Below, piece by piece: positions 1 to 53,637 of a stretch of DNA of 53,637 bases. The position numbers and the translations under genes are program-made. A model generated the notes under the pieces. The model saw nothing but the letters and a program-made list of their open reading frames with translations. It made no database searches and had not been told where the DNA came from. The first letter of the stretch is position 1, and each line of letters opens with the position of its first letter. The DNA is from Clostridia bacterium (GTDB lineage: Bacteria; Bacillota; Clostridia; DUPQ01): the NCBI GenBank assembly GCA_016929655.1, contig JAFGIJ010000094.1, forward strand, positions 1 through 53,637, written 5' to 3'.

Positions 1-396
1 AGTGGTAAATATAGGGATATGGATTTGAATTGCTCAGAATCCATTTTAGTTGTATCAAACGATGCTTATGGACTTGGTATGACCCCTGAATCCATAAGAA
101 TGTCATCTGCATTCGGTGGCGGCATGTGCATTGAAGAAAAATGCGGTGCTGTAACAGGAGCCCTTATGATAATTGGCTATATGTTCGTTGAGAATTGTGC
201 TCATAAATCTGAAATTATGAAACCTGTTGTTCATAGCTTTCTTATGGATTTTGAGTTAGAACTGCAGTCCAGCATTTGTCTCCCTCTCAAGGCTATGTAC
301 AGAACCGAGGAATCAGGCTGTCAAAGCATCATCGAAAAATCACTGGAAATTTTGGAGAGAACAATAGAAAAGTACCTGGCTTTCAGGATCAGGTGA
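1..396 (+). CDS. C_GCAxxG_C_C family putative redox-active protein, 5' end probably beyond the window edge
   Basis: ORF track 19..396. The frame stays open back to nt 1. NCSESIL near the N-terminus and a CGAVTGA (C-GCAxxG-like) motif. The 3' end converges on nagA with an 8-nt overlap. Confidence 0.6.
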   Translation, partial: SGKYRDMDLNCSESILVVSNDAYGLGMTPESIRMSSAFGGGMCIEEKCGAVTGALMIIGYMFVENCAHKSEIMKPVVHSFLMDFELELQSSICLPLKAMYRTEESGCQSIIEKSLEILERTIEKYLAFRIR

Positions 397-1510
397 CTTT
401 GATTCCATTTTTAAAGACATCTCTAACTGTGAAATATTCATCCAGAAGCAGTATGTCTGCCATTCTTCCTGTCTTTATATATCCGGTTCGATCATCAATG
501 CTCATTGCTTTTGCAGGAGCTGAAGTAGCACTCATCAATGCATCCTCCGGTTTAATCCCGATTTTCACCAAATTTCTGACACCTTCTGCCATTGTAATTA
601 TGCTGCCGGCAAGATTACCGCTCCTTAGTCTTGCGCTTCCATTCATAACTTTAATATCCAATCCCGAAAAAATATAATTCCCCTCATCAAGACAGGTGGC
701 CGCTATTGAATCAGAAATACAAATTGTTTTGGATGCCCCCTTCAGTCTGAATATTAGTCTTACTATTTCAGGATGAAGATGAATCATATCAGGAATAATT
801 TCACATGCGGTGTTTTCATTCATCAGGGCTGCCACAGTTATTCCAGGTTCCCTATGATGTACAGGCGGCATGGCATTGAACATGTGGGTTGCAATTGAAT
901 CTGTTATTTCAAAGAACTCCATGGCTATATCATAACTGCAGCTTGTATGACCGAAAGAAACCACTATTCCTTTGGAAACAAGATATTTCGTCAGTTCAAA
1001 GTTCTCATCCCTTTCAGGGCTGAGAGTCACCCGGCCCACAAGATCACCATATTCACTGATAAAATTCGCATACTCTGCTTTATCCGGCCTCAATATGAAT
1101 TCAGGATTCTGGGCACCTTTTTTTTCTTCATTTATAAAAGGTCCTTCCAAGTGTATGCAAGGTATTTCATCACTGTGCCTTAGATAAACTGCAAATGTAT
1201 CAGAAGCTGTTTTACTGTCAATTGTGGGAAAAGTAGGTATAAAGCTGGTTGTTCCCCTTGAATGATAAGCTTCTGTCATTTTAAAATATTCTTCTTCACT
1301 TAAATTTGAGTTGTCAAAACCTGCTATACCATGGGTATGAATATCTACATAGCCGGGTACTGCAATCTTCCCCTGGCAATCTATTTCTTCACTGCAGAAA
1401 ATTTTATCACCTATTTCAATAATTTTGCCATTTTCAATCTTTATATCTTTGAAGCCTTCAAGAAATTCTTCGCCATTGTAAATCCTGCAGTTTTTCAATG
1501 CATAATTCAT
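389..1510 (-). CDS. nagA: N-acetylglucosamine-6-phosphate deacetylase
   Basis: 373 aa. Amidohydrolase signatures VPGYVDIHTHG and HLEGPF, with length typical of NagA. ATGA start/stop overlap with the upstream gene. Confidence 0.85.
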   Translation of the reverse strand: MNYALKNCRIYNGEEFLEGFKDIKIENGKIIEIGDKIFCSEEIDCQGKIAVPGYVDIHTHGIAGFDNSNLSEEEYFKMTEAYHSRGTTSFIPTFPTIDSKTASDTFAVYLRHSDEIPCIHLEGPFINEEKKGAQNPEFILRPDKAEYANFISEYGDLVGRVTLSPERDENFELTKYLVSKGIVVSFGHTSCSYDIAMEFFEITDSIATHMFNAMPPVHHREPGITVAALMNENTACEIIPDMIHLHPEIVRLIFRLKGASKTICISDSIAATCLDEGNYIFSGLDIKVMNGSARLRSGNLAGSIITMAEGVRNLVKIGIKPEDALMSATSAPAKAMSIDDRTGYIKTGRMADILLLDEYFTVRDVFKNGIKVT

Positions 1511-2361
1511 TTATCATCAGTCCCTTCATTTCGTTTTATAAAAGCGACTGCCCTCTCCCTTGTTTTCTCATCCTTTTCAATTGATTTTGTCAAAAATTCC
1601 GGATTCTTCATTACAAAGTGTCTCATGAATTCCGATGGACCTTTCATATACTCCCATACCATGTCAAACTGCTTTTTTGTAATCTGATTGTTTTCAAGGG
1701 CTTCTTCGAAGAGATGCTTTCCGAAAACAGTTCCTGTAATGACCTTGATTCCCTCTGAAGCAAGCAGTGTTGCCCCTCCTTGCTGCCTGTCCACTACAGT
1801 CAGTGTCCAGGGCATCTGTATGCCTGATTTTTTCAATGCAGGAAGCCAGAAATTGAAGTAACTTGAACCTTCTGTGATTAAATCTGAGATGTGAAGAGCT
1901 TTGCCCCCCTGTGTTTCAATCAGTCTTTCGGAGTTTCCATTATGCGAAACAATCATCACCATGTTCTTGTATATTGTAAGATGCTTTTTCTGAAGTAAAT
2001 ATGCAATTATATAAGAGAAAAACCAGTCTCTTCGCTCCCCACCGGAAATATAATCTATTTCTTCAACATCAATATTCTCTGCGATTTTTTTAACCAGAAA
2101 ATCAACGACCCCTCTGTAATTCTCATTGCTATTATAAAACTCAAGTAAAAACCTGGTCATCATAGCCGGAAAGTCATATTTGTCTTTCTTGTTGAAATCT
2201 ATGTATTCAAGGGCCTCAACCGCCATTTTTTCTCCACCGAAAAGATAATGGGTATTGATGTAAAATGGTCCGAACGTACCGGAAGTATACCAAAACGGAG
2301 TTTCTGTTCCGCTTATTTTCAGTGCTCCGGTCCTGAATAATTCTTTTTCAATTATGTTCAT
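1507..2361 (-). CDS. Phosphoribosyltransferase-like protein (orotate PRTase-related, atypical)
   Basis: 284 aa. PRPP-loop-like ALHISDLITEGSS and a GGERRDW segment. Extra C-terminal region of about 70 aa. The substrate cannot be assigned from sequence alone. Confidence 0.45.
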   Translation of the reverse strand: MNIIEKELFRTGALKISGTETPFWYTSGTFGPFYINTHYLFGGEKMAVEALEYIDFNKKDKYDFPAMMTRFLLEFYNSNENYRGVVDFLVKKIAENIDVEEIDYISGGERRDWFFSYIIAYLLQKKHLTIYKNMVMIVSHNGNSERLIETQGGKALHISDLITEGSSYFNFWLPALKKSGIQMPWTLTVVDRQQGGATLLASEGIKVITGTVFGKHLFEEALENNQITKKQFDMVWEYMKGPSEFMRHFVMKNPEFLTKSIEKDEKTRERAVAFIKRNEGTDDK

Positions 2362-2369
2362 AGTGTCTC

Positions 2370-4415
2370 CTACAGTGCTCCGAATTCGTTTAGTTTTTCT
2401 TCAATTTTGTTAATTATATTTTTATTTACAGGCTTATGCAAATTCTTTTTATCACCTAGCAATTCCAGTGCAGCTTTTTGTGCCTCTTTTAAAATATGCA
2501 TATCAGTATAGATATTCGCGATTTTAAAATCAGGCAGTCCATGCTGCCTTGTTCCGAAGAACTCACCGGGCCCCCTCAATTTTAAGTCCTCTTCTGAAAT
2601 TACAAAACCATCGGTTGTCTTTTCCATTATTTTCATTCTTTGTATAGCAATTGGATTAGAGCTTCTGTTTATGAGCACACAGAAAGACTGGTCACTTCCC
2701 CTCCCGACACGCCCTCGCAGCTGATGAAGCTGTGCAAGACCGAATCTTTCGGCATTTTCTATTATCATAAGGGTAGCATTGGGGACATTAACTCCAACCT
2801 CTATTACAGTTGTCGATACCAGTAGATCAATATCCCCATTGTGAAATGCTGACATAATTTTTCCCTTTTCAGAAGATTTCAAACGACCATGCATCACACC
2901 AACCCGATAATTTGTATATCGATTGCTTAGCTCACTGTAAATTTCATCAATAGATACTATTCCTTCGTCATCATCAGATTCTTCTATCCTGGGACATACA
3001 TAATAAACCTGTCCACCTTCTTTCATTCTTCTTTCAGCAAAATCAAGAACTCTTTTTCTTTTACCTTCATCTATCGAATAGGTCTCAATTCTTTTTCTGC
3101 CGGGAGGCATTTCATCAATCAAAGAAACATCAAGGTCTCCGTAAAGAATAAGAGCAAGTGTCCTTGGAATAGGTGTAGCAGTCAGGACCAGTGAATGGGG
3201 AGCATTTCCCTTATTTCCCAGAAGAGTCCGTTGCTCAACTCCAAAACGGTGCTGCTCATCAGTTATAACAAGGCCCAATGAAGCAAATTCAACATCTTTC
3301 TGTATAAGCGCATGAGTTCCTATTACAAGACCTGCTTCACCTGCAGATATTTCATCAAGTATTTGATTACGTTTACTGCCTTTTACACCACCGGTAAGCA
3401 GGATTGTCTTAATACCTAGCATGTCCATTACATTCTTTAGGTTTTCATAATGCTGTGCAGCAAGAATTTCAGTTGGAGCCATGAAGGCTGCCTGAAGTTT
3501 ATTGTTGCATATGTCTGCTATTACCGTTGCAGCAACTGCTGTTTTTCCAGATCCCACATCTCCCTGCACCAATCTGTTCATAGGTTTTCCCGAAGCAAAA
3601 TCTTTTCGTATTTCACCTATGACCCTTTTCTGGGCTCCGGTAAGTTCAAACCCAAGATTATTGATATATTTGTCACCTTTTGAATAATCCGTAATAGAGT
3701 CCTTGACCGGAGCCTTTTCATCCACTTTAAATCTGATCATCAATAAAGCAGCCTGCAAAAGAAAAAACTCCTGAAAGACAAGTCGTCTTCTTGCTTCTAT
3801 GAAATTTTCATTTGATTCCGGGAAATGGATATTTGATACTGCCTGCATGTAACCCATCAGATTGTTTTGCCTTATGATATCTTCCGAAAAGAAATCTTCC
3901 AGTTCACCACCTGCTGATTGCAGAGCTGCTTTAATTGATTTTCTCAACAGATTCTGGGAAAGAAATTTATTCTTTCGATAAACAGGCTCAATTACAGCAA
4001 AATCAGAATAATTCCTTGAAAATGCCGGGTTTGTCATTTCAGGTATAATCTTTTTATATACCTTCCCAAAAAAACAGAATTCATTTCCGGATTTGAAAGT
4101 TGACCTAAGATAATCCTGATTGAAGAAAACAATACTTATATATCCACTTTCATCCCTGGCAGTCATTTTCAAAATGCTGAGATTCTTCCTGATTCTTCTG
4201 AATTCCACTGTTTCGATGGATACTCTGACTGTAACACTTTCCCCTTCAAAGGTTTCATTGATCTTTTTGATATATGACCGGTCTTCGTATGCCCTTGGGA
4301 AATATTCAATCAAGTCATTGATGGTTTCAACGCCCAACCGCCCGAAAGCTTCAGCCCTGGCTGGGCCGACACCTTTTAAAAAACGTATTTCCTTTGAAAG
4401 TTCATCCGAATACAT
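2370..4415 (-). CDS. recG: ATP-dependent DNA helicase RecG
   Basis: Helicase motifs GDVGSGKT and [17 protein letters not shown], and an N-terminal wedge-type domain. The ORF-track start at 4448 is a TTG. The ATG at 4415 has GGAG 7 nt upstream. Confidence 0.9.
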
Positions 4416-5148
4416 TGCATAGCTCCTGTTCAAGAATCCCCAGTGCAATACTGCTGTTGACTTCCATCACTCTGTCTGCTCTCCCATCATAGGGTGTTTG
4501 TCCAATATTTATTATATAAAAAAAGTTTCCTCTGTAATATTTCAATAAACCCGATGCAGGGTACACTGTCAGACTGCTTCCAATTGCAAAAAGAAAATCC
4601 GTATTCTCAATTGCGGTTACAGCACCCTTAATTGAAACATCATCCAGATTCTCACCATACAGTACTACATCAGGTCTAACAATGCCTCCGCAGACATCAC
4701 AGATTGGCACTTCTCCTGTGAAGTCCGGAATGTAGCTAAAATCAAACCTCCTTTTGCAGGCCATGCAATAATTATTCAAAATTGAACCATGCAGCTCAAT
4801 GACATTTACCGATCCCGCCTTTGAATGAAGACCGTCTATATTCTGGGTTACAACATGTGTATTCGCTATCAGTGATTCTATGCAGGCTATGGCTTTGTGT
4901 CCTTTATTAGGCAAAGCTCCTTCATTAAGGATTTTGTCTTTGTAAAATTTAAAGAATATCTCAGGCTTTTCCTGCAGGAAATCAATTCCAAGTATTTCTT
5001 CCGGTGCGTAACCTGAATAGTAACCTTCAGAATACAATCCTGACCCTGAGCGAAAATCCTTGATACCACTGTCAGTGGAAATGCCTGCTCCTGTAAAAAA
5101 AACAAACCTGGATTCTTTTGTAACCCTTTCACAAATCGCTTCAAACAT
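4402..5148 (-). CDS. cobB: NAD-dependent protein deacylase, SIR2 family
   Basis: 248 aa. [15 protein letters not shown] and QNIDGLH motifs. Zn ribbon CMAC...CDVC. Confidence 0.85.
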
Positions 5149-5596
5149 GTATTTTAAAAACTACCTTCTTAATTTTTTCGGGTTTATCACCAATTGATAT
5201 ACCAGGCATATGTGCATCCCAGGGAAAGAAAACACAAAACATTCCTTCTTTCATTTCAATGGCAGTTTCGGTGGATTTTTCAAGGAACAATACATCCTTT
5301 TCCTCATCATATGCAGTAATCACAGATAAATCTTCAACGTGCGAAGAATATATCAATTCACGGCCTTTGAGCAAAATCTGAATGTCGATGTACTTCCTGT
5401 GGGCTTCATTTTTCCCCTCAGTAAGTGTTTTTGTTTCATATTCAGCACATACAGAATAAATTTCCCTTCCATCCAACTCACTTTTGCCGTTTTCCATATC
5501 AGGATTCAATCCCATTGAGATGTAATCCAGTGCTTTATCCATAAGTTTGGAAAGACCCTTGTACTTTTCGATTTTCCCCAGGTTATCTATAATCAT
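5141..5596 (-). CDS. YhcH/YjgK/YiaL family (EbgC-like, DUF386) protein
   Basis: 151 aa. The N-terminus MIIDNLGKIEKYKGL and the cupin-like C-terminus FFPWDAHMPG are typical of the family. Confidence 0.7.
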   Translation of the reverse strand: MIIDNLGKIEKYKGLSKLMDKALDYISMGLNPDMENGKSELDGREIYSVCAEYETKTLTEGKNEAHRKYIDIQILLKGRELIYSSHVEDLSVITAYDEEKDVLFLEKSTETAIEMKEGMFCVFFPWDAHMPGISIGDKPEKIKKVVFKIHV

Positions 5597-5606
5597 AGTT
5601 TGCTCC

Positions 5607-6488
5607 TTATATTATTGAAATTGTATATTTCAATTTTTCATTTACACCGGCATCAAGAAATCTGACATCTTTCTTTTCATTCAGTTCTTTTCCAAGGTAA
5701 TTGCAATCCGGAAGAGATGTCCAGGGCTCTATGCAGATATAATTCCCTCTCATATACTTTGTCCATAAGCCAAGATATTTGAAATCATTGAACTCTACAA
5801 CTACCTTTCTGTTGTTCTTTGTATTACACAGACTTACAGTTCTATTAATAAATGTATCCATTATCAAGGCATCACCCTTGAAAACCTCAGGAGATAAATA
5901 TAATCTATTTCCTGCCAATTCCAATTTTTTCATGTCTTTCTCTATCATTACATTTTCATCGGTTGTATATGTCATAAGACTGTCCATACCATTGAACTCA
6001 ATGAAATAGTCCTCCATGATTTCACCTTTAAAAAATGCAAGATTATATCCTTCATGACCTCCGATTTCATAGTACATTCTACAGTTTCCTGTATTTTCAA
6101 TGCGGTGTTCCTTTATAATGGAACTTTCAGACAATGTATAGCTTATTGTCAGTCTGAATTCAAAGGGATACTCCAGTAATGTTTTTTCATCATGGGTTAT
6201 CTCAAGGGCAACCCTTTCATTGCTTTTTTCCACCACGGAGAACTCCTTGAAACGGGCAAACCCATGTATATCCATTTTGTACTTTCTTCCGTCGTGAACA
6301 TACTCTTCGTCCTTCAGCCTTCCGATAACCGGAAATAAAAGAGGAGCCTGTCTTTCCCATATCTCAGGGTTCAACTGCCATAAATACTCAACTCCATCTG
6401 TATCCCCGGATTTCCTGATGCTTTTTAATTCAGCACCAGTTGTGCTTATAACAACTTCCAGATGCTCATTCTTCAATTGCAAAATCAT
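5607..6488 (-). CDS. Aldose 1-epimerase family protein
   Basis: 293 aa. LLFPVIGRLKD, HGFAR and YEIGGHEGYN match mutarotase-like family signatures. AGGAGG lies 8 nt upstream of the ATG. Confidence 0.75.
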   Translation of the reverse strand: MILQLKNEHLEVVISTTGAELKSIRKSGDTDGVEYLWQLNPEIWERQAPLLFPVIGRLKDEEYVHDGRKYKMDIHGFARFKEFSVVEKSNERVALEITHDEKTLLEYPFEFRLTISYTLSESSIIKEHRIENTGNCRMYYEIGGHEGYNLAFFKGEIMEDYFIEFNGMDSLMTYTTDENVMIEKDMKKLELAGNRLYLSPEVFKGDALIMDTFINRTVSLCNTKNNRKVVVEFNDFKYLGLWTKYMRGNYICIEPWTSLPDCNYLGKELNEKKDVRFLDAGVNEKLKYTISII

Positions 6489-6567
6489 ATGTGCTGCACC
6501 TCCTGTAATGATTATAACAAATAAATCCTTTCCATCTGTATTTTACAATTAATTAACCTCATTAAAT

Positions 6568-6596
6568 TTGACATAGCAACCATATTTAATTAAAAT
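6568..6596 (+). promoter_or_regulatory. Sigma-A type promoter for the HPr-like gene
   Basis: TTGACA (6568..6573), 17-nt spacer, TAAAAT (6591..6596). GAGGAAG SD precedes the ATG at 6627. Confidence 0.5.
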
Positions 6597-6626
6597 CTAT
6601 CTAGACTAAGGAAATGAGGAAGAAAT

Positions 6627-6854
6627 ATGAAACACGAATTTGATATTAAATTCAATTCAATCAGTGAGGTAAAGGATTTTGTTGATATAGTTGCCGGCTT
6701 CAATTATGACATTGACCTGGTATCCGGAAGATATGTCATTGATGCAAAATCAATAATGGGTATATTCAGTCTTGACCTTAACAAACCCATAAAATTGGTA
6801 GCCTATTCAGAAAATGTAGATGCATTGAAAGAAGCTGTTTCCCAGTATTTTTAA
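6627..6854 (+). CDS. HPr-family (PTS phosphocarrier-like) small protein lacking the His15 site
   Basis: 75 aa. DAKSIMGIFSL matches the HPr Ser46 region (KSIMG). The GIHARPA-equivalent segment is FNSISEV. Confidence 0.6.
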   Translation: MKHEFDIKFNSISEVKDFVDIVAGFNYDIDLVSGRYVIDAKSIMGIFSLDLNKPIKLVAYSENVDALKEAVSQYF

Positions 6855-6888
6855 GCAACAGCATCAACCCATATTTGCCAATTCGTAC

Positions 6889-6915
6889 AAACCACCCCGG
6901 CTGAGGTGGTTTTTC
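6889..6915 (+). terminator. Intrinsic terminator of the HPr-like gene
   Basis: AAACCACC / GGTGGTTT stem with an 8-nt loop, followed by TTTTC. Confidence 0.6.
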
Positions 6916-6922
6916 AATAAAA

Positions 6923-6949
6923 AAACCCTTTTCAATTTGAAGAGGGTTT
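6923..6949 (-). terminator. Second (distal) intrinsic terminator after secG
   Basis: Minus strand: AAACCCTCTTC AAATT GAAAAGGGTTT (11 bp including one G-U), followed by TTTTTTTATTG. Confidence 0.6.
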
Positions 6950-6956
6950 ATAATTT

Positions 6957-6983
6957 AAAAAAGAGGCCGAAGCCTCTTTTTTT
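6957..6983 (-). terminator. Proximal secG terminator, sequence-symmetric (bidirectional)
   Basis: AAGAGGC CGAA GCCTCTT, a 7-bp stem with a tetraloop. It is flanked by an A-run on one side and a T-run on the other. Confidence 0.65.
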
Positions 6984-7224
6984 ATTTCAGCAATATGTAC
7001 AGCATGATCGAGGTTATCATAAACCCGACAGCAATATACGTTGTATACTTTGATAGCATTGCGTCAATTGTTCTTCCCTTGTTCTTACCAAAGAAGGTCT
7101 CGGCACCACCTGCTATACTTCCCGAAAGACCAGCGGCCTTGCCGGACTGAAGTAATACAACAATAACAATTGCAATTGCAAATATCACCTGAAGTATTCC
7201 TACTATTATAGCCAAAGCACTCAT
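6982..7224 (-). CDS. secG: Preprotein translocase subunit SecG
   Basis: 80 aa with two TM segments. LLQSGKAAGLSGSIAGG is the SecG signature. Confidence 0.85.
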   Translation of the reverse strand: MSALAIIVGILQVIFAIAIVIVVLLQSGKAAGLSGSIAGGAETFFGKNKGRTIDAMLSKYTTYIAVGFMITSIMLYILLK

Positions 7225-7290
7225 CCGCGCACCTCCATTTCACTTATAAAATCATGTCTATGCGATATATTTTCCACGCATGCGATAGCA

Positions 7291-7320
7291 ATTATAGCAT
7301 ACATGAATCACACATTGCAA
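7291..7320 (-). promoter_or_regulatory. Sigma-A type promoter for secG
   Basis: Minus strand: TTGCAA (7320..7315), 18-nt spacer, TATAAT (7296..7291). Confidence 0.5.
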
Positions 7321-7328
7321 TAATTAAA

Positions 7329-7356
7329 TCCTGATGCCCTGTTTCATGCAGCAGGA
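7329..7356 (-). terminator. Candidate terminator after eno
   Basis: Minus strand: TCCTGCTGC ...loop... GCATCAGGA (one mismatch), followed by TTTAATTATT. Confidence 0.45.
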
Positions 7357-7364
7357 TAATATAT

Positions 7365-8696
<1,332 letters not shown>

Positions 8697-8711
8697 TTAT
8701 TATTTAATATA

Positions 8712-10247
8712 TTACCCTCTGATAATCAGGCTTGTGCCCGTCATCTCCGTGGGTTTTTCCAAATTTAAAATATCAAGCATCGTAGGTGCAAGGTCTGCTA
8801 GAATACCTTCCCTGACCTTGACATCTCCAAGCCCAATTGCAATGATGGGAACAGGGTTGGTTGAATGTGCTGTTATTACTTTCCCATCCTTTGTCAGCAT
8901 TTCTTCTGCATTCCCATGATCAGCTGTGACAAGTGCTTTGCCACCGGTTTCAAGTAAAGCGTCTACCACCTTACCCAGACAGGCATCTACAGCCTCAACG
9001 GCTTTCACAGCGGCAGGAATCACTCCTGTATGTCCTACCATGTCACAATTTGCAAAATTCAGAATCATTACATCATATTTGCCTGATTTAATTCTTTTAA
9101 CTGCCTCGTCCGTTACTTCGTATGCACTCATCTCCGGTTGGAGGTCAAATGTTTCAATTTCCGGCGTCTTTATCAGAGCTCTGTCCTCATTCTTGAATAC
9201 ATTCTCCACACCACCATTGAAAAAGAAAGTTACATGGGCATACTTTGTGGTTTCGGCTATTCTTAGCTGCGTAAGCCCTTTCATGGAGATATATTCACCG
9301 AATGTATTGCTAAGGTCATCTGATTCATATGCAACTTCTACCTCATCGAATGTTTCATCATACTGGGACATACATACATAGTGTACCGGGAACCAGCCTT
9401 TTTTTCTGTTGAATTCACTAAAATCCTTTTTTATGAAAGCCCTTGTTATTTCCCTTGCCCTGTCAGGCCTGAAATTGAAGAAAATAATTGAATCATTTTT
9501 CTGTATTACTGTGGTGGGATTACCGTTTTCAAGTATTACACAGGGTTTTACAAATTCATCATAGACTTTTCGTCCATAAGATTCAAGGACTCCCTCTTCT
9601 GCTGAGTCTGCAGTGTTGCCTGTTCCCATTACCATGGCATTATATGCAAGCTCCACCCGTTCCCACATAGTGTCCCTGTCCATGGCATAAAATCTACCCA
9701 TTATAGTAGCGATTTTACCAACACCCTTTATTTTTATCTGTTCTTCCAGTTGTCTAATGTATTCGATGGAGCTGTCAGGTGGTACATCCCTGCCATCAAA
9801 GAAACAGTGGATGTAAACATCCTTCAGCCCTTGTGCCTTTGCTAGATCCAGCAGCGCATACAAGTGTGTGTTGTGACTGTGGACTCCTCCGTCAGACAAC
9901 AAGCCCATAAGATGCAGTGCTGAGTTGTTATTACGGCAGTTTTCAATGGCATTCAGGAACTCTTTCTTTTGAAAAAAATCTCCGTCCAGGATTGACTTGG
10001 TTATTTTTGTCAAATCCTGATAAACCACCCTGCCTGCACCAATGTTGGTGTGTCCTACTTCAGAATTTCCCATCTGCCCTTCAGGCAGTCCCACATCCAT
10101 GCCGGAAGCAGAAAGCCTTGAATTGGGATATACGCTGTAATACCTGTCAAGGTTTGGTGTATCAGCCATATATACTGCATTTCCAAGATGTTCTGGATTC
10201 AATCCATAACCATCAAGGATGATCAATGCCAGTGTTTTTTTATTCAT
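8712..10247 (-). CDS. gpmI: 2,3-bisphosphoglycerate-independent phosphoglycerate mutase
   Basis: 511 aa. LIILDGYG, GNSEVGHTNIGAGR and ADHGNAE motifs. Confidence 0.95.
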   Translation of the reverse strand: MNKKTLALIILDGYGLNPEHLGNAVYMADTPNLDRYYSVYPNSRLSASGMDVGLPEGQMGNSEVGHTNIGAGRVVYQDLTKITKSILDGDFFQKKEFLNAIENCRNNNSALHLMGLLSDGGVHSHNTHLYALLDLAKAQGLKDVYIHCFFDGRDVPPDSSIEYIRQLEEQIKIKGVGKIATIMGRFYAMDRDTMWERVELAYNAMVMGTGNTADSAEEGVLESYGRKVYDEFVKPCVILENGNPTTVIQKNDSIIFFNFRPDRAREITRAFIKKDFSEFNRKKGWFPVHYVCMSQYDETFDEVEVAYESDDLSNTFGEYISMKGLTQLRIAETTKYAHVTFFFNGGVENVFKNEDRALIKTPEIETFDLQPEMSAYEVTDEAVKRIKSGKYDVMILNFANCDMVGHTGVIPAAVKAVEAVDACLGKVVDALLETGGKALVTADHGNAEEMLTKDGKVITAHSTNPVPIIAIGLGDVKVREGILADLAPTMLDILNLEKPTEMTGTSLIIRG

Positions 10248-10259
10248 ATCTTTTCCCGT

Positions 10260-12206
10260 CTATCCATCGTAACGGACTATTTGTTCAAAATCCTTTATGC
10301 TCAGGCTTGCTCCACCGACGAGGCCCCCGTCAATATTAGGCATATTGAATAATGCGCCTGCATTTGAAGGTTTGACACTGCCTCCATACTGGATGACAAT
10401 TTCCTTTGCTGCTTCCCTTGAAAATAATTTTTCAACCATATTGCGTATAATTCCACAGACCTCATCAGCCTGTTCATTTGTAGCTGTTTTTCCCGTACCA
10501 ATGGCCCAAATTGGTTCATAAGCTATTATAATCTTTTTAACCTGTTCTTCGGTCAACCCGTTCAAAGCAACTTTTATCTGAAATTTAATTCTTTCTTCTG
10601 TCACACCAAGTTCCCTATAGGCCAATGATTCTCCAACACACACAATCGGCACCATCCCATATTTCAATGCTGCATGCACTTTTTTATTTACAGAGTGACT
10701 GCTTTCACCAAAATATTCCCGTCTTTCGGAATGTCCAAGTATTACATACCTTATACCCATGTCAACAAGCATGACAGGCGAAATTTCACCTGTATATGCC
10801 CCTGCCTCCATCCAATGCATATTCTGTGCTGCTATTTCAATATTTGTTCCTGTTGATGCACGAAGAGCCTCCTGCAGTGCTACGTGGGGTACTGCACATA
10901 TTACCTTGTCCTCAACATCAGCTAACTTTTCTGCAAGTTCTGTAATGAATTCGCCTGTCTCGGATGGTGTCTTGTTCATTTTCCAGTTGCCTGCAATTAC
11001 CTTTTTCTTCGGTATTTTATCCATTAGAACATCAATTCCCGGTAAAATTTTGCCTTCCAGGAACTCAAGGGCTGCTCCACCACCGGTTGAAATATGAGTT
11101 ACTTTATCGGCATATCCCAGCAGTTCTATGGCGGCTGCACTGTCTCCTCCGCCTATAATGGAAATTGCATCCGCCATTGAAACGGCTTTTGCAATTTCTT
11201 CTGTTCCTTTTGCAAAGTTAGGAAACTCAAAGACACCCATTGGTCCGTTCCATATTATTGTCTTCGCTTTCATGATTGCCTTGGAATACCATTCTATTGT
11301 CTGTGATCCAATGTCGACACCCATCCAGCCGTCAGGCATCGCGTCTGAAGGAACATACTTGAATTCAGTGTCATTTTTAAACTCCTTGATAACTATGCTG
11401 CCGATTGGAAGCATTATTTCGACGCCTGCTTTTTCTGCCTTTTTCATCAGTTCTTTTGCAAGGGGAATTTTATCCTCTTCACATAGTGAACTTCCTATTT
11501 TATAACCCTTTGCCTTGAGGAATGTATATGCCATTCCACCGCCTATTATCAATGTATCAACTTTTTCAATAAGATTCTCAATGACCCCTATTTTATCGGA
11601 AACTTTTGCTCCGCCTAGTATTGCAACAAAAGGTCTGTCAGGCTTTTTTAATGCCTTACCCATAACATCGATTTCCTTTTGAATCAGGAAACCGCAGACG
11701 GCAGGAAGATAGTCTGCAAGACCTGCTGTAGAAGCATGGGCCCGGTGGGCTGTTCCGAAAGCATCATTTACAAATATTTCTGCAAGTGAGGCAAGTTTCC
11801 TGGCAAATTCAGGATCATTCTTAGTCTCCTCCTTGTAATATCTTACATTTTCAAGGAGCATAACCTGTCCATCCTTCAAATTGCCGGCTTTCTCAATTGA
11901 ATCTTCTCCGATGACATCCTTTGACATAATAACTTCCTGACCAAGAAGTTTGGAAAGTCTTTCTGCCGTTGGTCTGAGACTGTATTTTGGTTCAAACCCT
12001 TCCTTGGGCCTGCCAAGATGTGAAACGAGTATGGTCCTGGCACCATTTTCCACCAGATATTTGATTGTCGGCAAAGCACCACGTATTCTTTTGTCGTCGG
12101 TAATCCTACCTTCGTCATCCAGTGGCACATTGAAATCTACCCTGACAATGACTCTTTTCCCCTTGACCTCAATATCTTCTATAGTTCTTTTATTCAGCAT
12201 CGACAT
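10260..12206 (-). CDS. pgk/tpiA: Bifunctional phosphoglycerate kinase / triosephosphate isomerase (in-frame fusion)
   Basis: 648 aa. Residues 1-397 are PGK ([26 protein letters not shown]). Residues about 401-648 are TIM ([27 protein letters not shown]). There is no stop between the domains. GAGGTG lies 8 nt before the ATG. Confidence 0.9.
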
Positions 12207-12265
12207 ACCGTTTACACCTCTTGTTATTTATTCCTGAAATTCAATATTAAGCTTGGTCAATTAAA

Positions 12266-12290
12266 TCAAAGGCCCGTTTTACGTGCCTTT
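12266..12290 (-). promoter_or_regulatory. Intercistronic hairpin between gap and pgk/tpiA (partial terminator or processing/stability element)
   Basis: Minus strand: CAAAGGC ...11-nt loop... GCCTTTG, followed by ATTTAATTG. Confidence 0.4.
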
Positions 12291-12296
12291 GTTCAA

Positions 12297-13337
<1,041 letters not shown>

Positions 13338-13354
13338 TTATTAATATCATTAAT

Positions 13355-13383
13355 ATTTTACCTTAGTTCAATTGTATTTTCAA
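13355..13383 (-). promoter_or_regulatory. Sigma-A type promoter of the glycolytic operon
   Basis: Minus strand: TTGAAA (13383..13378), 17-nt spacer, TAAAAT (13360..13355). Confidence 0.55.
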
Positions 13384-13421
13384 TAAAAAACAACCAAGAT
13401 TTGTTAAATAATTATCAATGT

Positions 13422-14525
13422 TTATCCTGCTGTCACCAATCCAATCATCAGTCCGGGTAGTTTTTCCAGGATTTCAATTGAAATCCTTTCTGTGGTCTGA
13501 TGGACATTCTCCATTCCACAGCTTATTGTCAGTGCTTCAATACCTTTGTTGAATATAACATTGGTGTCACTGCCTCCTCCGCTGTGTTCAGGAACGAATT
13601 CTACCTTCATATCATCAAGTACCTTCCTGTATCTTTTCAAAACAGGCTGTTCATCTGAAACAGTGAAGGAGTTGTATTCCCTTTCCATATTGACTTCAAC
13701 GGATGCTCCGGCTTTTTCCGCAGAGTCTTTCAGAGCGGATACAATTATATCAGAGTATTTTTGGAGTTTTTCCAAGCTGCGGCTTCTTACTTCACCCTTG
13801 ACTTCAACCTTCTCACATACAATATTAAGAGCCTTCCCGCCTTTTATTGAACCAATGTTTGCCGTAGTCTCAAAATCAATTCTGCCAAGGGTCATGTTTG
13901 AAATCGCATCAGCAGCAACAGTTATTGCATTTATACCCTTTTCAGGTTCCATACCTGCATGGGCAGCGCGCCCTGTAATTACTGCTGAAAATGTATTGTG
14001 CGAAGGAGCACTTACAGTACCTTTGCCAATGTCTCCACCTGAATCAAGAACATATGCAAAATCAGCCTTTATTTGATCGGTATTCAGATGTCGTGCACCT
14101 ACAAGACCAATTTCTTCAGCAATTGTGAAAACCAGCCAAACATCGCCATGTGTGCCTTTGTAGTCATTTAAATTCTGCGCAAGATTCAGCATTGCAGCAA
14201 CACCTGAAAGATCATCAGAACCAAGAACAGTATCACCTGCGCTTTCAATGTACCCATCTCTTATCACCGGAATCTTTCCTTTGCATGGGTAAACCGAATC
14301 CATATGGGCCAGAAACATAACTGAATCTTTTGATGCTTCACCCTCGATTCTGCAGATTACATTCCCTGCCGATCCACCGGCTTTTTTGCCTGCTTCATCT
14401 TCAAATGGTTCATATCCAAGTTCCCTGAGCCTTTGTAAAATAAAGTCAGCCATAAACCTTTCATCAAGGCTTTCATTGTCTATCCTGACTAAATCCATGA
14501 ATTCTTCAACAATAGACTTATTCAT
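13422..14525 (-). CDS. M20/M25/M40 family metallopeptidase (PepT-like)
   Basis: 367 aa. FLAHMDSV, the SDD region and IAEEIG metal-ligand motifs. ATGA overlap with trmL. Confidence 0.75.
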   Translation of the reverse strand: MNKSIVEEFMDLVRIDNESLDERFMADFILQRLRELGYEPFEDEAGKKAGGSAGNVICRIEGEASKDSVMFLAHMDSVYPCKGKIPVIRDGYIESAGDTVLGSDDLSGVAAMLNLAQNLNDYKGTHGDVWLVFTIAEEIGLVGARHLNTDQIKADFAYVLDSGGDIGKGTVSAPSHNTFSAVITGRAAHAGMEPEKGINAITVAADAISNMTLGRIDFETTANIGSIKGGKALNIVCEKVEVKGEVRSRSLEKLQKYSDIIVSALKDSAEKAGASVEVNMEREYNSFTVSDEQPVLKRYRKVLDDMKVEFVPEHSGGGSDTNVIFNKGIEALTISCGMENVHQTTERISIEILEKLPGLMIGLVTAG

Positions 14526-15001
14526 ATGTCAAGTTCTCCTTTTTCTTCAAGATCACAGAATCCATTCTGTCTGAATGCTTCATAAAGAATTATTGCAACA
14601 GAGTTTGCAAGATTCAGGGATCTTATGTTTTTATTCATTGGAATCCTTATGCATTTCTCATAATTTTCCCTTAATATTCTTTCATCAAGGCCTTTTGTTT
14701 CCTTGCCGAAAATAAAGAAATCTCCTACATTGTATTCGCACTCGGCATAGGACCTGCCTGCCTTTGTAGTGCAATAATAAAAATTGCCACCTCTATTGAT
14801 TTCATGGAACTCATCCAGTGAGTCATAATATCGGACATCCACATAATCCCAGTAATCCAGACCGGCTCTTTTCATATATCTGTCAGATGTTGAAAATCCC
14901 AACGGGCGAACCAAATGAAGCACTGCACCAAGCCCTGCACAAGTTCTTGCGATATTTCCGGTATTCTGTGGTATTTCCGGTTCTACAAGTACAACATTCA
15001 T
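14522..15001 (-). CDS. trmL: tRNA (cytidine/uridine-2'-O)-methyltransferase TrmL (SpoU family)
   Basis: 159 aa. The N-terminus VVLVEPEIPQNTGNIARTC and the C-terminal LNLANSVAI knot motif. Confidence 0.85.
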   Translation of the reverse strand: MNVVLVEPEIPQNTGNIARTCAGLGAVLHLVRPLGFSTSDRYMKRAGLDYWDYVDVRYYDSLDEFHEINRGGNFYYCTTKAGRSYAECEYNVGDFFIFGKETKGLDERILRENYEKCIRIPMNKNIRSLNLANSVAIILYEAFRQNGFCDLEEKGELDI

Positions 15002-16146
15002 CTGGGTTTCCTTCCGAGTTTAAGTATTTTGATAATGATTGGTTCCTTGATTGATATGGCATGTTCAGGACATAATTCCTGACAGCAGAAACATCTGATA
15101 CAGCCTTTATAATCAAATGCAGGCTTCCTGTTGACCATTGTTATTACTTCTGCAGGACAGTTTTTTTTACAAACCGCACATCCGATACATATATCCTTAT
15201 TGACTAAAGGTCTGGATTTAAAGGATGTGAGTATTTTGCTGTTAAGCAGATTCCTCTTCCTGAATCCATTTCCTTTCCTGTAAGGAATATCGAAATCCAG
15301 GACTTTGAATTCATCTATGCTGTCGCCGACACATTCATAATCCAGTGGAATTCCCCTGTTCACTGCCTGTGATAATATATACGATTCGTCTATCTTCAGA
15401 TTAATAATGTCGTGAGCAGCCATATCTAGTGAAAAAGGACTTTCAGAGGCCAACAAAAGTCCGAGCTTTCTTGTCTTGCCTGCAGAGGGGCCGTTTCCTT
15501 CCATGGCTTCAACGGCATCCATTACTGTAAGATTTGGATCTGCAGAAATGCAAATGTCTATCATGTTTGATGCAAATGCATCATAATCAGGAACATTCAT
15601 GTGGTGGGTAGCTTTTTCAGTTCCTGCAATTGCTCCGAACATGTTTTTTACTGCCCCGGTATATGCCATCATACCGTGGGTCTTAAGTTTTGGAATGTTA
15701 ATTACAAAATCTGCTTCTACCAGAGGTTTCAGGATATTGAAACTTCTGGTCCTGCCATAGGCATCAACCGTAACATTAACAGTGGAAATGTCAAAATTCA
15801 TTTCAATACCATACCGGTTGCAGATTTCTGTAATTCCACATGCTTTATAAATTGCTTTTAAAGTTACTTTTGTGTAAGGACCTCCGGGACTTTCAACAAT
15901 AATCGGAGTTGCTCCGACTTCCTTTACAAGCCTGCCTACGGCACCGACGATCTCCGGGTGTGTGGTTGCACTGTTATCAGGACCCAAAGGCAAAAGAAGG
16001 TTGGGTTTCAAAGCCACAACCATTCCTTTTTTTATGAACCTTGAAATACCACCAAGGTCATCAAACAATGACCTGACGGCATCATAGACTTCATTGCTGT
16101 CATATGTGCTGCATGCACGCAGACTGACAATTTCCTTTTCCTTCAT
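14998..16146 (-). CDS. DUF362 domain protein with a C-terminal 2x[4Fe-4S] ferredoxin domain
   Basis: CIGCAVCKKNCP and CIRCFCCQELCP cluster motifs after a DUF362-like body. The ORF-track start at 16161 is a TTG. The first ATG is at 16146. Confidence 0.7.
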   Translation of the reverse strand: MKEKEIVSLRACSTYDSNEVYDAVRSLFDDLGGISRFIKKGMVVALKPNLLLPLGPDNSATTHPEIVGAVGRLVKEVGATPIIVESPGGPYTKVTLKAIYKACGITEICNRYGIEMNFDISTVNVTVDAYGRTRSFNILKPLVEADFVINIPKLKTHGMMAYTGAVKNMFGAIAGTEKATHHMNVPDYDAFASNMIDICISADPNLTVMDAVEAMEGNGPSAGKTRKLGLLLASESPFSLDMAAHDIINLKIDESYILSQAVNRGIPLDYECVGDSIDEFKVLDFDIPYRKGNGFRKRNLLNSKILTSFKSRPLVNKDICIGCAVCKKNCPAEVITMVNRKPAFDYKGCIRCFCCQELCPEHAISIKEPIIIKILKLGRKPR

Positions 16147-16150
16147 TTGC

Positions 16151-16351
16151 TCAGGCTTCAAAATAGTCGTTGAGTTCTTTTATCAATTTGTTTGGGTCAA
16201 GTCCATGTACTGCAGAAGCTTCCTCAATGGATTCACCTGATGCAGACGGGCATCCTATGCAATGAAGTCCATTCTTGAAAAAAATCTGTGCACAATCCGG
16301 ATCCATTCTCAAAACATCAATGATTATCATGTCCTTTGTTACCTTAGCCAT
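16151..16351 (-). CDS. DUF1858 / hybrid-cluster-protein-associated redox disulfide domain protein
   Basis: 66 aa. The HCIGCP motif and the overall pattern are typical of the family. Confidence 0.65.
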   Translation of the reverse strand: MAKVTKDMIIIDVLRMDPDCAQIFFKNGLHCIGCPSASGESIEEASAVHGLDPNKLIKELNDYFEA

Positions 16352-16402
16352 ATATATACCTCCAATTTGTATTGTTTATTTATACCCTTGACAAAGGGAA
16401 TT

Positions 16403-17620
16403 TCACATTTTCATCTTTGCTTCAAGTCTTTTGGCAATTTCATCAAGCAGGTCTTCAGAGTTTGCTACTACAACTTTGTCCGAATCAGACAAACTTGCCA
16501 TGTCACCGGTCATTATACCGGCTTCAATGGTTTCTCTGCTTGCTTCTTCAATTTTTTTGGCAAATTCAACCAGCTCAGAATTTCCATCAAGCATGCCTCG
16601 TTTACAAAGCGCTCCCGACCATGCAAAAATCGTTGCCATGCTATTTGTGGACGTTTTTTCTCCATTAAGATGCTTATAGTAATGTCTTGTTACAGTTCCA
16701 TGGGCCGCTTCATATTCATAACAACCTTCCGGTGATACAAGGACACTGGTCATCATTGAAAGGCTTCCAAATGCACGGGCTACCAGATCGGACATCACAT
16801 CTCCATCGTAGTTTTTACAAGCCCATACCATACCGCCCCTACCACTGATAATCCTTGCTATTACATCGTCTATCAAAGTATAGAAGTACTCAATTCCAGC
16901 AGCATCAAATTTATTTTTATATTCTTTTTCAAAGATTTCCTCGAAGATATCCTTGAATCTATGGTCATAAATCTTTGAAATTGTATCTTTTGTTGCAAAC
17001 CACAGATCCCTTTTTCTTTCAAGTGCATATCTGAAGCATGAATGTGCAAAGTGATTGATTGACTCCTCTGTATTGTGCATTCCCTGAATGATTCCACCCT
17101 TTTCAAACCCCTTGATGACCTTAGACTTTTTTATGCCCTTTTCAGATGTAAAAACCAGTTCTGCAATACCGGGTTCATCCACCTGTATTTCAACAGCAGA
17201 ATATACATCTCCATATGCATGTCTTGCAATTATTATTGATTCTTCCCATGTTCTTACATATGGTTTTATATTATTGACCATGATTGGTTCACGAAAAACT
17301 GTTCCATCAAGGATGGACCTTATTGTTCCATTTGGACTTTTCCACATTTCTTTAAGTTTATATTCTTCAACTCGTTGTGCGTTTGGTGTTATTGTTGCAC
17401 ATTTTACTCCGACACCATATTTTTTAATTGCATTTGCAGCATCGACAGTAACTTTGTCATCTGTCCTATCCCTGTTTTCAATGCCCAGATCATAATATTC
17501 AGTGTTCAGCTCAACATATGGAATCAGTAGTTTTTCTTTGATCATTGACCAAAGGACCCGGGTCATTTCATCCCCGTCCATTTCAACCAGTGGTGTTTTT
17601 ATTTGGATTTTTGACTGCAT
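16403..17620 (-). CDS. icd: NADP-dependent isocitrate dehydrogenase (eukaryote-like homodimeric type)
   Basis: 405 aa. The VEMDGDEMTR N-terminus, KCATITPN and NYDGDVMSD. GAGGGAAG SD upstream. Confidence 0.9.
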   Translation of the reverse strand: MQSKIQIKTPLVEMDGDEMTRVLWSMIKEKLLIPYVELNTEYYDLGIENRDRTDDKVTVDAANAIKKYGVGVKCATITPNAQRVEEYKLKEMWKSPNGTIRSILDGTVFREPIMVNNIKPYVRTWEESIIIARHAYGDVYSAVEIQVDEPGIAELVFTSEKGIKKSKVIKGFEKGGIIQGMHNTEESINHFAHSCFRYALERKRDLWFATKDTISKIYDHRFKDIFEEIFEKEYKNKFDAAGIEYFYTLIDDVIARIISGRGGMVWACKNYDGDVMSDLVARAFGSLSMMTSVLVSPEGCYEYEAAHGTVTRHYYKHLNGEKTSTNSMATIFAWSGALCKRGMLDGNSELVEFAKKIEEASRETIEAGIMTGDMASLSDSDKVVVANSEDLLDEIAKRLEAKMKM

Positions 17621-18194
17621 TATCTTCCCTCGCTGTTATATGTATTTTTCTGTATTGCCGCTTTCCGTCTTCATACAGGTTGTTTCCATTGCAGTCTATT
17701 ATAACAATTGCCGGGAAATCTTCAACATATAATTTGCGAAGCGCTTCAGGCCCCAGTTCCGGATATGATACTATTTCCTGACTTATGATGCTTCTGGAAA
17801 GAAGTGCCGCAGCGCCTCCGGTTGCAGCCATATAAGCACATCCATTTTTGACAATCGAATCAATTACCTCTGAGCTTCTATTTCCTTTTCCTATCATGAA
17901 ATACAAACCATTTTCTAAAAGCAACGGCGTAAATTTATCCATTCTTCCACTGGTTGTGGGTCCGGCAGGACCGATTATTTTGCCCGGTGGTGCAGGGGCT
18001 GGACCTGAATAATAGATAGCCTGACCTTCCGGTTCAAATGGAAACTTACCTTTTGTCATGAACTCATCAGTCATCCTGGCATGTGCAGCATCCCTTGCCA
18101 TATATAGAGTACCTGTAATCAAAACAGATTCACCTGACTTAAGCGAAGTTACATCTTTCCTTGTCCATGGATACACCAGACGCTTTTCATTCAT
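17583..18194 (-). CDS. Class I (Fe-S) fumarate hydratase, beta subunit / C-terminal domain
   Basis: GTLYMARDAAH and GPTTSGRMD motifs. The ATG at 18194 forms an ATGA overlap with the alpha subunit stop. The 3' tail overlaps the icd start by 38 nt. Confidence 0.8.
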   Translation of the reverse strand: MNEKRLVYPWTRKDVTSLKSGESVLITGTLYMARDAAHARMTDEFMTKGKFPFEPEGQAIYYSGPAPAPPGKIIGPAGPTTSGRMDKFTPLLLENGLYFMIGKGNRSSEVIDSIVKNGCAYMAATGGAAALLSRSIISQEIVSYPELGPEALRKLYVEDFPAIVIIDCNGNNLYEDGKRQYRKIHITAREDNAVKNPNKNTTG

Positions 18195-19033
18195 ATTACA
18201 GTCTCCTTGTGTCTCATGGCATGGCAGCAAATATTAACTGCTACTGGCAATCCAGCAATATGTGTTGGATAAGATTCCACGAATACATCAAAGACAGTAA
18301 CAGTCCCCCCTGTTCCGGTTGCACCTATTCCGGTTTGATTCAATAGATCTATGAGTTGTAACTCGAGTTCAGCATCTTTTTTAATAGTGCTCCTATATCC
18401 TGGGTTCCGAAGCAAAGCTTTCTTTGATAATAACATGGCTTTTTCGGCAGTTCCCCCAAGCCCTATCCCAATGAACAAAGGAGGGCATGCATTGGGTCCG
18501 GCTTTTTCAACTGTATCCAATATAAAATTTCTTACACCTTCAATTCCATCAGAAGGTTTCAGCATTGCAAAGGCACTCATATTTTCACTGCCGAAGCCCT
18601 TTGGCATAACAGTTATCTCAACTTTATCCCCATCAATAAATTCAAAATGAATGACCGCAGGCGTATTCGTCCCTGTGTTAATCCTTTCAAGCGGGTGAGA
18701 AACTACAGACTTTCTCAGCCAACCTTTCTCATATCCAAGGGCAACGCCTTCATTTATCATATCCTCAATTGGTTTTCCGGTTAAAAATACTTCTCTGCCT
18801 ATCTTTAGGAAAACAACCACCATTCCAGTGTCCTGACATGAAGGCACATTATTGCTGGCGGCATAATTCGCATTTTCGATAAGCTGTCCAAGAATTTGTT
18901 TCGCAAGGGGACTTTCTTCTATTTTCAGTGCATCATAATAACATCGTACTATATTCTCCGGAATTTTGTACGATGCCTCTATGCACATTTTTTCAACTGC
19001 ATTTTTTATTATATCTGTATTTAATATTCTCAT
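18191..19033 (-). CDS. Class I (Fe-S) fumarate hydratase, alpha subunit / N-terminal domain
   Basis: CQDTG and the GIGLGGTAE region. The ORF-track start at 19045 is a TTG. The first ATG is at 19033 (MRILNTD). Confidence 0.8.
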   Translation of the reverse strand: MRILNTDIIKNAVEKMCIEASYKIPENIVRCYYDALKIEESPLAKQILGQLIENANYAASNNVPSCQDTGMVVVFLKIGREVFLTGKPIEDMINEGVALGYEKGWLRKSVVSHPLERINTGTNTPAVIHFEFIDGDKVEITVMPKGFGSENMSAFAMLKPSDGIEGVRNFILDTVEKAGPNACPPLFIGIGLGGTAEKAMLLSKKALLRNPGYRSTIKKDAELELQLIDLLNQTGIGATGTGGTVTVFDVFVESYPTHIAGLPVAVNICCHAMRHKETVI

Positions 19034-19035
19034 TT

Positions 19036-19068
19036 CAATAAACAAGGGGTCCTTAAAAAAGGACCCCC
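19036..19068 (-). terminator. Intrinsic terminator after hup
   Basis: Minus strand: GGGGTCCTT TTTT AAGGACCCC (9 bp), followed by TTGTTTATT. Confidence 0.7.
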
Positions 19069-19075
19069 GAAAAAA

Positions 19076-19351
19076 TTATTTGTTTACTATATCCTTCAGT
19101 GCTTTTCCTGCTTTGAAAACAGGTGCCTTTGAAGCCGCAATTTTAATTTTTTCCATTGTGGATGGATTGATGCCTTCCCTTGCTGGTCTTTCCTTGACGC
19201 TGAATGTACCGAAACCTACCAATGAAACCTTGTCACCAGCAACCATTGCTTCTATCAATGCTTCTGTGAATGCATTGCAAGCACTTTCAGCATCTTTACG
19301 GGAAAGTCCGGTCTTGTTGGCAACTGCTCCTACTAATTCCGATTTTTTCAT
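19076..19351 (-). CDS. hup: HU family DNA-binding protein
   Basis: 91 aa. GFGTFSVKERPAREGINP is the HU arm signature. Confidence 0.9.
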   Translation of the reverse strand: MKKSELVGAVANKTGLSRKDAESACNAFTEALIEAMVAGDKVSLVGFGTFSVKERPAREGINPSTMEKIKIAASKAPVFKAGKALKDIVNK

Positions 19352-19378
19352 GATTCTACCTCCATAATTTATATACTG

Positions 19379-19407
19379 ATTTTATATCTTTGTTGTTTTA
19401 TAGTCAA
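19379..19407 (-). promoter_or_regulatory. Sigma-A type promoter for hup
   Basis: Minus strand: TTGACT (19407..19402), 17-nt spacer, TAAAAT (19384..19379). GGAGG SD downstream. Confidence 0.55.
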
Positions 19408-19411
19408 GTAA

Positions 19412-20539
19412 CTAACATTTACCTGGCTGTGGCCCGAAAAACTGATAATAGGTACACCTTATGGTTCCGTTGTATATTTTTCTTTTTTTACTGGCACGAC
19501 ACCCACTGTTTTTTTCAAAACCGTCATCATCTGTGAGAATATATTTGGACCATGTATCAAACTCTTTCATTTTGGTTCCAAGGTTCTTGTATAAACTGAT
19601 TATTTCACTTTTATCCGACAATCTCAGCCCATAGGGAGGATTGGCAATCATTATTCCATACTCCCCTCTTTTCTGAATGTTTTTAAAATCTGAAACAACA
19701 AACTCAGAGGATCCCGACACACCTGCCTGCATTGCATGTTTTTTTGCAATTTCTATATTATCCTTGGAAATATCACTTCCGAATAACAATATTTCTTTAA
19801 CCTGTTTTTCTTTTTCTCTGGCTTCCTCTTTTAATCTGCCAGAAATTATCTCATTCTCTCCTGTCCAGGATTCAAAAGAAAACACTCGGTTTATTCCAGG
19901 AGCTATATTCCCGGCAATCATTGCTGCTTCAATGATAAATGTTCCTGATCCGCAGAATGGGTCCATCAGAACTCTTCCAGGCTTCCAGTAGGATATCTGA
20001 AGAAGCGCCGAAGCAATTGTTTCTTTCAACGGTGCTTCAACATTCAATGTTCTGTAACCCCTTTTATGAAGTCCGGTTCCTGTTGTATCAAGGCAGACTG
20101 AAACAATGTCATTATGTATGAAAACTTCTATTTGAAATGTTTTTCCGTTTTCTTCAATCCGGTTTATTCCATATGATTTTTTTAATTTTTCAACAATTGC
20201 TTTTTTAGTTATACTCTGGCAGTCCCTTGTGCTGAAAAGTTTGGAATCAATGCTTGAAGATCGAACTGGAATTTCTGCATCGGCAGGGAGTAAGGCTTTC
20301 CAGTCAATTGAAAAAATCCCATCAAAAAGCATATCAAAATCAGTTGCCCTGAAACTTCCGGTTTCAATATAGATTCTTTCAGCCGTTCTAAGCCACAGAT
20401 TGCAGCGTGCAACGTCAGTGAGGTCTCCTTCAATGGATACTCTTCCATTGCTGACCCTAGGTGAACTATACCCCAAAGCAAGAAGTTCCTTGACAACTAC
20501 AGATTCAATTCCGAAAATGCATATAATAACAATTTTCAT
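19412..20539 (-). CDS. THUMP-domain class I SAM-dependent RNA methyltransferase (RlmL/YpsC-like)
   Basis: 375 aa. DPFCGSGTF (SAM motif I) and IANPPYG (motif IV) after a THUMP-like N-terminal half. Confidence 0.8.
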   Translation of the reverse strand: MKIVIICIFGIESVVVKELLALGYSSPRVSNGRVSIEGDLTDVARCNLWLRTAERIYIETGSFRATDFDMLFDGIFSIDWKALLPADAEIPVRSSSIDSKLFSTRDCQSITKKAIVEKLKKSYGINRIEENGKTFQIEVFIHNDIVSVCLDTTGTGLHKRGYRTLNVEAPLKETIASALLQISYWKPGRVLMDPFCGSGTFIIEAAMIAGNIAPGINRVFSFESWTGENEIISGRLKEEAREKEKQVKEILLFGSDISKDNIEIAKKHAMQAGVSGSSEFVVSDFKNIQKRGEYGIMIANPPYGLRLSDKSEIISLYKNLGTKMKEFDTWSKYILTDDDGFEKNSGCRASKKRKIYNGTIRCTYYQFFGPQPGKC

Positions 20540-23076
20540 TCAGTTACCGTCTTTTTACAGTCAAGTATTATCTCAGTCATACCGTTTTCGACTATAATCG
20601 TTTCGCCCAGTGCCTTTAGGGCTCCTCTGGTATTTCCAGGAAGGTTTATTTTGATTTTCAATTTTTCAAGTTTCTCCATTCTTTCCCATTCCATTCCTGC
20701 AGTTCCAAACACAGTTGGGATTTTGCAAGAGATTGAATTTACCCCATCCATAAATTGCGGTTCCAGTAGAAATAGTCCATCCCTGCTGAAGAATTTCAGT
20801 CCTGCGAGATTTCTAATAAAGTATGTAACAACACTTCCGAACATGGGATGATTTCCTGATGCTTTTCCGTCCCATGTCTCCCATAACGTCGAGGCACCTT
20901 GGTCCATCATGAATCCGAATGAAGGATATTGTCTTCGATCAAGCATTTTTTTTACAGTCCTGCCATAACCATATCTGGAAAGCACACCAAAAATCATGGA
21001 AGCTCCGAAAATACCGACCATCATTGAATAGTCTTCATGTCTTATATATTCTTCCATCGATGCTGCAACTGCTGATTCCAGTTCCTTCGGGACCATATCG
21101 AAAGCCAGGGGATATACATTGGAACAGAACTTTCCTGTTCCATAGTTCATGTTTTCTCTATCAAGAAACTCCTCATTGAACCTTTCCCTGACTCTTTTTG
21201 CAAGTCTTTCATAATAGATTGTACTCCTGCCTATCAGTTTCCCCATATCTATGCATATGGTTATACATTTATAAAAATAGCAGGTATTCACTATTGCGGG
21301 GTCCATGGCTTCAAATATTGCATCAAGGTCTACTTCTTCAACCTCATAACCGGCTACAGGCATACACCAGTCACCCAGACACCAGCTTCCATCTTCCTCA
21401 GCCCTGATTATTAAACCGGGATTTTTCTTTTCAAGATAACCTATCCATTTACATACAGCAGGATATGCTTCCCTTAAAATTCCTTCATCGAAAGTATAGC
21501 TGTACAGCATCCAGGGAACAATTGCACAGGCACTTCCCCATGCCGGCCCTCCGCCGCCCCCGTAAAAAGGTACTGTATGTGGAACAAAACCTGTTTCTGA
21601 ATCCTGTGATGCCAGAATATCCATCATCCATTTTCTGTAAAAATTCTCTGAATCAAGGGTAAGCAAAGCACTTTCACATGTAACCTGTCCATCACCTGTA
21701 TATCCAAGTCTTTCCCGATGGGGGCAGTCCGAAGGAACTCCTCCATGCATATTTGACAATTGGGTTTTTTTATATGCATTATAAATCCACTCAATGTTTT
21801 TATCTGAACACTTGAATTCACCAGGTCCCTTGGGAGCTCCATATATTTCTTCAACCTTGATGTCGAGAATTTCTACATCATCATCCTTTTGCAACCGGAA
21901 ATAACGGAATCCACGCCATCCAAAGGTTTCCCTGTATTCAATTGTTTCATTTTCTCCAAAAGTGTACCGATTCTCCTGGATCTGCCATTCCCCTCCGGAT
22001 GGTCTGAAATCTGGTTGCCCGTCCATCATTTTCTCAAAGTATTCAAGTGAGAATACAGCTCCTCTGGGAGCTTTTGCCTTTATTATGACCCGGCCTGTCA
22101 GATTTGTTCCGGCATCATAAATGTTTTTATCCAGCAAAACAGGTGTGATCAGGCCAGCAGAATAATCAAAGGCGGTAAACTGGCTTTTCATTTTTCCATG
22201 GTTCCATTGCATGATTTCACTGACCAAGTCTCCGTCAAAAGAAAGTCCTATATTATCGTTACGTTTTTCTCCAAAATAGATATTGTTGAATTCGAGTGGG
22301 CCTTCCGTACAGAAAGTGTTCTCATCAACTGAGATAGAATCTCTGTTTCCATCCTTGTAAACAATTGTAAATTCCAGGAACAACCTTGGTTTTCCATAGG
22401 ACATGTCTCCTTCAATGCTTCTTTCAATTTGATTAAAAAATCCATTTCCCAACATGGCCTCGAATCTGTTCAATCCTCTGTTCAGCACTTCTGTAATGTC
22501 ATATACATTGTACAAAACTCTTTTTGAAGAACGGTCAGTGTATGGATATAAAAGGTTTGAAAGTTCCCGCACTGTATAATCAGTCCATCCTGGAACATTT
22601 AAATATTCCCCGGACTTTATGTCATTGATTTTTAGCTCATAATAACCTAGACCTGATATTGCAGCCAGACAATATTCAACATTATCCTTAACAAAAAAAT
22701 CACCATAAAAAATGGGATTTTCAGTTTCCCCCGGATGACTTATCCATTTATATTCTTTATCCTCTTCAAAAAATCCCGTTGAAAATCGGTTACCTGCCGA
22801 CTCATGTACATTACCATTATTGTCAGTTACAAAAAGATTCCAGTGGTATAAAGTCATTGAGCTTAAATTACTGCCTTCATATTTAATATTAATGCTGTTT
22901 CTGCCATCAACGTAACCGGAGTCCCAGCACAAACGAGTACCTTCCAAAACCTTTATTCTATAACCAGCCTGATAAAAGGGTTCACCCCCGTTGTCAAAAC
23001 TCCATGAAAAAAGAGGTGTATCACTGTCTATACCATTTGGATTGACACAACCTTCACATTTGACATTAATCTTCAT
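20536..23076 (-). CDS. Alpha-L-rhamnosidase family glycoside hydrolase (GH78), no signal peptide
   Basis: 846 aa. The N-terminal PNGIDSDTPLFSWSF, and DCPHRERLGYTGDGQ of the six-hairpin catalytic domain. ATGA overlaps at both ends. Confidence 0.8.
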   Translation of the reverse strand: MKINVKCEGCVNPNGIDSDTPLFSWSFDNGGEPFYQAGYRIKVLEGTRLCWDSGYVDGRNSINIKYEGSNLSSMTLYHWNLFVTDNNGNVHESAGNRFSTGFFEEDKEYKWISHPGETENPIFYGDFFVKDNVEYCLAAISGLGYYELKINDIKSGEYLNVPGWTDYTVRELSNLLYPYTDRSSKRVLYNVYDITEVLNRGLNRFEAMLGNGFFNQIERSIEGDMSYGKPRLFLEFTIVYKDGNRDSISVDENTFCTEGPLEFNNIYFGEKRNDNIGLSFDGDLVSEIMQWNHGKMKSQFTAFDYSAGLITPVLLDKNIYDAGTNLTGRVIIKAKAPRGAVFSLEYFEKMMDGQPDFRPSGGEWQIQENRYTFGENETIEYRETFGWRGFRYFRLQKDDDVEILDIKVEEIYGAPKGPGEFKCSDKNIEWIYNAYKKTQLSNMHGGVPSDCPHRERLGYTGDGQVTCESALLTLDSENFYRKWMMDILASQDSETGFVPHTVPFYGGGGGPAWGSACAIVPWMLYSYTFDEGILREAYPAVCKWIGYLEKKNPGLIIRAEEDGSWCLGDWCMPVAGYEVEEVDLDAIFEAMDPAIVNTCYFYKCITICIDMGKLIGRSTIYYERLAKRVRERFNEEFLDRENMNYGTGKFCSNVYPLAFDMVPKELESAVAASMEEYIRHEDYSMMVGIFGASMIFGVLSRYGYGRTVKKMLDRRQYPSFGFMMDQGASTLWETWDGKASGNHPMFGSVVTYFIRNLAGLKFFSRDGLFLLEPQFMDGVNSISCKIPTVFGTAGMEWERMEKLEKLKIKINLPGNTRGALKALGETIIVENGMTEIILDCKKTVTE

Positions 23077-23990
23077 AATTGTTTTTCGAACTCCTCTATT
23101 CTTTCAAGAAACCTGCATGCCTCAACAAAAATCCCTGCATCAACCTGACTGGAATCAATAACCCGTGATTGTATGTTCTTGAATATACCTTTTCTCTGCA
23201 ACATCATTTTAGCACATACCGGATAGCTGGAAACATTGACAAAACGTGCAAATTCATAAAAAAGGCCATGTGCTTCTGCCTGAAAATTATTCATGGGTAT
23301 AGGGTGTGCCATAATAAATTCCACCAACCTGGTTGAGATATTGGCATGAACACCGGAAAATCCTGCAGCTCCATTGATTGTACTGTAAGCCAAAGTCTGG
23401 GCATTTGCGTTATACAACCCAAAGTCACTATCCCCAATCATATTAAGCCTTGATGCTATTATACCGGCATCGCATGATGTATCTTTCATCATGGTAAATC
23501 TTCCTGAATCAATTATATACTTTAATACCTGTGGGGACAGAAGCCGTTTATATGGATATGGGCACTCATAAATACCAAGCGGAATTTCAGATTTAAAATT
23601 ATTTAAAAAACCATCAAGATGTGAAAGCATTACATCATCACTTTCGTCTTTTCCGGCAAAGGCATTACTGAGCAATACTACAGCGTCAACTCCTGTTTGC
23701 TCCATTGCTTTCATGGCAAACAGCTGTTCTTTCTGTGTTATCTGTGTGTGGCCTGAAGCTATGACATCAATGGAAGCATTATTTTTTACAAATAAAGCAA
23801 GCTCAAGCTGTTCCTTAAGGTCTAGAAAAAACATTTCACTGGACTGGCAGACTGCAAAAAGTCCATCTGCCCCATCATCTTCAAGCATTTTTATAAATTG
23901 TTCAAGATCACTGTAATCAATCCTGCCATCCGTTGCAAATGGAGTCACCATCGTTGGGAATATACCCTTTTTAAATGTCTTTTTCATCAA
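23073..23990 (-). CDS. Dihydrodipicolinate synthase / N-acetylneuraminate lyase family (class I aldolase) protein
   Basis: 305 aa. GIFPTMVTPF N-terminus, and MMKDTS carrying the Schiff-base Lys context. Confidence 0.75.
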   Translation of the reverse strand: MMKKTFKKGIFPTMVTPFATDGRIDYSDLEQFIKMLEDDGADGLFAVCQSSEMFFLDLKEQLELALFVKNNASIDVIASGHTQITQKEQLFAMKAMEQTGVDAVVLLSNAFAGKDESDDVMLSHLDGFLNNFKSEIPLGIYECPYPYKRLLSPQVLKYIIDSGRFTMMKDTSCDAGIIASRLNMIGDSDFGLYNANAQTLAYSTINGAAGFSGVHANISTRLVEFIMAHPIPMNNFQAEAHGLFYEFARFVNVSSYPVCAKMMLQRKGIFKNIQSRVIDSSQVDAGIFVEACRFLERIEEFEKQL

Positions 23991-25234
23991 TAAACCAATC
24001 CCCTGAAATCTTTAATTTTATGAAAGGATATAAAGTTTGTATCATGTGCACTGATTGCATTCTCATCACCGGACCTTGAAACAACCAGAAGATCATTACC
24101 CTTTATAGCCATGGCTGCATAGTGCCTTGACATACTTTCTTTTTCCCCTATAGCCACAACTCCTGCAAAGCACCAGTCAAAACAGTTTTTTGAAAAATGA
24201 AGAACCAGGCGCTTTCTTTCATTGTCGGGAAGATTATATCTTTCGGGCGGCAATAATTCAGCCCTTGTCATACTGTCAGTGGCCTGTGTGGAAAGCAACC
24301 AGAACAGTTCTGATATTTCATCATATAGGATATGAAATTTCATCTGCCCACCCGGAAGCGGTATATATACCAGTTTCTTACCTGATGGTGCTTTTTCAAG
24401 CACAGTTTCCATGGTGCCATTTTCTTTTTCAACAACCTTTGCCATGATGCCATATCCTGTCATTCCGGTATGGGCACGCATAAAAAGATGAATCGTATCT
24501 GCCTCATATAAATAGTGATTCTCATCATGGAATTTTACTATATTGGTTTCCAGCCATCCTATCTCTGCACAGCCCCTTCCCGGAGCTATTTCAACATATG
24601 TATCTCTTGTCGTCCAATGGAAAGGGACTCCAAAATATTCCATTTCATTTTTATTAACTACCTTATCAAAATATAGTTCTGAAGCAAATGTCCAGTTTTC
24701 TCTTTTTGTAAGATCAGTTCCCTTTTTTCCTCTCATCAGGACAGGTGCAATATTATTTACTTTCCATCCTGTGATTTTACGTTCAGATCTTTTTTCCATT
24801 ACAATGTAAAAAAAACCTTTCCAATAAAGCACATTGCATGGGGCCTGGTGCCAGTCTTCACCATCAGTAAGCCGGCATGGTTCTGACCATGTTCCTCCAT
24901 TATCTTCTGACTTTATGATCATCAAATCATTGCATTGACCAAGAACATAAAGAATTCCCTCAAATTCAAAGGGCCTTGCATGCATGAATGGAAACCTATG
25001 CTTCAGATTGAAGCTATTGCCATTGTCATCGGAAACAAATATACGCCCTTGGACAAATCCCCCGTATCTTCTCCCTTTTATTTCCAGGTCTGCCATGGCT
25101 TCATCACTTCCTGAAGTACCTGCCGTTACAATAATTCTTCCCGTTTTTGTTATACATATTCCCGGGCTGTAGCTGGATAATCCACACTTTTCCAGATAAT
25201 TTATTTTAATATGGTCCTGTGCAAGAATTTTCAT
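23987..25234 (-). CDS. BNR/Asp-box beta-propeller protein, exo-alpha-sialidase-like, no signal peptide
   Basis: 415 aa. Asp-box SEDNGGTWS and a degenerate SDDNGNSF. The rest was not recognised. Confidence 0.55.
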   Translation of the reverse strand: MKILAQDHIKINYLEKCGLSSYSPGICITKTGRIIVTAGTSGSDEAMADLEIKGRRYGGFVQGRIFVSDDNGNSFNLKHRFPFMHARPFEFEGILYVLGQCNDLMIIKSEDNGGTWSEPCRLTDGEDWHQAPCNVLYWKGFFYIVMEKRSERKITGWKVNNIAPVLMRGKKGTDLTKRENWTFASELYFDKVVNKNEMEYFGVPFHWTTRDTYVEIAPGRGCAEIGWLETNIVKFHDENHYLYEADTIHLFMRAHTGMTGYGIMAKVVEKENGTMETVLEKAPSGKKLVYIPLPGGQMKFHILYDEISELFWLLSTQATDSMTRAELLPPERYNLPDNERKRLVLHFSKNCFDWCFAGVVAIGEKESMSRHYAAMAIKGNDLLVVSRSGDENAISAHDTNFISFHKIKDFRGLVY

Positions 25235-25241
25235 ATTTTAC

Positions 25242-25709
25242 CTACTTGATCCAATTACTTATTATGGCTGGAAATATAAGCGAAAGTATGGTTATAACGG
25301 TAGCGGATATAAAGCCACCAGTAATTATATAGATTGCAGCTTTCTTTTTGTCCATTTGCAAAAATGCTGCAACAGCGCTTCCAGTCCACAATCCAGTTGT
25401 CGGCAAAGGAATGGCCACAAAGATTATAAGACCCCACTTTTCATATTTTTCAATCTTATCCTTCCCCTTTTGTACCTTCCTGTCCACAAAATCATAAAAC
25501 CATTTCAGAAGCCTGGTTTTACCAAGCCATTCAAAGATATATGAGAAGAAAAACAGAATAAATGGTACCGGTACAAGGCTTCCTAGAAATGAAACAATGA
25601 ACACAAGCCAGGGATTCATATCATTTATAATAATACCCAGCGGTATGGCTCCCCTCTGTTCTATAAGAGGTACCATTGAAAGAAGAAATACTTCCAAAAT
25701 TTTTCTCAT
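25242..25709 (-). CDS. Small multidrug-export-like membrane protein (COG2426 family)
   Basis: 155 aa with 4 predicted TM segments. PLIEQRGAIPLGI motif. Confidence 0.6.
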   Translation of the reverse strand: MRKILEVFLLSMVPLIEQRGAIPLGIIINDMNPWLVFIVSFLGSLVPVPFILFFFSYIFEWLGKTRLLKWFYDFVDRKVQKGKDKIEKYEKWGLIIFVAIPLPTTGLWTGSAVAAFLQMDKKKAAIYIITGGFISATVITILSLIFPAIISNWIK

Positions 25710-25764
25710 AATAATTCCCTTTTCAGTCCGATTATATCAGTCTGGGATTCTTTCATGCATTGGA

Positions 25765-27045
25765 TCAAAACCCAGGTTTACCAAGCATTTTAAACATTTC
25801 CGTTTTATAGGCTTCAACTCCAGGCTGATCAAATGGGTTAACCCCAAGAAGGTACCCGCTTACAGCACATGAAAATTCAAAAAAGTAAATCAGCTGACCT
25901 ATACTGTATCCGCTCTGATCCTCAAGATTAATGAGAATATTGGGAACTCCGCCTTTTCTGTGTGCATTTATTGTAGCCAGCATGGCAGTTTCATTGACAT
26001 AATTCATGGTTTTTCCGGCAAGATATGCCAAACCATCACTATCCTGGCCTGTATCTGGAATTTTCATGTCAAAGGGTGGGTTCTTTATATTTATAACAGT
26101 TTCAAATATATTTCTATTACCTTCCTGGATATACTGTCCCATTGAATGAAGATCGGCACTGAAGATAACCGAAGCAGGAAAAATCCCCTTGCCCTCCTTA
26201 CCTTCGCTTTCACCAAATAATTGCTTCCACCATTCAGTGAAGAATCTAAGGGATTCTTCATAAACTGCCATTATTTCAATTGTTTTACCGCCGTCAAGAA
26301 GCAAATTTCTCATAGCAGCATACATTGTTGCATCATTGGGTAAATTTTTTGAATATGATGCCATATCTGCAGCACCTGCCACCAGCTCATCAATATCTAC
26401 ACCAGAAGCAGCCAGCGGAACAAGACCAACCGGAGTAAGTACTGAATACCTGCCTCCTATATTATCCGGTATTACAAAGCTATCATAGCCCATTTCATCA
26501 CATAAAACTTTTACAGCACCTTTTTTGGCATCTGTAATTCCTACAATTCTTTCTTTTGCTTTAACTCCATATCTTTCTTTAATGAAACCTTCGAGTATTC
26601 GAAATGCTATTGCAGGTTCTGTCGTTGTTCCTGATTTTGACACCACACATAAAGAAACATCCTTATCCCGGATTTTATCCATTAGATCTTTCATCTGGGT
26701 ACCGCTTATTGTATTACCGGCATAAAGAATTTCCGGGCCCTCTGATTTTGGAGAAATAAAATCATAAACTGCTTTAGTTCCAAGATAGGAACCACCAATT
26801 CCTATATTGATGATATAGTCAGAATTTTCCCGAAGTCTGCCTGCCGTTGCTTTTATATCTTTGATTTGCTTTTTATTTGTTTCCAGTGGAAGATTCAACC
26901 ATCCGGTATACTCATTTCCCCTGCCTGTACCTGAAAAAAGTTCATGGACTTTGCTGTATGCTTGTTCAACTTTTTTATCATACTCCCTAACATTAAAAAA
27001 ACCATCACATGGTTTTAAATCTAGTTCCAACTTTTTCATAGACAC
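25765..27045 (-). CDS. pgi: Glucose-6-phosphate isomerase (short bacterial type)
   Basis: 426 aa. GIGGSYLG, VSKSGTTTEP, GGRYSV and the FGESEGK region. Confidence 0.9.
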   Translation of the reverse strand: MSMKKLELDLKPCDGFFNVREYDKKVEQAYSKVHELFSGTGRGNEYTGWLNLPLETNKKQIKDIKATAGRLRENSDYIINIGIGGSYLGTKAVYDFISPKSEGPEILYAGNTISGTQMKDLMDKIRDKDVSLCVVSKSGTTTEPAIAFRILEGFIKERYGVKAKERIVGITDAKKGAVKVLCDEMGYDSFVIPDNIGGRYSVLTPVGLVPLAASGVDIDELVAGAADMASYSKNLPNDATMYAAMRNLLLDGGKTIEIMAVYEESLRFFTEWWKQLFGESEGKEGKGIFPASVIFSADLHSMGQYIQEGNRNIFETVINIKNPPFDMKIPDTGQDSDGLAYLAGKTMNYVNETAMLATINAHRKGGVPNILINLEDQSGYSIGQLIYFFEFSCAVSGYLLGVNPFDQPGVEAYKTEMFKMLGKPGF

Positions 27046-27052
27046 CTCCTGT

Positions 27053-27709
27053 TCAGGTTACTGCTTTTTCATTCTCATCAATGTTTTCAGATTCAAGTTT
27101 TGTTACTGAAACTTCATAAGCAATTTTTTTTATTACTCTGTCATCAATTTTCTTTTCATAAGTCCTGCTCTGAAGTCTTCCCCACACCTTCAGATTGTTT
27201 CCAATATCCAGCTTTTCACAGAATCTTGCATTCCTTCCCCAGCATATGCAGGGAATATAATCCGATTTATTGTATGCACGATTAACTGCTATGAGCATAT
27301 CTGTTATTTCGCGCCCAAAAGGTGTTGTTCTGTAGTTTGGTTTCTTGCAAATAAATCCATCAAGGAAAATTGTATTTCTATTGTGTATATTCTCCAGAGA
27401 ATCCACAATTCTGGCTTCTCTTGCGAATATATTCAAAACCAGTTTGCTTCTTCCATTATTTGAACTGTTGTATGAACGAAACTGGCCTTCTACCTCGGCA
27501 AAACTCCCTTTATTAAGTTTTTCTATGTTAACAAGGCGTTCAGAAACAAGGACCGGAAGTGTGTCATATGATTTACTCAGTCTTTCTACATTCAAATCAA
27601 ATACATAGAATTTTTCACCATATATTTCATGACTCAAAGAAGGTTCACCGGAAACTACTCCGGCGACATATACAACATTGTTTTCAAAAAGTGCATTATC
27701 ATTTGTCAT
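27053..27709 (-). CDS. SSB-like protein with two tandem OB-fold-like halves
   Basis: 218 aa. Residues about 10-105 and 113-207 look like an internal duplication (…L.V.GR.(Q/R)S…). There is no canonical acidic DDDIPF tip. Confidence 0.45.
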   Translation of the reverse strand: MTNDNALFENNVVYVAGVVSGEPSLSHEIYGEKFYVFDLNVERLSKSYDTLPVLVSERLVNIEKLNKGSFAEVEGQFRSYNSSNNGRSKLVLNIFAREARIVDSLENIHNRNTIFLDGFICKKPNYRTTPFGREITDMLIAVNRAYNKSDYIPCICWGRNARFCEKLDIGNNLKVWGRLQSRTYEKKIDDRVIKKIAYEVSVTKLESENIDENEKAVT

Positions 27710-27852
27710 TATCCCGTCCCCCCCGGGTCATTCGTGTCCTGAAGTCATGTGTTCATTGTCCATTTATCGTCAGTACATAATTTTTTTTCAATTATATAAC
27801 ATTATTTATAAAAAATAAAGATATCTGTAACTTGTTTTTACATGCATATACC

Positions 27853-27881
27853 TTTACATACATTTTGCCCTGTGCTATAAT
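27853..27881 (+). promoter_or_regulatory. Sigma-A type promoter for tRNA-Pro
   Basis: TTTACA (27853..27858), 17-nt spacer, TATAAT (27876..27881), 27 nt before the tRNA 5' end. Confidence 0.6.
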
Positions 27882-27907
27882 TTCCTAAGCGTTGAAATGA
27901 ACAATGT

Positions 27908-27984
27908 CGGGGCGTGGCTCAGCTCGGTAGAGCACTTGACTGGGGGTCAAGGGGTCGCAGGTTCAAATCCTGTCGCTCCGACCA
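27908..27984 (+). tRNA. tRNA-Pro, anticodon GGG, with encoded CCA
   Basis: Acceptor stem CGGGGCG/CGCTCCG (one G-U). Anticodon arm CTTGA-CTGGGGG-TCAAG gives GGG at positions 34-36. T-arm GGTTCAAATCC. Ends ACCA. Confidence 0.9.
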
Positions 27985-28013
27985 AAAAAGGAACCATGAA
28001 GGTTCCTTTTTTT
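27985..28013. terminator. Bidirectional intrinsic terminator shared by tRNA-Pro (+) and lgt (-)
   Basis: AAAAAGGAACC ATGAA GGTTCCTTTTT, with A and T runs on both sides. Confidence 0.8.
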
Positions 28014-28014
28014 A

Positions 28015-29004
28015 CTATTTATTTGGATTATCTTCGGGTTCCTTCGGAACATCAGTCTCAATTGTATTTTCTGAAGATGCTTCCTCATCATCTGACAACT
28101 TTATGTTTTCTTTTAAAATGGATGCAAACTCTGACGTCCCAGTAGACATATCCTTCTCATCCTCAAGAGCTCTTTTTTCTTTTCTATCCTTCAGGTAAAT
28201 GAGCAGAAGTATTATTGTGAATACAAGAAAAAATGCAAGACCTATCAATTGACTAACCCTTATATTTCCAAGCATGAGACTATCTGTTCTCAATCCTTCA
28301 ATGAACATTCTGCCAAAACCGTAGAGTGCCATATACAGACAGAAAATCTGACCATTGAACTTTTTCTTTCTTGACAGGATTACAAGAAGAATAAAGGTCA
28401 AAAAATTCCAAACAGATTCATATAAAAATGTAGGATGTACAGGAAGGTATGGATTAACATCCACTCCCCTTGCAGCCATCAGGCTGAGTTCATTTTGAAT
28501 TGGCTGACTTGTCATACCCCATGGAAGATTTGTGTTATATCCAAAAGCTTCCTGATTTACAAAGTTACCCCATCTGCCAATAGCCTGTGCAAGCGCAAAA
28601 TACGGTCCGGCTAAATCACCAAGAGCAAGAAAATTAATTTTCTTTATCCAAGTATAAACCGCAGCGGCACCCATGCCACCAATAATTGCTCCGTATATTG
28701 CCAGGCCTCCGTCCCGAATATTTATTATCTCTGCAAAAGTCCAGTTTTTTGTGTAAAAAACAACATAAAATAATCTGGCAAATATAATTGCAATCGGAAC
28801 AGCTATTAATAGTATATTTATAATGTCATCTTCAACCAGATCATGCCTTTTTGCATTTCTGAGAGCCAGAAAGACAGCCAGGGCAAATCCGATTCCAATT
28901 ATTAAACCATACCAATATATATCTACTCCGAAAATTGTAAAAGCTACTCTTGTAACGCGAATTACAAATCCTCCGAATAAATTCGGGAAAAATACTTCAG
29001 TCAT
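28015..29004 (-). CDS. lgt: Prolipoprotein diacylglyceryl transferase with an acidic C-terminal tail
   Basis: 329 aa. GGLAIYGAIIGG, GRWGNFVNQEA, HPTFLYES. The last roughly 65 aa are charged and acidic. Confidence 0.9.
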   Translation of the reverse strand: MTEVFFPNLFGGFVIRVTRVAFTIFGVDIYWYGLIIGIGFALAVFLALRNAKRHDLVEDDIINILLIAVPIAIIFARLFYVVFYTKNWTFAEIINIRDGGLAIYGAIIGGMGAAAVYTWIKKINFLALGDLAGPYFALAQAIGRWGNFVNQEAFGYNTNLPWGMTSQPIQNELSLMAARGVDVNPYLPVHPTFLYESVWNFLTFILLVILSRKKKFNGQIFCLYMALYGFGRMFIEGLRTDSLMLGNIRVSQLIGLAFFLVFTIILLLIYLKDRKEKRALEDEKDMSTGTSEFASILKENIKLSDDEEASSENTIETDVPKEPEDNPNK

Positions 29005-29029
29005 TCAAATACCTCCTATTGCTGCAAAC

Positions 29030-29058
29030 ATTTTACCATGGGCTTACAAACCCTACAA
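29030..29058 (-). promoter_or_regulatory. Candidate extended -10 promoter for lgt
   Basis: Minus strand: TTGTAG (29058..29053), 17-nt spacer ending in TGG, TAAAAT (29035..29030). Confidence 0.5.
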
Positions 29059-29064
29059 GTATAT

Positions 29065-29988
29065 TCATTCCTTAAAAAATTCAATTGCTTCATTAATGTC
29101 TGATTCAATTTGGTCTTTTAGCTCAATAATATCCTTGTGCTTTTTTTCATCCCTGTGTTTTTTAATGAACCATACTTCAATTTCCTTGCCATACAACCAT
29201 CCGCAAAAGTCAAAGATATGCGTCTCAATGATTTTGGTTTCTGTATTTGAAACTGTAGGCCTGACCCCAATGTTAGTTATGCTGCTGTACATTTTCCCAT
29301 CAACTGTAGTTTTGGTAAAATATACCCCAGTATCCGGAAGAGCAAAGTCCCTTACAGGAATAATATTAGCTGTTGGAAACCCAATCAAGGTTCCGATTCT
29401 ATTGCCATATTCAACTTTTCCCTTGATTGAATAATATTCCCCCATCATCTCTTTGACTTCTGCCATTCTGCCTTTCATTATATAATCTCTGATAGCTGTT
29501 GAACTTATTACCAAATCACCTGACTTTACAGGATTCAATGTCATAACTTCAAAGCCATATCTTTTGCCCATGGCTGTAAGAAGTTTGGTGTCACCACGAC
29601 CCTGACATCCAAAATGATAGTTAAAGCCTGTAACTACAAGTGCTGCTTTATATTTTTGCACGAGAATATCTTTCACAAAGTCATCCGGCTCTATCCTGGC
29701 ATATTCATCATTAAATTCTTCCAGCACAAGATAATCAATTCCAAGTTTTTCAAATTTTTCAATTCTTTTTTCCAGTGGAGATATCAATTTTATGTTTTTT
29801 CTCTGAAGTATATTTCCAGGGTGATCTCTGAAAGTATAAATAATAGAGGGAATATTGCGCCTTCGGCACTCACTGACCAGTTCTCCAACAAGTTTTTCAT
29901 GGGCAATATGAACCCCATCAAAGTTTCCAAGACCAATTCCTGTTTTTTCAACATTATCAAAGCTGTCTTTTCCTGTCAAAATATTCAT
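29065..29988 (-). CDS. ribF: Bifunctional riboflavin kinase / FMN adenylyltransferase
   Basis: 307 aa. GNFDGVHIAH N-terminal nucleotidyltransferase motif, and a GFPTAN riboflavin kinase half. Confidence 0.9.
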   Translation of the reverse strand: MNILTGKDSFDNVEKTGIGLGNFDGVHIAHEKLVGELVSECRRRNIPSIIYTFRDHPGNILQRKNIKLISPLEKRIEKFEKLGIDYLVLEEFNDEYARIEPDDFVKDILVQKYKAALVVTGFNYHFGCQGRGDTKLLTAMGKRYGFEVMTLNPVKSGDLVISSTAIRDYIMKGRMAEVKEMMGEYYSIKGKVEYGNRIGTLIGFPTANIIPVRDFALPDTGVYFTKTTVDGKMYSSITNIGVRPTVSNTETKIIETHIFDFCGWLYGKEIEVWFIKKHRDEKKHKDIIELKDQIESDINEAIEFFKE

Positions 29989-30881
29989 ATAAGTCTTTTT
30001 CTACTCCTGAAATTACCATCTTTATCAACTTTGCCAATCCCCGCTGTTGTTCCATCTGAAAGAACAGCCAGATAGTCACTGGATTCTTTTTCAGTCAGAA
30101 CATTCAAACCGTTTAAATATTTCTTTGAATCATCTTCATTGAGAATAATACTTTTTAAACCGCAATATGGAATTGGATCGAATATAATTTCATTCACTCT
30201 GCCTTCCGATACATATTTTTGAATTTCATCTATTCTGACTGCATCATTTAATCCAAAGCGTCCATTTCCGGTTCGTATTAAATCAGCCATGGCTCCATGA
30301 CTATTCATTGCCGTTCCGATGTCATTGCATAGGCTTCGAATATATGTCCCCTTTGAACATTTTACATCAAAGGATACATTTTTAATAAGATACCCCATAT
30401 ATTCCCCATTGCTGATATTTATATTTGTGATGTCATGTATATAGACAGTCCTGGAAGGTACTTCGACCTCAATTCCTTTTCTTGCATAATCATAGAGTTT
30501 TCGTCCTTCAACTTTTATTGCAGAATATACAGGAGGTTTCTGTTCAATTATTCCTTTGAAGCCCTCTATTGTTTCAATCAATTTATTTTCATTTATTTGC
30601 CTTACATCTGAGTACCCCTGGATATTTCCCTCAAGGTCAAAAGTATCTGTGGATATTCCCAGAAACATTGTAACTCTATATGCTTTTTCATCCTGCAAAA
30701 GATACTCAGTCAATCTGGTATGTTTACCAAAACAAATCACCAGGATACCTTCAGCCATCGGATCCAGTGTTCCGGTGTGACCCGCCTTGTTTGCTCCCAC
30801 TATTTTCCTGACCCTTGACGCAGCAGAAAAAGATGAAATACCTTTTTCCTTATATAGAACAATTGCACCATTTATATCCAT
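29985..30881 (-). CDS. truB: tRNA pseudouridine(55) synthase
   Basis: 298 aa. The GHTGTLDPMAEG catalytic Asp motif and YSAIKVEGRKLY. Confidence 0.9.
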   Translation of the reverse strand: MDINGAIVLYKEKGISSFSAASRVRKIVGANKAGHTGTLDPMAEGILVICFGKHTRLTEYLLQDEKAYRVTMFLGISTDTFDLEGNIQGYSDVRQINENKLIETIEGFKGIIEQKPPVYSAIKVEGRKLYDYARKGIEVEVPSRTVYIHDITNINISNGEYMGYLIKNVSFDVKCSKGTYIRSLCNDIGTAMNSHGAMADLIRTGNGRFGLNDAVRIDEIQKYVSEGRVNEIIFDPIPYCGLKSIILNEDDSKKYLNGLNVLTEKESSDYLAVLSDGTTAGIGKVDKDGNFRSRKRLI

Positions 30882-30885
30882 TGCT

Positions 30886-31857
30886 TCATACAGCCCCGCA
30901 TAATTTAGCTATTACAATCTCAGTTGCATCATTAAGACTACTGGCTTCAATAGTACAACCGGAAGCTCTGTTATGTCCACCGCCCCCAAGTGCTTCTGCA
31001 AATACCGATACATCAATTTCATCTGTATTGGAGCGGAAATTCACCTTGTAGCCTGAATCTGTTTCCCTGACCAAAGCCCCGGCAACTACTCCCTCGGTAT
31101 TGACTGTTATATTGACTATTCCATCAAAATATTCATCCTTGCCACCAAGGAAATCATAATCAGATAAGCCAAGTGAAATCACAGCTATCTTTTTATCACA
31201 GAAGAAATCCATTTTTTGAATGGCAATGCATTTCAATAAAAGTTTAGGATAAGGCATCAAATCAAAAGCAAGATGGGAAATTTCCGAAATATCAATACCC
31301 GTTTCAAGAAGATCTGCACAAATCCTCATGCTTTTAGATGTAGTATTTGAGTATCTAAGACCACCGGTATCCGTGCTTATGGCCGTAAACAATGCGCTTG
31401 CTGTATCTTTATCCATCGCAAACTTATTCACTTGTAATATACTGTATATTATTTCACCTGTTGAAGATGCCCCAACATCAATGAAATTATTTATAGCAAA
31501 AGAAGTATTGGTCTTGTGATGGTCAATGTTCCATGAAATTTTACCAGACAATGCATCGCCTCTTTTACCAAGCCTCTTGAAATCACCCGTATCCAATGAA
31601 ACTACAAATTTTTCTGATATCTCCCTGCCGTCATAAACCTCAATGTCCCGGCAAGGATCCAGATTCCGATATTTTTCAGGTATTTTTTCTTCAACCAATA
31701 TCCTGGATTTTATATTCTGGGTTTTTAGAAAGTTGTTGAGTGCAACAGAACTTCCTATACAATCTCCGTCGGCATTGACATGTGGCAGTATAAGACAATC
31801 CGCCTGATTGTGCAGGTCCTTACTGAATTTGAAAATCAAATCATTGATTTTCATCAT
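30886..31857 (-). CDS. nrnA: DHH family phosphoesterase (NrnA-like oligoribonuclease/pAp phosphatase)
   Basis: 323 aa. HVNADGD, NIDHH and GGGHNRASG (DHHA1) motifs. Confidence 0.8.
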   Translation of the reverse strand: MMKINDLIFKFSKDLHNQADCLILPHVNADGDCIGSSVALNNFLKTQNIKSRILVEEKIPEKYRNLDPCRDIEVYDGREISEKFVVSLDTGDFKRLGKRGDALSGKISWNIDHHKTNTSFAINNFIDVGASSTGEIIYSILQVNKFAMDKDTASALFTAISTDTGGLRYSNTTSKSMRICADLLETGIDISEISHLAFDLMPYPKLLLKCIAIQKMDFFCDKKIAVISLGLSDYDFLGGKDEYFDGIVNITVNTEGVVAGALVRETDSGYKVNFRSNTDEIDVSVFAEALGGGGHNRASGCTIEASSLNDATEIVIAKLCGAV

Positions 31858-32203
31858 TTCTTTCCTTATTGATCGTATCCAGAATGCTGTTTATCCTGAA
31901 TCCTTCCTCAATGAAATCATCACATTTGAACCTGAGTTCAGGAATGTGAAACAGCTTGATTCTTTTAGCTAAAAGATGCCTTATGTACCCTGTAGCACTT
32001 TTTATAGCTTCAAGTGACTCCTTTATGGATTCCTTGCTTCCGTAAAGACTTACGTATATGTCAGCGTAACTCATGTCATTTGTAACCTTGACTCCTATTA
32101 CTCCGGGCATAGCAGTTAAACGGGGATCCTTGATTTCACTCTGCAGAATCAGGCTTATTTCCTTTTTTATTTCCTGGCTGATTCTTTCAGTTCTTTTTAC
32201 CAT
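31841..32203 (-). CDS. rbfA: Ribosome-binding factor A
   Basis: 120 aa. The RTERISQEIKKEIS N-terminus and PELRF near the C-terminus. Confidence 0.9.
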   Translation of the reverse strand: MVKRTERISQEIKKEISLILQSEIKDPRLTAMPGVIGVKVTNDMSYADIYVSLYGSKESIKESLEAIKSATGYIRHLLAKRIKLFHIPELRFKCDDFIEEGFRINSILDTINKERNDENQ

Positions 32204-32204
32204 T

Positions 32205-35135
32205 TCAGACCTCTATTTCAACCATTTCAAAGGCTTCAATAACATCGCTTTCCTTTATATCATTATATTTTTCAACTGACATACCGCATTCATAACCTGA
32301 TTGTACTTCCTTGACATCATCTGTAAATCTTTTCAAAGAAGCAAGTCTGCCTTCATATACGACTATGCCCTCACGTACTACCCTTATATCAGAATTTCTC
32401 TTTATTCTTCCGTCAGTTACCATACATCCACCAATTGTTCCGAGGCCGGAAACCTTGAATATCTGTCGAATTTCTGCATGACCTGTAACAACTTCTTTGA
32501 ATTTTGGATCAAGAAGCCCCTTCATAGCTGCTTCAACTTCCTCAACAGCATTATATATAATTCTATAAAGCCTTATATCAACACCGGCATCTTCAGCAGC
32601 TTTTGTTATAAATCCGCTGGGTCTTATATTGAATCCAATAATTATTGCGTTGGAAACTTCAGCCAGATTTATATCACTCTCATTCACAGTTCCTGTTGCC
32701 CCATGAATTACTTTTACGGTAACTTCTTCATTGGAAAGTTTTTCCAATGACTCTGTTACTGCTTCGACCGAACCTCTCACATCAGCTTTTACAATAATTT
32801 TTAGTTCCTTGACACTACCTTCCTGAATTTGCTCAAATAACTCATCAAGGGTAGTTGGTTTACGGGATGTTCTTTGCTGCAGCAATTGATATTTTCTTTC
32901 AGCCGCTAGATTTCTAGCGATTTTCTCATCTTCAACTGCATAGAATGTTTCTCCTGATTCAGGAACTTCATCAAGGCCCATGATTACAGCCGGCATTGAA
33001 GGACCTGCTTCAGGCATATCATCGCCTGTGACACTCTTCATTGCCCTGACTCTCCCTACCGAAGTGCCACTTATTACACAATCTCCCAATTTCAATGTGC
33101 CCTTCTGCACAAGCAATGTTGCAATGACTCCTTTGTGCTCATCAAGTTTTGACTCAATTACAGTTCCTTTTGCCTGCCTTTGAGGATTTGCCTTAAGCTC
33201 AAGTACATCAGCAGTCAGAAGTATCATATCAAGCAGCGTATCTATATTTTCTCCGCTTTTTGCCGACACCGGAACACAAATTACATCGCCGCCCCACTCT
33301 TCAGGAACAACACCATATTCAGTTAATTCCTGCTTGACTTTATCAGGGTTTGCTGCCGGCAGGTCTATTTTGTTGATAGCAACTATTATCGAGACCCCTG
33401 CATCCTTGGCATGGTTCAAGGCTTCAACTGTTTGCGGCATGATTCCATCATCGGCAGCAACAACAATTATTGCGATATCAGTAACCTGTGCACCTCTTCT
33501 TCTCATAGAAGTAAATGCAGCATGACCGGGAGTATCCAGGAAGGTTATGGTTCTGTTTTTTACGTGAACATTGTATGCTCCAACATGCTGAGTTATTGCG
33601 CCAGCTTCTGTTGCAACAACATCAGTATTCTTGATTGTATCGAGAAGACTGGTCTTTCCATGGTCAACATGGCCCATAACTACAACTACCGGAGCTCTTT
33701 CAATGAGGCTTTCTTCAGCATCATCCTGGTCATCATCAAACAGAATGTCTTCCTTGGTTCTTGATTCAAATAATTCTGCTGTAATTCCGTATTCCTCAGC
33801 AACCAGGGAGGCGGTATCAAAATCAATATCATCGTTAAGCGATGTCATTATATCAAGTGACATCAGTTTTCCAATGACATCTGTGGCTTGTTTTTTAATG
33901 GTTTCTGCAAAAAACTTAACTGTCATTGTTTCAGGAAGTCTGACCCTTGTCAGAACTTCACGCCTTGGCATATGCTCAGCTTTTCTTTTACTGCGCCTTT
34001 GTCTGATGTTATCATCACTGTAATACTCGTTTAAAACAAAATCCTCTGAAAGAACTTCGTTTACTTTCCTGATTCCTCCGCCCGTAAAATCATCTTTTTT
34101 GTATTTTCCTGATTTTGATTTGGTCTTTTTTGCCGGAGGTTTGAATTCCTGCTGTACATATCTTCCGCCTTCCTTTGGGCTGATCCTTTTACTGGGAATC
34201 TTGGATATTTTTGTAAGTGGCTTTTCATCAGGAATATCTTTGTCTATGTTCTCTGAAGTCCTTGGCTTTATATTACCGCTGTTTTGTGGCCTCTGGGGTC
34301 TTGACTGACGAACCTCTGGTGTCTCTTTCTTCTGAACAACCTGTACTGGTTTTTTAGGTGTAAGGTCTATCTTACGCCCTGTAAGTCCCAAAGGTTTGAG
34401 TTCTTTATGCTGAACAAAGGGTTTCTTAGGTTTTACACCATCTTTTTTTGCTGTATATGGTTTAACTTCAGGTTTTGCAACAACCTTTGTTTCTTCGGTT
34501 GTCACAGTACCCGGGCCTGTAATAACTTCTTCAGGTTTTTGAGGTTCTGCTTCCACTTCAATAACATCAGATTTTTCAGTATCAATGACATGCGCTGTAC
34601 TCTTCTCATCTACATCAGCAATTTCTTGAGTTTTTTCATCAACAGTTTCATGGGTATCCTCTGATATTTCGGGAATATTTCCTTCAATATTTCCTTCTAT
34701 ATTATCTTCGGGATTATCTTCGGATTTGTGTTTTCTTATAACTGTAACCTTGAGTTTGTGTGGTTTTTCTGCAGATTCATCAACTGCAGCATTAGCAGCA
34801 GGTTCATTATGTGTTGCAGCTATATCCATAGAATGTGCCTGCTTGACAGGTTTCACAGTCTTAACAATCTTCACAGTTTTCACAGTCTTTTCAGTCTTTG
34901 GCCCATCAGATGCTTTTTCTCCTGATGGAACCTTCTCACCCACTGATGAAATTTTTATGTTCTTTGAAGCAGCACGCTTTCTTAACCCCATGCTTTCAAG
35001 CAACTTGTACTGGTCTGTTTCGGAAATTTCAGATGCCACTCCAAAGGCAGAAATACCTAAATCCCTGACTTTCTTTAAAATAATTCCCGGTTTTACATCC
35101 AATTCCCTGGCAAGTTCACTGATCTTTTTCTTCAT
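32205..35135 (-). CDS. infB: Translation initiation factor IF-2
   Basis: 976 aa. GTPase motifs [21 protein letters not shown]. Conserved C-terminal domains and a long charged N-terminal region. Confidence 0.95.
34671..34721 (-). repeat. In-frame 12-nt-period tandem repeat in the infB N-terminal region ([16 protein letters not shown])
   Basis: Plus strand: gggaatatttcc ttcaatatttcc ttctatattatc ttcgggattatc. Confidence 0.6.
34842..34893 (-). repeat. In-frame 9-nt-period tandem repeat in the infB N-terminal region ([15 protein letters not shown])
   Basis: Plus strand: cacagtctt aacaatctt cacagtttt cacagtctt ttcagtctt. Confidence 0.6.
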
Positions 35136-35458
35136 TAATTATCTCCATTCAATCTCATCTTTGACAGAATCAACTTTTTGAAATCCTTATCAACAATTCC
35201 GATTATCTTAACGTTCTCTCTTCCCAATGCTATTCCAAGCATCGGACTCTGACCATATTCAATAAGTTCAGTCTTACTGTTTTCGCATATAATCTTTAAT
35301 TTATCCAAAGTATTGCCGGCGGTATCTTCAGTTGCTATAACCAGCTCAACTCTGCCCTTTTTTATTGCCTGTGTGCATGCCATAGTACCTGTCACAAGCT
35401 TTCCGGCCTTCCTTGCAAGTCCGACCGCTAAATAGAAGCCTTTGTCTTCAAGTTGCAT
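35135..35458 (-). CDS. ylxQ: L7Ae/L30e family RNA-binding protein (YlxQ)
   Basis: 107 aa. Sits between ylxR and infB as in Firmicutes nusA operons. Contains [10 protein letters not shown]. Confidence 0.8.
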
Positions 35459-35717
35459 ACTTTTGCAAATCCTCGTATACAGCTAAAGGAATTTCTGTAT
35501 CCAATGCCCTTTTGAGGCTTCCGGTTTTTCTAGCTTTTGCCAGACATTCCGCATTTTTGCATATATATGCTCCCTTTCCGGGCATTTTACCTGTTGGATC
35601 TGCAGATACTTCCCTTTCTCCCGTCCTAACAACTCTTAACATTGATTTCTTGGGATTCATCTGCCTGCAGGCCACACACATTCTCATTGGTTCTTTTTTT
35701 TTCAAATTCAGCACCAT
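35448..35717 (-). CDS. ylxR: YlxR/RnpM family (DUF448) RNA-binding protein
   Basis: 89 aa. MRMCVACRQ and PGKGAYIC motifs. Lies immediately downstream of nusA. Confidence 0.8.
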   Translation of the reverse strand: MVLNLKKKEPMRMCVACRQMNPKKSMLRVVRTGEREVSADPTGKMPGKGAYICKNAECLAKARKTGSLKRALDTEIPLAVYEDLQKYAT

Positions 35718-35759
35718 AGTATTTTTCTAACCTTTGTCATCATCGCCTGTTTCTGATAT

Positions 35760-37001
35760 TCAAGCAGTTTCATCATTGTCCGAAGTATCTTCAGTTTGGT
35801 TTTTCCCTGAAAATTCTTCTATATCCGATGTAACAATTTCATCCACTGAATCTTCATTATCTCCCATGAACAATGCATCAAGTGGGCTCGATACTTCAGC
35901 TTCTCCTTCTTCATTTACATGAAGAAGTTCATCTTCTATTATACCCCTGAGTTCTGACTCAGGTATAATATCTATTTTCCAACCTGTCAATCTTGCGCCA
36001 AGCCTTGCATTCTGACCACTTTTCCCAATTGCAAGTGACAGCTGATTATCCGGTACAGTAACCCTTGCTTTATTTTCTTCATTACTGTTTTGATCAAGTG
36101 GTTCAAAGATATCTACCCTTATTACATCTGCAGGACTTAGACTATTAGATATAAATGTTGCAGGATTCTGGCTCCACTCAACTATATCAATTTTTTCTCC
36201 CCTGAGTTCGTCAACCACTGCAGTAACCCTTATTCCTCTGTGGCCTATGCAGGCTCCGGCAGCATCCACATTAGTATCATTGGAAAATACTCCAATTTTT
36301 GTTCTGGACCCAGGTTCCCTTGCTATAGATTTAATCTCAACTATTCCATTCTGTATTTCAGGAACTTCAAGTTCAAACAGTCTTTTAACCAAATCCGGAT
36401 GTGTCCTTGAGACAAATATTCTCGGACCTTTATTGGTCTTTTTAACTTCCGTTACATAAACCTTGAGTCTTGAGCCTACAGAATAATGTTCACTTCCGAC
36501 CTGCTCCCTGTGTGGCATTATAGCCTCAGTATTACCAAGGTCAAGGTAAACTGTATCTTTTTCTACCCGTCTTATTACTCCTGCAACAATGTCTTTGAGC
36601 TTATTATCATAGATATCATAAAGCTTTTCTCTCTCAGCTTCCCTTATTTTCTGCATGATAACCTGTTTTGCGGTCTGGGCAGCTATTCTTCCAAAGGTAT
36701 GTGGATCCATGAATTCTTCAAACTGAAGCTCATCACCTATTTCAACATCTGCATACTCAAGAGCTTCGGTAAGCGAAATTTCAGTATCTTCATCCATCAC
36801 TTCCTCAACTACAGTCTTTATGCGCATGACATTTATTTCGCCGGATTCCCTGTTAAGTTCTATGTTTACATCAAAGGCTACCCCGCTGTTCTTTTTATAA
36901 GCTGATTCCAGGGCTTTCTCAAGTGCCTCAACAAGAATTTCTGAGTCTATGCCCCTCTCTCTCTCAATCTGCCTGATGGCATCCATCAACTCTGAAGCCA
37001 T
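35760..37001 (-). CDS. nusA: Transcription termination/antitermination factor NusA with an acidic C-terminal tail
   Basis: 413 aa. N-terminal domain, S1 and two KH regions (ACIGHRGIRV, LAIGKSGQNARLG). Confidence 0.95.
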   Translation of the reverse strand: MASELMDAIRQIERERGIDSEILVEALEKALESAYKKNSGVAFDVNIELNRESGEINVMRIKTVVEEVMDEDTEISLTEALEYADVEIGDELQFEEFMDPHTFGRIAAQTAKQVIMQKIREAEREKLYDIYDNKLKDIVAGVIRRVEKDTVYLDLGNTEAIMPHREQVGSEHYSVGSRLKVYVTEVKKTNKGPRIFVSRTHPDLVKRLFELEVPEIQNGIVEIKSIAREPGSRTKIGVFSNDTNVDAAGACIGHRGIRVTAVVDELRGEKIDIVEWSQNPATFISNSLSPADVIRVDIFEPLDQNSNEENKARVTVPDNQLSLAIGKSGQNARLGARLTGWKIDIIPESELRGIIEDELLHVNEEGEAEVSSPLDALFMGDNEDSVDEIVTSDIEEFSGKNQTEDTSDNDETA

Positions 37002-37016
37002 ATTGCTCCTCCTTTA

Positions 37017-37469
37017 TTAATCTACAAATTTTCTCTTTACCGATGCAACATCAGTTTCGATGAAATGCATCGTCTCATTATCTATTTCAATATCAATATT
37101 GCCTTCACCATAACCCTTGAGCTTACCTGTGAACAATTTACCCTTTTCATTTGACTTATAAAGTCTGACTTCAACAGTCTCGCCCATATATCTTTCAAAA
37201 TCTTCCTTATATTTGAATTTTCTGTCATACCCGGGTGACGATACTTCAAGTGTATACGAGCCCTCAATGTCTATATTTTCATCAATCATCGGATCAATCA
37301 GTCTATGTATTTTTACACAGTCATCAATGCTGATGCCTTCCCTGGAATAAATGTAAATTCGAAGGTACATTCCATCCGTCTCTTTTTTAAATTCAACATC
37401 AACGAGTTCAAATCCATTTTCTATAACAGTTTCCTTGATAAGCTCATTTACAGCTTTATCTATTCTCAT
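37017..37469 (-). CDS. rimP: Ribosome maturation factor RimP
   Basis: VSSPGYDRKF motif. GGAGG abuts the first ATG (37475). The second ATG (37469, MRIDK) has 7-nt spacing. Confidence 0.9.
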   Translation of the reverse strand: MRIDKAVNELIKETVIENGFELVDVEFKKETDGMYLRIYIYSREGISIDDCVKIHRLIDPMIDENIDIEGSYTLEVSSPGYDRKFKYKEDFERYMGETVEVRLYKSNEKGKLFTGKLKGYGEGNIDIEIDNETMHFIETDVASVKRKFVD

Positions 37470-37485
37470 GGTCATACCTCCTCCT

Positions 37486-37519
37486 CAAACAGTAACAAAG
37501 AGTGGGAAAACCCACTCTC
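37486..37519 (-). promoter_or_regulatory. Leader hairpin with an interrupted U-tract between the rimP promoter and the rimP RBS (candidate attenuator)
   Basis: Minus strand: AGAGTGGG TTTT CCCACTCT, followed by TTGTTACTGTTTG and then GAGGAGGAGG. Confidence 0.5.
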
Positions 37520-37545
37520 AGTAACTTCAATAATCTAGCAAGGAC

Positions 37546-37574
37546 ATTATAGCAAATGCCTGGTGATATGGCAA
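37546..37574 (-). promoter_or_regulatory. Sigma-A type promoter of the rimP-nusA-infB operon
   Basis: Minus strand: TTGCCA (37574..37569), 17-nt spacer, TATAAT (37551..37546). Confidence 0.6.
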
Positions 37575-37643
37575 GTAAAATGTTCAAGGCCTTAATCAAA
37601 CTGTCTCCCGGAGCCTGTTCTAATCCAAATTTAACCAAACGGA

Positions 37644-37657
37644 ATTGTTATAACAAT
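37644..37657. repeat. 14-bp perfect palindrome ATTGTTATAACAAT in an unassigned spacer
   Basis: Read directly from the sequence. Located about 70 nt upstream of the rimP -35 box. Confidence 0.9.
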
Positions 37658-37762
37658 GGAGAAAACAACGACTTCTGATATAATTTCACTGTTTGTGACT
37701 CCCAAAGCAGGAGGCACAATCTCCATATCAATCACACAGTAAATCAAGGTATGGTTCAGTTT

Positions 37763-37793
37763 CCAAAAATCAATTGGCTGGAAGACCAGCTAA
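37763..37793 (-). terminator. Weak candidate terminator after ackA
   Basis: Minus strand: TTAGCTGG TCTT CCAGCCAA (one mismatch), followed by TTGATTTTTGG. It is enclosed by a GGTATGG/CCATACC long-range pair. Confidence 0.4.
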
Positions 37794-37814
37794 CAAGCAG
37801 AGCCATACCATATG

Positions 37815-39092
37815 CTATCCTTGGCAAATCTCTTCAAAGGGATAGTTTTCAGGAGCATCCAGTCCGAGCGCACCTATGAAAAGGGTGTCATATGCTATGA
37901 CAACTTCTTCATCAGTAGGAATAACCATTGCCCTTACCTTTCTGTTATTGAATTCACCTTCTGCAAATACAATTTCCTCGCCCCTGACCCTGTTTGCTTT
38001 TTCATCAATTATAAAATTACAGCCTTCAAGCATTCCAAGAACCTTCTGTCTTACATACCACTCATTTTCACCGACTCCGGCAGTAAAGATTATTGCATCA
38101 CAATATTTTGAAGTTCCCATATAACTGCCTATATACTTTGCAAGTCTGTAGGCATATATATCAACTATACGATCGCTTTCATCATCACCTTCCAGTGCCT
38201 TTGCCCTGATATCCTGCATGAGATTTGTTCCGCTGATTCCTTTGAGTCCACTTTCTTTGTTCAGCATATTCATTACTTTATCATAGGCAGCTCCAAGATC
38301 CATGTTTTCTTCCTTTGCAATTTGCTGGGCAACATGTCCAATTATTGCCGGATCCATATCACCGCTGCGGGTTCCCATTATTACTCCTTCAAGAGGAGTA
38401 AATCCCATACTGGTATCCATGCTTTTTCCACCTACAACCTTGGTCAGACTGGACCCGTTTCCCATATGGGCAGTGACACAATTAATTTCGTCATGTTTCA
38501 TTCCAAGTAATGCAGCTGCCCTTCTTGATACATATAGATGGCTTGTTCCATGGAATCCATAGCGCCTTACCATATATTCTGTAAACCACTTTTCAGGCAA
38601 TGCATATTTATATGCATACTCGGGAATGGTTGCATGAAATGCCGTGTCGAAAACGGCTACATTTGGTATCCCGGGCATGAGTTTTTCAGCAACCAGAATA
38701 CCCTTGATATTCTGTGGATTGTGAAGTGGTGCCAGTGGTGAAAGTCTTTTGATTTCTGCAATTACCTCGTCCGTAAGCAAAACACTGGTATTATAGCTTG
38801 CCCCGCCGTGGACTACCCTGTGTCCGATGGCTACGATAGTTTCCTTGGGTACATTTTGTTTTTCGAATATTCCAAACATTTCTACGAGGGCATCCTCATG
38901 ATCAGGGAGTTCTATTGAATATTTGGTTTTTTTACCATGTATTTCAAATTTCATCGTGCTTCTTTCCCTGTTTCCGATTTCCTCAGCTATACCCCCGATA
39001 ATTGGTTCAACGGTATTGTTTTCCATGACCTCAAATAAGTTGTACTTGAGTGATGAACTTCCGCAGTTGAGTGATAATATGGTTTTTTTCAT
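37815..39092 (-). CDS. ackA: Acetate kinase family protein
   Basis: 425 aa. LNCGSSSLKY, GHRVVHGG, FDTAFH, YGFHGTSH and IPTDEE motifs. Confidence 0.85.
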   Translation of the reverse strand: MKKTILSLNCGSSSLKYNLFEVMENNTVEPIIGGIAEEIGNRERSTMKFEIHGKKTKYSIELPDHEDALVEMFGIFEKQNVPKETIVAIGHRVVHGGASYNTSVLLTDEVIAEIKRLSPLAPLHNPQNIKGILVAEKLMPGIPNVAVFDTAFHATIPEYAYKYALPEKWFTEYMVRRYGFHGTSHLYVSRRAAALLGMKHDEINCVTAHMGNGSSLTKVVGGKSMDTSMGFTPLEGVIMGTRSGDMDPAIIGHVAQQIAKEENMDLGAAYDKVMNMLNKESGLKGISGTNLMQDIRAKALEGDDESDRIVDIYAYRLAKYIGSYMGTSKYCDAIIFTAGVGENEWYVRQKVLGMLEGCNFIIDEKANRVRGEEIVFAEGEFNNRKVRAMVIPTDEEVVIAYDTLFIGALGLDAPENYPFEEICQG

Positions 39093-39129
39093 GTTTAACT
39101 CCTCTTGTTATGTTTACCGCAGGATGCGG

Positions 39130-40188
39130 CTATTGAAATCTTATTTCTTTTCCTGTCAATGCACTTTCATATATAGCATCCAGTATCTTCATCAGCTCAA
39201 CCCCATCTTCGACGGGGCTTATGCATTCCTCTGTTTTGCAAACGCAGTCAATGAAATGTCGGACCTCACGACCGAACATTTCCTCAAATTCATTGGCCTC
39301 TTTGGTAAATACCGGGGTCATATCAATATTGTAACCTTCTTCAGACCCGGAGATTTTTATATCAGGAGCAACTTCCATACCTGCCTTGTCTCCGAAAATT
39401 TCACAGTAAATTTTTTCACTGGAAGTATGAAGTGTAAAACTCACCTCAACAGTCATAGCATTTCCATTCTTGAATTTTATCAATGCAGAAGCAGAATCCT
39501 CAACATCACATATTATTCCGGAATCAGCCGCCCTGTATCTGCTTAGCATTTTAACATCGTTTCTTGGGCCTATTTTATTGAAGGTTACACCGTAGACTCC
39601 GGCAGTTTCGGGTTTTCCCATCAGATATCTGCACAAATCAATCATATGCACACCAAGGTCAATCAATGGGCCCCCACCTGATTTGCTCTTGTCTGAAAAC
39701 CATCCCGAAGGATTTCCGCAACGCCTTATGCAACCGGTTTTTGCATAATAGACTTCTCCGAGTTTTCCTGCATCAATGAAATCCTTTGCTATTTTTGTTC
39801 CCTGTGCAAATCTTCTTACAAAACCAACCATCAGAAGTCTGCCTGACTTTTTTGCGGCATCCTGCATTTCAATTGCTTCAATACTGTTCATGGCAAGGGG
39901 TTTTTCACAAAGAACGTCAGCTCCTGCATTAAGAGCGTCAATGGTAATTCCGGCATGACTGTTGTTCCATGTACAGACACTTACAGCATCCGGTCTTACT
40001 TCTTCAAGCATTTTTACATGATTCTCATATACCCCTGGTATACCATTTGCTTTACAGAATTTGTCTAATCGTTCATGGTTGATGTCACAGGCAGCCACGA
40101 CTTCAACATTTTCCAGTTTTTTATATGATTTGAGGTGATAATTGCTTATATTTCCCGTTCCAACTATTGCGACTCTGATTTTTTTCAT
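39130..40188 (-). CDS. Gfo/Idh/MocA family NAD(P)-dependent oxidoreductase
   Basis: 352 aa. The IRVAIVGTGNIS Rossmann N-terminus and the EKPLA motif. Confidence 0.8.
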   Translation of the reverse strand: MKKIRVAIVGTGNISNYHLKSYKKLENVEVVAACDINHERLDKFCKANGIPGVYENHVKMLEEVRPDAVSVCTWNNSHAGITIDALNAGADVLCEKPLAMNSIEAIEMQDAAKKSGRLLMVGFVRRFAQGTKIAKDFIDAGKLGEVYYAKTGCIRRCGNPSGWFSDKSKSGGGPLIDLGVHMIDLCRYLMGKPETAGVYGVTFNKIGPRNDVKMLSRYRAADSGIICDVEDSASALIKFKNGNAMTVEVSFTLHTSSEKIYCEIFGDKAGMEVAPDIKISGSEEGYNIDMTPVFTKEANEFEEMFGREVRHFIDCVCKTEECISPVEDGVELMKILDAIYESALTGKEIRFQ

Positions 40189-40228
40189 AAATACTCCCGA
40201 TATCCCAACACATTTCCCGGATATTATA

Positions 40229-41359
40229 TCATTTTTTACCCTGAATGTAATTCAGGATTTCTGTAAAATCCACTATGCTTCCATCAATCCGGGATATATC
40301 AGCAGCCAGTGCGGTGGCACTGGCAAGTATTCCTGCCTCAAGTTGATTGGGGAAATATTCATTTTCATAACATTTTCTGAAAAATTCACATAAGCCTATA
40401 TCTCCGCCGCCATGACTTCCGCCGGTATCTTTGGGTTTATAAATACCATTGGGTTTACCCTTACATTCGAGTAAAACTTCCTGGGTTTCAAACTCACCTT
40501 TAATCAATCCTTTTTCACCATGAATTCTGATTGTTCTGTTTCCTTTTGATGAATGCATTGTCAATGTAAAAACTGCTGTAATGTTGTTCTCAAACAATAT
40601 ATTCACAGACTGGTGGTCGACAATATCAGATTCTATGTTGAATGGACAGATTCGCGCATCTACTGATGAAAAGACATACGCACTTTCATCAACATATATG
40701 CATTTGCCGAACTCCGGGCAGTCTTTGCTGCATATAGGCAATCCTCTTTTCCTTTTAAAGAGCATGTTGTTTCCAAAGGATGAGATTCTTTTAGGAAAAG
40801 CTCCGGCAACAATATTTATGATATCCATATCATGGCTGCACTTGGTATTAAGCATACCTCCGCTTAAACGACTTTCCCTATGCCACCTTCTGAAAAATTT
40901 GGCAGCATGCAACTCACCAAGAGTTTCCGATGCTTCTATGGAGACCAACGGACCGATTACCCCTTCTTCAATCAGTTCAATTATCTTCCTGTACATGAAG
41001 GTATAACGAAGGCCAAATCCAAGTACTATTCCATATTTATAATCTGACGCAATTTCATACAACTTTTTCAGAGCATCAAGACTGACTTCAACCGGCTTTT
41101 CAAGGAGTATGGGCTTTTTCTTTGTGACAGCCCATTCCATGACCTCCAGATGTGTATGATCGGGTGAAGCAACTATTATTGCATCAAAATAATCAGTGTT
41201 TTTGTAATCATTTACCATTACTGCATTTATCAAATTATATCTTTCAATCAACAACGGAGGTTTTTTTATATCGGGATCATAGACATAGGTGATATCCTCA
41301 TTGAAATAACCTGCGTATGCAGTTGCTCTGTTACCACTGCCAATCAATAGAATCCTCAT
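40229..41359 (-). CDS. Gfo/Idh/MocA family oxidoreductase paralog with a Cys-rich insert
   Basis: MRILLIGSGNRA Rossmann start and EKPVE motif. The ATG at 41359 lies 1 nt after the aroK stop. An alternative ATG at 41371 lies inside aroK. Confidence 0.7.
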   Translation of the reverse strand: MRILLIGSGNRATAYAGYFNEDITYVYDPDIKKPPLLIERYNLINAVMVNDYKNTDYFDAIIVASPDHTHLEVMEWAVTKKKPILLEKPVEVSLDALKKLYEIASDYKYGIVLGFGLRYTFMYRKIIELIEEGVIGPLVSIEASETLGELHAAKFFRRWHRESRLSGGMLNTKCSHDMDIINIVAGAFPKRISSFGNNMLFKRKRGLPICSKDCPEFGKCIYVDESAYVFSSVDARICPFNIESDIVDHQSVNILFENNITAVFTLTMHSSKGNRTIRIHGEKGLIKGEFETQEVLLECKGKPNGIYKPKDTGGSHGGGDIGLCEFFRKCYENEYFPNQLEAGILASATALAADISRIDGSIVDFTEILNYIQGKK

Positions 41360-41360
41360 A

Positions 41361-41864
41361 TCATACACCATACTTAATTTTGTTTATTACATCAATGACA
41401 GAATCAATGCATTCACTGACACTGCCATTGTTGAAAACAGTAAAATCCATGGACTCTCTATATATCCCATATCGTTCTTTATATAATTTTTCCAGCATAC
41501 CGGGCTTGTTCCTTACCATTGGTCTGTTTGATTCATCAATGGAAGCCTTGATCTTATCAATATCCCTGTCAATGAAAATTACAGTTCCTTTTTTGGCTGC
41601 TTCCCTGTTTGGTTTTATTCCAAGAATTCCACCACCGGTTGAAATTACTATATCTTCCATTTCCAATGCAGTCATAAACTCCCGGCTTTCATATTCTCTG
41701 AATCTCCCTTCACCTGCTTCATTAAAAATATCTGAAATTTTTCCATACTTTTCTTCAATCACTGCATCCAGGTCGATGAATTTAAGATTGGTTTTTTCAG
41801 CAACTGACTTTCCAATGGTGGTTTTACCCGAACCGGACATACCTACAAGAATGAATTTACTCAT
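41361..41864 (-). CDS. aroK: Shikimate kinase
   Basis: P-loop GMSGSGKTTIGK 8 aa from the ATG at 41864. GGG region. The start overlaps the aroE stop by 8 nt. Confidence 0.85.
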   Translation of the reverse strand: MSKFILVGMSGSGKTTIGKSVAEKTNLKFIDLDAVIEEKYGKISDIFNEAGEGRFREYESREFMTALEMEDIVISTGGGILGIKPNREAAKKGTVIFIDRDIDKIKASIDESNRPMVRNKPGMLEKLYKERYGIYRESMDFTVFNNGSVSECIDSVIDVINKIKYGV

Positions 41865-42639
41865 TGTTATTCTCCATCCAGTTGTATATTTCAAGTATCA
41901 AATCCTGCGAAAATACAGTATTTCTCCATATTTCCTGTGCTTTTATTGCTTGTGCGACCAGCATCAGGAGTCCATTGGCTGTTTTTAATCCCAAGCGTTG
42001 TGCATTCTTCAGGAGCAGTGTTTTTGAAGGATTGTATATCAAGTCAATCACAACCTTGAATTTACTGATATCATCATCCCCAATGGCACAGGAACCAATA
42101 TTAGGAAACATTCCCACAGGAGTTGTATTTACAAGACCATATCCGCCTTCTATATCATCATATGGAATAAATATACCGTCCTTTTTTGTGCGGCTGGCTA
42201 TCTTTATTTCATTGGCCCCCATATCTCCAAGAACAGACATGACACTCCTGGAAGAACCTCCCGACCCCAGTATGGTCCAGTTGTTATTTTTCACACAGAT
42301 TTCTGCCATATTCAATGTTGTTCTAAACCCAAAGTAATCTGTATTATATGCATGTATTCTGCCATTGTTGAAAAAAAGTGTATTAGAAGCACCTATCCTG
42401 CCTGCTTCGTCTGAAACAAAGTCAGCCAGTCCAAGTGCTTCAACTTTATACGGTATTGTAATATTAACACCTTTATAGCCACTCACAGACAATTCCCTTA
42501 TCCTTGCAGCCAGATCAACTGCATTTGGAACTTCTATTAGGTCATAAGAACCTTCAAGACCTGTAATCCTGTGAAAATGATCGTGTATTATCCTGGAATA
42601 GCTGTGTCCCAATGCTGCACCAATCAAACCAAATTTCAT
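41857..42639 (-). CDS. aroE: Shikimate dehydrogenase
   Basis: GLIGAALGHSYS N-terminus, NITIPYK, NTDYFG, GSGGSSR. The ATG at 42639 follows GAGGTG just after the pheA stop. Confidence 0.85.
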   Translation of the reverse strand: MKFGLIGAALGHSYSRIIHDHFHRITGLEGSYDLIEVPNAVDLAARIRELSVSGYKGVNITIPYKVEALGLADFVSDEAGRIGASNTLFFNNGRIHAYNTDYFGFRTTLNMAEICVKNNNWTILGSGGSSRSVMSVLGDMGANEIKIASRTKKDGIFIPYDDIEGGYGLVNTTPVGMFPNIGSCAIGDDDISKFKVVIDLIYNPSKTLLLKNAQRLGLKTANGLLMLVAQAIKAQEIWRNTVFSQDLILEIYNWMENNNE

Positions 42640-42646
42640 TCTCACC

Positions 42647-43765
42647 TCACATAACCTTGTAAGAGCCCAGTAATCTGAAATACCCACAGGATTCCCTGGC
42701 TTTTTCAAGAGCTTTCATAATATTTTCATCAGAAGTATTTCCATTGAAATCCAGATAAAAAAAGTACTCAAAACTCCTTCTCGGATTTGGTCTGGATTCT
42801 ATCCTCGTTATATTTATTTCATTTTCATAGAAAGGCTCCAGCATCTTATACAATGCTCCTGGTGTATGGTTTGATGTAAAAAGGATACTTGTCTTTGTTG
42901 CATCAGCCAACGGAGTTGAATCTGCACTAATTACTATGAATCGAGTCTTGTTTTTGGAATTATCCTGGATATTTTCCCTGATAATATCGAGTCCATATAA
43001 TTCAGCACAACGCTTTGAAGCTATGGCTCCGTTTTCACCCCTGCCCCATAAAGCAACATCCCTTGCTGCAAATGCAGTATTCTGATAAGAGCATTCAGTC
43101 AGTTGTGTGTTTTCACTGAAAAAACCGGAACACTGCCCCAGTGCCTGCGGGTGTGAATATACATATTTAATGTCTCTCAGCATAGATCCCTTGATTCCCA
43201 ACAGGCAATGTTCTATCCTTATTTCTGTTTCAGCTCTGATATATAAATCGTAATCCCTCATCATATCAGTAACAGCATTAACGCCGCCGGTAGATGAGTT
43301 TTCAAAAGGAACGACCCCACAGGAAAGTTCTCCATTTGAAATCGCTTCAAACAAATCAGAAAGCCTGGCATAGGCTTTTGCTTTGGTTTTTTCACCATAT
43401 ATCCATGCAAATGCCTGTTCAGTGTACGAGCCCTGTGCTCCTTGATAACCGGCTAGTCCCCATTCTTCCAGTTTCAGATGACTGATCTGCCTGTTACTGC
43501 ATATAAGATCCTTCTGATATTTCTTGGATACCTCCATCAAATCCTTGGTAAACTCCACTGCATATGGATCAAGGCTGTGGTCACAAATAGCAGCTATTAC
43601 ATTGTCAATAACAGCCAGTTCCCTTGCCGGATTATATACAGCAGAACCTGAATCTCCCTTTAAAAGCGCTATTTCTTTTACAAGATTCATTCTTCTTTCA
43701 AACAGCCTTGCCAAGTCATTGTCAACACTGTTGATCAATTTTCTTTTTTCTTCGAGACTTTCCAT
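42647..43765 (-). CDS. pheA: Bifunctional chorismate mutase / prephenate dehydratase (P-protein)
   Basis: 372 aa. N-terminal AroQ-type CM helix pattern (R..ID.LD..L..L...R-like), a PDT domain (GYQGAQGSYTEQA, TRF) and a C-terminal ACT-like domain (ESRP). Confidence 0.85.
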   Translation of the reverse strand: MESLEEKRKLINSVDNDLARLFERRMNLVKEIALLKGDSGSAVYNPARELAVIDNVIAAICDHSLDPYAVEFTKDLMEVSKKYQKDLICSNRQISHLKLEEWGLAGYQGAQGSYTEQAFAWIYGEKTKAKAYARLSDLFEAISNGELSCGVVPFENSSTGGVNAVTDMMRDYDLYIRAETEIRIEHCLLGIKGSMLRDIKYVYSHPQALGQCSGFFSENTQLTECSYQNTAFAARDVALWGRGENGAIASKRCAELYGLDIIRENIQDNSKNKTRFIVISADSTPLADATKTSILFTSNHTPGALYKMLEPFYENEINITRIESRPNPRRSFEYFFYLDFNGNTSDENIMKALEKARESCGYFRLLGSYKVM

Positions 43766-44842
43766 CTAACCCTCCAGCAGGCAGTCCATCAGGGCTAAGG
43801 CTGCACAGGATTCAATAACCGGAACAGCTCTGATGCCAATACAGGGATCATGCCGCCCTTTTATTACCAATTCAGTATTTTCCTTCTTAATAAGATCAAC
43901 GCTTCTTTGAGTTTTAGATATTGAGGAAGTCGGTTTCATACAGACTTTGAACACAATAGGCATTCCGTTTGAAATCCCGCCAAGTATTCCTCCCATATCG
44001 TTTTTGTAAGTCTTTACAATACCCTCTTCATAATAAAATTCGTCGTTGGAAATACTGCCCTTCATTCCGGACAGTTCAAATCCCCTGCCAAATTCGATTC
44101 CTTTAACACCTGGCACTCCAAAACAAATTCCTGCAATAGTACTCTCCAATGAATTGAATCCAGGTTCTCCTATTCCAGCTTTCAATCCATATACAACTGT
44201 CTCAATTTCGCTCCCAAGTGAATCCAGGTTCATCCTTGCATTGTTAAGAGCTTCTTCTGCCAGATCTGAAACCTTTGATTCAATGACCGGTAGTCTGTTT
44301 TTTCTGATTGATTCAAGCTGCATTTTGTCGAACTCCATCATATTCAATGAATTATCCTTAATTCCACCAATAGATTTTAAGTGTGAAACAATCTCTATGC
44401 CTTTTTCCCTAAGATAAGAAACTGCAATAGCTCCCGCAAAAGCAAGCGGTGCAGTAAGTCTGCCTGAAAATGCTCCACCTCCTCTGACATCATTGAATCC
44501 ATTGTATTTTATGAAAGCTGTATAATCAGAATGACCCGGTCTTGGAATATGTGAGATATTCCTATAATCAGATGATTTTGTGTCACTGTTCCTGATTATA
44601 CAGGTCAGAGGCATTCCCGTAGCAACCCCATCAAGTATACCGCTTAGAATTTCCGGCACATCTTCTTCACTGCGTCTGGTTACATGCCTTCCTGTTCCCG
44701 GTCTTCTTCTTTCCAGCATATCGCTTATCAATTCCATATCAAGGACAAGCCCTGCCGGCAATCCCTCAATGACAACGCCTATGGCCGGGCCATGTGATTC
44801 TCCGAAAATATTTATCCTAAGTCTTCGACCGAAACTACTCAT
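43766..44842 (-). CDS. aroC: Chorismate synthase
   Basis: 358 aa. GESHGPAIG, PRPGHSDY, GRHDPC signatures. Confidence 0.95.
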   Translation of the reverse strand: MSSFGRRLRINIFGESHGPAIGVVIEGLPAGLVLDMELISDMLERRRPGTGRHVTRRSEEDVPEILSGILDGVATGMPLTCIIRNSDTKSSDYRNISHIPRPGHSDYTAFIKYNGFNDVRGGGAFSGRLTAPLAFAGAIAVSYLREKGIEIVSHLKSIGGIKDNSLNMMEFDKMQLESIRKNRLPVIESKVSDLAEEALNNARMNLDSLGSEIETVVYGLKAGIGEPGFNSLESTIAGICFGVPGVKGIEFGRGFELSGMKGSISNDEFYYEEGIVKTYKNDMGGILGGISNGMPIVFKVCMKPTSSISKTQRSVDLIKKENTELVIKGRHDPCIGIRAVPVIESCAALALMDCLLEG

Positions 44843-46071
44843 GATATTCTACCTCCCACTTTTATTATATCCTTGAAAAAGTCCGGATAAGATTTATCTA
44901 TGCAACCAGCATTCTCAATTATTATATCTTCTGCAGACACACAGCTCAAAGTCGAAAAAGCCATTGCTATCCTGTGGTCATTGAAAGAGTTGATTTTTCC
45001 GCCTTTGATTTGCTTTTTGCCTGTAATTATCAATCCGTCTTTTAATTCAGCGGCTTTTATCCCAAGACTTTCCAATCCGTGGCAAACAGATCCTATTCTA
45101 TCGCTCTCTTTGTACCTAAGTCGTTGTCCGGTTATAGTTGTATTTACAGGTAATGTGGCAGCATATATTGCTATTGTAGGCATCAAATCCGGAAACTCAG
45201 AGGCATCAATATAATTGTCACAGACTCCTGACATATTTATGAGAATATCTTCAATTATTCTATCAGGCTGATATGATTTTTTATTGAGACCTTTCAATGA
45301 TATTTGTCCACCCATGTGGTTCATAGCTAAGAAATATGATGCATTCGACCAATCACCTTCGACTGTAATTTCATCAGCATGCAGTCCACATGACGCATCC
45401 AATACATAAGGATTATTACCTTCAACCCTTATCCCGAAATCTGACAGGACACCCTTGGTCAGATCAACATAGCCCCTGGATTCAAATTTTCCTGTTGCAA
45501 TAATTTCACCTTTCATGGAAGCTGCAGCCATTCCCATCATTAATCCGGAAATAAACTGGCTTGATACCGAAGAGTCTATTTCAAAATCATTACCTTTTAA
45601 ATTACCACTAAATTTCATTGGCAGATATCTTCCATCCCCAGGAACTGAATAGGTCATTCCATATTTATCAAAGAATTCAAGTGCATGCTGCATTGGTCTT
45701 TCAGGAAGTCTTCCACTGCCGCTAAGTATTGTTTCACCCCCGATTGCCGAAAAAATCATCGCCATAAATCTTAGGGTTGAACCCGATTCACGGCAATCAA
45801 TGCTCCTTTTATTGGATGTGTCTTTTTTGAATCCCCCCATCAATGCGGTTTTTCTATTATGATATCTGTTGCTGTCAACGATATTGATACTGCAACCGGC
45901 TGATTTCAAGGCTTCAATGGTTGCTGAAATATCCTCTGAAAGAACCAGGTTTTCGATTATACAATTATTTGCAGCAAATGCTCCGCATATAATCTTGCGG
46001 TGCCCATCACTTTTGGATGGCTGTGCATCTAATGTGCCTTTTGGATTGAATGGAGCAAGCCTCACATTCAT
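44839..46071 (-). CDS. aroA: 3-phosphoshikimate 1-carboxyvinyltransferase (EPSP synthase)
   Basis: 410 aa. PSKSDGHR-type N-terminus, LRYKESDR, DHRIAMAF. Confidence 0.9.
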   Translation of the reverse strand: MNVRLAPFNPKGTLDAQPSKSDGHRKIICGAFAANNCIIENLVLSEDISATIEALKSAGCSINIVDSNRYHNRKTALMGGFKKDTSNKRSIDCRESGSTLRFMAMIFSAIGGETILSGSGRLPERPMQHALEFFDKYGMTYSVPGDGRYLPMKFSGNLKGNDFEIDSSVSSQFISGLMMGMAAASMKGEIIATGKFESRGYVDLTKGVLSDFGIRVEGNNPYVLDASCGLHADEITVEGDWSNASYFLAMNHMGGQISLKGLNKKSYQPDRIIEDILINMSGVCDNYIDASEFPDLMPTIAIYAATLPVNTTITGQRLRYKESDRIGSVCHGLESLGIKAAELKDGLIITGKKQIKGGKINSFNDHRIAMAFSTLSCVSAEDIIIENAGCIDKSYPDFFKDIIKVGGRIS

Positions 46072-47099
46072 TTAGAATCCCCCATTCCAATGAACTCATC
46101 AAGGGTCATTTCCTTTATAATACCTTTTCCGATTTTTTCAATGAATACTGCTTTTAATAGTCCCTTGTTCATTTTTTTGTCCAGAATCATTGCCTGACCC
46201 AATTCTTTCATTGTCAGTTCAGTAGAAACAGGTAATCCCTGTGATTTAAGTAACTTAATCAATCTCTTTGCTGTACCTTTTTCGGTTATACCAGCTTTTT
46301 CTGATAATTGGACTGAAACAGCCATTCCTATGGATACAGCATCTCCATGGGATATAACTCCAAATCCTTTGACTTTTTCCAGTCCGTGGGCAATGGTATG
46401 GCCGAAATTCAGAATCATTCTTTTTCCTGTGTCAAGCTCATCACCCATGACATAAGCGAGTTTGATTCTGACACATTTCCCTATGGTATCTTCATCTATG
46501 CACATAGAATTTTCAAATGAATTGAATAACAATTCATCATGTATCGCTGCAGCCTTTATCATTTCTGACTTTCCCTGTCGTATTTCGCCTGGACCAAGTG
46601 TCTTTAGAAGTTCTGTATTGATATAAACACCACTTGGCTGTTTGAAGCATCCCGCAAGATTCTTGCCAGCTTTAAGATCAACTCCGGTTTTTCCTCCGAC
46701 AGAGCTGTCAACCTGTGATAGGAGAGTTGTCGGAACCTGATAATAGTCAATTCCTCTCATGAATATAGCTGCAGCAAAGCCCGCAATATCTCCACATACT
46801 CCTCCCCCGAAGGCAATGAAACAGTCTCCCCTGTTGATGCCTGCCATGGCTGCAGACTCCAGAACTTTTATAACAGTGCTTAAGTTTTTTTCTTCCTCGC
46901 CATGAACCGTAATAATACCTGCGTGTTCCCTGCCAATGGCTTCATGAAGCTTTCCACTGTGATATTTATATGCCAACTTATCTGCGACAATGAAATATCT
47001 TCCTTTTCTTTGTGTCAGTTCATGTCCAAGCACCTGCAATGAATCACGTGAAATGTGTATATCATAACTGCCGTTTTTAAGGTTTACAGGAATAACCAT
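46068..47099 (-). CDS. aroB: 3-dehydroquinate synthase
   Basis: 343 aa. GGGVCGDIAGFAA, the DSSVGGKTG region, FGHTIAH. Confidence 0.9.
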   Translation of the reverse strand: MVIPVNLKNGSYDIHISRDSLQVLGHELTQRKGRYFIVADKLAYKYHSGKLHEAIGREHAGIITVHGEEEKNLSTVIKVLESAAMAGINRGDCFIAFGGGVCGDIAGFAAAIFMRGIDYYQVPTTLLSQVDSSVGGKTGVDLKAGKNLAGCFKQPSGVYINTELLKTLGPGEIRQGKSEMIKAAAIHDELLFNSFENSMCIDEDTIGKCVRIKLAYVMGDELDTGKRMILNFGHTIAHGLEKVKGFGVISHGDAVSIGMAVSVQLSEKAGITEKGTAKRLIKLLKSQGLPVSTELTMKELGQAMILDKKMNKGLLKAVFIEKIGKGIIKEMTLDEFIGMGDSK

Positions 47100-48113
47100 T
47101 TAAATCCTCCTGCCTATTGCTCCTGATATTATTCTCAGGCTGTTCATAAGTTCACTGAATTCATCCGGCGTTATTGATTGATTGCCATCACTCAATGCAT
47201 GTTCGGGGTCATTGTGAACCTCTATCATTATACCATCTGTTCCTGCTGCTACAGCAGCCCTTGCCATTGGCATAACCATCCAACCCATACCAGTTGCATG
47301 GCTTGGATCTACAATTATGGGAAGATGTGAAACTCTCTTTATTGCCGGCACTGCACTTACATCCAGGGTGTTCCTGGTGAATTTTTCAAAGGTTCTGATA
47401 CCCCTTTCACAAAGAATCACCTGAGTATTACCCTCAGACATAATGTACTCTGCTGACATAAGCCATTCTTCTATAGTCGCCGACAGACCTCTTTTTAAAA
47501 GAATTGGTTTATTTGTTTTTCCAAGTTCCTTGAGCAACATGAAATTCTGCATGTTCCTTGCACCAACCTGAATGAGGTCAATATCCCTGGCAAACCTCTC
47601 AACCATATTTTCTGATAATATTTCCGAAACAATCGGCAGACCTGTTGCTTTTTTAGCCAAAACCAGAAGTTCTATCCCTTCATAACCTAGTCCCTGAAAG
47701 CTATAGGGAGATGTTCTGGGTTTGAAAGCACCGCCTCTTAAAAAATCTGCACCAGCAGCCTTGACTTTTTGAGCAACCTCAACAATCTGGTCTTCGGTTT
47801 CAACTGAACACGGACCCGCAATAACCGCAATTTTACCTCCGCCTATCTCTTTCCCATCAACTTTCACTATGGTACTTTTTGGGTGAAAAAGTCTGTTGGC
47901 CCGTTTGAAAGGTTCCTGTATTCTCATGGCTTTGTGAACTATTTCATTGATCATAAGTGAATCAATGTCCATGGTACTGGTATCACCGACCAATCCCAGG
48001 ATTGTGTAATCACTGCCAACTACTTTCTCAACCGTAAGACCCTTCTTTTCAATCTCATAGATGAGTTGTTCTATTCTTTGTGCAGAAGCATGAGGCTTCA
48101 ATACTATAACCAT
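47100..48113 (-). CDS. aroF: 3-deoxy-7-phosphoheptulonate (DAHP) synthase, type I-beta, with an N-terminal ferredoxin-like regulatory domain
   Basis: 337 aa. The N-terminal roughly 70 aa (MVIVLKPHAS...ILGLVGD) resemble the Thermotoga-type regulatory domain. The catalytic core has GPCSVE, KPRTSPYSFQG, DPSH. Confidence 0.9.
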   Translation of the reverse strand: MVIVLKPHASAQRIEQLIYEIEKKGLTVEKVVGSDYTILGLVGDTSTMDIDSLMINEIVHKAMRIQEPFKRANRLFHPKSTIVKVDGKEIGGGKIAVIAGPCSVETEDQIVEVAQKVKAAGADFLRGGAFKPRTSPYSFQGLGYEGIELLVLAKKATGLPIVSEILSENMVERFARDIDLIQVGARNMQNFMLLKELGKTNKPILLKRGLSATIEEWLMSAEYIMSEGNTQVILCERGIRTFEKFTRNTLDVSAVPAIKRVSHLPIIVDPSHATGMGWMVMPMARAAVAAGTDGIMIEVHNDPEHALSDGNQSITPDEFSELMNSLRIISGAIGRRI

Positions 48114-48138
48114 AATTTCCTCCTATAAGGATAAATTT

Positions 48139-48166
48139 AAAAACAGAGACTCTGTGAGCCTCTGTT
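48139..48166 (-). terminator. Attenuator terminator in the aro operon leader
   Basis: Minus strand: AACAGAGGCTC ACA GAGTCTCTGTT (11 bp including one G-U), followed by TTT AAATTT. About 15 nt before the aroF AGGAGG. Confidence 0.7.
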
Positions 48167-48195
48167 ATCTTAATGTGTACAAAACAGCATCGGGC

Positions 48196-48261
48196 TCACT
48201 TTACCAAGTCCGTAAAAAAGAATGAATAAAACTGTTTTGTGTTTCTTATGTTCATTTTCAT
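48196..48261 (-). CDS. Candidate aro operon leader peptide MKMNIRNTKQFYSFFFTDLVK
   Basis: 21 codons plus TGA. FYSFFF run (TTT TAT TCA TTC TTT TTT). AAGG lies 7 nt before the second ATG (48255). The stop codon is embedded in the antiterminator arm. Confidence 0.5.
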   Translation of the reverse strand: MKMNIRNTKQFYSFFFTDLVK

Positions 48262-48272
48262 ACCTTGCATTG

Positions 48273-48302
48273 ATATTACATCAGATTTTGTTGCATTGTC
48301 AA
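48273..48302 (-). promoter_or_regulatory. Sigma-A type promoter of the aro operon
   Basis: Minus strand: TTGACA (48302..48297), 18-nt spacer, TAATAT (48278..48273). Confidence 0.6.
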
Positions 48303-48313
48303 GTGTGCTTGAA

Positions 48314-49864
48314 TCAATATCCATACTGTTTAAAATCTGCATTTTCTATGAAGTTTAAAACATCAGAATCCAGCTTGAAGCCACGGCTTTCAAGAATTAT
48401 AAATAAATCAGCAATCAGTCTGTAATATGCAGAATCTTTATATTCATTCAGGAATCTTAAATAACTGGCCTTGGCCTGTGCAAAAAGCTCCAGGCTTACA
48501 CTGTCATAAAGCGGAGATACTGCAAATCCAACTTTGCCTATGTATATACCCATGTACTCTTCGGCCTTCAATCTTGCTTTAATATTGTAAGGATAGCTGT
48601 TAGGATATGTGTCAGAGAATTTTTTCCATTCATACACCAATTGGGCAACCTGGTCAATTTCGATATAAAGGTTTTCATCATCAGCTGCTGTAATATGGTC
48701 GGAATCAAGGATCATAGATAGTTCAGTATCTCTCAAGATCAGGTACTCATTAAGAATATCTGATAAAAACAACTCAAAATTAGCTCTGAGATAACTTGGA
48801 ATGAGAGTTGCCTCAATGAAGCCATTGCTGATATCTACATTTATCCCTGCAGCCCTGGCCTTTACTATAAACTCTTCATTGATATTGCCCATATCATAAT
48901 TGAAAGGAATACCTGCGATAATTACATCATAAAATTCTTCCAGGACATTAAACATCCTGTCATTTACATAAAAATCAGAACCGGCTGTCTGCCTGAAATA
49001 ATCAGCTGCAATTGTCATACTTTCAATTTTTGAAGGATCGAGACCATTGAGCAAATCACAGAAAATTTTGTGCCGCTCTCCCTCCTGGGTTTCAATGATA
49101 TATAAATCCAATCTTGCTCTTTGCCATTCCACCAATGCCTGAAGTTCTTTTTCGTCTGAAGTTCCATTTGCTCCGTTTTCTAAAATTTCATTCAACCTCT
49201 CCTCAAGCTCCTTATATTCTCTTTTACTTGTTTCTAGCTGCATTTCAAGATCCTCAATCATGGAACTTGAATCCTGTACAGGTTCATAGGAAATTTTTCC
49301 CTCTCTGTCAAAGTATTCATAAACAGCATCCTGATTCCTGACATCCAACCCATCTGAATTGAATTTAATCTGAAACCGGTCGTCTGCTATATCTCCCAGA
49401 ATAATAGTTTCTCCCTCAGCCGGCATTGCTTTACTGCCTGTAAATGTACCTGAATAAATTTTTTCTCCATCAACAACAACAACAAATGCCATATACTGTG
49501 CTGACTCAAGAAATCTGCTTCCTCCCTTTTGATAGCTCCTAAAGCCATTGGAATCAATGATATAATCACTGTATTCAGTTGATCCATTGCTAAATAGTTT
49601 TTCCAGGAAGGAACCATTCACTTCTATTACATGGCTGTCCCAGTAGTATTTCCTTATGTCTTCTCCAGTCAATGAAGGAGTTTCTGCAATTGCAAGTCTT
49701 TCATAATCATAATACCCAAATTGTCTGACACTTTCGGTGGTAGCCAGATATATTTCAAAGCTTCCTTTGTTTGCATTGATTTCTGTTGGTCCATTCTCTA
49801 TATTGCAGCCCACAATTCCAATGACCATAGCCAGCAAAATCAGAATTACAGGAATTTTTTTCAT
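48314..49864 (-). CDS. Uncharacterised lipoprotein
   Basis: Signal peptide plus lipobox MKKIPVILILLAMVIGIVG-C. No domain recognised. Central charged coiled-coil-like stretch. The ORF-track start at 49870 is a TTG. The ATG at 49864 has AGGAGA 6 nt upstream. Confidence 0.7.
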   Translation of the reverse strand: MKKIPVILILLAMVIGIVGCNIENGPTEINANKGSFEIYLATTESVRQFGYYDYERLAIAETPSLTGEDIRKYYWDSHVIEVNGSFLEKLFSNGSTEYSDYIIDSNGFRSYQKGGSRFLESAQYMAFVVVVDGEKIYSGTFTGSKAMPAEGETIILGDIADDRFQIKFNSDGLDVRNQDAVYEYFDREGKISYEPVQDSSSMIEDLEMQLETSKREYKELEERLNEILENGANGTSDEKELQALVEWQRARLDLYIIETQEGERHKIFCDLLNGLDPSKIESMTIAADYFRQTAGSDFYVNDRMFNVLEEFYDVIIAGIPFNYDMGNINEEFIVKARAAGINVDISNGFIEATLIPSYLRANFELFLSDILNEYLILRDTELSMILDSDHITAADDENLYIEIDQVAQLVYEWKKFSDTYPNSYPYNIKARLKAEEYMGIYIGKVGFAVSPLYDSVSLELFAQAKASYLRFLNEYKDSAYYRLIADLFIILESRGFKLDSDVLNFIENADFKQYGY

Positions 49865-49890
49865 AATCAATCTCCTGTTTAGTTTTTTCC

Positions 49891-49899
49891 ATTATACCA
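49891..49899 (-). promoter_or_regulatory. Candidate extended -10 promoter for the lipoprotein gene
   Basis: Minus strand: TGGTATAAT. No good -35 box. Confidence 0.4.
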
Positions 49900-49933
49900 T
49901 TTCGAGAAGGCTTACAGACATTTCTTATATATC

Positions 49934-49970
49934 AAAAACCCGCAAACAAGCTTTTAAATTGTTTGCGGGT
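49934..49970 (-). terminator. Intrinsic terminator after ileS
   Basis: Minus strand: ACCCGCAAACAA ...9-nt loop... TTGTTTGCGGGT (12 bp), followed by TTTTGATAT. Confidence 0.8.
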
Positions 49971-50011
49971 CTGATTATTTATTGTGTATAAAATTTCAAA
50001 TATCCGAAAAA

Positions 50012-53000
50012 TCAGACTTTTTTTAATCCAAAGGTTGCGGTTTCACCATTTATATCCCATTCCTTCTGATATTCTGAATCCTTCAGATTTCCAAACATTC
50101 CATCTGCCAGTATTTCACTGCAGATATTATCTTTGTTTTTCCCGACAACCTCGAGGATTGTTTTACTGCCGTCGGCAAATAAGAGTATGTGATCCTGTAC
50201 TTCAAAGCCGGCTTCTTTTCTCATTGTCTGTATTTTACTTACCATCTCTCTTACAAAACCTTCTTCAATGAGTTCATCAGTCATATTTGTGTCAAGAACT
50301 GCTGTTATACTTCCGGATGTTTCAGACAAAAAGCCTCTTTTCTGTGTTGTTTCTGATAAAACATCATCTTTTTCCAAGATTACATCCGTTCCATCAATAC
50401 TAAAAGAGACTGTATTTCCCTTATCAAATTCAGACATTACATAAGATCCGTCAGCATCAGCAAGAGCTTTGTAGATTTTAGGAATTAGTTTGCCATATTT
50501 TGGTCCCAGTGTCTTAAGCTGTGGCTTCAAATTATAATCTATGAAAGTTGAAGCATCTTCTATGTAGCTGACCTTCTTGACATTAAGCTCATCCCTGATA
50601 AGTTCCAGATAATCTGCTGGCAATTCTGTTTCGCTCTTTAGAAGAAGCTCTGCCACCGGCTGTCTGTTCTTGATGTTTGCTGTATTTCTCAGGCTTCTTC
50701 CCATTACTACAGCACACAGTACTTCTTCCATAAACTTTTCGAGATTCTCATCTATAGCCGAATTGTCACATTCAGGAAAATCGCACAGATGTACGCTTTC
50801 AGGAGCCTGACTGTCTATTCCTGCAACCAGATTCCTGTAAATCTCTTCAGACATAAATGGGACAAATGGAGCAGATATCTTGGCAAGGGTGACAAGCACT
50901 GTGTAAAGTGTCATGTATGCATTGATCTTATCCTGGTTATTTTCTTTCTGCCAGAAGCGTTCCCTACCTCTTCTTACATACCAATTACTGAGCTCATCCA
51001 CAAATTTCTGCATTGCCCTTGCTGGTTCTGTAATCCTGTATACGGCAAGGCTCTCGTCTGTATATTTTACAAGAGAATTTAATTTTGACAGTATCCATCT
51101 ATCCATCAAACCCAGCTTGGCATATTCCAGTTTGTAATCCAGTGGATTGAATTTATCAATGTCAGCATATAAAACATAAAAAGCATAAGTGTTCCAGAAT
51201 GTTCCCATGAATTTCCTCTGGCCTTCACTGACAGCTTCTTCGTAGAATTTACTGGGCAGCCAAGGTGCACTGGCTGTGTAAAAATACCATCTGACAGCAT
51301 CAGCTCCTTGATTATCAAGTACAACATCCGGATCTACATAGTCGCCCTTGCTTTTACTCATTTTTTGCCCATCTTTGTTTTGAACCAGACCCAGTACAAC
51401 GCAGTTCTTATAAGCAGGTTCATCAAACAGAAGGGTTGATATTGCAAGAAGTGTATAAAACCATCCCCTTGTCTGGTCAAGTGCCTCACTGATAAAATCT
51501 GCCGGAAAATTCTCTTCAAACAATTCCTTGTTTTCAAATGGATAGTGCCATTGTGCAAAAGGCATGGCTCCCGAATCGAACCAGCAGTCTATTACTTCAC
51601 TGACCCTGCTCATTTCTCCTCCGCATTCAGGGCAGGTCAAGTGTATCTGATCAATGTATGGCTTATGCAGTTCTATGTCATCAGGAACATTTATTCCTCT
51701 TTGCTTCAATTCAGCTATACTGCCGATTGCATCCCGGTGACCGCATGAGCATTCCCAAATAGGCAGTGGTGTACCCCAGTATCTTTCCCTTGAAATACCC
51801 CAGTCCACTACATTTTTCAGGAAATTACCAAATCTGGCCTCTCCTATTGCAGGAGGATACCAATTGATTTTATCATTGTTCGCAAGAAGGTTTTCCTTAA
51901 GTTTTGTCATCTCAATGAACCATGAATTTCTTGCATAATATATAAGGTGGGTATCACATCTCCAGCAGAAAGGATACGAGTGTTCATATTCATTTATCTT
52001 GAACAGCAAACCCTTTTTAGTCAGATATTCAATTATTACAGGATCAGCATCTTTGACAAACATTCCTGCAATAAAATCTGTTTCCTCTGTCATATGCCCC
52101 TGTTCGTCTACCAATTGGACGAATGGAAGGCCGTACTTTCTTCCTACTACTGCATCATCCTCTCCAAAGGCCGGTGCAGTATGAACGATCCCGGTACCTT
52201 CTGTAAGGGTTACAAAATCACCCAGGCAGACATAATAAGCCTTCTTGTCAGGTTTTACAAAATCAAACAGAGGCTCATACTCCATTCCCTCAAGCTGCGC
52301 ACCCTTGTAGGTTTCAACTATTTCAAAGCTATCTCCCAGAACACTGGTTGCAAGGGATTTAGCCAGTATTATATTTTCTCCATTATATAGCACCTTTACA
52401 TATTCATTGTCAGGGCCAACAGTCAGGGCAAGATTTGATGGAAGAGTCCATGGTGTGGTTGTCCATGCCATAAAATATGTATTTTCAACACCCTTCACCT
52501 TGAATTTTACATAAATAGATTCTTCATGGACATCCTTGTATCCCTGGGCTACCTCATGGCTGGATAGACTGGTTCCACATCTTGGACAATATGGCACAAT
52601 CTTGTGACCCTTGTAAAGGAGTCCTTTGTCCCATATAGTCTTAAGAGCCCACCACACAGATTCTATGTAGTCGTTCTCATAAGTTATATATGGATTGTCC
52701 ATATCAGCCCAGAAACCGACCTTTTCGCTCATTATTTCCCAGTTGCCCTTATATTTCCATACACTTTCCTTGCACTTCTTTATAAAAGGCTCGACACCAT
52801 ACTTTTCTATCTCGGGTTTTCCATCAATACCAAGCATCTTTTCTACTTCCAGCTCCACAGGCAGCCCATGTGTGTCCCAGCCGGCTTTTCTGAGGACTTT
52901 GTAACCCTTCATTGTTCTGTACCGTGGAATCAGATCCTTGATGACCCTGGTCAATATATGGCCAATATGTGGCAATCCATTGGCGGTGGGAGGCCCATCA

Positions 53001-53131
53001 TAAAAGGTAAACACAGGAGCACCTTCCCTGTTTTCGATGCTTTTCCTGAATATATCATTTTCCTTCCAGAACTGTCTGGTCTCTTTTTCCCTTTCGGCGA
53101 AATCAAGTTTGGTTGAAACTTTCTTGTACAT
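50012..53131 (-). CDS. ileS: Isoleucine--tRNA ligase, type 2 (about 1040 aa form)
   Basis: HIGH motif PTANGLPHIGH and KMSKS motif GQKMSKSKG. The ATG at 53131 (MYKKVST) has GGAGG 5 nt upstream. The ORF-track N-terminal extension to 53200 runs through the T-box terminator. Confidence 0.95.
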   Translation of the reverse strand: MYKKVSTKLDFAEREKETRQFWKENDIFRKSIENREGAPVFTFYDGPPTANGLPHIGHILTRVIKDLIPRYRTMKGYKVLRKAGWDTHGLPVELEVEKMLGIDGKPEIEKYGVEPFIKKCKESVWKYKGNWEIMSEKVGFWADMDNPYITYENDYIESVWWALKTIWDKGLLYKGHKIVPYCPRCGTSLSSHEVAQGYKDVHEESIYVKFKVKGVENTYFMAWTTTPWTLPSNLALTVGPDNEYVKVLYNGENIILAKSLATSVLGDSFEIVETYKGAQLEGMEYEPLFDFVKPDKKAYYVCLGDFVTLTEGTGIVHTAPAFGEDDAVVGRKYGLPFVQLVDEQGHMTEETDFIAGMFVKDADPVIIEYLTKKGLLFKINEYEHSYPFCWRCDTHLIYYARNSWFIEMTKLKENLLANNDKINWYPPAIGEARFGNFLKNVVDWGISRERYWGTPLPIWECSCGHRDAIGSIAELKQRGINVPDDIELHKPYIDQIHLTCPECGGEMSRVSEVIDCWFDSGAMPFAQWHYPFENKELFEENFPADFISEALDQTRGWFYTLLAISTLLFDEPAYKNCVVLGLVQNKDGQKMSKSKGDYVDPDVVLDNQGADAVRWYFYTASAPWLPSKFYEEAVSEGQRKFMGTFWNTYAFYVLYADIDKFNPLDYKLEYAKLGLMDRWILSKLNSLVKYTDESLAVYRITEPARAMQKFVDELSNWYVRRGRERFWQKENNQDKINAYMTLYTVLVTLAKISAPFVPFMSEEIYRNLVAGIDSQAPESVHLCDFPECDNSAIDENLEKFMEEVLCAVVMGRSLRNTANIKNRQPVAELLLKSETELPADYLELIRDELNVKKVSYIEDASTFIDYNLKPQLKTLGPKYGKLIPKIYKALADADGSYVMSEFDKGNTVSFSIDGTDVILEKDDVLSETTQKRGFLSETSGSITAVLDTNMTDELIEEGFVREMVSKIQTMRKEAGFEVQDHILLFADGSKTILEVVGKNKDNICSEILADGMFGNLKDSEYQKEWDINGETATFGLKKV

Positions 53132-53139
53132 TTCTTCCT

Positions 53140-53412
53140 CCATATATTTACATAAATAAAGCTCTATCATCCTCACAGGGACGAAAGAGCATTCTCTCAC
53201 GCGGTACCACCCGGTTTGCTTGGCAAGCCACTTTTCAGATACATTACATATCCTGCATTTATAACGGTTGCTGCCGTTTCCCCTTACTGCCTTTCTGGGG
53301 AAAAGCTCCCGGATGATATTCAGAAAACCAAGTGTACAGTCTTACACCAGCCGACTGCTCTCTCTGCCACCTGCGAATCCTTACTTGTTCCGCTCAAAGC
53401 CTTTGCTTAATT
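53140..53412 (-). promoter_or_regulatory. T-box riboswitch leader, Ile specifier (AUC)
   Basis: Minus strand: AGAGAG (AG bay), CTGGTG (distal loop region), specifier loop GAATATCA (ATC at 53317..53315 followed by A), F-box-like CCGTTA, and T-box AAACCGGGTGGTACCGCG (53217..53200), followed by a terminator. Confidence 0.9.
53151..53190 (-). terminator. T-box terminator helix
   Basis: Minus strand: GCTCTTTCGTCC CTGTGA GGATGATAGAGC (12 positions, one mismatch, one G-U), followed by TTTATTTAT. Its 5' arm overlaps the antiterminator 3' arm. Confidence 0.75.
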
Positions 53413-53418
53413 ATTGAT

Positions 53419-53447
53419 ATTATATATACGCTGAATTTAAGTGTCAA
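53419..53447 (-). promoter_or_regulatory. Consensus sigma-A promoter for the ileS T-box leader
   Basis: Minus strand: TTGACA (53447..53442), 17-nt spacer, TATAAT (53424..53419). Both hexamers are perfect. Confidence 0.75.
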
Positions 53448-53637
53448 GCTCACTTGTTCAATCATAGGTCAGGCTGCTGTCACCGCTTATGGGTATTATT
53501 TCACCAAGAAAGACCGGTTCCTTCCCCAGAATATGAATATATATGAAATCCGGGAATTTGACAGTTGGAAAAACTAAAAAACTCTAAAAGCCTTTTAACA
53601 GGCTATTTTTTTGTCAAATTTTAATGAATTGTATTGC

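Follow-up and report, generated by a model that had tools for sequence, protein, structure and literature searches.

A putative phenylalanine/tyrosine leader-peptide attenuator upstream of the aroF operon of a Clostridia bacterium

Results

The aroF locus

The window is the whole stretch of 53,637 nucleotides that was analyzed (Clostridia bacterium, assembly GCA_016929655.1, contig JAFGIJ010000094.1, positions 1 to 53,637). Its minus strand carries the operon aroF-aroB-aroA-aroC-pheA-aroE-aroK, which was assigned by domain matches and reaches position 41361. The first gene of the operon is the DAHP synthase gene aroF, spanning 47100..48124 together with its Shine-Dalgarno sequence (SD). This SD is AGGAGG (48124..48119) and the ATG is at 48113. 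The aroF product comprises an N-terminal FXD regulatory domain and a DAHP_synth_1 domain, bearing out an earlier note on this DNA, which had placed a regulatory domain at the N-terminus of the enzyme. The pheA product is of the CM-PDT-ACT type. The neighboring ORF upstream of the leader belongs to a 518-aa gene and ends at 48314.

A promoter-like sequence on the minus strand is made up of TTGACA (48302..48297) and TAATAT (48278..48273), separated by 18 nt. It is of the sigma-70 type by sequence (48302..48273) and is predicted to drive the leader. In the aligned upstream regions of close relatives the -35 hexamer TTGACA was unchanged and the -10 hexamer was conserved. All of the sequence features listed in the earlier note were found on the minus strand where it had placed them.

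The leader ORF

The leader SD, AAGG (48266..48263, minus strand), lies 7 nt ahead of the second of two ATG codons, at 48255. The hexamer CAAGGU was identical in six aligned close relatives, the window included, and recurred in the covariance model (CM) alignment with deviations in L170, L173, and L004. More distant relatives had purine-rich SDs. Read from the first ATG (48261), as had originally been proposed, the ORF encodes MKMNIRNTKQFYSFFFTDLVK and stops at TGA (48198..48196). This first ATG is only 1 nt from the SD, and in relatives the codon is GTG, GCG, GTA, or AGG. For these two reasons the second ATG is probably the real start, which would give the 19-aa peptide MNIRNTKQFYSFFFTDLVK (48196..48255, minus strand) in place of (MK)MNIRNTKQFYSFFFTDLVK. 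The Phe/Tyr-rich ORF itself stood and was open in 15/15 clade members.

The putative regulatory codons UUU UAU UCA UUC UUU UUU (48214..48231, minus strand) encode F Y S F F F, so that five of six are Phe or Tyr. The corresponding aromatic runs in relatives were FYFFFF, FYFFFY, FYFYF, FYAFFF, YYFFFF, and NYFFF. In the clade of the window only the aromatic run was conserved, and the N- and C-terminal residues of the leader varied freely. An antisense ORF at 48222..48425 on the plus strand was rejected as a candidate. It was essentially missing in 11/14 relatives (0-4 aa), with lengths of 23 aa in L172 and 61 aa in L082.

RNA segments and helices

All segments described here are on the minus strand. 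Segment 1a, ACAAAACAG (48240..48232), is the 5' strand of an outer helix termed P1. It is the perfect complement, over 9 bp, of CTGTTTTGT (48187..48179). The latter is segment 2b, CUGUUUUGU, and was assigned as the 3' strand of outer P1 from folding and covariation. Segment 1b, CGGACUUG (48205..48212), covers the Thr-Asp-Leu codons. It is an inner P1 strand that would be able to sequester segment 2a. Segment 2a, GUGAGCCCG (48191..48199), is the predicted 5' strand of the antiterminator and contains the UGA stop codon of the leader (48198..48196). Within it GTGAGCC (48199..48193), stop codon included, has its complement in GGCTCAC (48160..48154) of segment 3. Segment 3, AACAGAGGCUCAC (48154..48166), is the 5' arm and loop of the terminator, and segment 4, GAGUCUCUGUU (48152..48142), with the U run completes it (48139..48152).

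The terminator has an 11-bp stem (48166..48142) with five GC pairs, an ACA loop, and an energy of -13.5 to -14.4 kcal/mol. The U run consists of five consecutive U (48143..48139), the first two of which double as the last two bases of the stem. The F/Y codons of the window lie within a large internal loop of the long P1 and directly precede the inner hairpin CGGACUUG...GAGCCCG. Outer P1 (1a:2b) and the 7-bp antiterminator (2a:3) use no common nucleotides. An anti-antiterminator role would therefore fall to the weaker, non-covarying inner helix, and the predicted competition between the 1:2 and 2:3 pairings runs through nesting and this inner helix, CGGAC(U):GAGCCCG. Outer P1 and the antiterminator could in principle coexist as a pseudoknot.

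Folding of the leader RNA

The free full-length leader RNA folded as the 1:2 hairpin (P1) plus the terminator (-34.1 kcal/mol, z = -2.5). Folds of truncated transcripts were adopted to mimic co-transcriptional folding. Nascent RNA ending before segment 4 folded to 2a:3 in 7/7 sequences (the window and six relatives), with or without a stalled-ribosome mask of 30 nt on the aromatic codons. The last Phe codon begins 17 nt upstream of 2a, just beyond the ribosome footprint. The energy of the 2a:3 duplex ranged from -8.7 to -14.7 kcal/mol across 15/15 clade members. When the mask was applied to full-length RNA at equilibrium the terminator was still preferred in 5/7 sequences, and an attenuator model therefore requires kinetic (co-transcriptional) control. 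Of the two conformers set against each other in the earlier note, 1:2 plus 3:4 and 2:3, both were predicted by folding, but the masked full-length RNA was mostly in the terminator form.

Conservation and covariation in the family of the window

The family was sampled by genome and metagenome scans and by nine look-ups of closer DAHP synthase homologues. This gave 15 distinct clade members, the window and 14 relatives, whose DAHP synthases are 70-95% identical. The relatives are Clostridia MAGs. All 15 have an SD and ATG followed by an ORF of 12-19 codons that contains an F/Y run and stops at a codon overlapping or adjacent to (G/U)UGAGC(C/U), and then an intrinsic terminator bearing GGCUCA in its 5' arm or apex. 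The reading frame, SD, start codon, aromatic run, and location of the stop in 2a persisted in 15/15 despite indels. A covariance model, R1, trained on six sequences found the remaining eight (147.9 to 20.8 bits, E 3e-32 to 1e-2). This recovery of eight leaders from outside the training set indicates that the leaders of the clade form one family. The expectation that aroF orthologues would share a conserved F/Y-rich short ORF (sORF) and terminator, with covariation, was borne out in the 14 relatives.

Cells forming standard pairs were counted over 14 sequences, the window having been added to the model-guided alignment and L004 excluded as its row was misaligned. In the 3:4 terminator 97% of cells were paired, with AU<->GC compensatory changes at two positions, and the 11-bp hairpin first proposed was upheld. 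The antiterminator GUGAGCC:GGCUCAC (2a:3) was paired in 93% of cells and had wobble or one-sided changes only. No double compensatory changes were seen in this helix in the clade alignment. It is nearly invariant, so its backing comes from conservation and wobble changes. The pairing between segments 2 and 3 had been given as 7+5 bp. The 7 bp were found in 15/15 members. The 5-bp extension CUGUU:AACAG was rejected; changes in 2b were accompanied by covariation in segment 1 and disrupted the pairing with segment 3.

Outer P1 (1a:2b) was paired in 81% of cells. Three pairs had compensatory AU<->GC changes, among them 35:82 (AU 5, GC 4) and 32:85 (AU 3, GC 4). Inner segment 1b has a conserved GGAC/GGGAC and was paired in 85% of cells (14 sequences) without covariation. 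In the window and the eight relatives nearest to it, outer P1 kept 7-9 of nine pairs. It was weakened to 5-6/9 in L168, L169, and L173, and was gone (1-3/9) in L170-L172. In L004 the 1a:2b duplex was no better than that of shuffled sequence, and folding gave another 1:2 pairing which overlaps the stop codon. The 9-bp 1:2 helix of the earlier note is thus present and covarying, but in the nearest relatives only.

F/Y-rich leaders upstream of related aroF genes

Of the 160 loci fetched for relatives of the DAHP synthase, without de-replication, 151 extend 250 nt or more upstream. An sORF was counted as F/Y-rich when it had at least five Phe, Tyr, or Trp in a seven-residue window within 350 nt upstream. 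Such sORFs were found upstream of 65/151 aroF loci, compared to 4/151 on the reverse complement and 37/1510 (2.5%) in dinucleotide shuffles. Most of these loci have a strong intrinsic terminator between the sORF and aroF. The signal was spread across the clade of the window, Acetobacterium, Christensenellaceae, Oscillospiraceae, Acutalibacteraceae, and Ruminococcaceae. The F-Y-F core was conserved as peptide across clades with very different nucleotide contexts. With a fold at z = -2.5, conservation in 14 relatives, and sORFs at 65/151 loci, the arrangement exceeds chance. A T-box sequence regex run over all upstream regions matched only L062 and L158.

Two further designs were seen among these loci. 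In loci of the Oscillospiraceae type the Tyr/Phe codons themselves are the 5' arm of P1. The other design is a long-leader family upstream of the same DAHP synthase type in Clostridium butyricum, C. chromiireducens, Phascolarctobacterium, Megasphaera, Anaerovorax, Acetobacterium, and several MAGs. Its leaders are 36-49 aa in length and have a conserved (F/Y)YFSAGYF motif. A local 8-bp covarying P1 hairpin holds the F-Y-F codons in its loop, and AAUGAGU near the end of the ORF pairs with RCUCAUU at the terminator apex.

Surrogate models of the long-leader family were built as an nhmmer profile on alignment A4, run over all loci, and as a covariance model, R2, run over the clade of the window and 23 further loci. 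The profile and R2 found the non-training loci L137, L017, L094, L163, Acetobacterium, L015, and L133 (E 1e-21 to 8e-5). The leader of the window was not matched by either model at E<=10. None of the 14 relatives was matched by nhmmer, and R2 gave one sub-threshold match at the leader position (L172, 14.5 bits, E 2.6). In the reverse direction R1, run against the 160 related loci, found its own clade only and did not find the long-leader family. An R1 match at 12259..12376 of the window was rejected as a chance match to the 3' end of the gene gap and a terminator.

Rfam and T-box searches

Rfam searches over the leader, at gathering score and at E<=10, returned chance snoRNA and miRNA matches only (E>5). 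The amino-acid leader families (Phe_leader, leu-phe_leader, and others) gave no CM match at gathering score or at E<=10. The T-box model RF00230 gave no match in 48050..48400 at E<=10. The earlier note had named a known RNA motif, for example a degenerate T-box, as a possible better account of the region, and none was found in Rfam at E<=10. The same T-box model scored 118.9 bits on the ileS leader of the window, which has an AUC specifier and is a T-box as had been claimed. The ileS gene was identified by its product, a class I synthetase with Anticodon_1 and DUF5915 domains.

Discussion

A predicted attenuator of the aroF operon

We consider it likely, from the comparative evidence, that the leader is a ribosome-mediated leader-peptide attenuator coupling expression of aroF-aroB-aroA-aroC-pheA-aroE-aroK to the supply of charged tRNA-Phe and tRNA-Tyr. 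The transcript would begin approximately 10-15 nt ahead of the 19-codon ORF. With ample Phe and Tyr the ribosome would reach the UGA inside GUGAGCC and occlude 2a. GGCUCAC of segment 3 would then pair with segment 4, and the polymerase would terminate at the U run, approximately 25 nt short of the aroF ATG. A shortage of Phe-tRNA or Tyr-tRNA would instead stall the ribosome on FYSFFF, where it would cover 1a and/or 1b. This would melt P1 (1a:2b and 1b:2a) and leave 2a free to pair with segment 3 before segment 4 emerges, resulting in read-through. If the leader were not translated, P1 and the terminator would both form and the default state would be off. Use of the promoter, translation of the ORF, stalling, and the regulatory response are all predicted from sequence.

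The trpL/pheL-type mechanism put forward in the earlier note is supported by the comparative evidence, with three details corrected, namely the start codon, the CUGUU:AACAG pairing, and the 1:2 helix. Among the points against an attenuator, the U tract is short, with five U, and P1 is lost in the more distant clade members.

Other explanations of the hairpin and the conserved leader were weighed. The hairpin may constitutively terminate the upstream 518-aa gene or serve as an insulator, with aroF expressed via read-through or from another promoter and under no conditional control. It is the sole terminator-like site from the end of the upstream ORF (48314) to aroF, as such a role would have it, but the conserved promoter sits between the upstream stop codon and the hairpin, and no promoter-like site was found from the terminator to aroF. 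The leader also travels with aroF while the upstream neighbor varies across relatives (sortase, DUF402, UPF0236). The alternative pairing and the stop-codon overlap, both conserved, would be left unexplained, and we regard this explanation as extremely unlikely. A trans-acting factor, whether an RNA-binding protein, an uncharged tRNA, or a small ligand, may instead set the balance of 2a:3 and 3:4, with the ORF incidental to a U-rich leader. T-boxes, TRAP, and PyrR-type proteins are common in Firmicutes, and the ileS leader of the window is itself a T-box. Segments 2a and 3 are also unusually invariant, which would suit a site for a protein or ligand. An incidental ORF is difficult to reconcile with a frame, SD, start codon, aromatic run, and stop-in-2a geometry held in 15/15 members despite indels, or with F/Y enrichment that is specific to frame and strand. 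The leader has no repeated protein-binding motif, and no Rfam family, T-box included, matches it even at E<=10. Regulation of this kind appears very unlikely.

A further rival would keep the same antiterminator read-out, but the nascent aromatic peptide itself would bring about ribosome arrest, as in TnaC, on sensing free Phe/Tyr or some other ligand. That the F-Y-F core is held at the peptide level across clades of differing nucleotide context would fit such an arrest, as would the extended peptide motif FYFSAGYF retained in the long-leader family. In the clade of the window, however, conservation is limited to the aromatic run, and residues toward either terminus are free to vary. Charging-dependent stalling is classically marked by runs of cognate codons, and derepression by excess Phe/Tyr would have the wrong sign for a biosynthetic operon. 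Peptide arrest is accordingly judged highly unlikely. All of these rivals are disfavored because the conservation is frame-specific, no Rfam family matches at E<=10, and the leader stays linked to aroF whichever gene lies upstream.

A charging-dependent leader-peptide attenuator at this locus would add a well-supported example (14 relatives, partial covariation) to the leader-peptide attenuators of Firmicutes, a set that is so far computational only. Such F/Y leader attenuators of aroF, as predicted, are common and variable across Clostridia. In the sampled Clostridia the first shikimate enzyme would often be under control at two levels, a predicted Phe/Tyr-sensing leader and the allosteric FXD domain. 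With its stop codon placed in the antiterminator strand, the compact leader would suit a minimal model or a synthetic-biology part for ribosome-sensed attenuation in anaerobes. The understanding of the attenuation mechanism is unchanged, and the element would be no surprise to a specialist.

Comparison with known systems

The predicted logic of the leader is that of E. coli pheL-pheA and trpL (RF01859, RF00513) and of the Lactococcus leu/phe leader (RF01743), with 1:2, 2:3, and 3:4 pairings. Tandem cognate codons and a stop near segment 2 are common to the pheL/trpL-type leaders and the window. The window leader differs from the pheL, trpL, and leu/phe leaders in having no sequence or structure match to them (Rfam, E<=10). 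Its regulatory codons lie in an internal loop of P1, not in segment 1 itself as in pheL/trpL, and its operon opens with DAHP synthase and spans the common pathway plus pheA.

An attenuator preceding aroF has been reported outside the Firmicutes. In Corynebacterium glutamicum the aroR leader (Phe-Tyr-Phe) lies before aroF, and stalling under Phe limitation raises transcription (Neshat et al., 2014, as described in PMC11802643). The target gene and the signal are the same as those predicted for the window. On that description aroR is actinobacterial, unrelated in sequence and structure, and backed by transcriptome data, whereas the element of the window is known from sequence alone. The supplementary text of Stav et al. 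(2019) likewise treats aroR as distinct from the Firmicutes motifs (PMC6429828).

The earlier note had considered such attenuation unexpected in AT-rich Gram-positive bacteria. This did not hold, as it has already been predicted upstream of aroF in Firmicutes (PMC6429828, PMC8632094). Naville and Gautheret (2010) described the replacement of T-boxes in Firmicutes by "regular" leader peptides (PMC2965389). Brewer et al. (2021, RNA Biol, PMC8632094) predicted a motif, uORFC-13-1, ahead of aroF in Acholeplasma. Compared by description, uORFC-13-1 is like the window in its promoter, ribosome binding site, start codon, Phe-coding U-run, adjacent terminator, and aroF target, but its 24 examples come solely from Acholeplasma and environmental sequences, and it has at least one conserved Phe codon, not an F/Y run.

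The nearest published motifs are the predicted "aromatic amino acid attenuators" uORF-12 and uORF-13, from Clostridium novyi (Stav et al., 2019, BMC Microbiol 19:66, PMC6429828). According to the supplementary text and Table S1 of that paper, uORF-12 has 1258 examples, mostly upstream of amino-acid transporters, with an F/Y-rich peptide immediately before P1 and a more complex structure. The same material gives 336 examples of uORF-13 in Clostridiales, Thermoanaerobacterales, Bacillales, Negativicutes, and metagenomes, approximately half of them preceding shikimate genes, aroF/DAHP synthase included. There uORF-13 is described as a short ORF with F-Y-F in the P1 loop, followed by a terminator, and is read as trp-like attenuation. 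The long-leader family found here probably corresponds to uORF-13, fitting its published description and taxon range. The C. butyricum, C. chromiireducens, and Phascolarctobacterium loci stood in for the C. novyi prototype.

The window shares the general traits of uORF-13, namely occurrence in Firmicutes, a position upstream of aroF, and a terminator stem behind a short ORF. The apex motif A(A/G)UGAG:CUCA(U/C)U is also common to the clade of the window and the long-leader family. As to F-Y-F in a P1 loop, the relatives have FYF and the window FYSFFF, and the codons lie in the large internal loop of the long P1, not in a small local hairpin of the kind seen in the C. butyricum-type family. The window leader is half the length of the long leaders, is without their local P1 hairpin and SAGYF motif, and has its stop codon inside the antiterminator strand. 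With respect to uORF-12, which was compared by its text description only, the F/Y codons of the window likewise come directly before a hairpin, the inner one, and the leader might conceivably belong to that motif.

On the surrogate models of the uORF-13-like family, the clade of the window is set apart as a distinct, shorter sequence family. We tentatively suggest, at a little under even confidence, that the short leader is a separate, undescribed family, either independent or diverged beyond recognition. Phe/Tyr attenuators of aroF would then have been repeatedly invented or remodeled in Clostridia, the Oscillospiraceae-type design being a third, and would be dominant over T-boxes for this DAHP synthase in the sample. 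As judged from sequence comparison, the element of the window is of a kind already known from bioinformatic prediction but represents a new sequence family.

Gene context of the leader and the T-box

The leader upstream of the DAHP synthase (DAHPS) gene aroF is on the minus strand of the window. A 518-aa ORF (48314..49870, minus strand), for which no Pfam match was found, lies immediately 5' of the leader promoter. In the closest relatives (L165, L166, L168, and L169) the leader is preceded by ORFs of similar size, also without Pfam matches. Genes of other kinds precede it in more distant relatives. Two oxidoreductase genes of the GFO/IDH/MocA family (39130..41371, minus strand) are located behind aroK on the same strand. 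The window aro operon includes pheA and no recognisable tyrA/prephenate dehydrogenase (PDH) gene, whereas PDH directly follows aroF in the Phascolarctobacterium locus L163.

A T-box leader was matched at 53174..53406 (minus strand) with 118.9 bits. Its Stem I specifier is the Ile codon AUC. The gene directly behind it (50012..53170, minus strand) encodes a class I aminoacyl-tRNA synthetase of 1052 aa with Anticodon_1 and a C-terminal DUF5915, and is ileS. The T-box that the earlier note had placed before ileS was confirmed.

The covariance model of the window clade (the window leader and its 14 relatives) gave a weak match at 12259..12376 (minus strand; 25.2 bits, E 0.011). It was rejected as a further leader and classed as a chance, hairpin-driven match, because the site is the 3' end of a GAPDH gene with its terminator.

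Other leaders upstream of DAHPS genes

Loci L025-L050 and L087-L124 come from Agathobaculum, Butyricicoccus, and gut metagenomes. Many of them, with a DAHPS of 57-61% identity, have neither a uORF rich in F/Y nor a T-box sequence motif upstream.

A third leader design, besides those of the window clade and of the long-leader family described below, was observed upstream of the DAHPS gene in the Oscillospiraceae-type loci L054, L116, L128, L140, L148, and L159. Here a long P1 hairpin has the Tyr/Phe codons themselves (e.g., UACUAUUACUUU) as its 5' arm; they pair with AGUAAURGU, which comes right behind the stop codon, and 45-70 nt further on there is a strong terminator.

A widespread long-leader family of putative aromatic attenuators was found 5' of DAHPS of the window's type. 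Its hosts include C. butyricum, C. chromiireducens, Phascolarctobacterium, Megasphaera, Anaerovorax, and Acetobacterium. Elements are located in L161 (1155-1329), L164 (1295-1463), and L163 (1291-1455), and in L069, L022, L005, L007, and others. The uORF encodes 36-49 aa with the conserved motif (F/Y)YFSAGYF, and an 8-bp covarying hairpin encloses the F-Y-F codons. The terminator apex RCUCAUU is paired by AAUGAGU. Comparison of window positions 48193..48199 and 48154..48160 with L005, L022, L161, and others showed that the antiterminator/terminator apex A(A/G)UGAG : CUCA(U/C)U is common to the window clade and this family; the two differ by what looks like an exchange of A-U for G-C. Neither profile detected the other group. 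By description and taxon range, the long-leader family is probably the published uORF-13, a predicted aromatic amino acid attenuator of Firmicutes (Stav et al., 2019; PMC6429828).
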